Below are positions 1-64,000 of a stretch of DNA of 64,000 nt, one piece after another (positions within the stretch are counted from its first letter, which is position 1; the number at the start of each line of letters is the position of its first letter). Origin of the DNA: Lytechinus pictus (taxonomy: Eukaryota); the NCBI RefSeq assembly GCF_037042905.1, contig NC_087252.1:1366001-1430000 (forward strand), written 5' to 3'. Position numbers and translations under genes: made by a program. The notes below the pieces were generated by a model. It saw nothing but the letters and a program-made list of their open reading frames with translations, did not search any database and had not been told where the DNA came from.

Positions 1-19
1 AAAATAGTTATTGTTCCAG

Positions 20-1359
20 TGTCTGCAGGGGAGAGGGAGAAATTAGATCAAATAAGCTCATTACATTCAGGAAATAAAGCACTTTCAGACTCTCTTGGGC
101 TAAGGGTTTCACTGCCGTCACAGATAAGCAAGAGATCACCAAAAGAAGGAGATGAGCAGAAATCCCAACATGTTGTATTAACACGGACAAAAGACACAAC
201 TGAACAAGCTGATGGATCAGTGAAAGCAAATTCAACTCCTGATGTTGTACCCAAAATTGAAATCACATCCCCTGAGCCTGTTGACAAAACCGAAGCAAAA
301 TCTGTAAGCGACAGCAGTCAGAGAGATATCCAGAAAGCTTCAGATAAGGATTGCAAACATGTCGTGTCAAGCAGTCCGTCAGATAGGTGTAACCATCAAA
401 TGGTTTGTTTTATGAATGGACATCGAGGTACGATCCCCAAAACCGTGGACGATCTGAAATGGGTTAGCAAGAAGATCACCCAGAGTGGTGAAACTGACCA
501 AGAAGAGACAGCACCTACTGAATCCACGCCACAGCATACCCCGATGGAAGCTGCGCTCATATCGTCTGCTTTGATTGCACCCGACATTGCTGCACTAACG
601 AAGAAAACGAGAACTGTCGAAAGAGTAAGTCCTCCGCCCGCCAAGGTGACGACAGCGCCAGCGGAAAGTGAGAATGAGGTACGTGCGAGAATGCTTTCAT
701 TGCAGTACAAGAACAGTGACGCAATCCTGGGAAACCGTTACGAACGGAAGCTGGACTCTGTCGGCAGCGAGCAGGAGCACGAGGTCGCCAATACCATTTT
801 GACGATTCACTCGCGTCTTCAGCAACAGGAGCAGGAACGCCAGCAGAAACAGGCGCAAACCTGCGACGCCGACTCAACCGTCAAAACCGAGCCCGTTAGT
901 CCCAATCCTGTATTAAGCAGTACTACAAGTGACAATCCTTCGGCCCAGTCGCAGTCGGGAAGCCCGCTTTCACCACCCGTCCTCGAGAGAGAAGGAGACA
1001 GACCGCTTGCGAAGAACAGCAGTGACAACGATGATATGGAACCCAATCTAATCATCGATGAAACACTGAAATCTAAATCTCGCAAACGAACGAGAACGCC
1101 TACAAAGTCCATCCCAAACCTTTCACCTACAAAGACCTCTTCGACATCATCGAGCCCTCAGTTGAGTACATCGTCGAGTACCTCTTCGACGTCAGACTTT
1201 GTTGGAATGCCCAGCAACGCGGGAAAGTCTGAGAAGGTGAAGATTACTGGTGACCCCAAAAAACTTTGGACAAAGAAAGCAATGGCCATGATGGGAAGTC
1301 TAGAACCAAAGAGAAAGAGGAAAAAGAGCGAGAAATCAGTCCCCAAAGAAAATTACTAG
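20..1359 (+). CDS. Terminal coding exon of an unidentified gene (S/T/P/K-rich low-complexity C-terminus, basic KRKRKK NLS-like motif); upstream exons outside the window
   Basis: 446-codon open frame starting right after an acceptor (ttgttccAG at 18-19) and ending at TAG 1357-1359; GC-richer than the flanks; followed by AT-rich UTR-like sequence. No recognisable domain. Confidence 0.75.
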
Positions 1360-1916
1360 AATTTTTTTGTGTTTTATGTAAATCACCTGTAATTTCCCTA
1401 CTGAAGGCAAGATACATAAGATTCACATATTGACACATGCCTGTACTTAATTGGAAGGATTTCTTCAAAACCCTTTTCCTGTGTCAAAAATAAAAAGGAT
1501 AATTGCATAGCATACTCAACCTTAACATCAGTCCAGCCCTGTGTTTTTTTTTCATTTCCACCCCAATTCATGAACTCCCTGAACCCTGATGATCTAAGAA
1601 TCTTTCCTTATGAGTTAGAAATTACTAGAGAAGTACATCAGTTTGGATTAATTCAGTAAGGAGGGAAGGGGCAAGTGGGTTAGATGTTCATATTTCATTC
1701 ATTTACCCCAAAATTTATATGCGCAAGGTTTTTCCTTGTTTAATCCCCATAGGATAATTTTGACAAGACATAAAATTGAAAGATAAGCAAAGATCTAGGA
1801 CCAGTATTCTGAACTCAGGATTAATTTAAAACTCTGGTCTTAAGACAAAATTGTGAATTAAACTATGGATAGCCAATTGTAACATCAGTCTTCAAGAGTA
1901 GTAGTTGAATTTATCA

Positions 1917-2495
1917 CCCGGGGGGGGGGGGGGGGGGGCACTTACATTGACGAGTGGATACCATGCGCGACCAAAAAAACATGTAAAAATTATGTCTTTT
2001 TCAAGATAGGGCACGTTACGTACGTAATGTAATAAGGGTGTCAAAAACACTAAAATAATGAAAAAAGGGTATCTATTTTGATAGGAAAGCTACGTGTTTA
2101 GGGTCAAATTTGCGAGAGTATAAAAAAATCAAGACTAAAATGTTTTAAATAGGATGTACTTTTTGCCCCAAGAGTCAACACTACATGTTTAGAGTACGAT
2201 ATTTGCAAGTGGGGCTGTACTAAACCCAATGATGTAGGTAAAGGTAAAACCGACGACCGACGTCCGTGACATAACAATTGAAATATACTTGTTTAGGGGT
2301 TCAATTCAGGGAATATACTTGCCAATAGTATCGTTTTGTTTCCAATACTTGTTATGGGTAGGGTTTCACACGCCAAAACTTGTTAAGGGGTACATTTTCA
2401 GAATATGGAAAATACGTGTTTAGGGTGCTTTTTGAGATCTCATGGTCGCGCATGGTATCCACTCGTCAATGGAAGTGCCCCCCCCCCCCCCCGGG
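1917..2495. mobile_element. MITE with CCCGGG(G)n termini and 8-bp TSD, nested inside an older MITE
   Basis: TIR gcacttacattgacgagtggataccatgcgcgacc / ggtcgcgcatggtatccactcgtcaatggaagtgc; TSD atttatca at 1909-1916 and 2496-2503. Confidence 0.9.
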
Positions 2496-4973
2496 ATTTA
2501 TCAGCTAATCTGCCACTCCAATCATTCGGATCTGTTTGAGAATGATAACTGAAAAAAGTTTTGTTTACCATTCATGCATGGATTAAGAACTTAATTCCCT
2601 AAAAAAAGGTACACAAAGTAAACAAAATCTTGACATCTTTGGCTTATCATAATTTTAGCATTGACTTGGTTGAGTTACACTGGACCTCAAAATATGGGCG
2701 TTTAGAACAACTCAGTCTTGTTATCTACTTTGGGCAGTACTAATGATAATAATAATTGTGGCTTCTTGTATAGCGCACAGGTCCACCTTTCGGTGCTCAT
2801 TGCGCCAATATTTCCCTTCCATTGCTTAAAACAGATGATAGAGGTTTCTTCCTACTTTAGGGGATGATATGAAATACCCTTTGCATTGCCAAGATAAGCC
2901 CAGTCTGTTTTTATTCTTTCATGGTTAATTTATACACATTATGGCCCTTATTTTGAAGTCCAGTCTGAGGTCATAATCAAACTCTTTTTTTTGTTAATAT
3001 CACGGGAAGCCAAAAATGGTGTTTACATCCTATCTCCCCATACTTCAATTGTGAATAAAGATGTGTTAGTTATACCATGGACCTACTGCTAGTAGGTCCA
3101 TGGTTATACCAAGGAGGTTTAAATGAGATGGAGTAACAGCAAACAAAATCCCTTTGAACAAGCTTCGAAGCCGCCAGCAAAAAGTATGTCAGACATGCAA
3201 TTTGCTCAACATCTCTTGCAATTGTGTAGACAAATGATTCCCGCATTAATTACTTTTTCGCCGCATCTTGGTCTGGTTATATGTGTAGTACATAATTCGG
3301 AGGCATGCGGAAATAAACTATGCAATATGTCCTGAAATATGACTCAAATTTGCTCGACTGGGCATGTGCGGGCACTCATCTGGCATATACAGTAATGAAC
3401 AACAATATTCCACCGACCACATTTGAAATTTTCATTCGCCGCAAACGATCGGAAAAGTGTTAAAAACTGGTTTCAGTAAAGGTCTAATTCTTTCTTTTTT
3501 CACTAATTAAAGGTTAATTGATATAATCTGGGCAAATATCTTGTTGTAATAGTGCTTGGTTATTGATGTTTTGTCATGCGTTCAAATTTCAGTTTGGTTA
3601 TTAATATGAAAGATGGAAAATCAATACAAATGAATATTCGTAAAATTTCACCCCTCGGATTTCTTCAATGAAACTGCCGGCTTCGAAGCTGGACATCAAA
3701 AGGGTCCTTATTGCCGTTCTTTCTTTTGTGCTTCTTTAGAAATGAACAGCTGCTTGAATAAATTTGTTGACTGTTGGAACTCCAGTCATAGAATCTCCTT
3801 AGTTATACCACAACTATAGGCCAGAGTTTAAAGTTCAGATTATAGGCCTATGTGTATTCGTAATACCTCAATAACTTTATGGCTTTAGTGTGAAGTGCAC
3901 GTCCTTTCATAGTTTTGGGGAAAGGATTCGTTGAAAATTTCAGCTATTTCATTTTTTTTATCTATGGCATTACTCTGAACTCTGGTTGACCCTGATCTTT
4001 AAGTTGGTGTTAGAGTCTTGCATTTCTTTGTAAGACGCAAATCTGGGAAGCATTTCAAGAGAAAAATATTGTGATTTTCTCTGATTATTTGTTATAAGCT
4101 ACTGAAATCCTTGCATCTGATTGGCTCAGAGCAAATTAGCCAGTGATTTTCACTGACTATTATTTGTTTCATGAAATGTTGGTCCACATCATTTATATTG
4201 CGCCATATTTCAGTTAAAAAAACATTCAAAGACGCAGGCTCATCCAATAAAGCTAATTATTACACATCTGCTGAAATAAGTGAGTTTTGAGGGATGATTT
4301 GAAGAGTTCATTTTGTCAATGTTCGTGTGATTGAATTTAGAAAGTAAGCCAATCAATATCAAGGATAGTTGTCAAATCCGACAAGTTGTCAGATGGCAAT
4401 GTTAATGAAATGCTGTCCTAGGGGACATCTTTGAAATAAAGAAATCAAATTAAATTATATATTTATATATCATGTATGTTATGTCTTAAATGGGCATTCA
4501 TTTGTGTTTACTACCAATGTCATCAGGCCTTTGACTTTCATTATGTTTTCTTCCTTTGAAATAACTTATTGGCAGAGTTCTTTGACTCTAATTATCAAAG
4601 TTGACATGCTATTTTTGTAGTGTAAGTTACCTATCTTATGTCTGTTTGTTTGTCATTATAGGATAATTTCTCATAGATATCTTTTTCCTTTGAAATACTG
4701 TTAATCTTGATGTAGAGAGTTATTTTAGGCAATATTTGGAATGGTTGTGCCAGTAAAAGAAGATAAGCATCGAGTTGTTTTGACCTTGATTATATTTTTT
4801 AAGTTAAACAAGATATTAATTTTGACCAGTCAAACATGATGTAACCAAGAAGGGTTCAATATTCTTTTCCAAACCTACCCATATCTTGTTCTTCTCTGTC
4901 TCCTCCTCATCTACAGATAGACAATCATTTTTGTTCCCCTTTGTTTGGAACAATTTCTCATCATTTATCCTGG

Positions 4974-5206
4974 CAGGGCTCGACATTAGCAGTGGCCCGG
5001 AGCAACCAAAAATGAGGGTCAGGCCACCAAATTGCTGTAAAAGCCCACACTTAGTGGCCCAGTTGGGCTACCAAACTTTTAATAAATTGTATTATTTTCT
5101 ATCATTGTAGGGCCGCCAAATTTGCTTTGCGGGTCATCAAAAATATGAAATTATTCATTTGGTGGACTAATCGGGCCACCAAGAAAAAAGTTAGTGTGTA
5201 GCCTTG
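4974..5206. mobile_element. Short member of the CAAGGCTC-TIR family (see 20273-22150)
   Basis: Ends cagggctcgacatta / tagtgtgtagccttg; ggccacc subterminal repeats; flanks atcctgg / atcctgt. Confidence 0.75.
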
Positions 5207-7004
5207 ATCCTGTCATATTGATGTTTTGCTGAATAAGACCAAATACCTCAGTACATCTGATTTTTAATCTGACTTGCATTTGTAGTCGGCCATGGATAAT
5301 GGAACATACAATCTAACTCAGTTGGTGATAGCCAAAAATATCAATTTGTTATCCTTTATGTTTTTGTGGGTTACCTGAGATCTACCAAACCATACCTTTT
5401 GAAGGTGCATAGGTATTAGCCTCACAAAGAGAAATTAAAACAAACCTTCCATACAGTTAGAGACTAGTTGTATGGTATTGTGCGTCTCTAATAAGAATTG
5501 ATTATTATTATTATTATTGTTAGAGTCGGATGGATGTCAGCTCATATATTTGAAGACATAATCCAAACTGCCATTGAAGAAGGCTATTATGCTATGGAAC
5601 TCTTTGACTTCACTATCTTATTGTGGTTCAGTAGCAATTATGATTTTTGTGCAAGTGTTGGTCGCACTCTAAATGCACTTCATCTTTTCAATGCAGATTT
5701 GCATTCATGTACGAATTATGCACTAATTGAAATTTCATTTTAAAAAATGAACAAATTACATCAGATGTCAAATTTAATAATATCTGTCGCATACATTTAT
5801 ACATGTATAAAAATGTCAGGTACAAATTCTTATTTGATTTTGACATAAATCATTTGGCCATTTTTGTTTTATTCTGATTACTTTGTTTGGCTTTTAGGAG
5901 CATTTTTCCTTCTCATTTATTTTCTATCCTTTGTTTGCGTTGTAGTGTAGATTTGCATAGTAAATAGCTTTTTGTGCCAATTTTGCTGAACAGACATTTT
6001 TCTTTTGTTCATATTCACTTGCTGTACGTGTACCAATAACATTTGCATTTTCTCTTCAAGTTTTTCACATATGTGAAATGAATTTTGATATGCGGTATTC
6101 ATGATATACCAAACTACAAAAGGGGCATTACTTACCGTTTAACTATGTATGCAAATCAACGTTATTGTCTTGTCAATGATTATTGTATTGAAGGATTGAG
6201 TAATTTGTGGTCATGTTCAGTTTAATGAATGCACCGAGTACTATTTTTGATCGAGACGTAATTCTTAGAAATTTCTTCCCCTGTATGAAGGGTGTATTAT
6301 CGGGCAATTATGTGGATGTACATATAGGAATTCAATTTTTTGAATGAAAAATAAATCTAGGTTTAAAGGTATTAGTGTGTTTGATTTTCATCTTATCTAT
6401 GTGGTTGAGAATGGCGAGTGTCTCTTGATGCATAGAAAGAGAGATATTAACGTTCCCATTTTCTTTCTCTCTCTCTCCATGTTTCTCTTCATATCTCTCT
6501 ATCCATCCACTTTTCTTCCTCTCTTCATCTCCCTATTGCTCCCTCTCTAAATATCTCTCTATCCATCCCCTTTTCTTCATCTCCCTCTGGCTCTCTCTCT
6601 CTTTGTCTTCATATCTCTCTATCCATCCCTCTTTTCTTATTTTTTTCTCTCTCTCTCATCCATCTCCTTGATCCAGTATCATAAAGACTTGTTATCATAA
6701 CAAATTGACAATTTCAGTAACAAAGTATTAGCCAATCAGATTGAGTGATTTCAGTAGCTTTAAGCTGTCATTGTAAATTTGTTTTAACATATATAATGAA
6801 AGGGGACCCCCCCCCCCTTCTCTAACTCTCCCTCTCTTGTTATTTGTAATCAGCACTGAGAATTTTCACATTTTTGCTGAGACAAATAAAAAAAATCTAA
6901 ATTAGATTTTTTTTCTCTTCTCTTTTTTCTTTTACCCCTCTCTCTTTCTCTCTATCATCCCTCACTCGCCGTCTCTCTCTCTTTCACCAAATCCAGATAA
7001 CTAA

Positions 7005-7416
7005 AGCCCACCGCACACCTTACGACCCGTTTGGTCTGCGACTGAGAAGAGATGATTCGCAAGGTAGTCATAAGCCTCGACATCGCACACCTTGCGATCC
7101 GACTACCATGCTGTCTGCGACTTACGCATGCGCTTTTTGCTTTTTGCCATAGCAACTGAGAAAATACGCTTACTACTGCGTATGCGCGTTGTTTATTACA
7201 TATGCATCGTGCAACTCTGCTGTCTGGCTGAAAGTTGGATTGAGCTTGCGATCCAGTCATAAGGATTCGACATGGCAAATCCTTACGATTTTCCTTGCAA
7301 CTTGTCTCTGACCGGTCGGCGACTCTCAAGCTAACAAGAGCTGTGACGTCACATCTCCCCTCACTCAGTCACAAGCCAGTTGGAGACCAGTCAGGTCGTA
7401 AGGTGTGCAGTGGCCT
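7005..7416. mobile_element. PIF/Harbinger-like MITE
   Basis: TIR agcccaccgcacaccttacgacc / ggtcgtaaggtgtgcagtggcct; TAA on both sides. Confidence 0.8.
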
Positions 7417-7466
7417 TAATTTAGCTACTTTAACAACACAGTCTATTCTAGATTCTCTTCTCACTC

Positions 7467-7472
7467 TTTAAT
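7467..7472 (-). terminator. Candidate SELENOS polyadenylation signal (ATTAAA)
   Basis: tttaat on the + strand, about 135 nt 3' of the SECIS. Confidence 0.4.
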
Positions 7473-7606
7473 GAAAGCAGGATAAATTAAATAAAACATT
7501 TACAAATAACTTTCATTTCATCATAGAAAAATACATGTAACAGAGGAATGGACAAAATTCTTTAAATATCCCCCATTCATAAAAGCACTAAAAGACCATG
7601 TCAATG

Positions 7607-7671
7607 TTACGGCGTTCTCGGTATAAAGCCACGATTTGAAACCGTTTGAGCCTTAGACGTCATACGAGTAA
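7607..7671 (-). promoter_or_regulatory. Type II SECIS element in the SELENOS 3' UTR
   Basis: Minus strand UUACUCGU-AUGAC-GUCUAAGGCUC-AAA-CGGUUUCAAAUCGU-GGCUUUAUAC-CGAG-AACGCCGUAA. AUGA core, AAA 11 nt later, helix II GUCUAAGGCU/GGCUUUAUAC (9 of 10 pairs), apical mini-stem CGGUU/AAUCG, 3' GA, helix I UUAC/GUAA and CGU/ACG. Confidence 0.85.
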
Positions 7672-8800
7672 GTTAAGCAAGGAAATTCAGAATAAAAAAA
7701 AACACAAATATAGGGTGGTTTCACCGAGCTGTTTCTAAAGTTATGAATGATTTTATGAACAAATTTGATAACAACTACCAACATGTGGGCTAATTGTTTT
7801 TTAAATATTGAATTTAAAAAAATCTATAATTCTTTTGAGATATTCCTAAGCATTATTTGTTCTGGACTGGAATGGTATTATCAAATATAATCATCTACCT
7901 ATAAAAATAACGACTCAATTTTCAACTAATGAGCTTAAACATGATTAAGAATCTTATATTTGGTTGGTATCATTCCAATTGCTCATAAGTTATAAAGAAT
8001 TCATGAAACTACCACTGTGTTACTTCACTTTAATAGGTACACAAGTTTTATAACAAATTACACTTTCTTTTGAAAAGGCATGTCTGAATGTACACAAATA
8101 ATACAGAATAATGCTGAAAAGTATGTTATAGCTCAAGTAATGTTTGCACTGTAAACAAGTATTCAAGCTCCAATCGAATTCTAAGAATGGTTGAAAATAT
8201 CAAACTACTGTACATTCTGTTTACCTTAAAATCTCAATTAAAAAACAATTTTTCCAGCAACTGTGAATCTTTGAAAATTTCATCATCATCATCATCACCA
8301 TCATCATCATCACATATTACCAAAGAGTTACAGTCCAAAGACAAAGAAAGATTATATGTTTACTATATACACTAATAAATAGGAATTTCATATTGCCTTT
8401 AGATCTTAGAATGTCTTCATAATTATATCTGAATTTCCTTGCTTGTTTCTTACTGCCTTATAATATTGACATGGCAACCCAAATTCCATAGCTGAAAATG
8501 TAGTAATAATATTAATAATAATCCGCTTTCATATAGCGCTTAATACATCGGAACGACGTGTCTAAGCGCTTTACAGATATATTATTACCCCGTTCATCGG
8601 ATTCAATCAGTCATTCCCGCACACAATGTGTGCACGTCCTCCACTCCCTGGGGAGTATTCCAATGTAGCATTGTCATCTATATATTATATGGTTTTATAG
8701 CAATAAAGATAAAACAATGATCCATGTTCATGTACGTGTATATTGAGAGTAAAGCTGTAAGTCACCCCCCCAAAAAAAAATAAAAATAAAATAAAATAAT

Positions 8801-8958
8801 GGCCCGAATTCACAAAGGTGGACTAAAGTTAACCCATGGATTAGTTAGTCCACCGTTTGTGAATAGCGCGGTGGACTAACTTTATACCCGGGTATTAGTT
8901 AACCCCTGGCTAAATTTAACCCCGGTATAACTTTAGTCCACCTTTGTGAATTCGAGCC
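8801..8958. mobile_element. Palindromic Harbinger-like MITE in the SELENOS 3' UTR
   Basis: TIR ggcccgaattcacaaaggtggactaaagtta / taactttagtccacctttgtgaattcgagcc; AAT TSD. Confidence 0.85.
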
Positions 8959-9130
8959 AATAGTGATAAATAAATAAAATAAAATAAATAAATGAATAAA
9001 TAAATAAATGAATAAATAAATGCATAAACATTGTTTTTAAATGAAACAAAGAACATAGGTGGGAAGAAGGCACATTGATCAGGACAATAACAAAGTTTAT
9101 AACACAAGATGAAAATGACTGAAATACATA

Positions 9131-9434
9131 GGCCCATATTCAGAGGTCCAGTTTAACTTAGACCATGGGATAAACTCTACCCTAAAATTATGGGAAGCCA
9201 AAAACTTCAAAGAGTTGTTCACATTGGAGGTTTCTCATGTCCATTTTTCTCCTTTCTCATGCTTTGATTGATGAAAAAGGTATTTTAGCTGCCATTTCCA
9301 AAGTTTTAGATGATTTGAGTGCCGATATATAGAAACTGTACTGTTAAATATTTGTGTCTTAGCGAGCTTTCCATAGCTAAACCACAGCTTTAGACCAGAG
9401 ATTAAAACAAACATTTCAGTTCAGAATACGGGCC
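9131..9434. mobile_element. ~310-bp Harbinger-like MITE (GGCCCGTATTCTGAAGT family)
   Basis: TIR ggcccatattc / gaatacgggcc, ATA flanks; same family at 15099, 30858, 33672 and interrupted copies near 1800, 2943 and 37098. Confidence 0.8.
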
Positions 9435-10153
9435 ATAGTATACCGGTATCTGAAATTACATCATAACTATCATTTTCAACTCATTCAACATGGCACAAAG
9501 TTCCACATAATACTTGCATGACTTCAGGCAAGAATAGGGAATGATTAATACTTGACTTCACCAGCTTTGGAATTTGGGTTTTAAAATTAAAATGTACACA
9601 GATACAAGGTCACACAATAATCCAGCTATACTTCATAAAATGAAATGTTCACCCCGACAACACTTGAGCCGTATTGCATAAAATTTACTATTACGGTAAA
9701 TTTCCTATCAACCGACCACATTTAAGGATACCATGGAAATAACGATGGATGATAAAATTACCATAATAATAACTTTCACAGCAACTCACATGTAAATATG
9801 TAAACATGGACTACACCAATGTTGTAACAAGTATGTCCAAAATTTAAAAGGAGGTGTTTCAATCGCTTGCAAGTCAAATTTTGATACCAAAATTGAAATT
9901 TACATTTGCATTTGGTTACAGAATTGCTTTTTGTGGATGATAGCATTTGATTTGATATGCTTAAAATTGGTCAAGTCAATTACTCACAAATGTGAAATTG
10001 GTAATTGCAATCGATTGAAAATTAATTTCTTGTCACACCCCCTTAATGTATATTAAAGTATGGATGTTAAATATTCATTACAGCTGTTTTGGATATATTT
10101 GATAAAGTATGACTGGAACACTGTGTGACCTCTGAATGACCCGTGTACGACCT

Positions 10154-10236
10154 TTAACCTCATCCACCTCCGCTGAATCCTCGTCTAGGTGCCGGCCGGA
10201 ATCCTGAACCTTGTCCGCCCCATAGTGGGTTGTAAT
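10154..10236 (-). CDS. SELENOS: Selenoprotein S, terminal exon (DYNPLWGGQGSGFRPAPRRGFSGGG-U-G-stop); Sec UGA at 10162-10160
   Basis: Acceptor aatttcAG; YNPL motif and C-terminal GGA TGA GGT TAA, the canonical SelS GGUG* ending. Confidence 0.95.
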
Positions 10237-10587
10237 CTGAAATTATGAGAAAATATCAGAATGCTGTATTTAGATTATAGTGAGTATAGTTTTTTAACTA
10301 TTAATTTGTATCTATTTATGATTTTAATTATATTATGACTGTATTGTTTCTGTGCAAATTCTTCATGTGCTGATTTTGATTTTATTATATTGCCAATTTA
10401 TACAAGAAATTATGCTTCCTAGGATACAAGGAATTGTGCTTTTTATCAGATCGTGGAAAAAAAATCTAAAAATCTAAAATCTGTGACCTCTCCACATTTT
10501 CAATGTCAATGGTTTTGTAAAGACTTTTTTTTCATTTGTGAAAATAAAGTTTAACTGAATTGAATCGGATACATAAGATTTTAAATG

Positions 10588-11575
10588 AACAAGTGGAACG
10601 CCTCTGGCAGTCTCGCCTGCATTACGCGATTTAATATAGCAGCAGTGCTAACTTTGAAAACTACTGTAAGATAATCATTCACAAAAACACCATTCATATA
10701 ATGACATAATACCACTTCATTGACCATAGATGACATTTGAACGGTGACTTAAGACTTGTCAACTACACCCATGTCCACATTTCATTCACTCTATCCATAA
10801 ACTTTCAAAGTTATGATGGCAATTCAACAATTACCTCGACATGGCCTAAGTTTATTGACCTTAACTGACCTTCGACCTTGGTTTTGTGACCTGAAACTCA
10901 CAGGGGATGTTCAGTGATACTTGATTACTCTTATATCCCAAGTTTTATGAAATAGATCCATAAACTTCAGAGTTAGAATGGTAATTCAACAAATACCCCC
11001 AACAGGGCCAAAGTTCATTGACCTTAAATGACCTTTGACCATGGTCATGTGACCTGAAACTCGTACAGGATGTTCAGTGATACTCGATTACTCTTATGTC
11101 CAAGTTTTATGAACTTGATCCATAAACCTTCAGAGTTAGGATGGTAATTTAACAAAGACCCCCAACACGGCCAAAGTTCATTGACCTTAAATGACCATTG
11201 ACCATCGTCATGTGACCTGAAACTCAGGAAGGATGTTCACTAATACTTGATTAACCTTATGTCCAAGTTTCATGAACTAGATCCATAAATTTTCAAAGTT
11301 ATGATAGTAATTCAACAAATACCCCCAACTTGACCAAAGTTCATTGACCCTAAATGACCTTTGACCTTGGTCGTGTGACCTGAAACTCGAGCAGGATGTT
11401 CACTAATACTTGATTAACCTTATGTCCAAGTTTCATGAACTAGGTCCATATACTTTCTAAGTTATGATGTCATTTCAAAAACTTAACCTTAGGTTAAGAT
11501 TTGATGTTGACGCCGCCGCCGCCGTCGGAAAAGCGGCGCCTATAGTCTCGCTCTGCTATGCAGGCGAGACAAAAA
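10588..11575 (-). mobile_element. Helentron-associated (HINE/DINE-1/pearl-like) non-autonomous element with internal ~163-bp tandem repeats
   Basis: Subterminal inverted repeat gtctcgcctgcat / atgcaggcgagac; adjacent short IR and (CGG)n microsatellite; T-rich ends; ~4 copies of a 163-bp unit (ccaaagttcattgacc at 11008, 11171, 11334). Confidence 0.75.
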
Positions 11576-11946
11576 TGCAACATTGAAACAAAAATACTAA
11601 TGCTACTAAATGGAAGAATTAAAGCTGACAAAAGAGCTCCAAATAGTCAAATGAGTTACGTAGGATTATAGAGACTAAATAAGCATTGTAACAATTTGTA
11701 TGATACATTTGGATAGTCAAATTCTCAGATCATCATATCGGGTATCCATTTAACACCTGGGTGAGAGTAGCAAAGTGTGGATTGACGCCTTGTCAAGGGA
11801 TGCTAGACCGCGGTGAGATTTGAACCCACGACCCTCTGATTACAAGGAAAGAGTCAGAACCGCTACAGCACGACTCTTCCACAGATTAAGAGTGAGTGAT
11901 ATAACCCATCCATTTTTCCAAAAAAAAAAACCTAATCCAGGCTTAC

Positions 11947-12013
11947 CAGCTCGGAGTTTCTTTTTAGGTTTATCCTCTCGACTCGCTCCACGGGCTTCCG
12001 TTTCATCAGCTTC
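11947..12013 (-). CDS. SELENOS: Selenoprotein S, exon 5 (EADETEARGASREDKPKKKLRA)
   Basis: Acceptor tttttacAG, donor G|gtaagc; 67 nt, phase 0-1, linking exons 4 and 6 in frame. Confidence 0.88.
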
Positions 12014-13796
12014 CTGTAAAAAATATAAAACATGATGTATGATGATGATAAGGACTCTGTTTTATAAAAGTTGTAAATAATACAAGTACCAATATTTAGG
12101 GAATATTGGATGGCCTTGAGTGGGATGCAAAGAAATATTGTACGAGCTGAAGAACAATATTGGATGAGTCGAAGACGAATCCAATATTGTTCTTCAGCGA
12201 GTAACAATATTTATACGCATCCTACGAAAATTGGTCATCCAATATTTTTATTTAGATATCCCCACAAAGCTAAACATAAAGTAATGAGGCCAAAAAAAAA
12301 GTTTTTAGTAACCATCATTTACAGCAATCCTGTAAATCATGAGCATGGCACCCGAGTATTGTCATTTTTTTAAAAGAAATCTCTGTAATAAAGTAAAGAT
12401 GCGCTAGCGTATAGTGCAAGCGCATTTGAATTCAATAAATTGACGCTCCTTTACCACACCTCCTGGCAACTAATACGCAATGCAATTTCATTGTGACGCA
12501 ACAATAGTTCATGCGCACAATCATTTATTAACCAATGATAACCTTGTGGGTGGGGCTAAATATTCATTTCGTCCAATATTTTCAATATTGGATGGTTTTC
12601 ATAGGCATGCACGTTAAAAATCAGTTTTAATATTTTCTCTTTGAAACAACCTCGCAAGACGTCAAAAAATATCTGCTCCTCAAAAACGCTACATCTAAAT
12701 AATAATAACAAATCATAATATTCTGTTATTTTGTATTGTGTACTATTCTCTACAGTGCATATCATTAATCATTTACCTGTAACATCTCTATTATGCTTCC
12801 AAAGAAATTTTGATATCATTTTCTTACCCTGGCTTTAGCCTAATCTGCATGCACAGACCTTTTTTTAAGACTAGATTCACTAGATAAATAGTTGTCTCTC
12901 ATTTGACTTGGACAGTGAATGTGGAGACTAGTCTTCACTCCAGACAAGGTATAATTGGTTAAAGTGTCAAATTGAGCATGTTCTTACAGACTAGCTTAAG
13001 CCTGGCAACCTTTATGCTGTCTAGAATACAAACGATAGATAATGACTATCAAATGACAGGATTTCAAAATATTATAGCTTACAGTATATATATAATATCC
13101 CTTATTTAAGTTTGTTGTATTGATAGTGTACACAAGGAGAAAAATAATAATTTGACTATGAAAAGGTTCTTTTTCCCACAATCATAAAGGTGTTTTCTTA
13201 TAACAATGTAAATTGCTTATTGAAGCACTGCTAAATCGGTAAGGCATTAAGTCTACAGAGCAACAATTATCAACTGAAATTTAATATGAGCTGTCTTGTA
13301 CACTTCAGCTAACTTCTGAATAATTAAGGAGCTACAACCTCTGTGGCCTATTAATGTAAATGTACATGTAGTTCAAATCCAATCATCATCAACATATAAG
13401 CTATATGTACGTTTGTGTTACACCGTGACATGCTATCAGAATTTGATGTTTATCAGATTTTATCAGATAAGACCCCTTCTTTCATTTTTATTAAACCAAA
13501 TATATGATCTTATTTACAGGATGCATGCCAGAAATTTGTATCTACAATAACTTAAAAAATACTTTATCATGTATCAATTACAGAATGATAAGAAATGCAG
13601 CTTTTTTGTATTGTTAATTTTGCATTCAAATTGACCCTATGATAATTAAATGCAAGAAGTTTTATCAAGTTTAACCTCTGATAATACAGGCATTGTTTTA
13701 AAAAAATGACCAGGTTACATTTACTTGGAGACAATGCATGAAATGAATAGAGGGTCAATGTGAAGGTTGTAGGAAAACATGCTTCACCCCATACCA

Positions 13797-14214
13797 GGGT
13801 CCCGTTTCATAAAGATTTGTTATAATAACAAATGCACAATTTCTATAACAAATTTACAATCAGCCAATCAGATTAAAGGATTTCAGTAGCGTTTAACTGT
13901 TATTGCAAATTTGCTATTCTAACAAGTTTTATGAAACAGATCCCTGATCAAAAGCTACTGATATAATGCCATGTGATTGGCCGATCAAATTCTGTCATCA
14001 AAATAATGTTGTGATGGACAATATGTGTTAATATAAGAAAATTGATACAAGAACTCAGGATCAGTTCAGGCCCATTTCATAAAGACTTGTTAAAATGAAA
14101 ATGCAAAATTTTTTATCACAAATTTACCATCAGCCAATCAGATAGAAGGATTTCAGTAGCTTTCACTGTTACTGCAAATTTGTTATTACAACAAGTTTTA
14201 TGAAACGGGCCCCA
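13797..14214. mobile_element. Two ~150-bp MITEs (GGGCCCGTTTCATAAA TIR, internal AGCCAATCAG); related copies near 6671, 32471, 33562 and 44852
   Basis: Repeated gggtcccgtttcataaag…ttttatgaaacgggccc units at ~13797-13945 and ~14068-14214. Confidence 0.75.
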
Positions 14215-14378
14215 GAACCCCTGATATAGAAACATTTAAATGATGAAATGATTAAGACCAGTCAGTTATTGCTGAAAGTGTATATTGTTCACTGCACCCA
14301 GTATCAACAAATTTGACTCGTTGTTTGAAAAAAATTACGATTGTTTGTAAATCAAATCTGACTAATGATAAATCTTAC

Positions 14379-14468
14379 CTCCGAAGATTTCTTTTTTGAT
14401 TTATAACCAAGACCTTTCTGATGGCGCTCCCAGTCTTCTATCTCGTCCTTTCTCTTCTCCTCTTCTTT
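14379..14468 (-). CDS. SELENOS: Selenoprotein S, exon 4 (KEEEKRKDEIEDWERHQKGLGYKSKKKSSE)
   Basis: Acceptor ttttgtAG, donor GAG|gtaaga; 90 nt, phase 0-0; EEEKR..IE.W....G..YK pattern of SelS. Confidence 0.93.
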
Positions 14469-14963
14469 CTACAAAATGTGTCCAACAATGAACAAACAAT
14501 TGGATTGTCAACTGATTTAATGCTCAAGATATTCATTGCTGCAACATATTTTGTTACAAGGAAGACATATCATGCACACATGAAAATATGAAATAATTAT
14601 GACTTTGTGTAATAAGATAAGAAGAAGGACAAGTGGGGATGTGACTCATCAGCCCACCTGATGAACATTCATTCATGATGGTGCGCATTGTAACTGTTTG
14701 CACAAAATATTCCTTTATTTAAAATTTGATAACTCTTTTATTTATCAGATCTTGATGAACTTAACAGGGTTGCTTCAAGTGAATTTATAACTCTAATTAT
14801 TTAGACATCCGTGCAATCATTTTCAGCCTGAAGTACCCCTTTACCAATGCAGTAAATGTGGATTTTCCAGGGCTCTTTTGAGCATGTCAGGGGCGAAATC
14901 ACCCAAGCCCTAATATACTTTTTTCTCTGGTGCATAGCATCATCATAAATAGCCCATTCTAAC

Positions 14964-15070
14964 CTCTTTCTGTTTCTGAAGATATTCTTCAGCCTCAGCA
15001 TCATACTTGGCCTGTAGTCTTTGTCTTGCTCTCTCCATGGCTTCCTGTCTCTCTAATACTTCATTCGCAT
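14964..15070 (-). CDS. SELENOS: Selenoprotein S, exon 3 (VCP/p97-interacting helix RQEAMERARQRLQ)
   Basis: Acceptor ttgttttAG, donor GAG|gttaga; 107 nt, phase 1-0; resembles the SelS VIM/coiled-coil. Confidence 0.93.
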
Positions 15071-15098
15071 CTAAAACAAGATGGGAGAAAAAGAAGTA

Positions 15099-15409
15099 GG
15101 CCCATATTCTGAAGTCAGGTTTAACTTGGACCATGGCCTAACTCTGTGCTAAAATTATGGGAGCCAAATATTCAAAAATTCTGTTTCTATTATATATTTC
15201 TTATCTTCAATAGTTTGCTTTCATAATGAGGAAAAAATACTTCAAAATACATAATTTATCATTCACAACAATTATGAACAGTTTGGGTGTCATATGAGTT
15301 AATAAATTAAATGTGTACCATAAGGAATTTGTGCTCCAATTGGCCCTCCATAGTTAAACCACAACTTTAAACCAGGGTTTAATTAAAACCCGAGTCCAGA
15401 ATACAGGCC
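15099..15409. mobile_element. ~310-bp Harbinger-like MITE (same family), ~28 nt upstream of the SELENOS exon 3 acceptor
   Basis: TIR ggcccatattctgaagtc / gagtccagaatacaggcc; internal sequence matches the other copies. Confidence 0.8.
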
Positions 15410-15787
15410 TATGTGTCTAGAATACCCCATACAAACATTTGCCTATGGTGGATCCCCTCCATTTCCATAGATAATGTTAATGTATTATCTTTCCATTTGC
15501 TTTTATATTTTGTTAACTCATGGAAAGAATATTATACTTATCTCCATTTTTATTGTTTATATGATTATATTATAATATGCAAAATTGTAAATACTACCAT
15601 TTTACTCTGTTCTGTTGGAAATGAAAATACATGAATTTGGATTTGAATACACATTACAATCATTGAAATGCTCTATGATCAAAATGGAAACTTTGACAAG
15701 CACCCTATAATACTAAAATCCACATGGGTTCCCACAAGGTCAAATATGTATCATAGACTCAGTAATCAATTATGATTGATGGTGTAT

Positions 15788-16135
15788 GTGGAAGCATCGT
15801 GGTGTAGCAGTTCTGACTCTCGCCTTGTAATCAGAGGGTCGTGTGTTCGAATCCCACCATGGCCTAGCGTCCTTTGGCAAGGCGTTAATCCACACTTTGC
15901 CACTCTCCACCCAGGTGTTAAATGGGTACCCGGTAGGATGTGAAAGCCTATTATGTAGTATGCCTAGCAATTGAGTCTTGGAACTCTTGTTGGAATGCTC
16001 CCCAGGGAGTGGAGAAGGTGCATACATTGTATGCGGGCATGCAAGGATCCGATGACCGGGGTAATAATATATCTGTAAAGCGCTTAGAGATGTCGTTCCG
16101 ATGTATTAAGCGCTATATAAATGCGGAATATTATG
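15788..16135 (+). mobile_element. tRNA-derived SINE, full length
   Basis: A-box (tggtgtagcag) and B-box (gttcgaatcc) head, ccacccaggtg…aaatgggtacc core, tgtaaagcgct…aagcgctatataa tail; fragments at ~8505-8660(-), ~11737-11885(-) and ~62918-63062(+). Confidence 0.85.
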
Positions 16136-16169
16136 ATTTGTAAGAAATTAAAACAACTGATTCCTACTT

Positions 16170-16369
16170 GTAACCTCTGAAGGTTTCCATGGAAAAGAAG
16201 AATAGTGTAGTAGGATTCACGGTACCCCATGCATCTTTTCTCCTGAACAACATTCTCCTGAAGACGACAAGAACACACTTGTCGAAACGTAGAGATTGGG
16301 TGGTCCTTTTCAGGACCAGCACTTGCCCAAGAAAGATACACGGTGTACCGTGAAACCTACTACACTATA
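16170..16369 (+). mobile_element. 200-bp Penelope-like pLTR fragment with partial inverted repeat and 10-bp target-site duplication
   Basis: Flanked by attcctactt at 16160-16169 and 16370-16379; inverted repeat atagtgtagtaggattcacggtac / gtaccgtgaaacctactacactat; contains a hammerhead motif. Confidence 0.65.
16251..16298 (+). ncRNA. Minimal type I hammerhead ribozyme motif
   Basis: CAUUCUC-CUGAAGA-C-GACAAG-AACACA-CUUGUC-GAAAC-GUA-GAGAUUG: both catalytic boxes, 6-bp stem II, stem I UCUC/GAGA, palindromic ACGU in place of stem III, GUA cleavage triplet. Confidence 0.7.
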
Positions 16370-16381
16370 ATTCCTACTTAC

Positions 16382-16519
16382 TGTATTTATTGAGATTTGA
16401 TTCCTGGGTTCTCTGTTTCTTCCATCCTTGTAGTCTCGAATCCAGCCAGTTATTGATAAAAACTAAACCTATCACACCAAACAGAATGAACCATCCATAG
16501 TTGGATATGAACTCGGAGG
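16382..16519 (-). CDS. SELENOS: Selenoprotein S, exon 2 (transmembrane segment NYGWFILFGVIGLVFI)
   Basis: Acceptor ccttccAG, donor A|gtaagt; 138 nt, phase 1-1; YGW plus hydrophobic helix characteristic of SelS. Confidence 0.92.
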
Positions 16520-19500
16520 CTGGAAGGAGTTACAAGAGAAAAATAAAAGAAGTAAATAAATGCTAATGTACAAATCATACCATGTATACCAAGCTTTTGT
16601 GCGTCCAGACAGAATGTTTGTCCGGACAAGTAATATCAGACAATATTATAGCACAAACCTTTACAATTATTTGTGATATCTCCCCCTACAAATTTGCAAT
16701 GCTAACTGTGTTAATACATTTAAAGTTATGCTTAAAACTCATCTTTTTAAATCTTAAATTGATCATATCATATATTTATTGGCCAATTTGATGGTATTTC
16801 TTTATTCATAATCTGGTGAGAACTAGTAAATTGTAATATTAATTTTGATACATTTTGTTGTGCAAAGTATTTCTATTTCTATTTCCTTTATACTTCATAT
16901 TTCCTTTCTCTTAACCGCTTCACGTACGTGCAGTCGCCGCTGGCTAACGTCAGCTTAATGGACGACGCCATACTGCCAGATTTGGCCCGCGCCCTCACCG
17001 GCTAACGCTCGAACGCCATTCATCCATACACTAATTCCTCTTGATTACCGTTGATAAAAACCTCGTTCAAATCTTTTCCAGAATTCTTATGAATTAGCGA
17101 TGGATGTTTTTCCGTTAATCAAATATCCTTTATTATACCAATATTTTTGTTATATTTATAACATTTTTATTTTAATCACAATTTCAGTCCAAACGCGGGT
17201 CTGTTTTTGTGAACCCACGTTGTTTGTGCATGCCCACGTATGGCCTTACGCGTATTGAAAGGAATGATGTTGGGTCGAAAAACAGAATTGTTGTTATTGT
17301 TTGTTCCGTGTTTGTTGGGGATGAAACTATGATGGCGACCAGTCACGTTTGACTGTACCGCCAGATAGTTAAGATTAATTAATTAAGGTCAAGGTGAGAT
17401 AAGAGAAATGAGCAAGGGGCTTTGTGGTGGGGGGGGGGGAGGGAGAGAGAGAGAGAGGGGGGGGGGGAGTTAAGAGGGCCAAGTGGGGATACAGTTTCAT
17501 CATGCAGTACAGGGCGTCGATGAACACCTTAATTTTTTTCTCCAACATATGGAAAGTGACAGAATAATCAGAAAAAGGTTGATTGGTTCTGATTTTGAAA
17601 AAAACAAAAAAACAATTCAAACAGAATTAATCAAGATTGCTGTTATTCTTCATGGTTGTAGAATTTAATTTAGTTTCTCTGATAAGTATAATTCTTTCAA
17701 ACAACTCAAATTTTGATTAATCGTATTTGATTTATTTCACTCTTTTCTTTCGCCTCGTTTTTTTTTTCTTCCAAAAAATCAGGGAGCTGAAAAAGATGAG
17801 AGCTAGAACCTAAAGATATGGGGTAGCTATGACGTTGGAGAGGGCTCAGCCCCATGCACTTGCAGATCCAGATCGATTTTCATAGGGGACACTTAGAGTA
17901 GCCCCTATTTCTTTAATATTTTTTTACAAGCAAAAAAAAAAGTCAATGAAGACATCATGCCACCGACAGCTGCCTCGTCAAAGAGGGGCGGTCGATTATT
18001 TTGAGCATTTTTTTTCATTTTGTCCTCAATAGGGGAGCTAGGGGGGGTCAATTAATTCTATATACACTTCTATTGTGTTTATATATGGGGGGGGGTCTGC
18101 TATTGAGCATGTTTTTAAAAGGGCTTAATATAACAGAAATTGTATGATTTTAACACAATAAAATGTATCATGGAGGTTAATACTAAATTAATTAATACAT
18201 AATTAATGATATTTGTTTTAATTGAAAATGAAAATAATAAAGGCACCCATAGATCTTAACATCTCATAAATACAGACCTAAACCTGTATTGGATGTTGAA
18301 CAGGCATAAAGTATGTTTAGCTGTAGCTGATGCTTTGATCCCGCAACCAAATAATGATAGCATAAAGTAGCTGTTATATCAGTGGCGTAACGAGCGAAAA
18401 AAATTTAGGGTTACCAGTAATCAGTATACGATATGGCATATCGGGCAAAATTTATAAAAGTATATAGTTGCAAGCAAGCGACATGAGCATAATTTTGACG
18501 TTTTTGTTACAAAAATCCAATTAAACAATTTCGCAAGATTCTCTTTCCTTTTCCTTTTTTTTCTTGTTCGTGAATTGGGGGCATGCAAGACCCCCCCCCC
18601 CCCCACCCCCCTAACAGCACCACTCTTTGTTATGTCACTGTCTAAAATTGGATTTCAACTTTGAGAATTTGAATTTCTAATCCAAAGGGATAAGACAAAA
18701 ATATTTGCAGATTACTTATTTCAAAGTATTTTTACCTAACTCCCCAACTCTGCTCTAGCTGCACTGCACGTTGCCCAACGGCCTTCCACCAAAGGGCCAG
18801 GCCGACTCGCCCCGCGAGCAAGTGACCGCGTTCGCGTAAGTTCACCCGAAGCCATGACTAAATTCTGACCATAAACATCACCTAACTAATCACTCTCTGA
18901 CAATATTTCAAAGTATCTTTTATTACAGTCGATCATTTGGGCCATTAAACGATAATATTTCCAATGTTATCATGACAAACAATTTTAATGAGATAGTGGC
19001 ATTGTAGAAAAAACAAATTTATAAGCACGAAATGGCACCAGATATATCATCAGACATACAGCGCAGCGTTCGGGACTGGTGAGTGGTACGGCTCGCTTGG
19101 AGTTTTCGCCCCGACGAATTCAGCGAAAACGTTACCATTGCGCCGTGCGAATGTTCAATCTACGGCTCTCAATCAGAGACTTGAATGTCTCTTTTCGCAT
19201 TATCTAAAATGTATCATAGACTTTGTTTGATTTGTTTACAAGTAAGTTGCATATCCGTCGTGATAATTAGGAAAATCCACAATGTCTTCTTCTAATTCTG
19301 TAAAAATTACGTCTTCAAAGTGCCTGTGTGTCAGAAAATTGCAGAAAATCGTAAAAACTTGCCTAAAATTTCTCTTTTTGAAAGTTCATCCATGGTCTGG
19401 AAATTTTGTTTATAACTTATGTAGACTTATACCGTGAACAAATGCATCCTCAATCACTGAAATGAAGTATTTGCTAAGATATTTTATCTCAGGCTGCGTT

Positions 19501-20272
19501 ACCATGGCAACTTGGAAAAATCCTTATTTTTTAAGAATAAAATTCTGGTTTTAAGGGTCATTTTAGAGACATAAAACTTACCCTATTTTGAAGTATTGGG
19601 TTTAAATTTCACATAAAACTGAATTATCTATGTTTATACTTTCGTATATGAATATTCATATTTCTTGTAGAATCTTAGTTTTTGATTGGTCAATGTTTCA
19701 GTCACGGCTAATGACTGAGTGTAAAAAAATCTGAAAATGCGCATTTTATCGGCAACCAACAAGCAAGATGGCGGAACACATTAAGTTGGCGCTATGCACG
19801 TACGTGGCTTAGAGGCAATTTTGAAAATTTGAGGTATATAAATCATTATTATTATTATTACACATGAGTCCGCAACAACCCGCATTACTGCAGAACACTT
19901 TACAGACTTCTGATAAAGTATTAAGCACTATATACGCAAGTACAATTATTGTTAGTATTATGAATTTCAAGATAACCCAGTGCAAAAAAATAAAAAAATA
20001 AGGGATAATCTATCAATTTTTTTTTTTTTGGGGGGGGGAGAAGTAGGGCAATTCTATGCAATAATCAACTCTTTGTAAATCTTTCTCCCATAATTTTCCC
20101 ATCCCAGTTTAGCTTGTACAGAGCTTTTTCCAAAAAAAATTCAAGAATGGAATCTTCTTCATCTTTTTGCTCTAATTTGTTCCAATACACCTCTCCTCTC
20201 AGTTTGAGTATCCTTTTTTTCCTTTTTATCCTTCTTCTCTTGTCTTTCCGTTAATGCCCACTATGGCATATG

Positions 20273-22150
20273 CAAGGCTCGACATTAGCGGTGGCCCGGT
20301 GGCCCGGGGCCACCAAAAATTCACCTCGGGCAACCATTATTGATAAAATGTTAAGTTTTGGTGGCCCGAATCGGGCAACCAATAATTTTCAAAGTAGCAC
20401 AATTTTTCTCCCAATTTTGCACGCATTTATCAACTTTCTACAGCTCAAATTGCAAGCCAGTTCGTCATGCGCCTTTTTTGTTGATCTACACACAAATACA
20501 CACACACACAGTTTGCATATTAGGCCTACAGCTATAGCATACAGTAGCTATTATCCAGCCAGCCGCGCCAGCCGGCTGGCGTGAGCTTTGCATGAAGCCA
20601 CTGCATACAGCTGTGCTCTAGATCTAGCTCAGCCTATTCAGACTCAGGGAGCTGCGATAAAAAATGTTGCTGCTGAGAAATCTTCCACAGAACTTTGAAA
20701 ATCTAAGTCAAAGTCACCTTTTACACCAATGAAATGAAATTCTACAGTCTATATTACGAAAATATGGTGTACCCTGATTATTTGCAAGTATTAAGAAGAG
20801 GAATTATGACCTCTCTTTTGACTCAAAAAGACCGATTTCCACATGAATTAATACACATAAAAACACATAGGCAAGTACATCACAGTCCCACGTGTGCATT
20901 TGTATGTATGTTGATACTTGGTTTCTTTCGAAGCTGTGTATTTTCTAGCCTTAAACAAACAGACAGTTTCTTTCTTTCTTGTTTATAAATGACTTCTTAA
21001 ACCACTCTTGAGAAAGTAAATACTTTGGGAAGGCATTTCATTGATATGAAATGTGATTTTTTTCCCAACATTTTGGCAAATATAGGGAAGGACTTTTCTC
21101 ACACTTTTTTTCCAATATAGTTTTTGCCGTTTTCTTTTTTTTTCTTTCATTTTTTTTGACAGTGGTTAAACCATTTATACCCCTTCCCATTGAATATGCC
21201 TGATTAAAAAATATGTTTCTACTGAAAATAAAATAATACAAACTAAAGGATATAAAAATAGAAATGTGCCATTCCCAAGAGGTAAGTGAAAATTATATGC
21301 TTGGCTTTTAATTATATTCCAGTCAGAATAGACTGTTGCCACAGCTGTTAAAAATATATGTAATGGCTTCTTAATTTTCCCCTTTTCCCCATTTTTATAT
21401 TAACTTTGTTTTATTAATTTTTCTTTAATTTTCTTTTCTTTTTTCTCTCTAATTTTTTTTCTTTTCTTTTTTTCTTTTTTTCCCTGTTCTTTGTTTTTTT
21501 CTTTCTTCATTTTCTTTCTTTTGTTTTATTTCACTAATTCCTTTTATTATTTTTGTTTTCTTTTTGTTATATACTTTTTGAAAATTATTTTCGTTTGTTT
21601 CTCCCTTTTATGCATTGTTCTAATTTTGCAGCATATTTTTCTGTGATTTTCTCCTTCTATATGCTGCAAAAGAGAAAACAGAAATAAACTGGATTTGGGG
21701 CATGCATAATCTAGGTTTTAGGATTCAAAGAGGAAGGAAGGAAAAACCATTGTTTTGTACATCTAACTGAGTTTGCTATGCACTATTTATTTACTTTACC
21801 ATTATCTCTATACAGAGATTTTTAAAAAAGTCCACACAACCTGCGAACAATACAATTCATTTATTCACTTTCAATCATTTCATTTTTACAACGATAGAAA
21901 CAATTATCAATTAGCAAAGTAAAATAACCGCAAACAAGGTTTACATACAAGATGTATAAAGTGAAAGGAACTTAGTCAGTGGTAGTGGCTGCAGAATTAA
22001 TATTTCAGAAGTTTGTTTTATTCATTTTTAATGTTTTTCTTTATATTTTTCGGGCCACCAAACTTTAATATCGGGCCACCAAAAAAAATTATTTGATGGT
22101 TTTGGTGGCCCGAACGGGCCACCACCAAAAAAAGTTAATGTGGAGCCTTG
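20273..22150. mobile_element. 1.9-kb non-autonomous DNA transposon (P-element-like termini, 7-bp TSD) in SELENOS intron 1
   Basis: TIR caaggctcgacatta / taatgtggagccttg; TSD gcatatg at 20266-20272 and 22151-22157; repeated gtggccc/gggccac subterminal motifs; no transposase ORF. Confidence 0.85.
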
Positions 22151-22189
22151 GCATATGAACGTCAAGATTGACTTGACCTGAATTTTACC

Positions 22190-22491
22190 AGGACCGGCAG
22201 GGTGAACACCCTACTCTTTGATGAATAGTGTATTGGTTTTAACGTGCATAGGTTGTGACTCTCCTATACACGGGACCAACATTTGCGTCCTATCTGATGG
22301 ATGGAGTGTTTTCCAACTGCATTCACACCTGCACTGAATACAGTGGTGAGGCACGCTTACACCTAATGCTATACATGTAGCTTCAGATTTTTTGTTAGAC
22401 GCGTTTCGGCATGAGCGGGACTCGAACCCCTCACGTTGAGATCTACGATGTTATCCGAAACATGCGTTCTAACCGACTGAGCTACGCTGCC
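22190..22491 (-). mobile_element. tRNA-derived SINE (second family)
   Basis: Minus-strand head GGCAGCGTAGCTCAGTCGGTTAGA…GGTTCGAGTCCC followed by a non-tRNA body; 3' boundary approximate. Confidence 0.7.
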
Positions 22492-23752
22492 CGTTTCCCT
22501 AAAGTTATATTTTCTTCTTTCTCTTCCTCAGCTGCCTCTCCTCTTCTTCTTGCTCCTTCAATCTGTTGACCCTCTAGATCTAGTCATGGGTGTCAGCAAA
22601 GAGGATCATCTTTTTTTTTTGGGGGGGACATCTATTGTTGTGTCCCCCAAAACAAAATATAATCCTGCCTCTACTCTTCTTTTTTCTTTGTCCCCATAAT
22701 ATGCCTTGACAAATCCAGAGTCCTTCTCTTAGTTAGTACATGTAGATCTAGATCTACTATACTTTTCATTATTCCTTCCTGATTCAAGATCCTCCTGATC
22801 CTCTTCCTACTTCTCTTCTTCTCCACCTTATCTTCCTCCTATCATCTTTCTTTCTCGATCTTTCCCAATCTAGCTGCATTTATTTTAAGAAACAGCTGAG
22901 CAAAAAACATGCTCATTAAAAGAAGTATATTGCGGCAGCGATTGCATGAATATGGCCTGCATGTATGTCTATAGACAGGGATAACCGTTGTTTCTGGGGA
23001 TTTCCTCAACAATTTCTGACATTGGACAGTGGAGCCAACGTAACTGGGGTAGAAGGAGAGAACTTTTCGTTTTTTTGAGCTCCCTGGGTTAGGCCTTATC
23101 CTGAAATAAGTCACCTCTCTTCTCATGTGTGTGTCAGTGAAGAAAGCTTCGACAGAAGTCACCGCCGCTGACGAAACAAACGGCAGTGAAAGGAGTGGTG
23201 ACTTAAACCACGATAATGCCATTATTTACAACACAACTTACACAAGACAAAAGATCTTCTCCCCCCCCCCCCATGGCCATGCCTTTGCCGAACTCGGATT
23301 TACCTTCACCTTTCTCCTCAATTCTCAGACTCAGTCTTACGCCACTCATTCAATGAACAAGGTATGATCTCACGCTCGCTCTTGCTCCTGTATTTTTAGC
23401 CTACAAGGCTACAAATACAATGCTACATGTACATTTTGAAACTAACTTCATCTTTCTAACAAATTCAGGTCAAATACAATGGAAATGGGCATGCAGGGGG
23501 CATGGGTCTGGAAATCATACTGGAAATTTTGATTTCTCAACATGTCATGACCCCCCCAAAAAAGGCAACATGGAAATTCATGAACGTCATGATTCATTGT
23601 TCGTGTTCAGTGCACAGTGTTCATGGTGTTCTGCTGTTTGTTCTGTGAGTGTGAGTGTGAATGTGATTGTGTTCGTCATGTTCGTGTTAAACTTATGAAA
23701 ATTAGTCAAAACAGGCTAAACATGGCTAAATATTCCTATTCCTACATATTAC

Positions 23753-23834
23753 CTGTTGACAGTCCATATGAGACACTCTCTGGTGTCGTGTTCCCATCTT
23801 CTGTCAGCTCACGATCTTCAAAAATCTCCGACAT
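23753..23834 (-). CDS. SELENOS: Selenoprotein S, coding exon 1 (MSEIFEDRELTEDGNTTPESVSYGLST)
   Basis: ccaacATG at 23834; donor ACAG|gtaata at 23752; phase 1 matches exon 2; gives a 188-aa protein, typical SELENOS size. Confidence 0.8.
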
Positions 23835-23966
23835 GTTGGCTCAGTCTCAGCCTCAGGTCCTTTGCATGGCAGACTCGACTCGACTCACTCGACTCACAGC
23901 AACACTGCTAGCATGCACGCATATAATATGTGAGCTAGCTGATCATGCAATCAACAATCTCGAATG

Positions 23967-24090
23967 TTGTTTACATGACGTGTGGAAACTGAACCACAAC
24001 CTCGGTACCGGGATTCGGTCATTGTGCAGCCCTTGTGCTTTTATTTCATGATGATCATGATGATGGGGGCTATATATATAGAGGCGGGGG
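23967..24090 (-). promoter_or_regulatory. Putative SELENOS proximal promoter (FOXO-type TTGTTTAC, bZIP/UPRE-like TGACGTGT, TATA-like run, GC box)
   Basis: Motifs read directly 130-255 bp upstream of the ATG; function inferred. Confidence 0.4.
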
Positions 24091-25463
24091 TCGGTCGCAA
24101 CAAAGGGGGCTGTGGACAGTTACCCCACCCCAGACATTTTGAAAACTTACAATTTTGACTGAAAATTTCCACAAAATTCACCAAAAAGGGTAATACAATG
24201 ACAATATCCTTCAATTATTTTAACTCTCTTTAAAAATGCAAAAGTGCCCCAATTCTTTGCTACCCCGCATATTAATTTTTTTTTTTTCTTCAAAGTTGTT
24301 AATGCGTCCCCTCCCCCCGGAGAAAAGTTCTGCTTACAGCCATGGGGGTATGGCAAGCAAGGAAAATGGTCTTTTGTTTTCTATGTATATGCTTATGGGT
24401 AATTATTCAAGTGAAACAAAACTAGAAGTTCTTGAGACAGGTAGTCTTGACTGCACGGGGGGGGGGGGGGGGGGGGCAAGAGCAGGTTGACTGTATAGAG
24501 ATGGGATTCAACTCTCTTTGAGCTTGCTCATATAAATTTGATTTATTCACAGAGGCCTTTGAATGGTTTAAAAGTATGGGTTAAGCCAAAAGGGAGGGGG
24601 AGGGTTTATTTTATGTTTTGTACACATTTATTGGAATAGTGGGGGTTGAATCCCCCCACCCCCCCCCCCCGAATTTCTTCAGCCTATTTTTCAATCATGG
24701 AGTGGACAATTAAAAGCCACATACTACAAATTAACAAAATTTGATTGATCATATTGGAGCGTCATTTTTTCTCCTTTTCTCCTCCTCCACCCCCTTGTCC
24801 TCCTCTCTCTCCCCCTCCTCTCTTCATCTCCCCCACTCTTCTCTTTCTCTCTCTCTCTTCCTCGCTTAATCTGAGCTATTTTCTCAAGATAATCACTCAC
24901 TATCATCCCCATTTATTCTCTTTTTTGCCCATCACATTGCTTGTGCTCACATTCATTTTTTTTCCAAAACATTGAATAATAGATTGTTAAATGGTGCAAT
25001 GTGACAATAACATGCCCCCCCCCCTGTTTAATGGACAGAACAATTTAGGTATGTGATGTGCAATCTAAAGTACACATTCAAAGACACTTGGATAAGTTAC
25101 AAAGTGTATGTTCTCTTGTGCAAAGGATTGTCAGAGAGAGACGGACAGAGCAAGAGAGTCATAAAGTAAATCACATCGCTGAAACTGAAGAGGTATTGAG
25201 GGAGAAAACTGAGAAAAAATGAAGAAAAAGAATACAAACAGAAAATGGGAAATTATAAGGAAAAAGGGGAGAAAAGAAATAGATTAAACAGTGGGTACGT
25301 AACATCATCTCCCACAGATCACACGTCTTGAGGAAACAAATGAAATTTCATTAAGCTCTTTTTCTACTTCAGATTAAAATGGATTTTTCAGTGTTATGTT
25401 CGACTCTCCTGTATTCATTCATATCAGCTTTTTGCTGGGGAGGGGGGGGGGGTGGATTTGACC

Positions 25464-26045
25464 TTAAAGGAAACCAAAACCCAAGAGAAGCAAACTTATT
25501 GGAAAGAGTAAAATGAGAGGAAAAAATCCAAACAAGTCTTATCAAAATCGGTTGTGAAATAAGGAAGTTATGGACGTTTGAAAGGTCTTGTTTTACTTTC
25601 TATGGGGATCCTCAAATTGGCAAACATGCTTCAAAATGGCTGATTTTGTGGACAACTCTCCATTTGTTTTGTACACAATTTTTCAGATTTTCCCCATTAT
25701 CTTAAAAATTGCATATTGCCTTATTCTGAGCATAATATATGTCATGGGAAAATATAATTCACTCCACATATGTCAAGGTCAGGAGGAATTGTTGTGAAAT
25801 ATGTAAAATAATGGGGGAAAATCTGAAAATTTGTGTACAAAACAAATGGAGGGTTGTCCACAAAAGCAATTTTGAAGCATGTTTGCCAGTTTGAGGATAC
25901 CCATAGGAAGTACAACAAGACTTTTTAAACGTCCATAACTTGCCTATTTCATAACCGATTTTGATGAAACTTGTTTTAAATTGCTCCTCTCATTTTACTC
26001 TTTCGAATAAGATTTCTTCCCTTCTTGGGTTTGGGTTTGCTTTAA
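25464..26045. mobile_element. Fold-back MITE with ~250-bp inverted arms and TTAA ends (Kolobok-like)
   Basis: ttaaaggaaaccaaaacccaag…cttgggtttgggtttgctttaa; arms stay complementary inward (tttgtggacaactctccatttgttttgtacaca / tgtgtacaaaacaaatggagggttgtccacaaa). Confidence 0.85.
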
Positions 26046-29000
26046 GTGCACAGTGCAACACCATATATACTGTATACAACAAAACACATGATACACCACA
26101 ATACAAGACTCACAGTAATGCATTTTCATATAGATATTTATATATACAAATATTTTTTTTTTATTTCAGCATTTGTGATCTAGAGAATTCAATAACAAAT
26201 ATATATCCATTTTACGCCTTATAAATAATGCATTATCAATATTTGGCTATCTTGAAAAAAAAAGAACAATTTTGCATTTTCGACCAGACGCGGCAATTGT
26301 GGAACAGACATGTCTCATAATACGATAAGTTATCTAGTTTTATATAGAAGACTTCACACAGTACTCAAACACAATTAAAAACATACATTTACCTTCATAA
26401 ATCACTGGAAATTGACATTTTAGGAAGAGGAAAGATGAAATCATTCGTATAATCAGGGACTACTAAAGCACAAGTGCATAAATACTAATTCACTGGGCAA
26501 ACACACACAGTGATGGAACAAAGTTTTTCATGAGTTTGGGGTTCATTCTTCAATATATTTTATACACCAGTAATCACAATGTGATTCTCATAAAAGAATT
26601 CCCCATGAAAACATGAAACCGCTACATGCTACCATATTCAGAAGTTGTGTCAGCGCAAGAATGCCATTAACACTATCGCGCATCGTATGCGCACAGAAAC
26701 ACCCTTAGCAGCATGCTTTAGTGCATTGCATAAGGGCATTTCTGCACCGATACGGTGAGCGAAAATGTTTTTGCTAAGGGCCTTCTTGCACCGACATGAA
26801 GAAGTGTAAAGACCGACTTCCAAGTGCAATAACAAGTGATATTGATCAGGGCCTGTACTACAAACAATAGCTATTGATCACAAGATTGATTATCATAATT
26901 GATTACATATAATAATCACTATAATCAAGATTATGATTAATCTATGTTGTGTGATACTTAGCCCTGACAGTGTTGAATGAATGAATGACATACATAGGAC
27001 TACACATACGGAATTGATAAATAGAGCATTGCCTTTTAAAAGTTCATTTTCAAACTGAGACATCTTTAACAACTACAATTTCCCCTGACAATAAGATCAC
27101 TACTATACAATGTTATGGCACCAAAATTTCCATCACACTTTCCCATATAAATAGGATAAAATAAAGATATACCCCTGACAAGAAGAAATATTATATGATA
27201 TTATCATTTATGTAATTATTATCAATTTCAAAATGAAGAAATACAAGTTCATTGCCTATGGTTTACAAAGGAATAATGGTACACAATCCAAAGCAGAAAC
27301 CATTTTTTTTTCTTTTTAGAATCATTTTAAGAAAGGCATCCAGTTTCAGTGAAAAGGAGAGCAATAATTTCAAAGGTTTATCTTTCCAGTATTATTTGAA
27401 AAAAAAACATCAATTTAGGTATTTTTCAATTAGGACATCGGCATTTCATCAACATTTTCCTTCTGACAACTTTCCTTGATTTCGATTGGCTGAGGAGCAA
27501 TGTTACCATGGTAACTGTCGGATAAAATGCCTGACTTTCATGAAATGCTCAACAGATGTTCATTGCTAGATTCAGAACAGATATATGAATTGAACTCCTG
27601 GTTCTAGATCAACATAATGATTACGCTTTAATAGGTTATGAATACGATCCTGGTATATATTCTTATCATTAGGGGGTGGGGTAGGGTGGGGCAGGGCAGT
27701 GGGAGGGGATATAATGGTTCAAAAGCAACATGCAAAAACAATTTTTGCTGTAAAGGGGGTAAAAAAGAGAGAGCGGTTTTCCCTTATTACAAGCCCATTT
27801 CAATGGCAAATAATTTTCTGATACTCTGTAAAACAAACCTGACACAGTATTCACCACTGAAACAAATATGTTTACAGCATGGCCACAAACACATCTCTTT
27901 TCCAATAAAATTACAATCCTAACCTTATAATTCATAATATATGTCCAGATGTTATGATAAAAGGGTAATGCACATGGGCCTATGATAGGACTCATTGGAA
28001 TTCAGTTTGCCTTTTAAGGTGAATGGGGATGAAACTACATGTAGTATAAGAGGGGAAAAGAGTACAATGTACACAGCATATCTTCAACCCTTAATAAAGG
28101 CAAAAGATGGAAATTACTACATTTAAGTAAATCTTTACAGTACACAAAGGTAAATAAAGCATTATTCATTCAATTATTTATACTATTTTTTTTTTTCAAA
28201 TTCACATGCTGTTCTTTGGTAATTTGAGTACCCACTGTATATGACCATGTACATAATATCTTGGCTAGTTTTCAATTCTATTAAAATCAATTAAAAAATA
28301 CTTCTAACTTTCTATGAGATTATCAAATTTGTTTATATTTGGTATTAAGTTCAAAGTCAATAATTCATATTTATTGGAGGGGGCAGGACCTATCACATGA
28401 TAAAACAAAGTTCAACAGGTAGTGCAGAAAAGAACACATGTGCATATTGAACCAAAGAGTGGCATTAATTAACAATAATCCATAAAATCATTTGTGGATC
28501 AGAAATACATGCATCTGATAGGTTAAACACACAGTTGTGACTGGTTTCAAGTTGGTTTGATTGCAACTTGCTACAATCAATCTGTTTGCTAGACATGCTT
28601 GCCAATTTAAATTGATGAAAAGGTAAGAAAATAATGTAAGCCCTTTCGCACACAAAAATAAGATGGTTTTGTACGACTGGAATTATATTGCAAACATTGG
28701 AATTATCACCTTTGTCTGAATAGAGGTATCCTTACAAGACTATTTTTTTTTTAAATATCTATCTCCCTGTATAGGGTGTTTTTAAACATATACCATCTTC
28801 ACCAATTATCCATGTAAAATAAGGTCGATATTCAATATAATCCTGTTCCAACGAGGTAATAGTGAACCTTACCAATGGTTTATGGATAAAACTGTCACAT
28901 TGTTTAAAGTGGATAAATGTAAGCATTTTCTGTCAGAATCCAATTTGCATAAAATGGTTGCTATATTGGCAAGCACTGGCATGCTCGTAGATTATGGATA

Positions 29001-29189
29001 ATGTTTGTTCAAAATGTACACAGACAAGTTAACAGGTTTATGACATAGGCATTCAATGGAGAAGAGTGTTCAAACCAGAAAATACTGATTTTAAGTTTGG
29101 TGTTGGTGCCACGAACACAAAATAAGGGAGGTGCATGAAATCTCAACCAAAATTGTGTTTGACAAAAAAAATGACACCATTCATGTTAA

Positions 29190-29622
29190 TCAACAGCTCA
29201 ACACTGAGTGATATAAACACCGTGATCAGTCCAAGATTGGTGTTATGAATGGTGTTTGCATTTCCTTCACACCCACTTTGTGTTCAGCAAAATGGCACCA
29301 CTCGTGTATTAACAGCTCAACACCGAGTAATGGTAATATAAACACCCAAATTATTCCAAGTTTGGTGTTATGTGTGGTGTTTGCATTTCCTTCACACCCA
29401 GTTTGCATTTAGAAAACCGCACCACTCATGTATTGACAGCTCAACACTGAGTAATGGTAATATAAACACCCAAATTATTCCAAGTTTGGTGTTATGTGTG
29501 GTGTTTGCATTTCCTTCACACCCAGTTTGCATTTAGAAAACCGCACCACTCATGTATTGACAGCTAAACACTGAGTTATGGTAATAAAAACACCCAAAGT
29601 ATTCCAAGTCTGGTGTTATGTA
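29190..29622. repeat. Tandem repeat, ~124-bp unit, ~3.5 copies
   Basis: acagct(c/a)aacac at 29312, 29436, 29560. Confidence 0.85.
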
Positions 29623-30857
29623 CAGTAATTGCTTTTCCCTAATACCATTATCAATACCAACTTTTAACACTAGTCTCCAACACTGAAATTAAAATAATGA
29701 AGTGTACATTGAATATGAGAAGTACAAGGTGTGCAATAATTAAAAGGACATTGCTTTTTAAGAGACCATCTCATGTTGTGCGAAGAAAATGAAAAATGAA
29801 ATAACAAAAACCGCAATTAGAGTTTACTTCCACTAATGCTCATTGTAGGACTCATTCTTTCCAACAATAATTCAAGTTAAGCGAGGAATATCAAACAAAA
29901 TAACAAAAACAATTCTTGAATTTACTTCCACAAAATATCATAGGAGGCTCGTATTCATCCCCGCATTTATTCAACCATCACTACAAATATTTTTAATTGA
30001 AATAAACAATTAACCAAGGTCACAAATATATATATTATATATAGCTTTGTATTTATACAATTTAATGAATTCATCATGATCGAATGGGAAGTCGTTAAGA
30101 CTTTTCACAAATATGGCATCTTGACAAACAGACATTGAGATATTACATCACAGATCAATATAACTAATATAAGATAAAGAACTCAGAATTTTACCACAAA
30201 CAAGAACATGTGATTTGATTGCAGATAGAAATTACAGAAGTAGCTACTATGTGGACAAGGTTTAACTATGTTTTGTTTCAGGACACATAAGCTTGTTATT
30301 TCCAAAATGAAACAAGGTTCAATATTTCACATGTTAGTTAATCTGAAAATGAAAACAAAGTCTGATAGTCAAGAAGTGAAGTGAGGTTTGTACTGCTCTA
30401 TTTATTTCTGTATTAACAAACTTTATTTCATGTTTGGACTATCAAAACTTTGGAAGAACTGACCTTTCTTTTTAAATTTTCGAACTAACAAACTCAATTC
30501 ACTTTTAAGACCAACAAACTTTTGGAACAAGGCCACAAATGCTCAGATGATCGAACCCTTTTTCATTATCGGAATAATAAACATCTTGGTACATGTATAT
30601 GTATATAATTTGCTCGTATCAAAACAACATACCTTTGGAATAACAAGCGTAACCCATTTCTCCTAATAAAGATAATAAAGTGTCTCGCAAAGGAGATATA
30701 CTCCCTCTTTGGCCATGATAGCATGGTACACATTTACATGGTCTGTTTGCCAATTTGGAGAACCCTATTCCTCCTCATGTATTCTGCCTCTCCCAATAAA
30801 ACTGAAAAGAAGTATTTGCCACATCTCAAAGCACCAATCCCACTTTAAAGACAATAT

Positions 30858-31171
30858 GGACTGTATTCTGAGGTCAGGTTTAACTTAGACCATGGTCTAA
30901 CTCTGTGCTAAAATTATGGGAAGCCAAAAGTGTCAACATTTTTATTAAGTTTTATGTTTGTTACGTTTACTGTGCTCATTCCTGATTCATCGATGATGAT
31001 GATGACAATCATCTATTTAAACTTCCTAGACAATTATGAATGATTTGAGAGCCAAATGAGCTGAAATATGATATCTATACTGTTAGTGATTTATGTAACA
31101 ATTGGCTATCCATACTTATACCACAACTTTAAACCTGAGTTTTAGTTAAACCCGACTTCAGAATACGGGCC
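30858..31171. mobile_element. ~310-bp Harbinger-like MITE (same family)
   Basis: TIR ggactgtattctgaggtc / gacttcagaatacgggcc; TAT TSD. Confidence 0.85.
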
Positions 31172-31544
31172 TATGCATCTTTTCATTACTGCTTCCCTGC
31201 ATCACCCATTATTTTGTCTATGATGAAATCAATCAAACGATTGGTAATGAAAAGTGGTTTGTGGGATTCCTGTGGGGACAGCCACGGCCATGCCTTTTGA
31301 CAAGGTGCCTAAATCCCCTTGTTGGCTAATGATGCAGTCTATTTGTAAACACCACATGCAAGCTTTACAGAACTAGGGTATAGCCTGGATTCAACAGGAT
31401 CACTGGTGGTGGAGTCACTGCTTTCTGTTTAATATCAAGAGATGCATTGCGTGAGGGTAACCTTGCTTGGCGGCAGAGGTGACAGAAGACAAATCCAAGG
31501 GTGCACAGAGGAAAAGGACGGAGTAGTAGATTTAGACTGAAGCA

Positions 31545-32160
31545 GTGGGAGAGAGAGGTAAAGGGGGAAGGAGAGGGGGAGAAGGAGAGGGGAAGGGATG
31601 GGAAGGGGGAGGAGAGAGGGGAAGAGAGGGGAGGGGTAGGGGAAGGGATGGGAGGGGTAGGGGAGGGAAGGGAGGGATAGGGGGAGGGAAGGGAGGGGTA
31701 GTGTGAGAAGGAGGACTTGGTCATGAATGGAGGGAAGTTGGGGTCATTCTTAATTCAGAAAATTCTCAAACAAGTCATAATGAATCATGCAGCAAATCAC
31801 AAGCAATACAATGACAAATTACTTATAGGAAAATGACACATGCAACTTACACAGTGAACACATCGTAGAGAGGGAGGGGACAGAAATGAGAGTAAGAGAG
31901 GAGAAGATGAAGAAGTGGAGAGGGAAGGATAGAGGCGAGGAGAGAGAGAATACAAGGAAGAGAGAAACGGGAAAAAAAAAAAAGGGAAGAGAGATAAGAA
32001 ATCGAGATGGACAGAGAGAGAGAGGCAGAACAAATGTTTAAGAGAAAGCTGAGAGAGGCAGAGAGGAAGAGAGACAGGGGGGAAATCAAGAGAAAGGAAG
32101 AGAGAGAGAGAGAGAGAGGGAAATCAAGAGAGAGGAAGAGAGAGAGATGGAGCGTCGGTA
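31545..32160. repeat. Polypurine (GA/GGGA) low-complexity tracts
   Basis: Long G/A-only runs at 31545-31710 and 31867-32150. Confidence 0.85.
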
Positions 32161-33671
32161 AAAGAGATGGTGAAAACAGCAAAAAATATATTCCAATAAA
32201 CAAAACTAAAGGCTGATTCAAAAACACTAAAACGTTACAAGCTTCATACATGTGTGGTCAGTTCATCTTTCTCACAGAAATGTCATCGAAATATAACATT
32301 CAAATAATTTAAATTTTATGATATCTAACCTTGCAGCAATTATCAAGCATTACACATTATCTTGTGTCAGAGTCACAAAGATGTTGTATGCACATTCTTA
32401 AGAATACCCATACCAATGCAATAATGTGCATATTTACAAGTGCAACATGACATTATTATCCCAATCTCCTTGGGCCGGATTCAATGAACTAGTTGTAATA
32501 ACAAATTTGTAATAACAGTTTTAAGCTACTGAAATCATTCAATTTGATTGGCTGATAGTAAACTTGTTATAGAAACAAGTGTTCGTGAAGCGGAACCCTT
32601 GATCAAGATAGTGATGGTTTTTTTTTTAAAGAATGTTGGGCAAAAACCTTGTACTTGAAGCCATTTAATACAGCTGTCGGTAAAACCCAGCACACACTAT
32701 GTGATGCGTATTCGCCAAGATCCGATTGCAACAAAATCGCAGAGTGTGCCCCAACCTTCAACGCGCTGCAACTGTGATCCGGGGGCCGTTTCATAAAGAT
32801 GTTCTTAAGTTCTTAAAGTCGCTCTTAACTTACGAACAGCTTTATGAAACACCCACCCGATCTGTTGCAGAAGAATAACAGACCCAATCTCAGGCATTAG
32901 AAATGTCAAATCTTCCTGTGATTTGATTATTTCAGCCATTCAGATTTGTCCTAGACGATGATGTCACAACCAATATGCTGAGCTGCTGCAGGGCAGGTGA
33001 CGCTTGAAGGAGGAGGTGCCACAGAGATGTGACAAGTTGAAGAGCTGTTGCAATGTGTGCGCAGGAAAGAGGTGCCATGAAGCGCTGGCCTGCGATTCAT
33101 CGGATTTAAATGTGATCGCATCTCACAGTGTGCGCTGGGCTTACGTTACTCAAGATTATATTAAAATTCCAAATTCAATAATTTGATAAGAAACTCCCCA
33201 ACACTTTTTTTCTTCAAAGCGATTCAATCAACAAGCGAGATTAAACTTAACCATCATCAAAATTGCATAATTCTTTTGGAAAATACAGCTTTACGAATAA
33301 AATCTCATTTAATACTAATTACACATAATCTACTCAGCTGCCTAATGATGTCTTTCATTATTTCAATGGAGATATACCTCAGCATGTAAGTTCCTATAAA
33401 TTAATTTAACCTTCTTACAACAATAATAATACCTTCATACATGTATTGAAGGCTCCTTCAGAAATGGCGTGAAAGCTCAGTAAAATTTTGTGTACAAAAT
33501 CAATGGGAGAAAAGGCATCCATAAATGAGTATATGAATATAAGAATGACCCCAAGTCCAAAGGGCCCATTTCATAAACCTTGTTGTAATATACCTAATCT
33601 GCAATAATACTTTAAAGCTATTGAAATCTTTCAATTTGATTGGTTGATGGTTATCTTTCTATAGAAACTAA

Positions 33672-33980
33672 GGCCCGTATTCTGAAGTCAGGTTTAACTT
33701 AGACCATGGTCTAACTCTGTGCTAAAATTATGGGAAGCCAAAAGTGTCAAAATTTTTATTAAGTTGTACGTTTCTTATATTTACTGGGCTCTTTCCTGAT
33801 TCATCGATGGTGCAGACAATCATCTATTTATACTTCCTAGACAATTATGAATGATTTGAAAGCCAAATGAGCTGAAATATGATATCTCTACTGTTAGTGA
33901 TATGTAACAATTGGCTAACCATACTTAAACCACAACTTTAAACCTGAGTTTAAGTTAAACCCAACTTCAGAATACAGGCC
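33672..33980. mobile_element. ~310-bp Harbinger-like MITE nested in a ~150-bp GGGCCC/CCAAT MITE (33562-34002)
   Basis: TIR ggcccgtattctgaagt / acttcagaatacaggcc; TAA TSD; host element halves on both sides. Confidence 0.85.
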
Positions 33981-34674
33981 TAAGTCTTTATAAACAGGGC
34001 CCATCTCTTGGCTAATATGGGCCATTCATGGGAAATAGTTACTTATACATGCATCTATCTTGCATGTTATTTATATCCCACAATTCCACCAAAAAGTGAC
34101 CAAAAATGAATGAAAAACTGGCCAAAGTCCCCAATGGACGTACACAAAATCCTTGTTCTGTTTTTTTCTTATTTATTTAAAATGACCTACCATAGACTTT
34201 GGTAATAGATCATATTATATCCATACACTCAAATGACTTCTGCCTGATTTTTTTGTCGGAAGGCAACAAAAAGCTGTCGTTTGATCAGATTCTAGATAAA
34301 AGTTGGCATGAAATGAACCTTGTGAATAGTTTAAAAAGTTTCGGCACATGTATGTAAAATTTCAGGACATCACAACGATTGCCTTTACCATTATGAATGA
34401 AAACATTGTGATGTCATGGGTCCATACATGCAACTTCAGACAAAGTGTGTTTTTCAGACTACAGTTTCTTGATTTCAAACTTTCCTTGACTCCAGACTAC
34501 CCTTAAGCTCAACACTTTATTTTTTTGGGGGGTGTACCAGATTATCTTTCTTAATACATCATTTGCTTATCCAGGGTTAATGCCTTAACCCCTGACTATC
34601 GCACAGCTCATGAATATTGATGATTATGGAGTCTTAGCCCACCTGTTCACTGGGATAACGCAACATTTGCTACT

Positions 34675-34862
34675 GCGACAATTGCTCCGGGCTTTATTTC
34701 ATCTAAGATATGGTAAGGGTTGCAAAAGGGTTTTATGTTAGGTTTAGGGTAAGGTCTAGGATAGGCTGGGTATAGTGTTAAATCCACGGTTGAAGTTGGT
34801 CATCCCATTAGTGTGTGGAATTTAGAGCAGAGCAATTGTCGACAGATTTAATGTCATGGAAC
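34675..34862. mobile_element. Small MITE with TTAGGG-like interior (second copy ~59720-59903)
   Basis: gcgacaattgctcc / gagcaattgtcg inverted ends; ggtttagggt-type degenerate repeats. Confidence 0.65.
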
Positions 34863-37329
34863 CATTTCTTGGGGCTAATGATGTTTGTAGTCTGAAAAAG
34901 CATATAACGGAACTTGAAGCATGGATGTGTGTTGATTCCCACAAGTGATGCATTTTGTCACAGCGTTTACAAACAGTAATCAAAATAGTACTGAGCTCTA
35001 GCTCACCATATCTGAATGAGGATAAGAAGGCTTGCATATACCACCCTCTATCAGAACCCTCTGAGAAAATGCGTAGGAAGATACAAACAACTCCCTCTCC
35101 CTAAAAATATATAAAATTAGGTAAAAATGCTCAAAAGACAACCCCATAGACTATTCATAAAAGAGACATTTGTCTAAAATATACAGTTTCCTAAATCACT
35201 TTGACCTGTTTAAACCTGTTAACCTGTCACCAATTGCCATTGAAAATTATTGGCTTGCCAAATATAATAAAAAGTAAAGTGGATAAAAATGTTCACATTG
35301 ACAATGAGAGACAAAACATCTACATGTACAAGAACATTCATTCATTCTTACACTGTATAAGCGAGATATTGATCTCATTTCTGTCTAAAAATTTGGACTT
35401 GTTGAAACTCTTTCCCCAAACCCAAAATGTCATATTCACTCTGATACACAATAGGGGTGCATGCTATTAAAATAAAACCCTGTTACTCAAATATAAAGTA
35501 ATAATTTACATTGTATATAATATAGCATGCAAGCCTGTTCAATGATTTTTCACATAAATATATAGATATTATAATTATCGACATAAAACGTGATTCAAAT
35601 TTACTATCAAGGTGTTTTATAAAAAATACTATTTAATTTTTCTACATTCGTACATGTAATAGCATAAATTATACTTCCATGATTTCTTCATACACAAGGT
35701 TTTAAAAATACAAGTGCTCACATTATATCTTTTATGAAAAATTCATTTTTGGTGTCAAAAAGGGCAGTTATTCAAATATACTTCAGAAAATTTCAACGAA
35801 GACATCAAATCTTAGGAGTAAAAGTTTAGGCCCATATGTTATGCCTCTCACAGTAGACTATTTTCATAAAGTATTGATATTCAATTGAAGAGTAAATACC
35901 TAAAGAGCTTTAACTTTCTAAAGGAATCTTAAATGGCAAACATTGAGCATTGCTAGGTTGGGCAAACACTTTAACTTGATCAATCCCACAACGCATGATG
36001 CATGCAATTTGCACTTTATAAAATACTATCTCTTATACTCAGATCATCATTTCAATTACTTCACAAAGACTTTTGATTTAAGTCTGAATACTTCATGAAC
36101 AAGGGGTATTGCATTTGATCAGAAGATCATTTTTTGAGCAAAGGGGGGGGGGATTAATACTAACTTTCAGTAGGTCAAGAAACAATTCAATATGACCTTA
36201 ATGGTTTTATGAGTGTGATGAAAGGAAGCTTTCACAAATTTTAGGCTAATACCCATAACTTAAATTTGGATTAATGATGATGGGAATTACAACAAACATT
36301 TCAAGTAGCCATTCCATTATCATTTCTGTTATTGAAATAGCAGTGATGTTTGCCCTTCATTATACATGGATATCAAGAGAAAAGTGGAGACGTTGCAAAA
36401 AAGAATACATAGCTACTGCGAGAATAATACTTGGATGAACATTTCTTAGGATGAAGATAGCACTGTTAATACATTGATTCATGGAAAGTTGAAAACAGAC
36501 CCCAGTTCTTTATATAATGATGATGATTCTGAAATTTGACTATTCCAGGAAGTACTTCCGGGATCACTGTGGAACACTTGGGGCACACCAACAAAACAGC
36601 CCCGAGTCAACCAACAGAGATAACACAATGGCTTATATTATTCTAAACTCAAGGTTGAAACTCTGGACCCCGAAACACAAAGCTTAGCGATGAATAGTGA
36701 ATATGACAGAACACTTCTAATTGGTTCCTGGTCAGTACTCTTAGCCAGATGCGCATGTAAAATTTATCTTGATTGGTCAGTTCATTTTGCGATTGATCGC
36801 TTATCGTCGTGTTACGGAGCCCTGGTCTAATTGTGTGGTTTTACTATGGAAAGCCAATCATGACATAAATCCCTAACAAGAGAAGTTCGATTTATCAGCT
36901 GTTTTGACATTCAAATCAATCAGAACTGTCTGGGAATGATAAATAAGACAGTTGACTTTATCATTAAAGCATGAGTAAAGAGTTCAGTCAACATATGAAA
37001 TATACAATGTAAACAGAATTTGACATTTTTGGCTTTCCATAATATAAGCACAGAGTTAGACCATGGCCAAAGTTAAACCAGACATCAGAATACGGGCCAT
37101 TAGCTTTAGTTGGTCTGGAGTTGGTTTTGCTGGTGTGTCTGTACTACATACTTGCATAGGGCCAAAGGGGCGATCATACATCGCAGGCTTAGATGGCGAT
37201 TCAGGGCAGTTTACCACCAAAATTGGAGGCAATCAGGGCCCTTTATCACAGTATTTGGGCAATTCGTTTCTTATTATTTGTTAGGCAAGCACAGAAATAA
37301 AGGGCTCTGAATGCATCCAACTTCAATAG

Positions 37330-37610
37330 TTAACCCATTGCCAACTAAAACAGGGTATCCCTGTACAAAGCCTATGGGAATTACAGAATTCATACGTCAA
37401 CAGGTTAACCCATTGCCTACTGGAACCAGGTGATCCCTGTACATAGCCTATAGGAATTACAGAATTCAGCAGTCAATGCCAATACCCATTCTTAGCCTAC
37501 TGAAACGAGGTTTCTGTACAAACCCAATGGGAATTGCAGAATTCCCTATTGATTAATGGAAGTGGGTGGTCCCTCTACAAAGCCTATAGAATTACAGAAT
37601 TTAGTAGCCA
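37330..37610. repeat. Degenerate ~70-bp tandem repeat (~4 copies) just downstream of the SIK3 stop
   Basis: Recurrent aacccattgcc…tacaaagcctatgggaattacagaattc motifs. Confidence 0.7.
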
Positions 37611-37810
37611 CCATGGTAAGCACTTCTTGATGCAATGTATGTTTTCCATGTTAAGAGAAATCATCACTTGATTTCTGACATCTGCAACATTTATCTCACT
37701 CACAAATAAAATCACTTGGACATAAGCTTGTGCCTTCCTCCGATTAACATCAAACTGGAAACACTATCTCCTCCCCATTTGTGCTTTCGAAACAGGAAAA
37801 GATGCCTACG

Positions 37811-38376
37811 CTAGAGCTTCATTGTTTGAAGAATTTCGCTACATAATTCCTTATACTGACTGGCATCTCCTGCTATTTTCCGTAATTTGAGACCGTTAAG
37901 CGCGAGACCCGGAACCCGACACACTTCCATTTCCATCTCCACACCGTTCTGTTGCAACTCAAACATATTTTCGTTGTTCGTGTAAACTAATTCGGGGTGC
38001 CTGCGATCCAACGTCCTTCGGATTTCGTTGACTATTTCATTAAGTTCTTTACACGTTGTCATACTGAATGATTTCGCATGCTTTATCGGCGACGGTTCGC
38101 TCGCGAGGTCCGACGAGTCGCTCAACGAGATACAACTCATGTTCATACTCTGCCTGATCAACGGCGGAACGCCGCCCTCATAGTCGAGTTTGACGAGACC
38201 GACAGTCATGCCTGAGTTATTATTGTTCGCCATGTTGAATATATCACCCGAAGGGACACGAAAGGTTCTTTGTAAGAGCTGGGTCTGGACATGCCCTGTT
38301 GTTGCATGAGCTGAGTGGTGACGCTGGTGATTGCGTAGTTGACCCTGACTCCCCCGGAAGCCCAAATGGAAGAGTC
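37811..38376 (-). CDS. SIK3: SIK3-like kinase terminal exon encoding a KA1-like domain
   Basis: Long CT tract and ttAG acceptor at 38378-38377; phase 1 fits the previous exon; ends MEMEVCRVPGLALNGLKLRKIAGDASQYKELCSEILQTMKL-stop. Confidence 0.82.
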
Positions 38377-40889
38377 CTAATCCAGGCAGACAGACAGAGA
38401 GAGATAGGAGAGAGAAAGAGAGGAAGAGGGGGAGACAGAAAATGGGTGCTAAGTGAATGGTGCGTGATGAAATCATTCTCATACATAATGCAACATGGTG
38501 TGATGAATATTCATGATTTTGCGTCTAGTGCAATGATGCTTGTGAAAAAGTCTGAAAATACATTGACTTTGATTGACTGTCATGGAACAAAATATCAAAC
38601 GAAAGCAACTTGAAATCATTTTTTTTTCTTTTCTTTGTTTTTCATTTTCTATGCAATCGTTCTTTTTCCAGTCAATAAAATTTCAGGAAAATTCATATTT
38701 TTCGTTGGTATTTTTGTAGTAAATTTATACCTTTTTAAATTTTCCTTGTACCACAACATTTGGAAAGGGAAGGGAAGGGTATTTATAAATAACATTTCTT
38801 TTATAGCATTTTGTTTCCATTGCTTCTATTTTGATCCTCGTTTTGGAGGAAGCAAGTTTCAAATTCTTTAATAGCTTTTTCAACGTTCTCACAAGTTTTT
38901 TTTTTTTTAAGACATCAAATGGGATGTGAAAACAAAGAAAAGCTGATGGGAGGGAGACTATGGGACAACTAAGTTTATTCTTTATCCATAAATTCATTTC
39001 ATTTTAGATTCTGTTATGTATCAAAATAGTAGCAAACGATTTTAACTTTGGAAGACATAGCAAAGTGTGCTTGTATCAAAGAAGTTTCAAAAATCGTAAA
39101 TTCCTTTATCTTTCCCACAATGCTTTTATGTTGATACCCTTCAAAATCTTACTCATTTTTTGATAAATTTATCCCATTCAGAATTTTATAAAATTTGCAC
39201 ATTTTCATTCATTATGTTGCCATTTAAGAAAAACATGATGAAAGAATTATTTGATGTGTTTATTCTTTTCATACACTACAAAATTTGCTTTCAATTTTTT
39301 TTCTTTGTCAAAATCTTCTCCTGCATCAATATGTGATAAAGGTGTTCATTTTCACAAAATTATGAAAAATTAGTATTTTCTACTTGGGGGGGGGGGCAAC
39401 CAGGGAAAAACTAAAGGAATGTGGGGGGGTAAGGACAAGCATGCACAAGGTCTGTGGTACATCAAGCCAAAATAACAAAATAAAAATATAGAATTTTGCA
39501 CCAATACACTAAACACAAAATTCAATACAGAAATTTATATCAATCAATAAATAGACTGGTTTACTATTCCCCATTCAAATGTCTCAAATGTTTCTGTAAT
39601 TGTTTCGTGAAGGATCAAGAATTCTCATAATGAAAGTTCATATCAAATCCATTGAAGATCAGTTTCTCAAGTAATCTCAGGCTAGGGTTTATGGAAAATA
39701 TGTGTTATACTGATATCAAATAATGCTGGATAGGTTAATGAATTAAAATAGGTGGAATTTAGTCTGCATACTCATAGTGACCATTGCTATGTTAGGCAAT
39801 TCTTGATCACGTTTCAGGTTGCATTGAATAACCGTTATTTACCTTCATTCAGATTTGTTTACAGAATTCAAATGGGTGAGTAAGCCAGTCTATTCCAATA
39901 GAATAAAATAAAATGATTTAAACATAATAAGCATAACAAGAATCAGAATATGCATTCAAATCGGGCATGGATAATTCAAGAGAAAGGGCATGACCTTTGA
40001 CCCAAAATCAAAATTGATTACAACTCAAAAGTGTAATCAACTATGCCCCGTTCACTGTTATTAAATATGTATTTTATCAAACGATGTGATCAATCTTTAC
40101 TATTATCACTTGTCAGCATTGAAATGTTAACAATTTCCATGTCATATATACAAATTGATCAAATTGAAAATTATATATGATATATGGTGATATACATATA
40201 TACTCTTGATTTTCATCCGATACTTACTTGTCACCATTAAACAATATGAAAATCAAGTAAAATAATCATCACATTATCGTACCCAATATATGGATATCTT
40301 CTCTTCGCTCTATGAAATAAAGTCAATGATGCTTGTAATATATTTGCTCATACAAAAATGGTTTCATTTTGGATGAATATGAGATCGATCTCGGACAGAG
40401 TCTAGGAATGATTTAGACCCAGGCTAATATTTATCTGGATCAAGTCTAAGATCCATCTAGGTACATGTCCAAGGGTCATCTTGGACTAGGTCTACAGATT
40501 ATCAAAGACCCAAGGTTGAAAAGAGTGATATTGGACAGATATTCATTCAGGACCAGATCTGATAAAGATCTTGAATTGGGTCTAAGTGCCATCTTAGGCC
40601 CAGGTCTCATTTTTCCCTTGAAGCAGTTCTGAATGTTAACTTCAGACATGTACATCATTCTTAAAATCATCTTTAATCATCTGTAAACAAACCAGAATAT
40701 CCTAAAATTGTTACTGTTACAAAAAAATACATTAGCTCTGTTGGGAATAACCCTAAGAACTTATCTACGGCCGATCGAGAAGCAAATCCAATCTTGAAAT
40801 CATAAAGGTGATGCTTGAAGCTACAAAGATGATGATGAGGTTTCTACTGATACAAACAAGACTCAATGCATGATGGGCATGCAAACAAC

Positions 40890-41020
40890 AGGAATGTAGT
40901 CAAGGCCAGCTGCTAGGCCACATTTTGCCGGCCTTGGCTTCGGCCTCGGCCCAAGTCATGTGTTCAAAGTCTAAGGGAGGTTTTCTCCAGTGGCCTTGTG
41001 ACTGGCCTCGACTACATCCC
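40890..41020. repeat. Short dispersed repeat / MITE (second copy ~43234-43369)
   Basis: ggaatgtagtc…gactacatccc inverted ends; shared ttgccggccttggc…tttctccagtggc interior. Confidence 0.65.
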
Positions 41021-41476
41021 TTGCAGACAGGGATATGGGAGTTGAGAGAGAGAATAGAAGAGGGAGGAGGAGCAGGCTCCGCCCACCTTGGTCTAAAGGC
41101 TCCGCCCACTACGGTAATCCAAAGTTCCAGGCTGTTCATCTCATGACATCTCAGGAGGAACGGCCTTACTTCTCAATAATCTTAATTCAGTAAATTAACA
41201 TCAACCTTATAACAAAAAAAATGTACATGTTCAACAGCTTACGACCTGCTGGATTTCGGGCATTGTGTCATCTGTTGCCATGGTTACCATCAGAACATTT
41301 CTGGTCATACAGCAGACTTCTAAACAGTTGCACAGAGGCTGACGTTCTTCCATTTTGCTTTGTATCTTCAATGATTAACATCTTTGTGCATACAACATGA
41401 CTTGATACCATCCAGGATGAATGTGATTCTCTTCTCAAAATCTTCCTTCAATTTACAAACTGAGGTTACACGCTTA

Positions 41477-41803
41477 TAGAGTACCGAAGTGTGACATCAT
41501 CAATTTTCACTTTTTGCATTTCAGCGTTTTTTATACCATGTTTTGGTGGAGCATGATGAAAAACCCCCACTACCAAGATTTGGTATTATTATTATTGGCC
41601 TGGTTCTAAATGTTAGGAGCCAGGCCAATAATACATTGACTTAAAAAAACTAGGGCTAATTATGTATTCATGAGGTCATATCTTGGTGCCCCCTGGACCG
41701 ATTCTCACCAAATTTTGGTAGTGGGTATTTTTCATCAAAATATGGTATTAAAAACGCCGAATTGCATAACAGTTTTTTGTGATGTCATCACTTCCGTACT
41801 CTA
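41477..41803. mobile_element. MITE with TAGAGTAC termini
   Basis: tagagtaccgaagtgtgacatca / tgatgtcatcacttccgtactcta plus internal inverted segments. Confidence 0.7.
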
Positions 41804-42617
41804 CACCAATCCAATTCGTATTACTATTTGGCAGTGCCCTTTCCTTGCGGATACAAAGCCCTACACAATTAAAATCCAGTAGATACTTATTGGAACCTAT
41901 TGTTTAAAGTTTCAGTAAAACCTTTGTGGGATTCTCAGCCCTTAACATTGTACTAAATATATCATCCTTTCCTCAATTTATTAGCATTTAAAGACATAAT
42001 TTGTTTCTCCTGATGTTAACATATAAAGTTTGTGTTGTTAAGATAAGTAATATGGTAAGGTTTAATATACATCCTTATAAAAAAAAAAAGCTCCTGGATA
42101 AGTTAAGACGAACGATCATTTTCAATCTAAACCGCTCAGAGAGCTAATCATTATCCTGTGCTTAACAAATTTATTATTTATTATCAATATCATTCAGTCA
42201 CTTTTTATTATTGAACACTATCTGTTTTACACTATACCTTTTGACTTAAAATAACTCTAACATATCAACATGTGTTGAACCCTAAAAGAATAAGTAATAA
42301 AATGCAATCTTAATTCAAATATAGCTTAATATAATTAACATTGAGCCACTGTATGAATTTAAAATTGGATTTAAAAAAAAACAAGAGTAAGAACCAGAAC
42401 CTGTGTGTTTCATAATTACCTAACATACACGCTTCAAGATCTAAAGATAATGAATACATACTTAGAGTTGTCAATTGGCAAGCATACGGTTTGGTCAAGA
42501 TTGAAAAGAAATACATTCACATACATAAAACCACCTAAGTGCCTTACATTCTAAACAGATAAAATAAATATGACAAGATCAAATTATTCCACAAAAACTG
42601 ATCAGCGATAAGCACGG

Positions 42618-42828
42618 ATAATAATAATATAATATAGGGTATTTATATTGCGCACATATCCACCTTGTTAGGTGCTCAAGGCGCTCCTATATTACCCGGC
42701 TAAGCTAGGCGTTCATAGCGCACACAGCTTTTTAAGGAATTACTTCCTACCGGTACCCATTTACCTCACCTGGGTTGAGTGCAACACACTGTGGATCAGT
42801 TTCTTGCTGAAGGAAATTACGCCATGGC
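42618..42828 (-). mobile_element. 3' part of a SINE
   Basis: ggtacccatttacctcacctgggt core (reverse of the SINE core) and (ATT)n-like tail. Confidence 0.6.
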
Positions 42829-45593
42829 GTAATTTATACTTTATACTTAACCTTTCTTTACATTTACATTTACATTGTATCATATCAAGGTGTTTTTAAG
42901 CAGTAAATAATCAAAAATATGATTCTGCAAGTAATATACAGGATGACACTCTTAAGGTAAACATATTTACAAGACATGCAATTCTTAACATACAGTGTTT
43001 TTACTGAGCTTGCAAAATAAGGAAATATCTCTTGGAATTTTGATGTGAAGTGTATTACGCAAAGGTTGTATGATGTGATGGTAATATAAAAATATTGGTG
43101 TCAGCATAAAGTCCTTAGCCACTAGGAAAAAGGTCTGAGAAAACTTCCACATATCCCTAGCCCTGGGTGTTATCATAAAGAAATTTTAAAGAGTAATCTT
43201 GTCATATACCGGCAGTGCAATACTGGAATATCTGGGATGTATTTGAGGCCGGCCTTGAAGCCACATATTGCCGGCCTTGGCCTCGGCCCGGTTCATATGT
43301 CAAAAGTATTTGGGTGAAGGTTTTTCCAGTGGCATTGTGACTTTAAGTACCAGCCTGGACTACATGCCTGTCAAACATCAAAATAGTTCTGCATTTTTGC
43401 TCATATGAATAGGATTAAAACATCATACACATCTTTAGGCAGAGTGTACATGTTATTATCAAAGAAAATTTAAGTCAAATCAAAACAAATTAAAGCTGAA
43501 AATTGTTTTTTTTTTTTTAAATAATAATAATAAATACAAAATCAGATTCTCCCCTCCAGAATGCTTGGATAAAGTTATTAATGAATAGCTCATATAAAAG
43601 GCATGATAGAAGAATGTGTACATAACTTGAACTCACAAGGCCTACAATGCTGTAAAAATAATTTCTTACATGTACGTACATTATCACACATAAATACCTA
43701 CACAAAACTAAGTATGTCATACTGTGGTCATCACAACTTACATACATATATAAGATATAATTTGAATCAAATCAACTTTAATACATTCTTGTGTGACATA
43801 ATCCATATTTTCCATGTGAATTCACAAAATACAATATCACCTCATAATTTGGTCATGTAGAATACAGTAATACACCAATTGTTAATCTAAATTTTCTCCA
43901 ATATAAAACAATTACATTTAAGAATTTAACATACATACATCTACGGCTCATTTCTCATGTGCTTAATTTTTTATAGTCTAAATGTATATACTGATTTTTT
44001 TTTTAAATACAATACACTACTCCACAATACTGCATAACGACACTATATGTATTTAGCTACAGCACCACTACAGCGATAACACTGGAATTTTTATCATCGC
44101 CACTAATGAATAGCCAGAAACAGGCGTGGTTTATCAAAAATTAATCAGTGTCCAAATCATGACATGCCACTACTTTCCTACAAAGAGGCTCTCTGGGTAG
44201 GAATGCTGCCCTCTACTGTTGAACATTGGTTAGGCAATACAATTCATGGCATTCAAAAATCCTATCATCTTTCTACAGCAATACTGACGTGTAATACTTA
44301 TGTAGGATACATACTGTGCGTAATTCAGCTCACATGCATAAGGTTTCACGCTGGAAGAATATACAATGTGTACATTTCATATGAACATACCGATTGCCCA
44401 ATACTTCGATATTCATAAACAAAAATCAGCTGACGATTTTGCATTGCTTACATTCCAATCTAGCCTTAGTGACATCTCTACAATTCCTTCTTACGTATAA
44501 CAAGACCTTTGGAGCCAAATAATTACTACATTCACTCGAAATTTTATGATAATCTGGAGAAAGTGCTGTTTTATAAGCATCTATATTCATTTAAAACATA
44601 GTTAGAAACTTATATTTAGAAGATAGAAATTAACTGTTATTGATGAGAAGTTCATGGGACATGATGCAAATAATTCAGAACCCAAAAGTGAATGAAAAAC
44701 TAAAGAGGTAAAATCAATCATCAATGTTTTCTTCCTCCTTAAACTTGTCTTCGTGCATTGAGATATGATATAAATGAATCTGTACAAAGGTGATGGAACA
44801 GATACCATGTAACCCATATAAAGAATGATTCAGATTGATGTATTATGATCTGGGCCCCGTTGCATAAAAGTTAATATTATGGTAACTTTGCCATCTAATG
44901 GTAACTACCATGGTAACGCTGACCAACAGCCAATCAAAATCAAGGATTCCATGCAAAATACCATTGGATGGCAAAGTTAGCATAATGGTAACATTTATGC
45001 AACGGCGCCCTGATGTATAACTGCAATGGGATAAGAGACCACTTTATTTACCATGAAACCCTTTTAAAGAATGATAACCCATTTTTTTAGACTGATGTTT
45101 GTGAAATAGGTGTCTATCAGGTAAACAGATATGACATCCTTTAGTCACCATAAAAGAATGATAACTATGTTTAAAAAGATGGTTATTAAATGATTGAACT
45201 GAATTAAAGAGTTGAATTTGCAAAAAAAATAACGAAAAATGTTTAGTACATACATATCGTCACTGGGGTGTTCAAAGAAAAGAAAATTGAATATTAAATA
45301 CTGTATTTCAGAAGTATGGCAATGTTTGGAGATCTCATATTGTCTCAAAAGAGACTTATTTCTGTAGAGAACTCTTTCTAGGCAAAAGAAGGTTGCCACT
45401 TATGCCAAACTTTAGCAAACAACTTTTTCTGAGCTGTTTTGAAAATTTGGAACTGTGTGAATACTATTTTTTCAGAAAGGAGATAAAATGATATATGATT
45501 AGAGCTCTGCCTTTTTATCTGTGAAACCATTTATATGATGATAACTAGAAGGATATCGAATGGTATATATGAATCTGTGTGGAGTCTATTTAC

Positions 45594-46674
45594 CTTGAAA
45601 CCCACTAATGGAATGCATTTCTTGATTCTGAGTCGTGTTGTCTAACACCTGGTGATGCAGTTCGGCTTCCTCAAACTCTTGAGCTTGTTGTTCTAACTGG
45701 GAAGGAACCATACCAGGAAGCAGATAGCGTTGACTGAAAGGCACTGCCGACATCCCTGCAGGAACCTCGTTGCTGACCGACAAGGCTTCGTTCAGCTCTC
45801 GGTTGGCCTGGGCCGCTAGGTAGGCTTGCGCCGCAGAGGGATGGTAGTTAGGCAAGTGTGGATGGGCGGCCATACCTATGTGGAGAGGCTCGGTGGGGAC
45901 GGCCGAGAGTGGGGCGGTGTGGTGTAAGTGTCTATGAGCCAGGTGAGCAAAATCTTGAATGGGGATCTGATGGAGCGGGTGCTGAAGGTGTTGTTGGACG
46001 GTATCAGGGCTGCCAGCCATGCCAAGCTGGTTAGTGTAGTTGGAGTTCTGTTGTATCATGTGAAGCTGTTGATATGCCATGGCTTGCATCAACTGCTCCG
46101 CGTCGATACTGGAGCTATGTTGCTCCCTATCAAGGCTCTGGTTACTGTCTCTACGGGTACTGTCTCTGCGTTCTCTGGTATCTTCCGTCTCCTCTAAGAG
46201 CGGACCATTGATACCAACATGCTCCAGGCTTCCATCCCCTCGAAGACTCCCCGACCCTTGATTAGACCTATCTGGACCATTCAGGTTCACCTCCACTCCT
46301 CGGTGCGAGTGAACGGAATGAGCGGATACTGGGCTTGGAACAGACTCGTCAGGCTGGCTACAAACAGAATGCGGTGATCCCACCATTGTGTCCAAGGGAT
46401 TGGTCGGGAAGCTTGTATCTGTTGGACTCTCGACGCCAGTCTCCTCCGGGTGGACGGGAAGCGAGCTGGACAATGGAGGGCTCGCTCTACTGCCTGGGCT
46501 GTGTAGCTTACGAAGGCTTGGAGGACTGTCCGACTGACGTTGGAGCTGTAGGCGTTGCAGATGCTGCTGGAGATGCTGCGTTTGGATGTCTGCGATGGGG
46601 ACATCACTACGAATGGACGAAACTGGTGAGAGGTGAGGCGACATGCTTGATATCCCCGTTGGTGAATGGGATAA
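45594..46674 (-). CDS. SIK3: SIK3-like kinase exon, long Q/H/S/P-rich disordered region
   Basis: Acceptor ttatttcAG, donor CAAG|gtaaat; 1081 nt, phase 0-1, open throughout. Confidence 0.88.
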
Positions 46675-47032
46675 CTGAAATAAGAAAATAGAATACACCA
46701 TTAATCTCCCTGATTACCAAGGTACATTAATCTTATGATTCACTACATTACTTCTGTCAGCAGATACAACCTACTGAAGAGCTGCTAGGCTAAAGCCAAG
46801 ATTTCAATATCCAAAGTCCTTTGAGAGCACATACATACGATATTTGAGATGATAGTATGCAAATTCAATAATATTTATGTTATTAAAACTTTCAAAATAG
46901 AGATGATAAATCTACAATGCTTTTAAAACAAAGTAAAGAGAATGGAATGATGTTAACAAGAAATGGTATACTCCCTTTTTGTCTGACTAGCCTAACACAG
47001 ATTAATATGAAATTTATAAGTACAACTTTTAC

Positions 47033-47405
47033 CATGCCAGTGTGCATCTTTTCCTTGTGAAGCTGATGCTGGTGCTGCTGAATCTCCAAGGCTCGTGCAT
47101 CAACGGGGGAGCTGAACTGCTTTTGTAACTGCTGACACTCCTTATGAAGCTGTTTCAGAGAACTCTTCTGACTACTGCTGCTACCCCCTCCGGTAGCAGC
47201 CAGTCGTTCAAGACGCTCCCGCTGGTAGTACTGGAGATTGGGCATGCCGTCGGAGGCTCGCCGGGCGTTGGTGGAGGCAAAGAGGTGAGGGGGGCGCTCT
47301 GGTTGGAGGAAGCGTTCCCGTCGGGTGCGGGAGACGATAGGCATGTCGTTGGTTGAGAGAACATCGGGGCCGATGGTGTGCCGGCATCGACCCTTGTTGA
47401 GATAT
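47033..47405 (-). CDS. SIK3: SIK3-like kinase exon (YLNKGRCRHTI…RRASDG…LKQLHKECQQLQK)
   Basis: Acceptor tttttgacAG, donor ATG|gtaaaa; 373 nt, phase 2-0; second RRASDG motif. Confidence 0.9.
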
Positions 47406-47667
47406 CTGTCAAAAAGGAAATAGAAAGTTTGAAGGTTATGCAATGTCTAAATGAGAGTGAGGTCCTGCATTATAATTCGGGTTATTGTTTGGTGTGACTT
47501 GATTTGAAATGGAGAAATTCCTACAAGTAGTATTGTCTGTTCCTTCTTTTCCCTCCCTCGTTCATCAAGAGATTCCCTTCTTTCGTTCTCTTTATCATAC
47601 TCACTGATAGTATTTTCCTTTCCTTCTCTTCCCAAGTTAATTAATCAGTACAGACCCTGTTCTTTTG

Positions 47668-50600
47668 TTCTCTCATTCACTTTCCTTCATACTACCTCTT
47701 CATCTCATTCTTATTCACTACCTCACTCATCTAAAGATCACATTCATTCGTTCTCTCAATCACTCACCTTCGTATTACCTCTTCATCTCATTCTTATTCA
47801 CTCCATCACCCATCTAAAGATCACATTCATTCGTTCTCTCAATCACTCACCTTCGTATTACCTCTTCATCTCATTCTTATTCACTCCATCACTCATCTAA
47901 AGATCACATTCATTCGTTCTCTCAATCACTCACCTTCGTATCGCCTCTTCATCTCATTCTTATTCACTCCATCACCCATCTAAAGATCACATTCATTCGT
48001 TCTCTCAATCACTCACCTTCGTATTGCCTCTTCATCTCATTCTTATTCACTCCATCACCCATCTAAAGATCACATTCATTCGTTCTCTCAATCACTCACC
48101 TTTGTATTGCCTCTTCATCTCATTCTTATTCACTACCTCACCCATCTAAAGATCACATTCATTCGTTCTCTCAATCACTCACCTTCGTATGGCCTCTTCA
48201 TCTCATTCTTATTCACTCCATCACCCATCTAAAGATCACATTCATTCGTTCTCTCAATCACCTACCTTCGTATGGCCTCTTCATCTTATTCTTATTCACT
48301 CCATCACTCATCTAAAGAACACATTCATTCGTTCTCTCAATCACTCACCTTCGTACTGCCTCTTCATCTTGTTCTTATTCACTACCTCACCCATCTAAAG
48401 ATCACATTCATTCGTTCTCTCAATCACTCACCTTCGTACTGCCTCTTCATCTTGTTCTTATTCACTACCTCACCCATCTAAAGATCACATTCATTCGTTC
48501 TCTCAATCACTCACCTTCGTATTGCCTCTTCATCTCATTCTTATTCACTCCATCACCCATCTAAAGATCACATTCATTCGTTCTCTCAATCACTCACCTT
48601 CGTATTGCCACTTCATCTCATTCTTATTCACTCCATCACTCATCTAAAGATCACATTCATTCGTTCTCTCAATCACTCACCTTCGTATTGCCTCTTCATC
48701 TCATTCTTATTCACTCCATCACTCATCTAAAGATCACATTCATTCGTTCTCTCAATCACTCACCTTCGTATTACCTCTTCATGTCATTCTTATTCACTCC
48801 ATCACTCATCTAAAGATCACATTCATTCGTTCTCTCAATCACTCACCTTCGTATTGCCTCTTCATCTCATTCTTATTCACTCATCACCCATCTAAAGATC
48901 ACATTCATTCGTTCTCTCAATCACTCACCTTCGTATTGCCTCTTCATCTCGTTCTTATTCACTCCATCACTCATCTAAAGATCACATTCATTCGTTCTCT
49001 CAATCACTCACCTTCGTATTACCTCTCATCTCATTCTTATTCACTCCATCACTCATCTAAAGATCACATTCAATCGTTCTCTCAATCACTCACCTTCGTA
49101 TTGCCTCTTCATCTTGTTCTTATTCACTACCTCACCCATCTAAAGATCACATTCATTCGTTCTCTCAATCACTCACCTTCGTATTGCCTCTTCATCTCAT
49201 TCTTATTCACTACCTCACCCATCTAAAGATCACATTCATTCGTTCTCTCAATCACTCACCTTTGTATTGCCTCTCATCTCATTCTTATTCACTCCATCAC
49301 CCATCTAAAGATGACATTCATTCGTTCTCTCAATCACTCACCTTCGTATTGCCTCTTCATCTCATTCTCATTCACTCCATCACTCATCTAAAGATCACAT
49401 TCATTCGTTCTCTCAATCACTCACCTTCGTATTGCCTCTTCATCTCATTCTTATTCACTCCATCACCCATCTAAAGATCACATTCATTCGTTCTCTCAAT
49501 CACTCACCTTCGTATTGCCTCTTCATCTCATTCTTATTCACTCCATCACCCATCTAAAGATCACATTCATTCGTTCTCTCAATCACTCACCTTCGTATTG
49601 CCTCTTCATCTCATTCTTATTCACTCCATCACCCATCTAAAGATCACATTCATTCGTTCTCTCAATCACCTACCTTCGTATTGCCTCTCATCTCATTCTT
49701 ATTCACTCCCTCACCCATCTAAAGATCACATTCATTCGTTCTCTCAATCACCTACCTTCGTATGGCCTCTTCATCTCATTCTTATTCACTCCATCACTCA
49801 TCTAAAGATCACATTCATTCGTTCTCTCAATCACTCACCTTCGTATTACCTCTTCATCTCATTCTTATTCACTCCATCACCCATCTAAAGATCACATTCA
49901 TTCGTTCTCTCAATCACTCACCTTCGTATTACCTCTTCATCTCATTCTTATTCACTCTATCACCCATCTAAAGATCACATTCATTCGTTCTCTCAATCAC
50001 CTACCTTCGTATTGCCTCTCATCTCATTCTTATTCACTACCTCACCCATCTAAAGATCACATTCATTCGTTCTCTCAATCACTCACCTTTGTATTGCCTC
50101 TTCATCAGGCTCTCCATCACCCATCTAAAGATCACATTCATTCATTCTCTCAATCACTCACCTTCGTATTGCCTCTTCATCTCATTCTTATTCACTCCAT
50201 CACCCATCTAAAGATCACATTCATTCGTTCTCTCAATCACTCACCTTCGTATTACCTCTTCATCTCATTCTTATTCACTCCATCACCCATCTAAAGATCA
50301 CATTCATTCGTTCTCTCAATCACTCACCTTCGTATTACCTCTTCATCTCATTCTCATTCACTACCTCACCCATCTAAAGATCACATTCATTCGTTCTCTC
50401 AATCACTCACCTTCGTATTACCTCTTCATCTCATTCTTATTCAATACCTCACTCATCTAAAGATCACATTCATTCGTTCTCTCAATCACTCACCTTCGTA
50501 TTACCTCCTCATCTCATTCTTATTCACTCCATCACCCATCTAAAGATCACATTCATTCGTTCTCTCAATCACTCACCTTCGTATTGCCTCTTCATCTCAT

Positions 50601-53600
50601 TCTCATTCACTCCATCACTCATCTAAAGATCACATTCATACGTTCTCTCAATCACTCACCTTCGTATTGCCTCTTCATCTCATTCTTATTCACTACCTCA
50701 CCCATCTAAAGATCACATTCATTCGTTCTCTCAATCACTCACCTTCGTATTACCTCTTCATCTCATTCTTATTCACTCCATCACCCATCTAAAGATCACA
50801 TTCATTCGTTCTCTCAATCACTCACCTTCGTATTACCTCTTCATCTCATTCTTATTCACTCCATCACTCATCTAAAGATCACATTCATTCGTTCTCTCAA
50901 TCACTCACCTTCGTATCGCCTCTTCATCTCATTCTTATTCACTCCATCACCCATCTAAAGATCACATTCATTCGTTCTCTCAATCACTCACCTTCGTATT
51001 GCCTCTTCATCTCATTCTTATTCACTCCATCACCCATCTAAAGATCACATTCATTCGTTCTCTCAATCACTCACCTTTGTATTGCCTCTTCATCTCATTC
51101 TTATTCACTACCTCACCCATCTAAAGATCACATTCATTCGTTCTCTCAATCACTCACCTTCGTATGGCCTCTTCATCTCATTCTTATTCACTCCATCACC
51201 CATCTAAAGATCACATTCATTCGTTCTCTCAATCACCTACCTTCGTATGGCCTCTTCATCTTATTCTTATTCACTCCATCACTCATCTAAAGATCACATT
51301 CATTCGTTCTCTCAATCACTCACCTTCGTACTGCCTCTTCATCTTGTTCTTATTCACTACCTCACCCATCTAAAGATCACATTCATTCGTTCTCTCAATC
51401 ACTCACCTTCGTACTGCCTCTTCATCTTGTTCTTATTCACTACCTCACCCATCTAAAGATCACATTCATTCGTTCTCTCAATCACTCACCTTCGTATTGC
51501 CTCTTCATCTCATTCTTATTCACTCCATCACCCATCTAAAGATCACATTCATTCGTTCTCTCAATCACTCACCTTCGTATTGCCACTTCATCTCATTCTT
51601 ATTCACTCCATCACTCATCTAAAGATCACATTCATTCGTTCTCTCAATCACTCACCTTCGTATTGCCTCTTCATCTCATTCTTATTCACTCCATCACTCA
51701 TCTAAAGATCACATTCATTCGTTCTCTCAATCACTCACCTTCGTATTACCTCTTCATGTCATTCTTATTCACTCCATCACTCATCTAAAGATCACATTCA
51801 TTCGTTCTCTCAATCACTCACCTTCGTATTGCCTCTTCATCTCATTCTTATTCACTCATCACCCATCTAAAGATCACATTCATTCGTTCTCTCAATCACT
51901 CACCTTCGTATTGCCTCTTCATCTCGTTCTTATTCACTCCATCACTCATCTAAAGATCACATTCATTCGTTCTCTCAATCACTCACCTTCGTATTACCTC
52001 TCATCTCATTCTTATTCACTCCATCACTCATCTAAAGATCACATTCAATCGTTCTCTCAATCACTCACCTTCGTATTGCCTCTTCATCTTGTTCTTATTC
52101 ACTACCTCACCCATCTAAAGATCACATTCATTCGTTCTCTCAATCACTCACCTTCGTATTGCCTCTTCATCTCATTCTTATTCACTACCTCACCCATCTA
52201 AAGATCACATTCATTCGTTCTCTCAATCACTCACCTTTGTATTGCCTCTCATCTCATTCTTATTCACTCCATCACCCATCTAAAGATGACATTCATTCGT
52301 TCTCTCAATCACTCACCTTCGTATTGCCTCTTCATCTCATTCTCATTCACTCCATCACTCATCTAAAGATCACATTCATTCGTTCTCTCAATCACTCACC
52401 TTCGTATTGCCTCTTCATCTCATTCTTATTCACTCCATCACCCATCTAAAGATCACATTCATTCGTTCTCTCAATCACTCACCTTCGTATTGCCTCTTCA
52501 TCTCATTCTTATTCACTCCATCACCCATCTAAAGATCACATTCATTCGTTCTCTCAATCACTCACCTTCGTATTGCCTCTTCATCTCATTCTTATTCACT
52601 CCATCACCCATCTAAAGATCACATTCATTCGTTCTCTCAATCACCTACCTTCGTATTGCCTCTCATCTCATTCTTATTCACTCCCTCACCCATCTAAAGA
52701 TCACATTCATTCGTTCTCTCAATCACCTACCTTCGTATGGCCTCTTCATCTCATTCTTATTCACTCCATCACTCATCTAAAGATCACATTCATTCGTTCT
52801 CTCAATCACTCACCTTCGTATTACCTCTTCATCTCATTCTTATTCACTCCATCACCCATCTAAAGATCACATTCATTCGTTCTCTCAATCACTCACCTTC
52901 GTATTACCTCTTCATCTCATTCTTATTCACTCTATCACCCATCTAAAGATCACATTCATTCGTTCTCTCAATCACCTACCTTCGTATTGCCTCTCATCTC
53001 ATTCTTATTCACTACCTCACCCATCTAAAGATCACATTCATTCGTTCTCTCAATCACTCACCTTTGTATTGCCTCTTCATCAGGCTCTCCATCACCCATC
53101 TAAAGATCACATTCATTCATTCTCTCAATCACTCACCTTCGTATTGCCTCTTCATCTCATTCTTATTCACTCCATCACCCATCTAAAGATCACATTCATT
53201 CGTTCTCTCAATCACTCACCTTCGTATTACCTCTTCATCTCATTCTTATTCACTCCATCACCCATCTAAAGATCACATTCATTCGTTCTCTCAATCACTC
53301 ACCTTCGTATTACCTCTTCATCTCATTCTCATTCACTACCTCACCCATCTAAAGATCACATTCATTCGTTCTCTCAATCACTCACCTTCGTATTACCTCT
53401 TCATCTCATTCTTATTCAATACCTCACTCATCTAAAGATCACATTCATTCGTTCTCTCAATCACTCACCTTCGTATTACCTCCTCATCTCATTCTTATTC
53501 ACTCCATCACCCATCTAAAGATCACATTCATTCGTTCTCTCAATCACTCACCTTCGTATTGCCTCTTCATCTCATTCTCATTCACTCCATCACTCATCTA

Positions 53601-56161
53601 AAGATCACATTCATACGTTCTCTCAATCACTCACCTTCGTATTGCCTCTTCATCTCATTCTTATTCACTACCTCACCCATCTAAAGATCACATTCATTCG
53701 TTCTCTCAATCACTCACCTTCGTATTGCCTCTTCATCTCATTCTTATTCACTCCATCACCCATCTAAAGATCACATTCATTCGTTCTCTCAATCACGTAC
53801 CTTCGTATTGCCTCTTCATCTCATTCTCATTCACTCCATCACTCATCTAAAGATCACATTCATTCGTTCTCTCAATCACCTACCTTCGTATTGCCTCTTC
53901 ATCTCATTCTTATTCACTCCATCACCTATCTAAAGATTACATTCATTCGTTCTCTCAATCACTCACCTTCGTATTGCCTCTTCATCTCGTTCTTATTCAC
54001 TCCATCACCCATCTAAAGATCACATTCATTCGTTCTCTCAATCACTCACCTTCGTATTGCCTCTTCATCAGGCTCTCCATCACTCATCTAAAGATCACAT
54101 TCATTCGTTCTCTCAATCACTCACCTTCGTATTGCCTCTTCATCAGGCTCTCCATCACTCATCTAAAGATCACATTCATTCGTTCTCTCAATCACTCACC
54201 TTCGTATTGCCTCTTCATCAGGCTCTCCATCACTCATCTAAAGATCACATTCATTCGTTCTCTCAATCACTCACCTTCGTATTGCCTCTTCATCAGGCTC
54301 TCCATCACTCATCTAAAGATCACATTCATTCGTTCTCTCAATCACGTACCTTCGTATTGCCTCTTCATCAGGCTCTCCATCACTCATCTAAAGATCACAT
54401 TCATTCGTTCTCTCAATCACTCACCTTCGTATTGCCTCTTCATCAGGCTCTCCATCACTCATCTAAAGATCACATTCATTCGTTCTCTCAATCACTCACC
54501 TTCGTATTGCCTCTTCATCAGGCTCTCCATCACCCATCTAAAGATCACATTCATTCGTTCTCTCAATCACCTACCTTCGTATGGCCTCTTCATCAGGCAC
54601 TCCATCACCCATCTAAAGATCACATTCATTCATTCGTACCTTCGTATTGCCTCTTCATCAGGCTCTCCATCACTCATCTAAAGATCACATTCATTCGTTC
54701 TCTCAATCACCTACCTTTGTATTGCCTCTTCATCAGGCACTCCATCACCCATCTAAAGATCACATTCATTCATTCGTACCTTCGTATTGCCTCTTCATCA
54801 GGCTCTCCATCACCCATCTAAAGATCACATTCATTCGTTCTCTCAATCACTCACCTTCGTATTGCCTCTTCATCAGGCTCTCCATCACTCATCTAAAGAT
54901 CACATTCATTCGTTCTCTCAATCACTCACCTTCGTATTGCCTCTTCATCAGGCTCTCCATCACTCATCTAAAGATCACATTCATTCGTTCTCTCAATCAC
55001 GTACCTTCGTATTGCCTCTTCATCAGGCTCTCCATCACTCATCTAAAGATCACATTCATTCGTTCTCTCAATCACGTACCTTCGTATTGCCTCTTCATCA
55101 GGCTCTCCATCACTCATCTAAAGATCACATTCATTCATTCTCTCAATCACGTACCTTCGTATTGCCTCTTCATCAGGCTCTCCATCACTCATCTAAAGAT
55201 CACATTCATTCGTTCTCTCAATCACCTACCTTCGTATTGCCTCTTCATCAGGCTCTCCATCACTCATCTAAAGATCACATTCATTCGTTCTCTCAATCAC
55301 CTACCTTCGTATTGCCTCTTCATCAGGCTCTCCATCACCCATCTAAAGATCACATTCATTCGTTCTCTCAATCACTCACCTTCGTATTGCCTCTTCATCA
55401 GGCTCTCCATCACCCATCTAAAGATCACATTCATTCGTTCTCTCAATCACTCACCTTCGTATTGCCTCTTCATCAGGCTCTCCATCACTCATCTAAAGAT
55501 CACATTCATTCGTTCTCTCAATCACTCACCTTCGTATTGCCTCTTCATCAGGCTCTCCATCACCCATCTAAAGATCACATTCATTCGTTCTCTCAATCAC
55601 TCACCTTCGTATTGCCTCTTCATCAGGCTCTCCATCACCCATCTAAAGATCACATTCATTCGTTCTCTCAATCACTCACCTTCGTATTGCCTCTTCATCA
55701 GGCTCTCCATCACTCATCTAAAGATCACATTCATTCGTTCTCTCAATCACTCACCTTCGTATTGCCTCTTCATCAGGCTCTCCATCACCCATCTAAAGAT
55801 CACATTCATTCGTTCTCTCAATCACTCACCTTCGTATTGCCTCTTCATCAGGCTCTCCATCACTCATCTAAAGATCACATTCATTCGTTCTCTCAATCAC
55901 TCACCTTCGTATTGCCTCTTCATCAGGCTCTCCATCACCCATCTAAAGATCACATTCATTCGTTCTCTCAATCACTCACCTTCGTATTGCCTCTTCATCA
56001 GGCTCTCCATCACTCATCTAAAGATCACATTCATTCGTTCTCTCAATCACTCACCTTCGTATTGCCTCTTCATCAGGCTCTCCATCACTCATCTAAAGAT
56101 CACATTCATTCGTTCTGTCAATCACTCACCTTCGTATTGCCTCTTCATCAGGCTCTCCATC
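47668..56161 (-). repeat. ~8.5-kb intronic satellite of ~83-bp units (~47668-54060) and 75-bp units (~54060-56161), about 105 copies, derived from a SIK3 exon-intron junction
   Basis: Periods of 83 (e.g. ORFs at 48189/48272) and 75 read directly; the unit contains the exon end GATGAAGAGGCAATACGAAG and donor GTGAGT. Copy number estimated as length/period. Confidence 0.97.
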
Positions 56162-56227
56162 TGAGTTTTCATCTTCCTCTGGCATGGTTGTATCTGATAA
56201 TCTCTGTTGTAATGTCTCCGTACCAAG
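56130..56227 (-). CDS. SIK3: SIK3-like kinase exon (LGTETLQQRLSDTTMPEEDENSDGEPDEEAIR-R); its 3' end is the source of the adjacent satellite
   Basis: Acceptor ttttccatatAG, donor GAAG|gtgagt; 98 nt, phase 0-2, the phase needed to join 57286 (phase 0) to 47405 (phase 2); gives the SIK3-like SDGEPDxEAxxRYL motif. Not in the ORF track. Confidence 0.9.
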
Positions 56228-56967
56228 CTATATGGAAAACCATATCAAACAATACTGGTTCAAGGAGATTCTACAACAATTCAACCAGCATTTTTTGGCA
56301 CATATTTTTTACTTACACATGCTTTGGTGGTTACTTTGTTGGATTCTGGGCTCCGTCTTACAAAGAGTTGAGTTTGATCCAATCATTTGCAACTATGGAA
56401 AGCCAGCAAAGTCAACATATAAAATGCATGTTTGTTCAAAAAAAATTCTAGATATGAAATGTATATCCATGAATTCATTGATTTCTTGACAATTTGGGGT
56501 GATCTCCTTTGTTTACAAAGGATATTTTGAAAATTTCCTGAAGAAAAAAATTATGTCTCTGATGGATTTCCATAGAGTTACGATTGATCCAATAAATCAC
56601 AACTATGGACGGCCAGCAACATGTCAACATCTAAAATGCAAATTTGTTCAAAATATTTTAGTATATATTCATACGTTCATCATTCTTTTTTCCTGGAGAA
56701 AAAATTATGGCATAGATGAATTTCAATACAGTTGAGGTAGATCGGATCAATCGTAACTCTTTGTAAGACAGAGCCCTGTTCTCACTCATTGTTAAATCAT
56801 TACGCAGGAAATAATGGTGCTTGCCTCATTTGAGTAGCATTTTTTTATCATAAGATAAAAGCTATCAACTAAATTTTATACAGCCCTGTGTGAAATCCTG
56901 CTACACAACTGACTTTTTCCATTGAAGTCTTTAAAAAATATACTATTCCCTGTTACCACAACTGGCA

Positions 56968-57280
56968 TTGGAGCACTGTGGCCCAGTGGATTTAGCTTCT
57001 GACTTTGAAACAGGAGGGTCGTGGATTCCAATCCCGTGGTGTAGTTTCCTTGATCAACATTGTGCTGCACTCAACCCCGGTGAGGAAAATGGGTATATGG
57101 CAGGAATTTATTCCTTGAAAAATTAAAAACTTCAGAGCAGTAAAAGGCTTCGCGGCTAGAACCAGGGTCTTAATATCCAAGTCGTCTGGAAGCGCATAGG
57201 GCCGCTATTTACTAATGTGATATCCGCTATACGAGAGCTACATTATTATTGTTGTTGTTGTTGTTGTTATTATTATTGTG
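56968..57280 (+). mobile_element. Degenerate tRNA-derived SINE ending in a (TTG/TTA)n tail
   Basis: tggcccagtgg A-box, degenerate B-box, cactcaacccgg…aaatgggta core, simple-repeat tail next to a SIK3 donor. Confidence 0.6.
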
Positions 57281-57285
57281 CATAC

Positions 57286-57459
57286 CTGTCCAGTAGCATC
57301 AATGTCCCCTGGTTGACTGGTTCTGACCGCAGTCTGAAGCTGTTTCCTGAACTGTTGGATATTCAGATACATGTTAGCGCCCCCATCGGATGCCCTACGA
57401 CCAAAGTTAGATTGCCCAGCAGTGGCTTCTAGGGCTGGCGGCTTCAACAGGTGCTGCTC
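57286..57459 (-). CDS. SIK3: SIK3-like kinase exon (EQHLLKPP…GRRASDGGAN PKA site)
   Basis: Acceptor ccccgtAG, donor CAG|gtatgc; 174 nt; GRRASDGGAN motif of SIK3. Confidence 0.93.
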
Positions 57460-57713
57460 CTACGGGGTGGAAGGAAGCAAAAGGGTAGACACTTGAAGCC
57501 TATCTTTAAGTTTGAAAAATCCCCTAAAATCTATGTCACTATTCCATATCTTTACTTGATTACATGAATTTGAGTGTCCAAAAGCAAATGTAATGGAAGT
57601 AAACTAAAAATGTGCTTTATTGGATAAATCTTAAAGGGCATAAGACCCTGTACATGTAACAGCCCCACCTCAATTCCTCAACTTCTCATATCTGGAAAGG
57701 TTCATCACCCGCA

Positions 57714-58103
57714 ATGCAATGTTCTTATCAGTGCAGTTTCATAATACAGGCCCACTTGAATGATAACACACTATTTCACTATATACAATACATTCATATT
57801 GCAATAACTATGTTACCAAGTAGCAAAGAGGGTAGTTCTCCTCTCTAAACAGCCAAGTTTCTCTGGAAAAACAACATTATAGGCTATTCTCATTAATTCT
57901 CTTTATTATGCAATGTTCTTATCAGTGCAGTTTCATAATACAGGCCCACTTGAATGATAACACACTATTTCACTATATACAATACATTCATATTGCAATA
58001 ACTATGTTACCAAGTAGCAAAGAGGGTAGTTCTCCTCTCTAAACAGCCAAGTTTCTCTGGAAAAACAACATTATAGGTTATTCTCATTAATTCTCTTTAT
58101 TAT
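57714..58103. repeat. Near-perfect tandem duplication of 194 bp in a SIK3 intron
   Basis: atgcaatgttcttatcagtgcag at 57714 and 57908. Confidence 0.92.
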
Positions 58104-58138
58104 GAAAAAAATCTGAAAAGTGACACCCTGCTTCTTAC

Positions 58139-58462
58139 CTTATAATTGAGCTGTTGTTCTGCTTGGTTGGGTATAGCATTCAACAGAGGCAAGTTCTGTG
58201 GCAAGTTCATATTGAACGCAGCACCTGCCCCACCGAAGGGCAGTCCCATCAGGCCAGCCAGGGGGGCATCGCCCTCCCCACCAAGGCCCAGACCGGCCAG
58301 CTGTGGAGGGGGTGGGAGCTTGGCCCGTAAGGCTGCAGGGAGCTTATGGCCGGAGGGGTCACCAGGGATGACGGTGTTCCTGCGGATCTGGAGGTAGCGG
58401 GCCAGAGCCTCTGGGCTTGGCTCCTCTGGGTCACTATCCATCTCCTCTAGTTGGTCATTAGA
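58139..58462 (-). CDS. SIK3: SIK3-like kinase exon (EEPSPEALARYLQIRRNT PKA/14-3-3 site … LNYK)
   Basis: Acceptor catttcAG, donor AAG|gtaaga; 324 nt; EEPSPEAL-RYL--RR-T is SIK3-specific. Confidence 0.92.
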
Positions 58463-59188
58463 CTGAAATGAATGAAGAGGGTGATGACAATCTTTTGCTT
58501 TATTTTCTTGTTTTTTATGCAATCAAATTACTTTAAAGTATAATTCATTCTTCATTATCTATTTCCTACGAGTTTGTATAATTTTGTGGTAGCTGTCTAG
58601 ATAAACCCTCTAGGGTTAGACAGCAACTTATTACCATTTTTAATCACATAATCTTATCTATATCATTGTAATTTATTATCATGTTCATACCTGTCGATGT
58701 CACTTTTTTTATATTGAATAGAACAAAATCTAATCGGACTGAACAATCAATATTTCAAAATGCGTTAAATATATGCATTATAAATTATTAACTAGCTATT
58801 TTGTTGTTGTTGAAAACTTGCATAATTGATGAAAAAGATCTATCAGCTGGCAAATTTTCAAATTCAATGGAACTTAGCCTCTAAGATCAATAGGGGGTCT
58901 GACCCCACCTCTCCAAGTATTTTCATAAAACAAAATAGCCCAGTATACATGTAGCAAGGATAAATGGAAATTTGCCATCAATTCAAACTTTACACCAAAC
59001 AATGTCCAGGAATTTAGAAGCTTTTAACAGTGGTGAATTCTCGGCCCCATAACACAGAGCTTAGCATAGATCTTAGGTTTGATTTTAACACTTGATTACA
59101 TTGATCACTATGTATAATCAATCATAAAAATCAACTTTACGATCGATCACTAATCTTTGTTCTACCGGCCTCTGGATAAGAAACCAAC

Positions 59189-59434
59189 CTGAATAACTTG
59201 GTTATCTTCATTGGTCACATTAACTTGAGGGATCATCTGATCACCAAGCATCAGGTTGCGTTGAGCGGCGGCGCCCTCCCCAATCGCCAAGGCATACAGG
59301 GCAGCTGCTGATTGGCTCTCCTCCGTGGCCTCGCCCATGACACGCCCAGGCGACGCCCTCAGGTGACGACGATGCTTGTCAAGCAGGAGGTTGTAGATTG
59401 CACTGTGCTCATCAAAACTTTGGTTTGTTATAGA
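59189..59434 (-). CDS. SIK3: SIK3-like kinase exon: UBA end (SFDEHSAIYNLLLDK) and linker
   Basis: Acceptor cattcAG, donor CAG|gttggt; 246 nt, phase 0-0; AIYxLL motif. Confidence 0.9.
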
Positions 59435-60303
59435 CTGAATGGAACCAAGAAAATGAAACAATCATGATTTATTCAAAGGATAGAAGCAACATCCAAGAGG
59501 GTGTTGGAAAATATTTGCAAGTTGTAAATCAATTATAAATAAAGCAAATGAATTCATATCTGTGGATGCAAGAAACAGACCGGCGACCAAATGCAAATTT
59601 GCATTAAATTTCAAGACCTATGATTGGTTTGGGGACCCAAAATAGACTTTCAATTGATTGCAAGTTTCTTGCAATATCCCATGAGAATGACATGTATTAT
59701 GGAAGACCCAATATTTGCTCCTGCACCAATTGCTTCTGGCTTTATTTCGTCTAAGATGTAGGGATAGTGTTAGGGTTGCAATAGGGTTATGAGATAGGGT
59801 TAGGGTAGGGTATAGAGTTCAACCCAGGGTTGAAGTTAGTCATTTGTTTAGTGTGTGGCATTTAAAGCGGAGCAATTGTCGCCAGAGCAAATGTCATGGA
59901 ACCACGATGGGTTTCTATTACTTTTGGGAAATTGCCGATTGGTCTCCGACCACTTTGTCTACTGCCCGTTAGATCTCATCCCAGATGGTCAAATCACATT
60001 CTATACTACCAGTTCATCTTATAACCGTTTGGCCTCAATGCCGCCTACATGTACTTTATTAACCATTTCATTTAATTCCATTTCGTTGAGTATCCACTGG
60101 GTATAAGAATTGGAATGGGTAGATGTTGATGAACCAAATTTTCACTCACGCCACAATATAAAGGACGCAACTTGTGCATGTGCGTATTATGAAACACACA
60201 AATTTGACAGAATGTTCCTCCTCATGTACCATAGAAATCTGGTGACTTGGGTACTTATGTTGAATTGTATTTCAATCGTACCAACAACAAATCAATATAC
60301 ATC

Positions 60304-60830
60304 AGGGCCCCATCTTACAAAGAGTTACGATTGATCCAATCAATCTCAAGTATATGGAAATCCATCAATGTCTTAATTTTTTCCTTTGAAAACAAAGAGA
60401 AGCATACTGAATTGTCTTGAAAACAGTGAATGTATGAATAAACATCAATTCTAGAAAATATTTTGAACAAACATGTAAGTTTAGATGTTGACGTTGCTGG
60501 CTGTCCATAGTTACGATTGATCGGATCAATCGTAACTCTTTGTAAGACGGGGACCTGGGCCCCGTTGTACAAAGAGTTACGATTGATCCGATCAATCGTA
60601 ACTCTATGGAAATCCATCAGTGTCATAATTTTTTCTACAGGAAATTTGCAAAATGTCCTTTGTAATCAAAGGAGAACACCCCAAATTGTCAAGAAATCAA
60701 TGAATTTATGGATTTGCATTCATATCTAGAATTTCTTTTGAACAAACATGCATTTCATATGTTGACTTTGCTGGCTTTCCATAGTTGCGATTGATCGGAT
60801 CAATCGTAACTCTTTGTACAACGGGGCCCA
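60304..60830. mobile_element. Two abutting MITEs of the GGGCCCCG-TACAAAGAGTTACGATTGATCC family; third copy at ~56348-56777
   Basis: TIR gggccccgttgtacaaagagttacgattgatcc / ggatcaatcgtaactctttgtacaacggggccc; junction near 60556. Confidence 0.85.
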
Positions 60831-60842
60831 GATATTACAAAC

Positions 60843-61066
60843 CTGCATAATATCTTCCGTCTTCAGCCCCATTGAGACCATGTGTTGAAGGATCAGCTCG
60901 TTAACCGGTTCCTCCCGATCGCTTTCAACGTTGTGTTCAGCGAACATCTTATCAAAAACTGGGTCTGCTCCATCTGCCTTGGTCCATCGATGATTCAGGA
61001 CCTGGTCTGTCGTGTAACGTCGGCCTGGGTCCAGGATCAACATGTGTTTTATTAGATCTTCACAAC
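60843..61066 (-). CDS. SIK3: SIK3-like kinase exon: end of kinase domain (CEDLIKHMLILDPGRRY…HRW) and start of UBA
   Basis: Acceptor aactAG, donor CAG|gtttgt; 224 nt, phase 1-0; AMPK-related kinase subdomain XI. Confidence 0.9.
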
Positions 61067-61347
61067 CTAGTTAGGATATGAATTTTGGTTAAGGATTGTT
61101 AGCGAAATTTTCCTCTTTCTTGCCATCTAGTTTTCTTCCTTTACTTACTACTTGTTTAAATGGGAACTCAAATTGTGTGAAAATAGAAAAAAAAGGGGGA
61201 AACCCCGGTGTAGTGGTCCGTCCACCTGCACTCCCCCCTATCAGTTATATCGGTAGGAGAGACTTGCGGGTCATAGTGATTCAGTTCGCTTTTCGCCTCC
61301 CAGGCACAGGTGACGCCAAACAAATGATAATAAAAAAAAGATACAAT

Positions 61348-61582
61348 AATCATTATCATCATCATCATCATCATTACATTTACCACTACCATCATCATTG
61401 ATCAGCATCATTATCATCCTCCTGCTCCTCCTCCTCATCATTATCATTATCATCATCATTATCACATTCAACACTCCCATCATCATCATCATCAGCACTA
61501 TCATCATCACCACTACCATCACCATCTTCATCATTATCATTGTCGTCGTCATCATCATTATCATCGTAGCCACCATCATCAT
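61348..61582. repeat. (CAT)n-type microsatellite
   Basis: Degenerate CAT/CAC/TAT triplet run. Confidence 0.9.
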
Positions 61583-61852
61583 TCACTCTGACATCACTCC
61601 ATACCATCTCCTCCACCTACATACGTAAATGCATACAAATATAGAAATACATGTAATTGAAACTCCATATTGAGAGGATTCAACATTGAAACCCTTATAC
61701 CAATCAAGAGAAACCTTACAAAAATCAAATAACAAAGAGAATAAAGCAGAGCATTAATCTGTTTGCCTTCCTGCAACCAACGACAGGAGACAGTTTCCTA
61801 ATTATATTGCTCACATACTTTCCTTATGCATGTAGATATATAATTTTTTTTT

Positions 61853-62422
61853 CAAAGGTCAAGTCCACCCCAGCAAAATGTTGATTTGAATTAATAGTGA
61901 AAAATCAAGCAAGCATGATGCTGAAAATATATTTCACAAATCAGTTATATGCACAACTCAGTGACATGCAAATGAAAGAGTCAAAGATGTCTGCCACTCA
62001 CTATTTGTTTTGTTTTTTATTGCTTGAATTATACAATATTCAAATTTTTACACATATGACAATAAGAACCAATTTGACATATAAGTTAACATAAAATGTT
62101 AAAACAATGGTAATTCTACATGTTTATGCAGGAATAATACCTATTTATATTCACATGACATTGAGGAGAAAAAATAGAATATTTCATATATCATATAATA
62201 AAATACAAAAGAAATAGTGAGTGAGGTCATCAGTCTCCTTATTTGCCTACAGACCAGGATGTGCACATAACTGTTTCGCAAATTTAAGCGAAACTTAAAA
62301 ATGTCAAAACCTTCTTTAATATTTTGTATAAGATTTTGATGAAATTTTCAGTGTTATGCTTGTTGGATTTTCATTTTCTTTTTATTCAAATCCATTTTTT
62401 GTTGGAGTGTACTTGTCCATGA
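61853..62422. mobile_element. Kolobok-like MITE (aaaggtcaagtccacccc…ggagtgtacttgtcc)
   Basis: Imperfect long TIRs including ttgatttgaat / attcaaatc. Confidence 0.65.
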
Positions 62423-62514
62423 ACTAGTCTGTTGTCTTCCTGATTCAGATATTCAATTTATTTTCTGTCTATAGTCATAATGATGGCAATAAATTGCCTA
62501 TTGATCTACATTCC

Positions 62515-62856
62515 CAGGGGTGATATTCGTATCGCGAACCGCGAACGAACATTTGCACACACACATTCCAAGATGCTATACGCGCCCCCTAGAGCCCGGC
62601 CGGGGCGGCCCGGGTAGCGGGCATGCATGCAGCTAGCACAGGGGTACGGTCGGAATCACTGCGTTGCTGAAATTACCAATTATTAGTTAGAGCCACGCGG
62701 TGAAATATGTATGGTAGCGCCAAAAGTACCAAATCAAAAAAAAATCGGAAAAAAGCTTGGATTTTCAAAATTGGGCAAAAATGAAGGAAAAAATCGTATG
62801 CCATGCTGGAAAAGAAAATCAGAAATTTGATTTAAATCGGAGGAATATCACCCCTG
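62515..62856. mobile_element. MITE with CAGGGGTGATATTC TIR and GC-rich interior
   Basis: TIR caggggtgatattc / gaatatcacccctg; cattcc on both flanks. Confidence 0.8.
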
Positions 62857-64000
62857 CATTCCATTTGGTCTCATCTGCTTTGTCAACAACAAGTTAATTT
62901 CTTATTACCATTTTGCCCCCAGGGAGTGGAGAAAGTGCATACATTGTACGTGGGCATGCCAAGATCCGATGACCAGGGTAATAATATATCTGTAAAGCGC
63001 TTTAGAAACGATGTTACAATGTAAAGTGCTATATACATGTAAAAGCAGATTGTTATTATTATTGCTCTTATTACAATTTAGGCAATACCCATTTCATCTT
63101 ATACCCACTAGGTCTAATACCAATTTATCAGTATTGCTAGACGAAGTGTTTATGAACTAGTTCATTCTGGTTTTCATAAAAGCAGAAAGATAAGAAATAT
63201 AGAGATGAAAGTTTGATAAAAATTCATCTAAAGGAATAACAGAGTTATGATTGTTGTTTGAATTTGTGATGTCAAAGATGAGCAGCTAATCCATATGTTG
63301 TGTGATACAAACTCCACAAAATGCCATTTTCTCAAATAATTGATGATTATATGTGTGTGAGGGATAAATCATCAGACACGTCAAAACTTCATACCACCTT
63401 CTAGAAAAACAAATTTTCATTCATAATATTTCTTTGAAAAATTGGAGTTTAAGGAATTTATATTACCAGATTATATGGGTGAGTTGCTCGCATAGAACGT
63501 CACAAATTAGAAAATTTAAAAAGGCATAGCTCTCTTATTCTTTGACATATTTTAATCACACCTTAACCATTATTGTTCTCTTTTTTTCTGATTATCTTAA
63601 AACCTACTTGAGGTTGAATTCCCCTTTTAAACTAAGTTGTCCTTTGGGTGAACTTCCCCTTTCACACATATTATTACAGCTGTTAGGAAAGAGGTGTCGA
63701 GTATTCTTAATATTAAACAGGTTATCTCCACTTTATTTTTTGTTGTTTCTGTAAATACCATGGAGGAATGACTTTATTTTGTAGCAATAGATCTTAACAA
63801 CTTACAAAAAAGATCATATTACATTTCTGAAAGTGTTAGGACTACTCTGAAGGTCTTACTCAATGCAGACCTGTGTCACTGCAACAACTCCATAAATCGT
63901 CCCTTTCTAAAGCTTCAGTGCTATTATCTACTCACAGCAAATCAAACACCATGGATTAGGTTAACAGAAGTTGTGAAATTTTAGACCATGAACCAATTCA

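What the first reader, a model, noticed from the sequence alone, without database searches (positions are those of the whole stretch)
47668..56161. A satellite made from a SIK3 splice junction: about 100 intact 5' splice sites stacked in one intron
The repeat unit is the last ~20-32 nt of the SIK3 exon 56227-56130 plus its donor and intron start (…GATGAAGAGGCAATACGAAG|GTGAGTGATTGAGAGAACG…). The array begins inside the exon and runs ~8.4 kb to within ~360 nt of the next acceptor (47406). The donor variants I noted (GTGAGT, GTAGGT, GTACGT, GTACGA) all keep AG|GT; only the degenerate last unit (~47668-47700) has lost it. The proximal donor gives the intact protein. Extending the exon to any distal donor reads CGA AGG TGA, a stop, truncating SIK3 before its third and fourth PKA-type motifs and the KA1 domain, and probably triggering NMD. 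The spliceosome must pick 1 of ~100 near-identical donors. Inference: array length could act as a heritable dial on SIK3 output, a U1 snRNP sink, or a route for stepwise intron removal. The first unit also carries a variant (GATTGACAG vs GATTGAGAG, 56117) that I did not see elsewhere.
Basis: partly seen in the sequence, partly recalled or inferred. Interest (0 to 1): 0.9.

Follow-up and report, generated by a model that had tools for sequence, protein, structure and literature searches.

The report
Repeated splice donor in urchin SIK3
The end of one exon of a sea urchin's SIK3 gene, with its splice signal, has been copied about 100 times into the next intron, yet the assembled RNA uses the first signal and many other genes of this animal carry the same kind of repeat, so it is a large but ordinary example of a known oddity.

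Summary
The array is real. It holds 105 intact AG|GT donors plus one dead end copy over 8.4 kb, in the single SIK3-like gene of a Lytechinus sea urchin. Its units occur in four public runs, including a second species. Only donor 1 keeps the frame open. The main RNA contig joins the exon end straight to the next exon, with no joint from the 74 short-tail donors; rare or NMD-destroyed products are not excluded. The layout is known: human F7-type minisatellites and amphioxus 'mirages', where only the first one to three donors are used. It is not special to SIK3. Of 31 other donor-motif arrays fetched from this genome, 16 start in a Pfam-matching frame, and two arrays have 103 and 138 copies. The scan noted the same before, in this genome and others. 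An apparent excess conservation of decoy GT failed its control. The dial, U1-sink and stepwise-removal ideas have no support. A 2,975-bp block is doubled almost exactly, so the copy number may be inflated. Verdict: new member of a known kind.

The parts
56130..56227 (-). SIK3 coding exon (98 nt) whose last 32 nt seed the repeat
   Evidence: AG/GT borders and open frame; protein match to P0001 and P0008
56124..56129 (-). Authentic 5' splice site (donor 1, AAG|GTGAGT); its TGA is the stop met by any extension
   Evidence: RNA contigs
47668..56161 (-). Whole minisatellite: 105 intact donors plus one dead end copy, about 96% of an 8,724-nt intron
54050..56129 (-). Proximal block, units 1-28: 26 of 75 nt and 2 of 65 nt, each ending in a 32-nt copy of the exon end
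47685..54049 (-). Distal block, units 29-105: 75 units of 83/82 nt ending in a 20-nt copy of the exon end, and 2 of 75 nt
50743..53717 (-). Higher-order repeat copy 1 (units 33-68, 2,975 bp)
   Evidence: 1 mismatch to copy 2
47768..50742 (-). Higher-order repeat copy 2 (units 69-104, 2,975 bp)
47664..47730 (-). Diverged terminal copy with a dead donor (GA at 47684); probable old seed of the 83-nt unit
   Evidence: 15 of the first 20 nt match the start of the intron
47033..47405 (-). Next SIK3 exon (373 nt), acceptor AG ending at 47406
   Evidence: RNA contigs of X1 and X5
57286..57459 (-). Upstream SIK3 exon (RRAS motif)
58139..58462 (-). Upstream SIK3 exon (RRNT motif)
59189..59434 (-). SIK3 exon with the second half of the UBA_SIK3 domain
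60843..61066 (-). SIK3 exon with the end of the kinase domain and the start of the UBA domain
45594..46674 (-). Penultimate SIK3 coding exon
37811..38376 (-). Last SIK3 coding exon with the KA1 domain and stop

Best explanation
A junction-spanning intronic minisatellite (F7-type, or 'mirage') that splicing tolerates. Inferred origin: an old short duplication left a diverged copy of the exon end and donor 83 nt inside a roughly 360-nt intron. Misaligned crossing-over or slippage between the two copies made the 83-nt unit. A second register, using the GATGGAG shared by intron and exon, made the 75-nt unit. Ordinary repeat turnover, including a recent 36-unit block duplication, grew the array. 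Inferred splicing: the exon's acceptor (56228) pairs with the nearest donor, giving a 98-nt exon, and that donor is met first in the transcript. Donors 2, 3 and 4 would give 173, 248 and 323 nt, and deeper donors have no good acceptor to pair with. The array is removed as one intron, and any leak gives stop-containing RNA that is probably degraded. Shown: anatomy, frames, main RNA form, recurrence across genes. Inferred: origin, selection mechanism, neutrality.
For: X1's 4,160-nt contig (depth 66) runs from exon 47405 into the true exon end and has no piece on the repeat unit. Neither X1 nor X5 shows a joint from the 83-type donor to 47406, while the control intron (46674/47033) is seen in both. 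All gene models with the junction motif read through it as donor 1 predicts (7 of 9 compared; P0014 does not reach it, P0015 did not match my motif). All tested alternatives are unproductive: 0 of 104 extensions, 0 of 32 single, 0 of 1024 double and 0 of 32768 triple pseudo-exon paths stay open. The array's acceptor-like TAG has 8-9 pyrimidines of 17, against 9-14 at the gene's 8 real acceptors. Precedent: F7, IFI6, CBS, LMNB2 and PDGF use only the first one to three donors (PMC1557585); amphioxus mirages do not disturb splicing (PMC3087553, PMC3902484). Recurrence: 16 of 31 other arrays start in a Pfam-matching frame, among them EF-G, a class I tRNA synthetase, Utp13, SH2, OSBP, kelch and EGF. 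No sign of selection on the SIK3 donors: 42 of 75 core columns are invariant, so an invariant GT has chance about 0.31.
Against: The RNA evidence is contigs from two runs whose RNA status is guessed or unknown. Contigs drop rare forms, and NMD would hide distal products. In X5 the mRNA contig breaks 28 nt into the tail shared by the exon and the 75-type unit, so it cannot tell donor 1 from those 30 donors. A multi-copy 83-type unit is present in a second species (X9), so the array has probably persisted since before that split; neutrality allows this but does not require it. The F7 experiments used at most nine copies in mammalian cells, not 105 in an echinoderm. Decoy GT looked under-mutated in two of my tests before the control removed the case.
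Confidence: 0.8

Rival explanations
1. Heritable dial: a measurable share of transcripts uses donors 2-4 or deeper, or the long array slows intron removal. The products carry the stop and are destroyed, so array length or make-up sets SIK3 output.
For: Every distal path is unproductive. The downstream donors pair with U1 about as well as donor 1 (7-8 of 11 Watson-Crick positions against a recalled U1 consensus). IFI6 and CBS do use two pseudo-sites. Unit sequence is present in RNA-like runs X1 and X5, and the unit is shared with a second species.
Against: No unit in X1's main contig and no 75-type contig laid from X1. Unit depth in X5 (90) fits about 30 copies times an unspliced background of 3. 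Leak to donors 2-3 would not depend on whether there are 10 or 100 copies (inference). The same layout occurs in many unrelated genes.
Confidence: 0.1
2. The array matters as a U1 snRNP binding platform, either a sink or protection against premature polyadenylation.
For: 104 extra U1-complementary sites per transcript. Decoy GT variable at 4 of 50 positions against 13.3 expected over 25 arrays.
Against: With the terminal copy included and base-adjusted rates the deficit shrinks to 7 of 36 vs 10.9 (P 0.075) and 10 of 40 vs 14.9 (P 0.045). Arrays picked by an acceptor motif with no exon behind them show the same deficit (1 of 14 vs 4.0-4.9), so the search itself explains it. Other U1-pairing positions vary like background (35 of 125 vs 440 of 1625). 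No AATAAA or ATTAAA in the array. U1 is far more abundant than one gene's nascent RNA (recalled).
Confidence: 0.03
3. The intron is removed stepwise (recursive splicing) through the AG|GT sites.
For: Each donor is preceded by AG.
Against: AAG sites in the array have only 5-7 pyrimidines in the 17 nt upstream. The unit's TAG is followed by AT, not GT, and lies 37 nt from its own donor. No joint from the last intact donor to the acceptor in contigs. An 8.7-kb intron needs no such route; another intron of this gene is 7.2 kb.
Confidence: 0.02
4. Assembly artefact. For the array as a whole this is unlikely; for the doubled 2,975-bp block alone it remains possible (my estimate about 0.3, which would leave 69 donors).
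For: Two 2,975-bp copies differ at 1 base. No listed run holds more than 0.07 of the array's sampled words.
Against: 43 distinct unit variants. Unit contigs in 4 of 4 runs laid; X1's 113-nt contig has the length of one full 83-nt cycle; X9's summed depth on the unit is 2,100-3,600 against 64-83 on exons (a sum, not a copy number).
Confidence: 0.03

Closest known systems
Human F7 intron 7 37-bp VNTR, with IFI6 (6-16), CBS intron 13, LMNB2 and PDGF minisatellites (Borensztajn et al. 2006, PMC1557585; seen: abstract, synopsis, introduction, start of results, and passages of results and discussion)
   Same: The first monomer spans the exon-intron border, so the donor is reiterated in the intron; the most upstream donor gives the mRNA.
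   Different: 105 donors against 5-26 in those genes; two unit types and a higher-order block; an echinoderm; donor choice here rests on contigs, not mutagenesis.
Amphioxus 'mirage' minisatellites: Adh3, globins BflGb6 and BflGb9, PGBD5, troponin C (PMC3087553 and PMC3902484, passages only; Canestro et al. 2002 was not held and is known to me only through these citing papers)
   Same: Tandem copies of an exon-intron boundary in an invertebrate deuterostome, at donor or acceptor ends, recurring in several genes, with concerted evolution, odd edge units and normal splicing.
   Different: Far more copies than the 3-6 given for BflGb6. Length variation between animals, and somatic instability, were not testable here.
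Human splicing-associated tandem repeats, spl-TRs (PMC10078293, passages only)
   Same: Repeat length near splice sites can shift splicing; this is the model for the 'dial' reading.
   Different: Those rest on measured genotype-splicing associations; none is shown for this locus.

Membership tests
Junction-spanning minisatellite (F7-type / mirage) | Head-to-tail repeat with a minisatellite-sized unit | tested here: met
   Units of 65-83 nt, 105.5 copies
Junction-spanning minisatellite (F7-type / mirage) | First monomer spans a real exon-intron boundary | tested here: met
   Exon 56227-56130 confirmed by protein identity and RNA contigs
Junction-spanning minisatellite (F7-type / mirage) | Splice signal reiterated intact in the intron | tested here: met
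   104 of 105 downstream copies keep GT
Junction-spanning minisatellite (F7-type / mirage) | Normal mRNA made from the authentic, most upstream donor | tested here: met
   X1 main contig holds no unit; X5 is uninformative beyond 28 nt. Main form only; minor forms untested
Junction-spanning minisatellite (F7-type / mirage) | Locus-specific unit, not a dispersed satellite | tested here: met
   52 of 52 matches in the own genome lie in this array (the tool scores only the best candidates)
Junction-spanning minisatellite (F7-type / mirage) | Copy number varies between alleles or cells | not testable with these tools
   Only short-read contigs were laid
Recursive-splicing (ratchet) intron | Pyrimidine tract plus YAG directly followed by GT | tested here: not met
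   AAG preceded by 5-7 pyrimidines of 17; the unit's TAG is followed by AT
Splicing-associated tandem repeat (spl-TR) / poison-splicing regulator | Repeat length is associated with splicing or expression | not testable with these tools
   No paired genotype and RNA data
Splicing-associated tandem repeat (spl-TR) / poison-splicing regulator | Alternative donors used in vivo | tested here: inconclusive
   No joint in contigs of X1 or X5, but contigs drop rare forms and NMD hides them
SIK3-like kinase gene | Kinase domain plus UBA_SIK3 domain, single copy | tested here: met
   Pfam Pkinase, UBA_SIK3 and KA1; one exon set in the genome

The most novel reading that the evidence does not exclude
The array is an old, length-variable element kept in two Lytechinus species because leak to downstream donors, or slowed intron removal, feeds SIK3 transcripts into NMD in proportion to array length or make-up. 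It would then be a heritable expression dial, and the dozens of similar arrays in this genome an unrecognised layer of repeat-encoded expression variation.
Probability: 0.08. Interest if true: 0.75.

Novelty: new member of a known kind. Interest (0 to 1): 0.3.

Why it matters
As it stands it is a clean natural stress test of 5' splice-site choice: the first of 105 near-equal donors gives the main mRNA. It also shows that donor-spanning minisatellites, known from a few human and amphioxus genes, are common and can be very large in a sea urchin. My searches listed no echinoderm report, but subscription journals are mostly not held. The useful object is the genome-wide set, not SIK3. It allows a test of whether first-donor choice has a copy-number limit, and whether such repeats arise at splice junctions more often than chance. 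It would matter much more only if array length were shown to change expression.

Tried and rejected
Run search on the array: 17 runs, none on record as RNA, largest share 0.07; these small shares are no evidence until laid, and 4 of the 17 were laid. Reads were laid only on 45500-47811, which holds one unit, so array length and the upstream junction were not examined in reads. X9's lack of cover at 47528-47683, and the absence of 75-type pieces among its listed records, prove nothing (37 records not shown). Metagenome scan for the unit: 0 hits. Attempt to check the earlier RCE1 note by family search: 0 matches. Selection on decoy GT: P 0.012 and 0.0005 at first, 0.045-0.075 after adding the terminal copy and base adjustment (the loosest setting crashed on false hits), and matched by the no-exon AG control; rejected as ascertainment. 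Donor-versus-acceptor asymmetry: the first acceptor scan was swamped by a dispersed satellite (4,733 matches). From I fetched 17 loci; 1 has a Pfam-matched exon right after the last AG (L045, CUB) and 2 more have an open frame ending at a donor (L056, L059). The patterns are not matched in stringency, so no asymmetry is claimed. Triple-donor counts do not exceed the reversed-pattern control consistently (295 vs 228, 99 vs 257, 110 vs 190, 111 vs 70); these are matches, not loci. L030 (138 copies) found no Pfam or PDB match, so its exon is unproven. Canestro 2002 was not held. No supplements were read; none is known to bear on the verdict.
Full report
Observation. The minus strand of 56161-47668 is a tandem array (TRF period 83, 105.5 copies). 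Cut at its donors it gives 105 units in 43 variants, with 105 GT donors (85 GTGAGT, 13 GTAGGT, 5 GTACGT, 2 GTACGA) and one dead end copy at 47684. Units 1-28 are 75 or 65 nt and end in the last 32 nt of the exon. Units 29-105 are 83 or 82 nt, apart from two of 75, and end in the last 20 nt. All 52 matches to the unit in the own genome lie in this array.

The gene. Eight exons in the window give one open frame of 1027 codons when donor 56129 is joined to acceptor 47406. It has the kinase end, UBA_SIK3 and KA1 domains and one copy in the genome. It is 100% identical to P0008 (source name: SIK3-like, Lytechinus pictus), 98.5% to P0001 (L. variegatus) and 87.7% to the S. purpuratus protein. The intron is 8,724 nt; collapsed to the last intact donor it would be 361 nt. 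Two RRxS/T motifs lie upstream of the junction, and an RCRHT and an RRAS downstream. Calling these PKA sites rests on the mammalian literature, of which I saw only a search listing, and on recall.

What the alternatives would give. Extension to any of 104 downstream donors stops at the TGA within donor 1. The unit's TCTTTAG could define pseudo-exons of 38, 45 or 46 nt, but 0 of 32 single, 0 of 1024 double and 0 of 32768 triple combinations stay open. That TAG has 8-9 pyrimidines in 17 nt, against 9-14 at the 8 real acceptors, and the array's AAG sites have 5-7, so they are not ratchet points. Exon sizes to donors 1-4 are 98, 173, 248 and 323 nt.

Independent sequence. The run search listed 17 runs with shares up to 0.07. 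Four were laid on 45500-47811 (all contigs). X1 (RNA by guess) has a 4,160-nt contig at depth 66 that splices the control intron and passes from exon 47405 into the true exon end, with no piece on the repeat unit. Its only other record is a 113-nt 83-type unit contig at depth 11. X5 shows the same joint but breaks 28 nt into the shared tail. It holds a 75-type unit contig at depth 90 beside an unspliced boundary contig at depth 3, as about 30 copies of background would give. Neither run shows a joint from the 83-type donor. X9 (DNA by guess) carries the same 3-nt and 15-nt insertions as P0001, so it is a second species. Its summed depth on the unit is 2,100-3,600 against 64-83 on exons, which points to a many-copy 83-type unit; that it lies in SIK3 there is inferred. 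X10 has both unit types but no exon cover. So the array is not an assembly invention, the main mRNA uses donor 1, and rare or degraded forms remain untested.

Origin (inferred). The terminal stretch carries the 83-type spacer and a decayed copy of exon end plus intron start (15 of 20 nt). That fits an old two-copy duplication whose misalignment produced the 83-nt unit, with a second register through GATGGAG producing the 75-nt unit next to the exon. Odd first and last units fit the exclusion of array edges from homogenisation described for mirages.

Is SIK3 special? Four scans of the own genome for three spaced AG|GTRAGT (lists cut at 100 rows) showed 44 other places. I fetched 31 and left out 10 simple GT/GA-rich repeats and 3 relatives of L017, which biases the sample towards true exons. 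For 29 of the 31 a frame ending at the first donor could be scanned. 16 match Pfam at E up to 0.01, 9 of them above the curated cut-off, including SH2, EF-G, Utp13, a class I tRNA synthetase, OSBP, kelch, EGF and FAO_M. L014 resembles myosin weakly (E 0.035). Copy numbers reach 138 (L030, exon unproven), 103 (L014), 97 (L019), 73 (L013) and 52 (L033). Acceptor-side arrays exist too (L045). A hand estimate, not a tool result, assuming about 200,000 introns and 36% GC, puts real donors at roughly a third of all AGGTRAGT sites. The observed share therefore needs at most a modest enrichment.

Selection on decoys. Within SIK3, 42 of 75 core columns are invariant, so an intact GT is unremarkable. 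Pooled over arrays, GT first looked protected (3 of 36; 4 of 50 vs 13.3). The deficit shrank with fairer settings and appeared equally in AG-selected arrays with no exon behind them (1 of 14 vs 4.0-4.9). I treat it as a product of how the arrays were found.

What is known. PMC1557585 (abstract, introduction, passages) describes this layout in F7, IFI6, CBS, LMNB2 and PDGF, with use of only the first one to three donors, and reports minigene evidence for choice of the most upstream functional site. PMC3087553 and PMC3902484 (passages) describe amphioxus mirages that leave splicing normal. PMC10078293 and PMC2812944 (passages) give the general background on repeats and splicing. Six searches listed no echinoderm case. 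Earlier notes of this scan report the same in this genome (RCE1 about 377 copies, ISYNA1 176, TRPA1, TBC1D9, Su(H)) and in other animals. These are unchecked; my one attempt to locate RCE1 failed.

Verdict. A real, large, probably old junction-spanning minisatellite that splicing tolerates; a new member of a known kind. The dial remains possible at low odds, and the U1-sink and stepwise-removal ideas have nothing in their favour. Interest 0.3.

Noticed in passing
window 47768-53717: A 36-unit, 2,975-bp block of the array is doubled with 1 mismatch: a very recent higher-order duplication or a local misassembly.
   Followed up: partly
L013-L043 (G000, many contigs): Many other donor-spanning minisatellites in this genome, 16 of 31 with a Pfam-matching frame before the first donor; the largest are L030 (138 x 61 nt), L014 (103 x 76 nt), L019 (97 x 57 nt) and L013 (73 x 74 nt).
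   Followed up: partly
L045:2269-2448, L059:2306-2593, L056:2195-2449 (minus strand): Acceptor-side arrays whose last copy opens an exon (CUB domain in L045; open frames ending at a donor in L059 and L056).
   Followed up: partly
window 57714-58104: A 194-bp tandem duplication, 99% identical, starting about 35 nt after the donor of SIK3 exon 58462-58139; it does not include the donor.
   Followed up: no
G000:C1:10885976 and many other places: A dispersed satellite of about 49 bp with an acceptor-like T-rich CAG dominates the 100 listed of 4,733 triple matches.
   Followed up: no
G000:C3:60813947 and C8:19993403; G000:C9:660420 and C27:890899: Two arrays appear twice in the assembly with near-identical unit order: haplotigs or segmental duplications.
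   Followed up: no
window 47684-47811, run X10: A large run of a third organism label holds both unit types at low depth but no exon cover, as expected for trace host DNA where only multi-copy sequence assembles.
   Followed up: no
   Followed up: no
L044: A 65-66-nt array whose unit looks by eye like a decayed whole LDL-receptor class A exon with both splice signals.
   Followed up: no
window 61349-61565, 10771-11469, 29211-29621: An ATC microsatellite and 163-bp and 124-bp tandem repeats elsewhere in the window.
   Followed up: no
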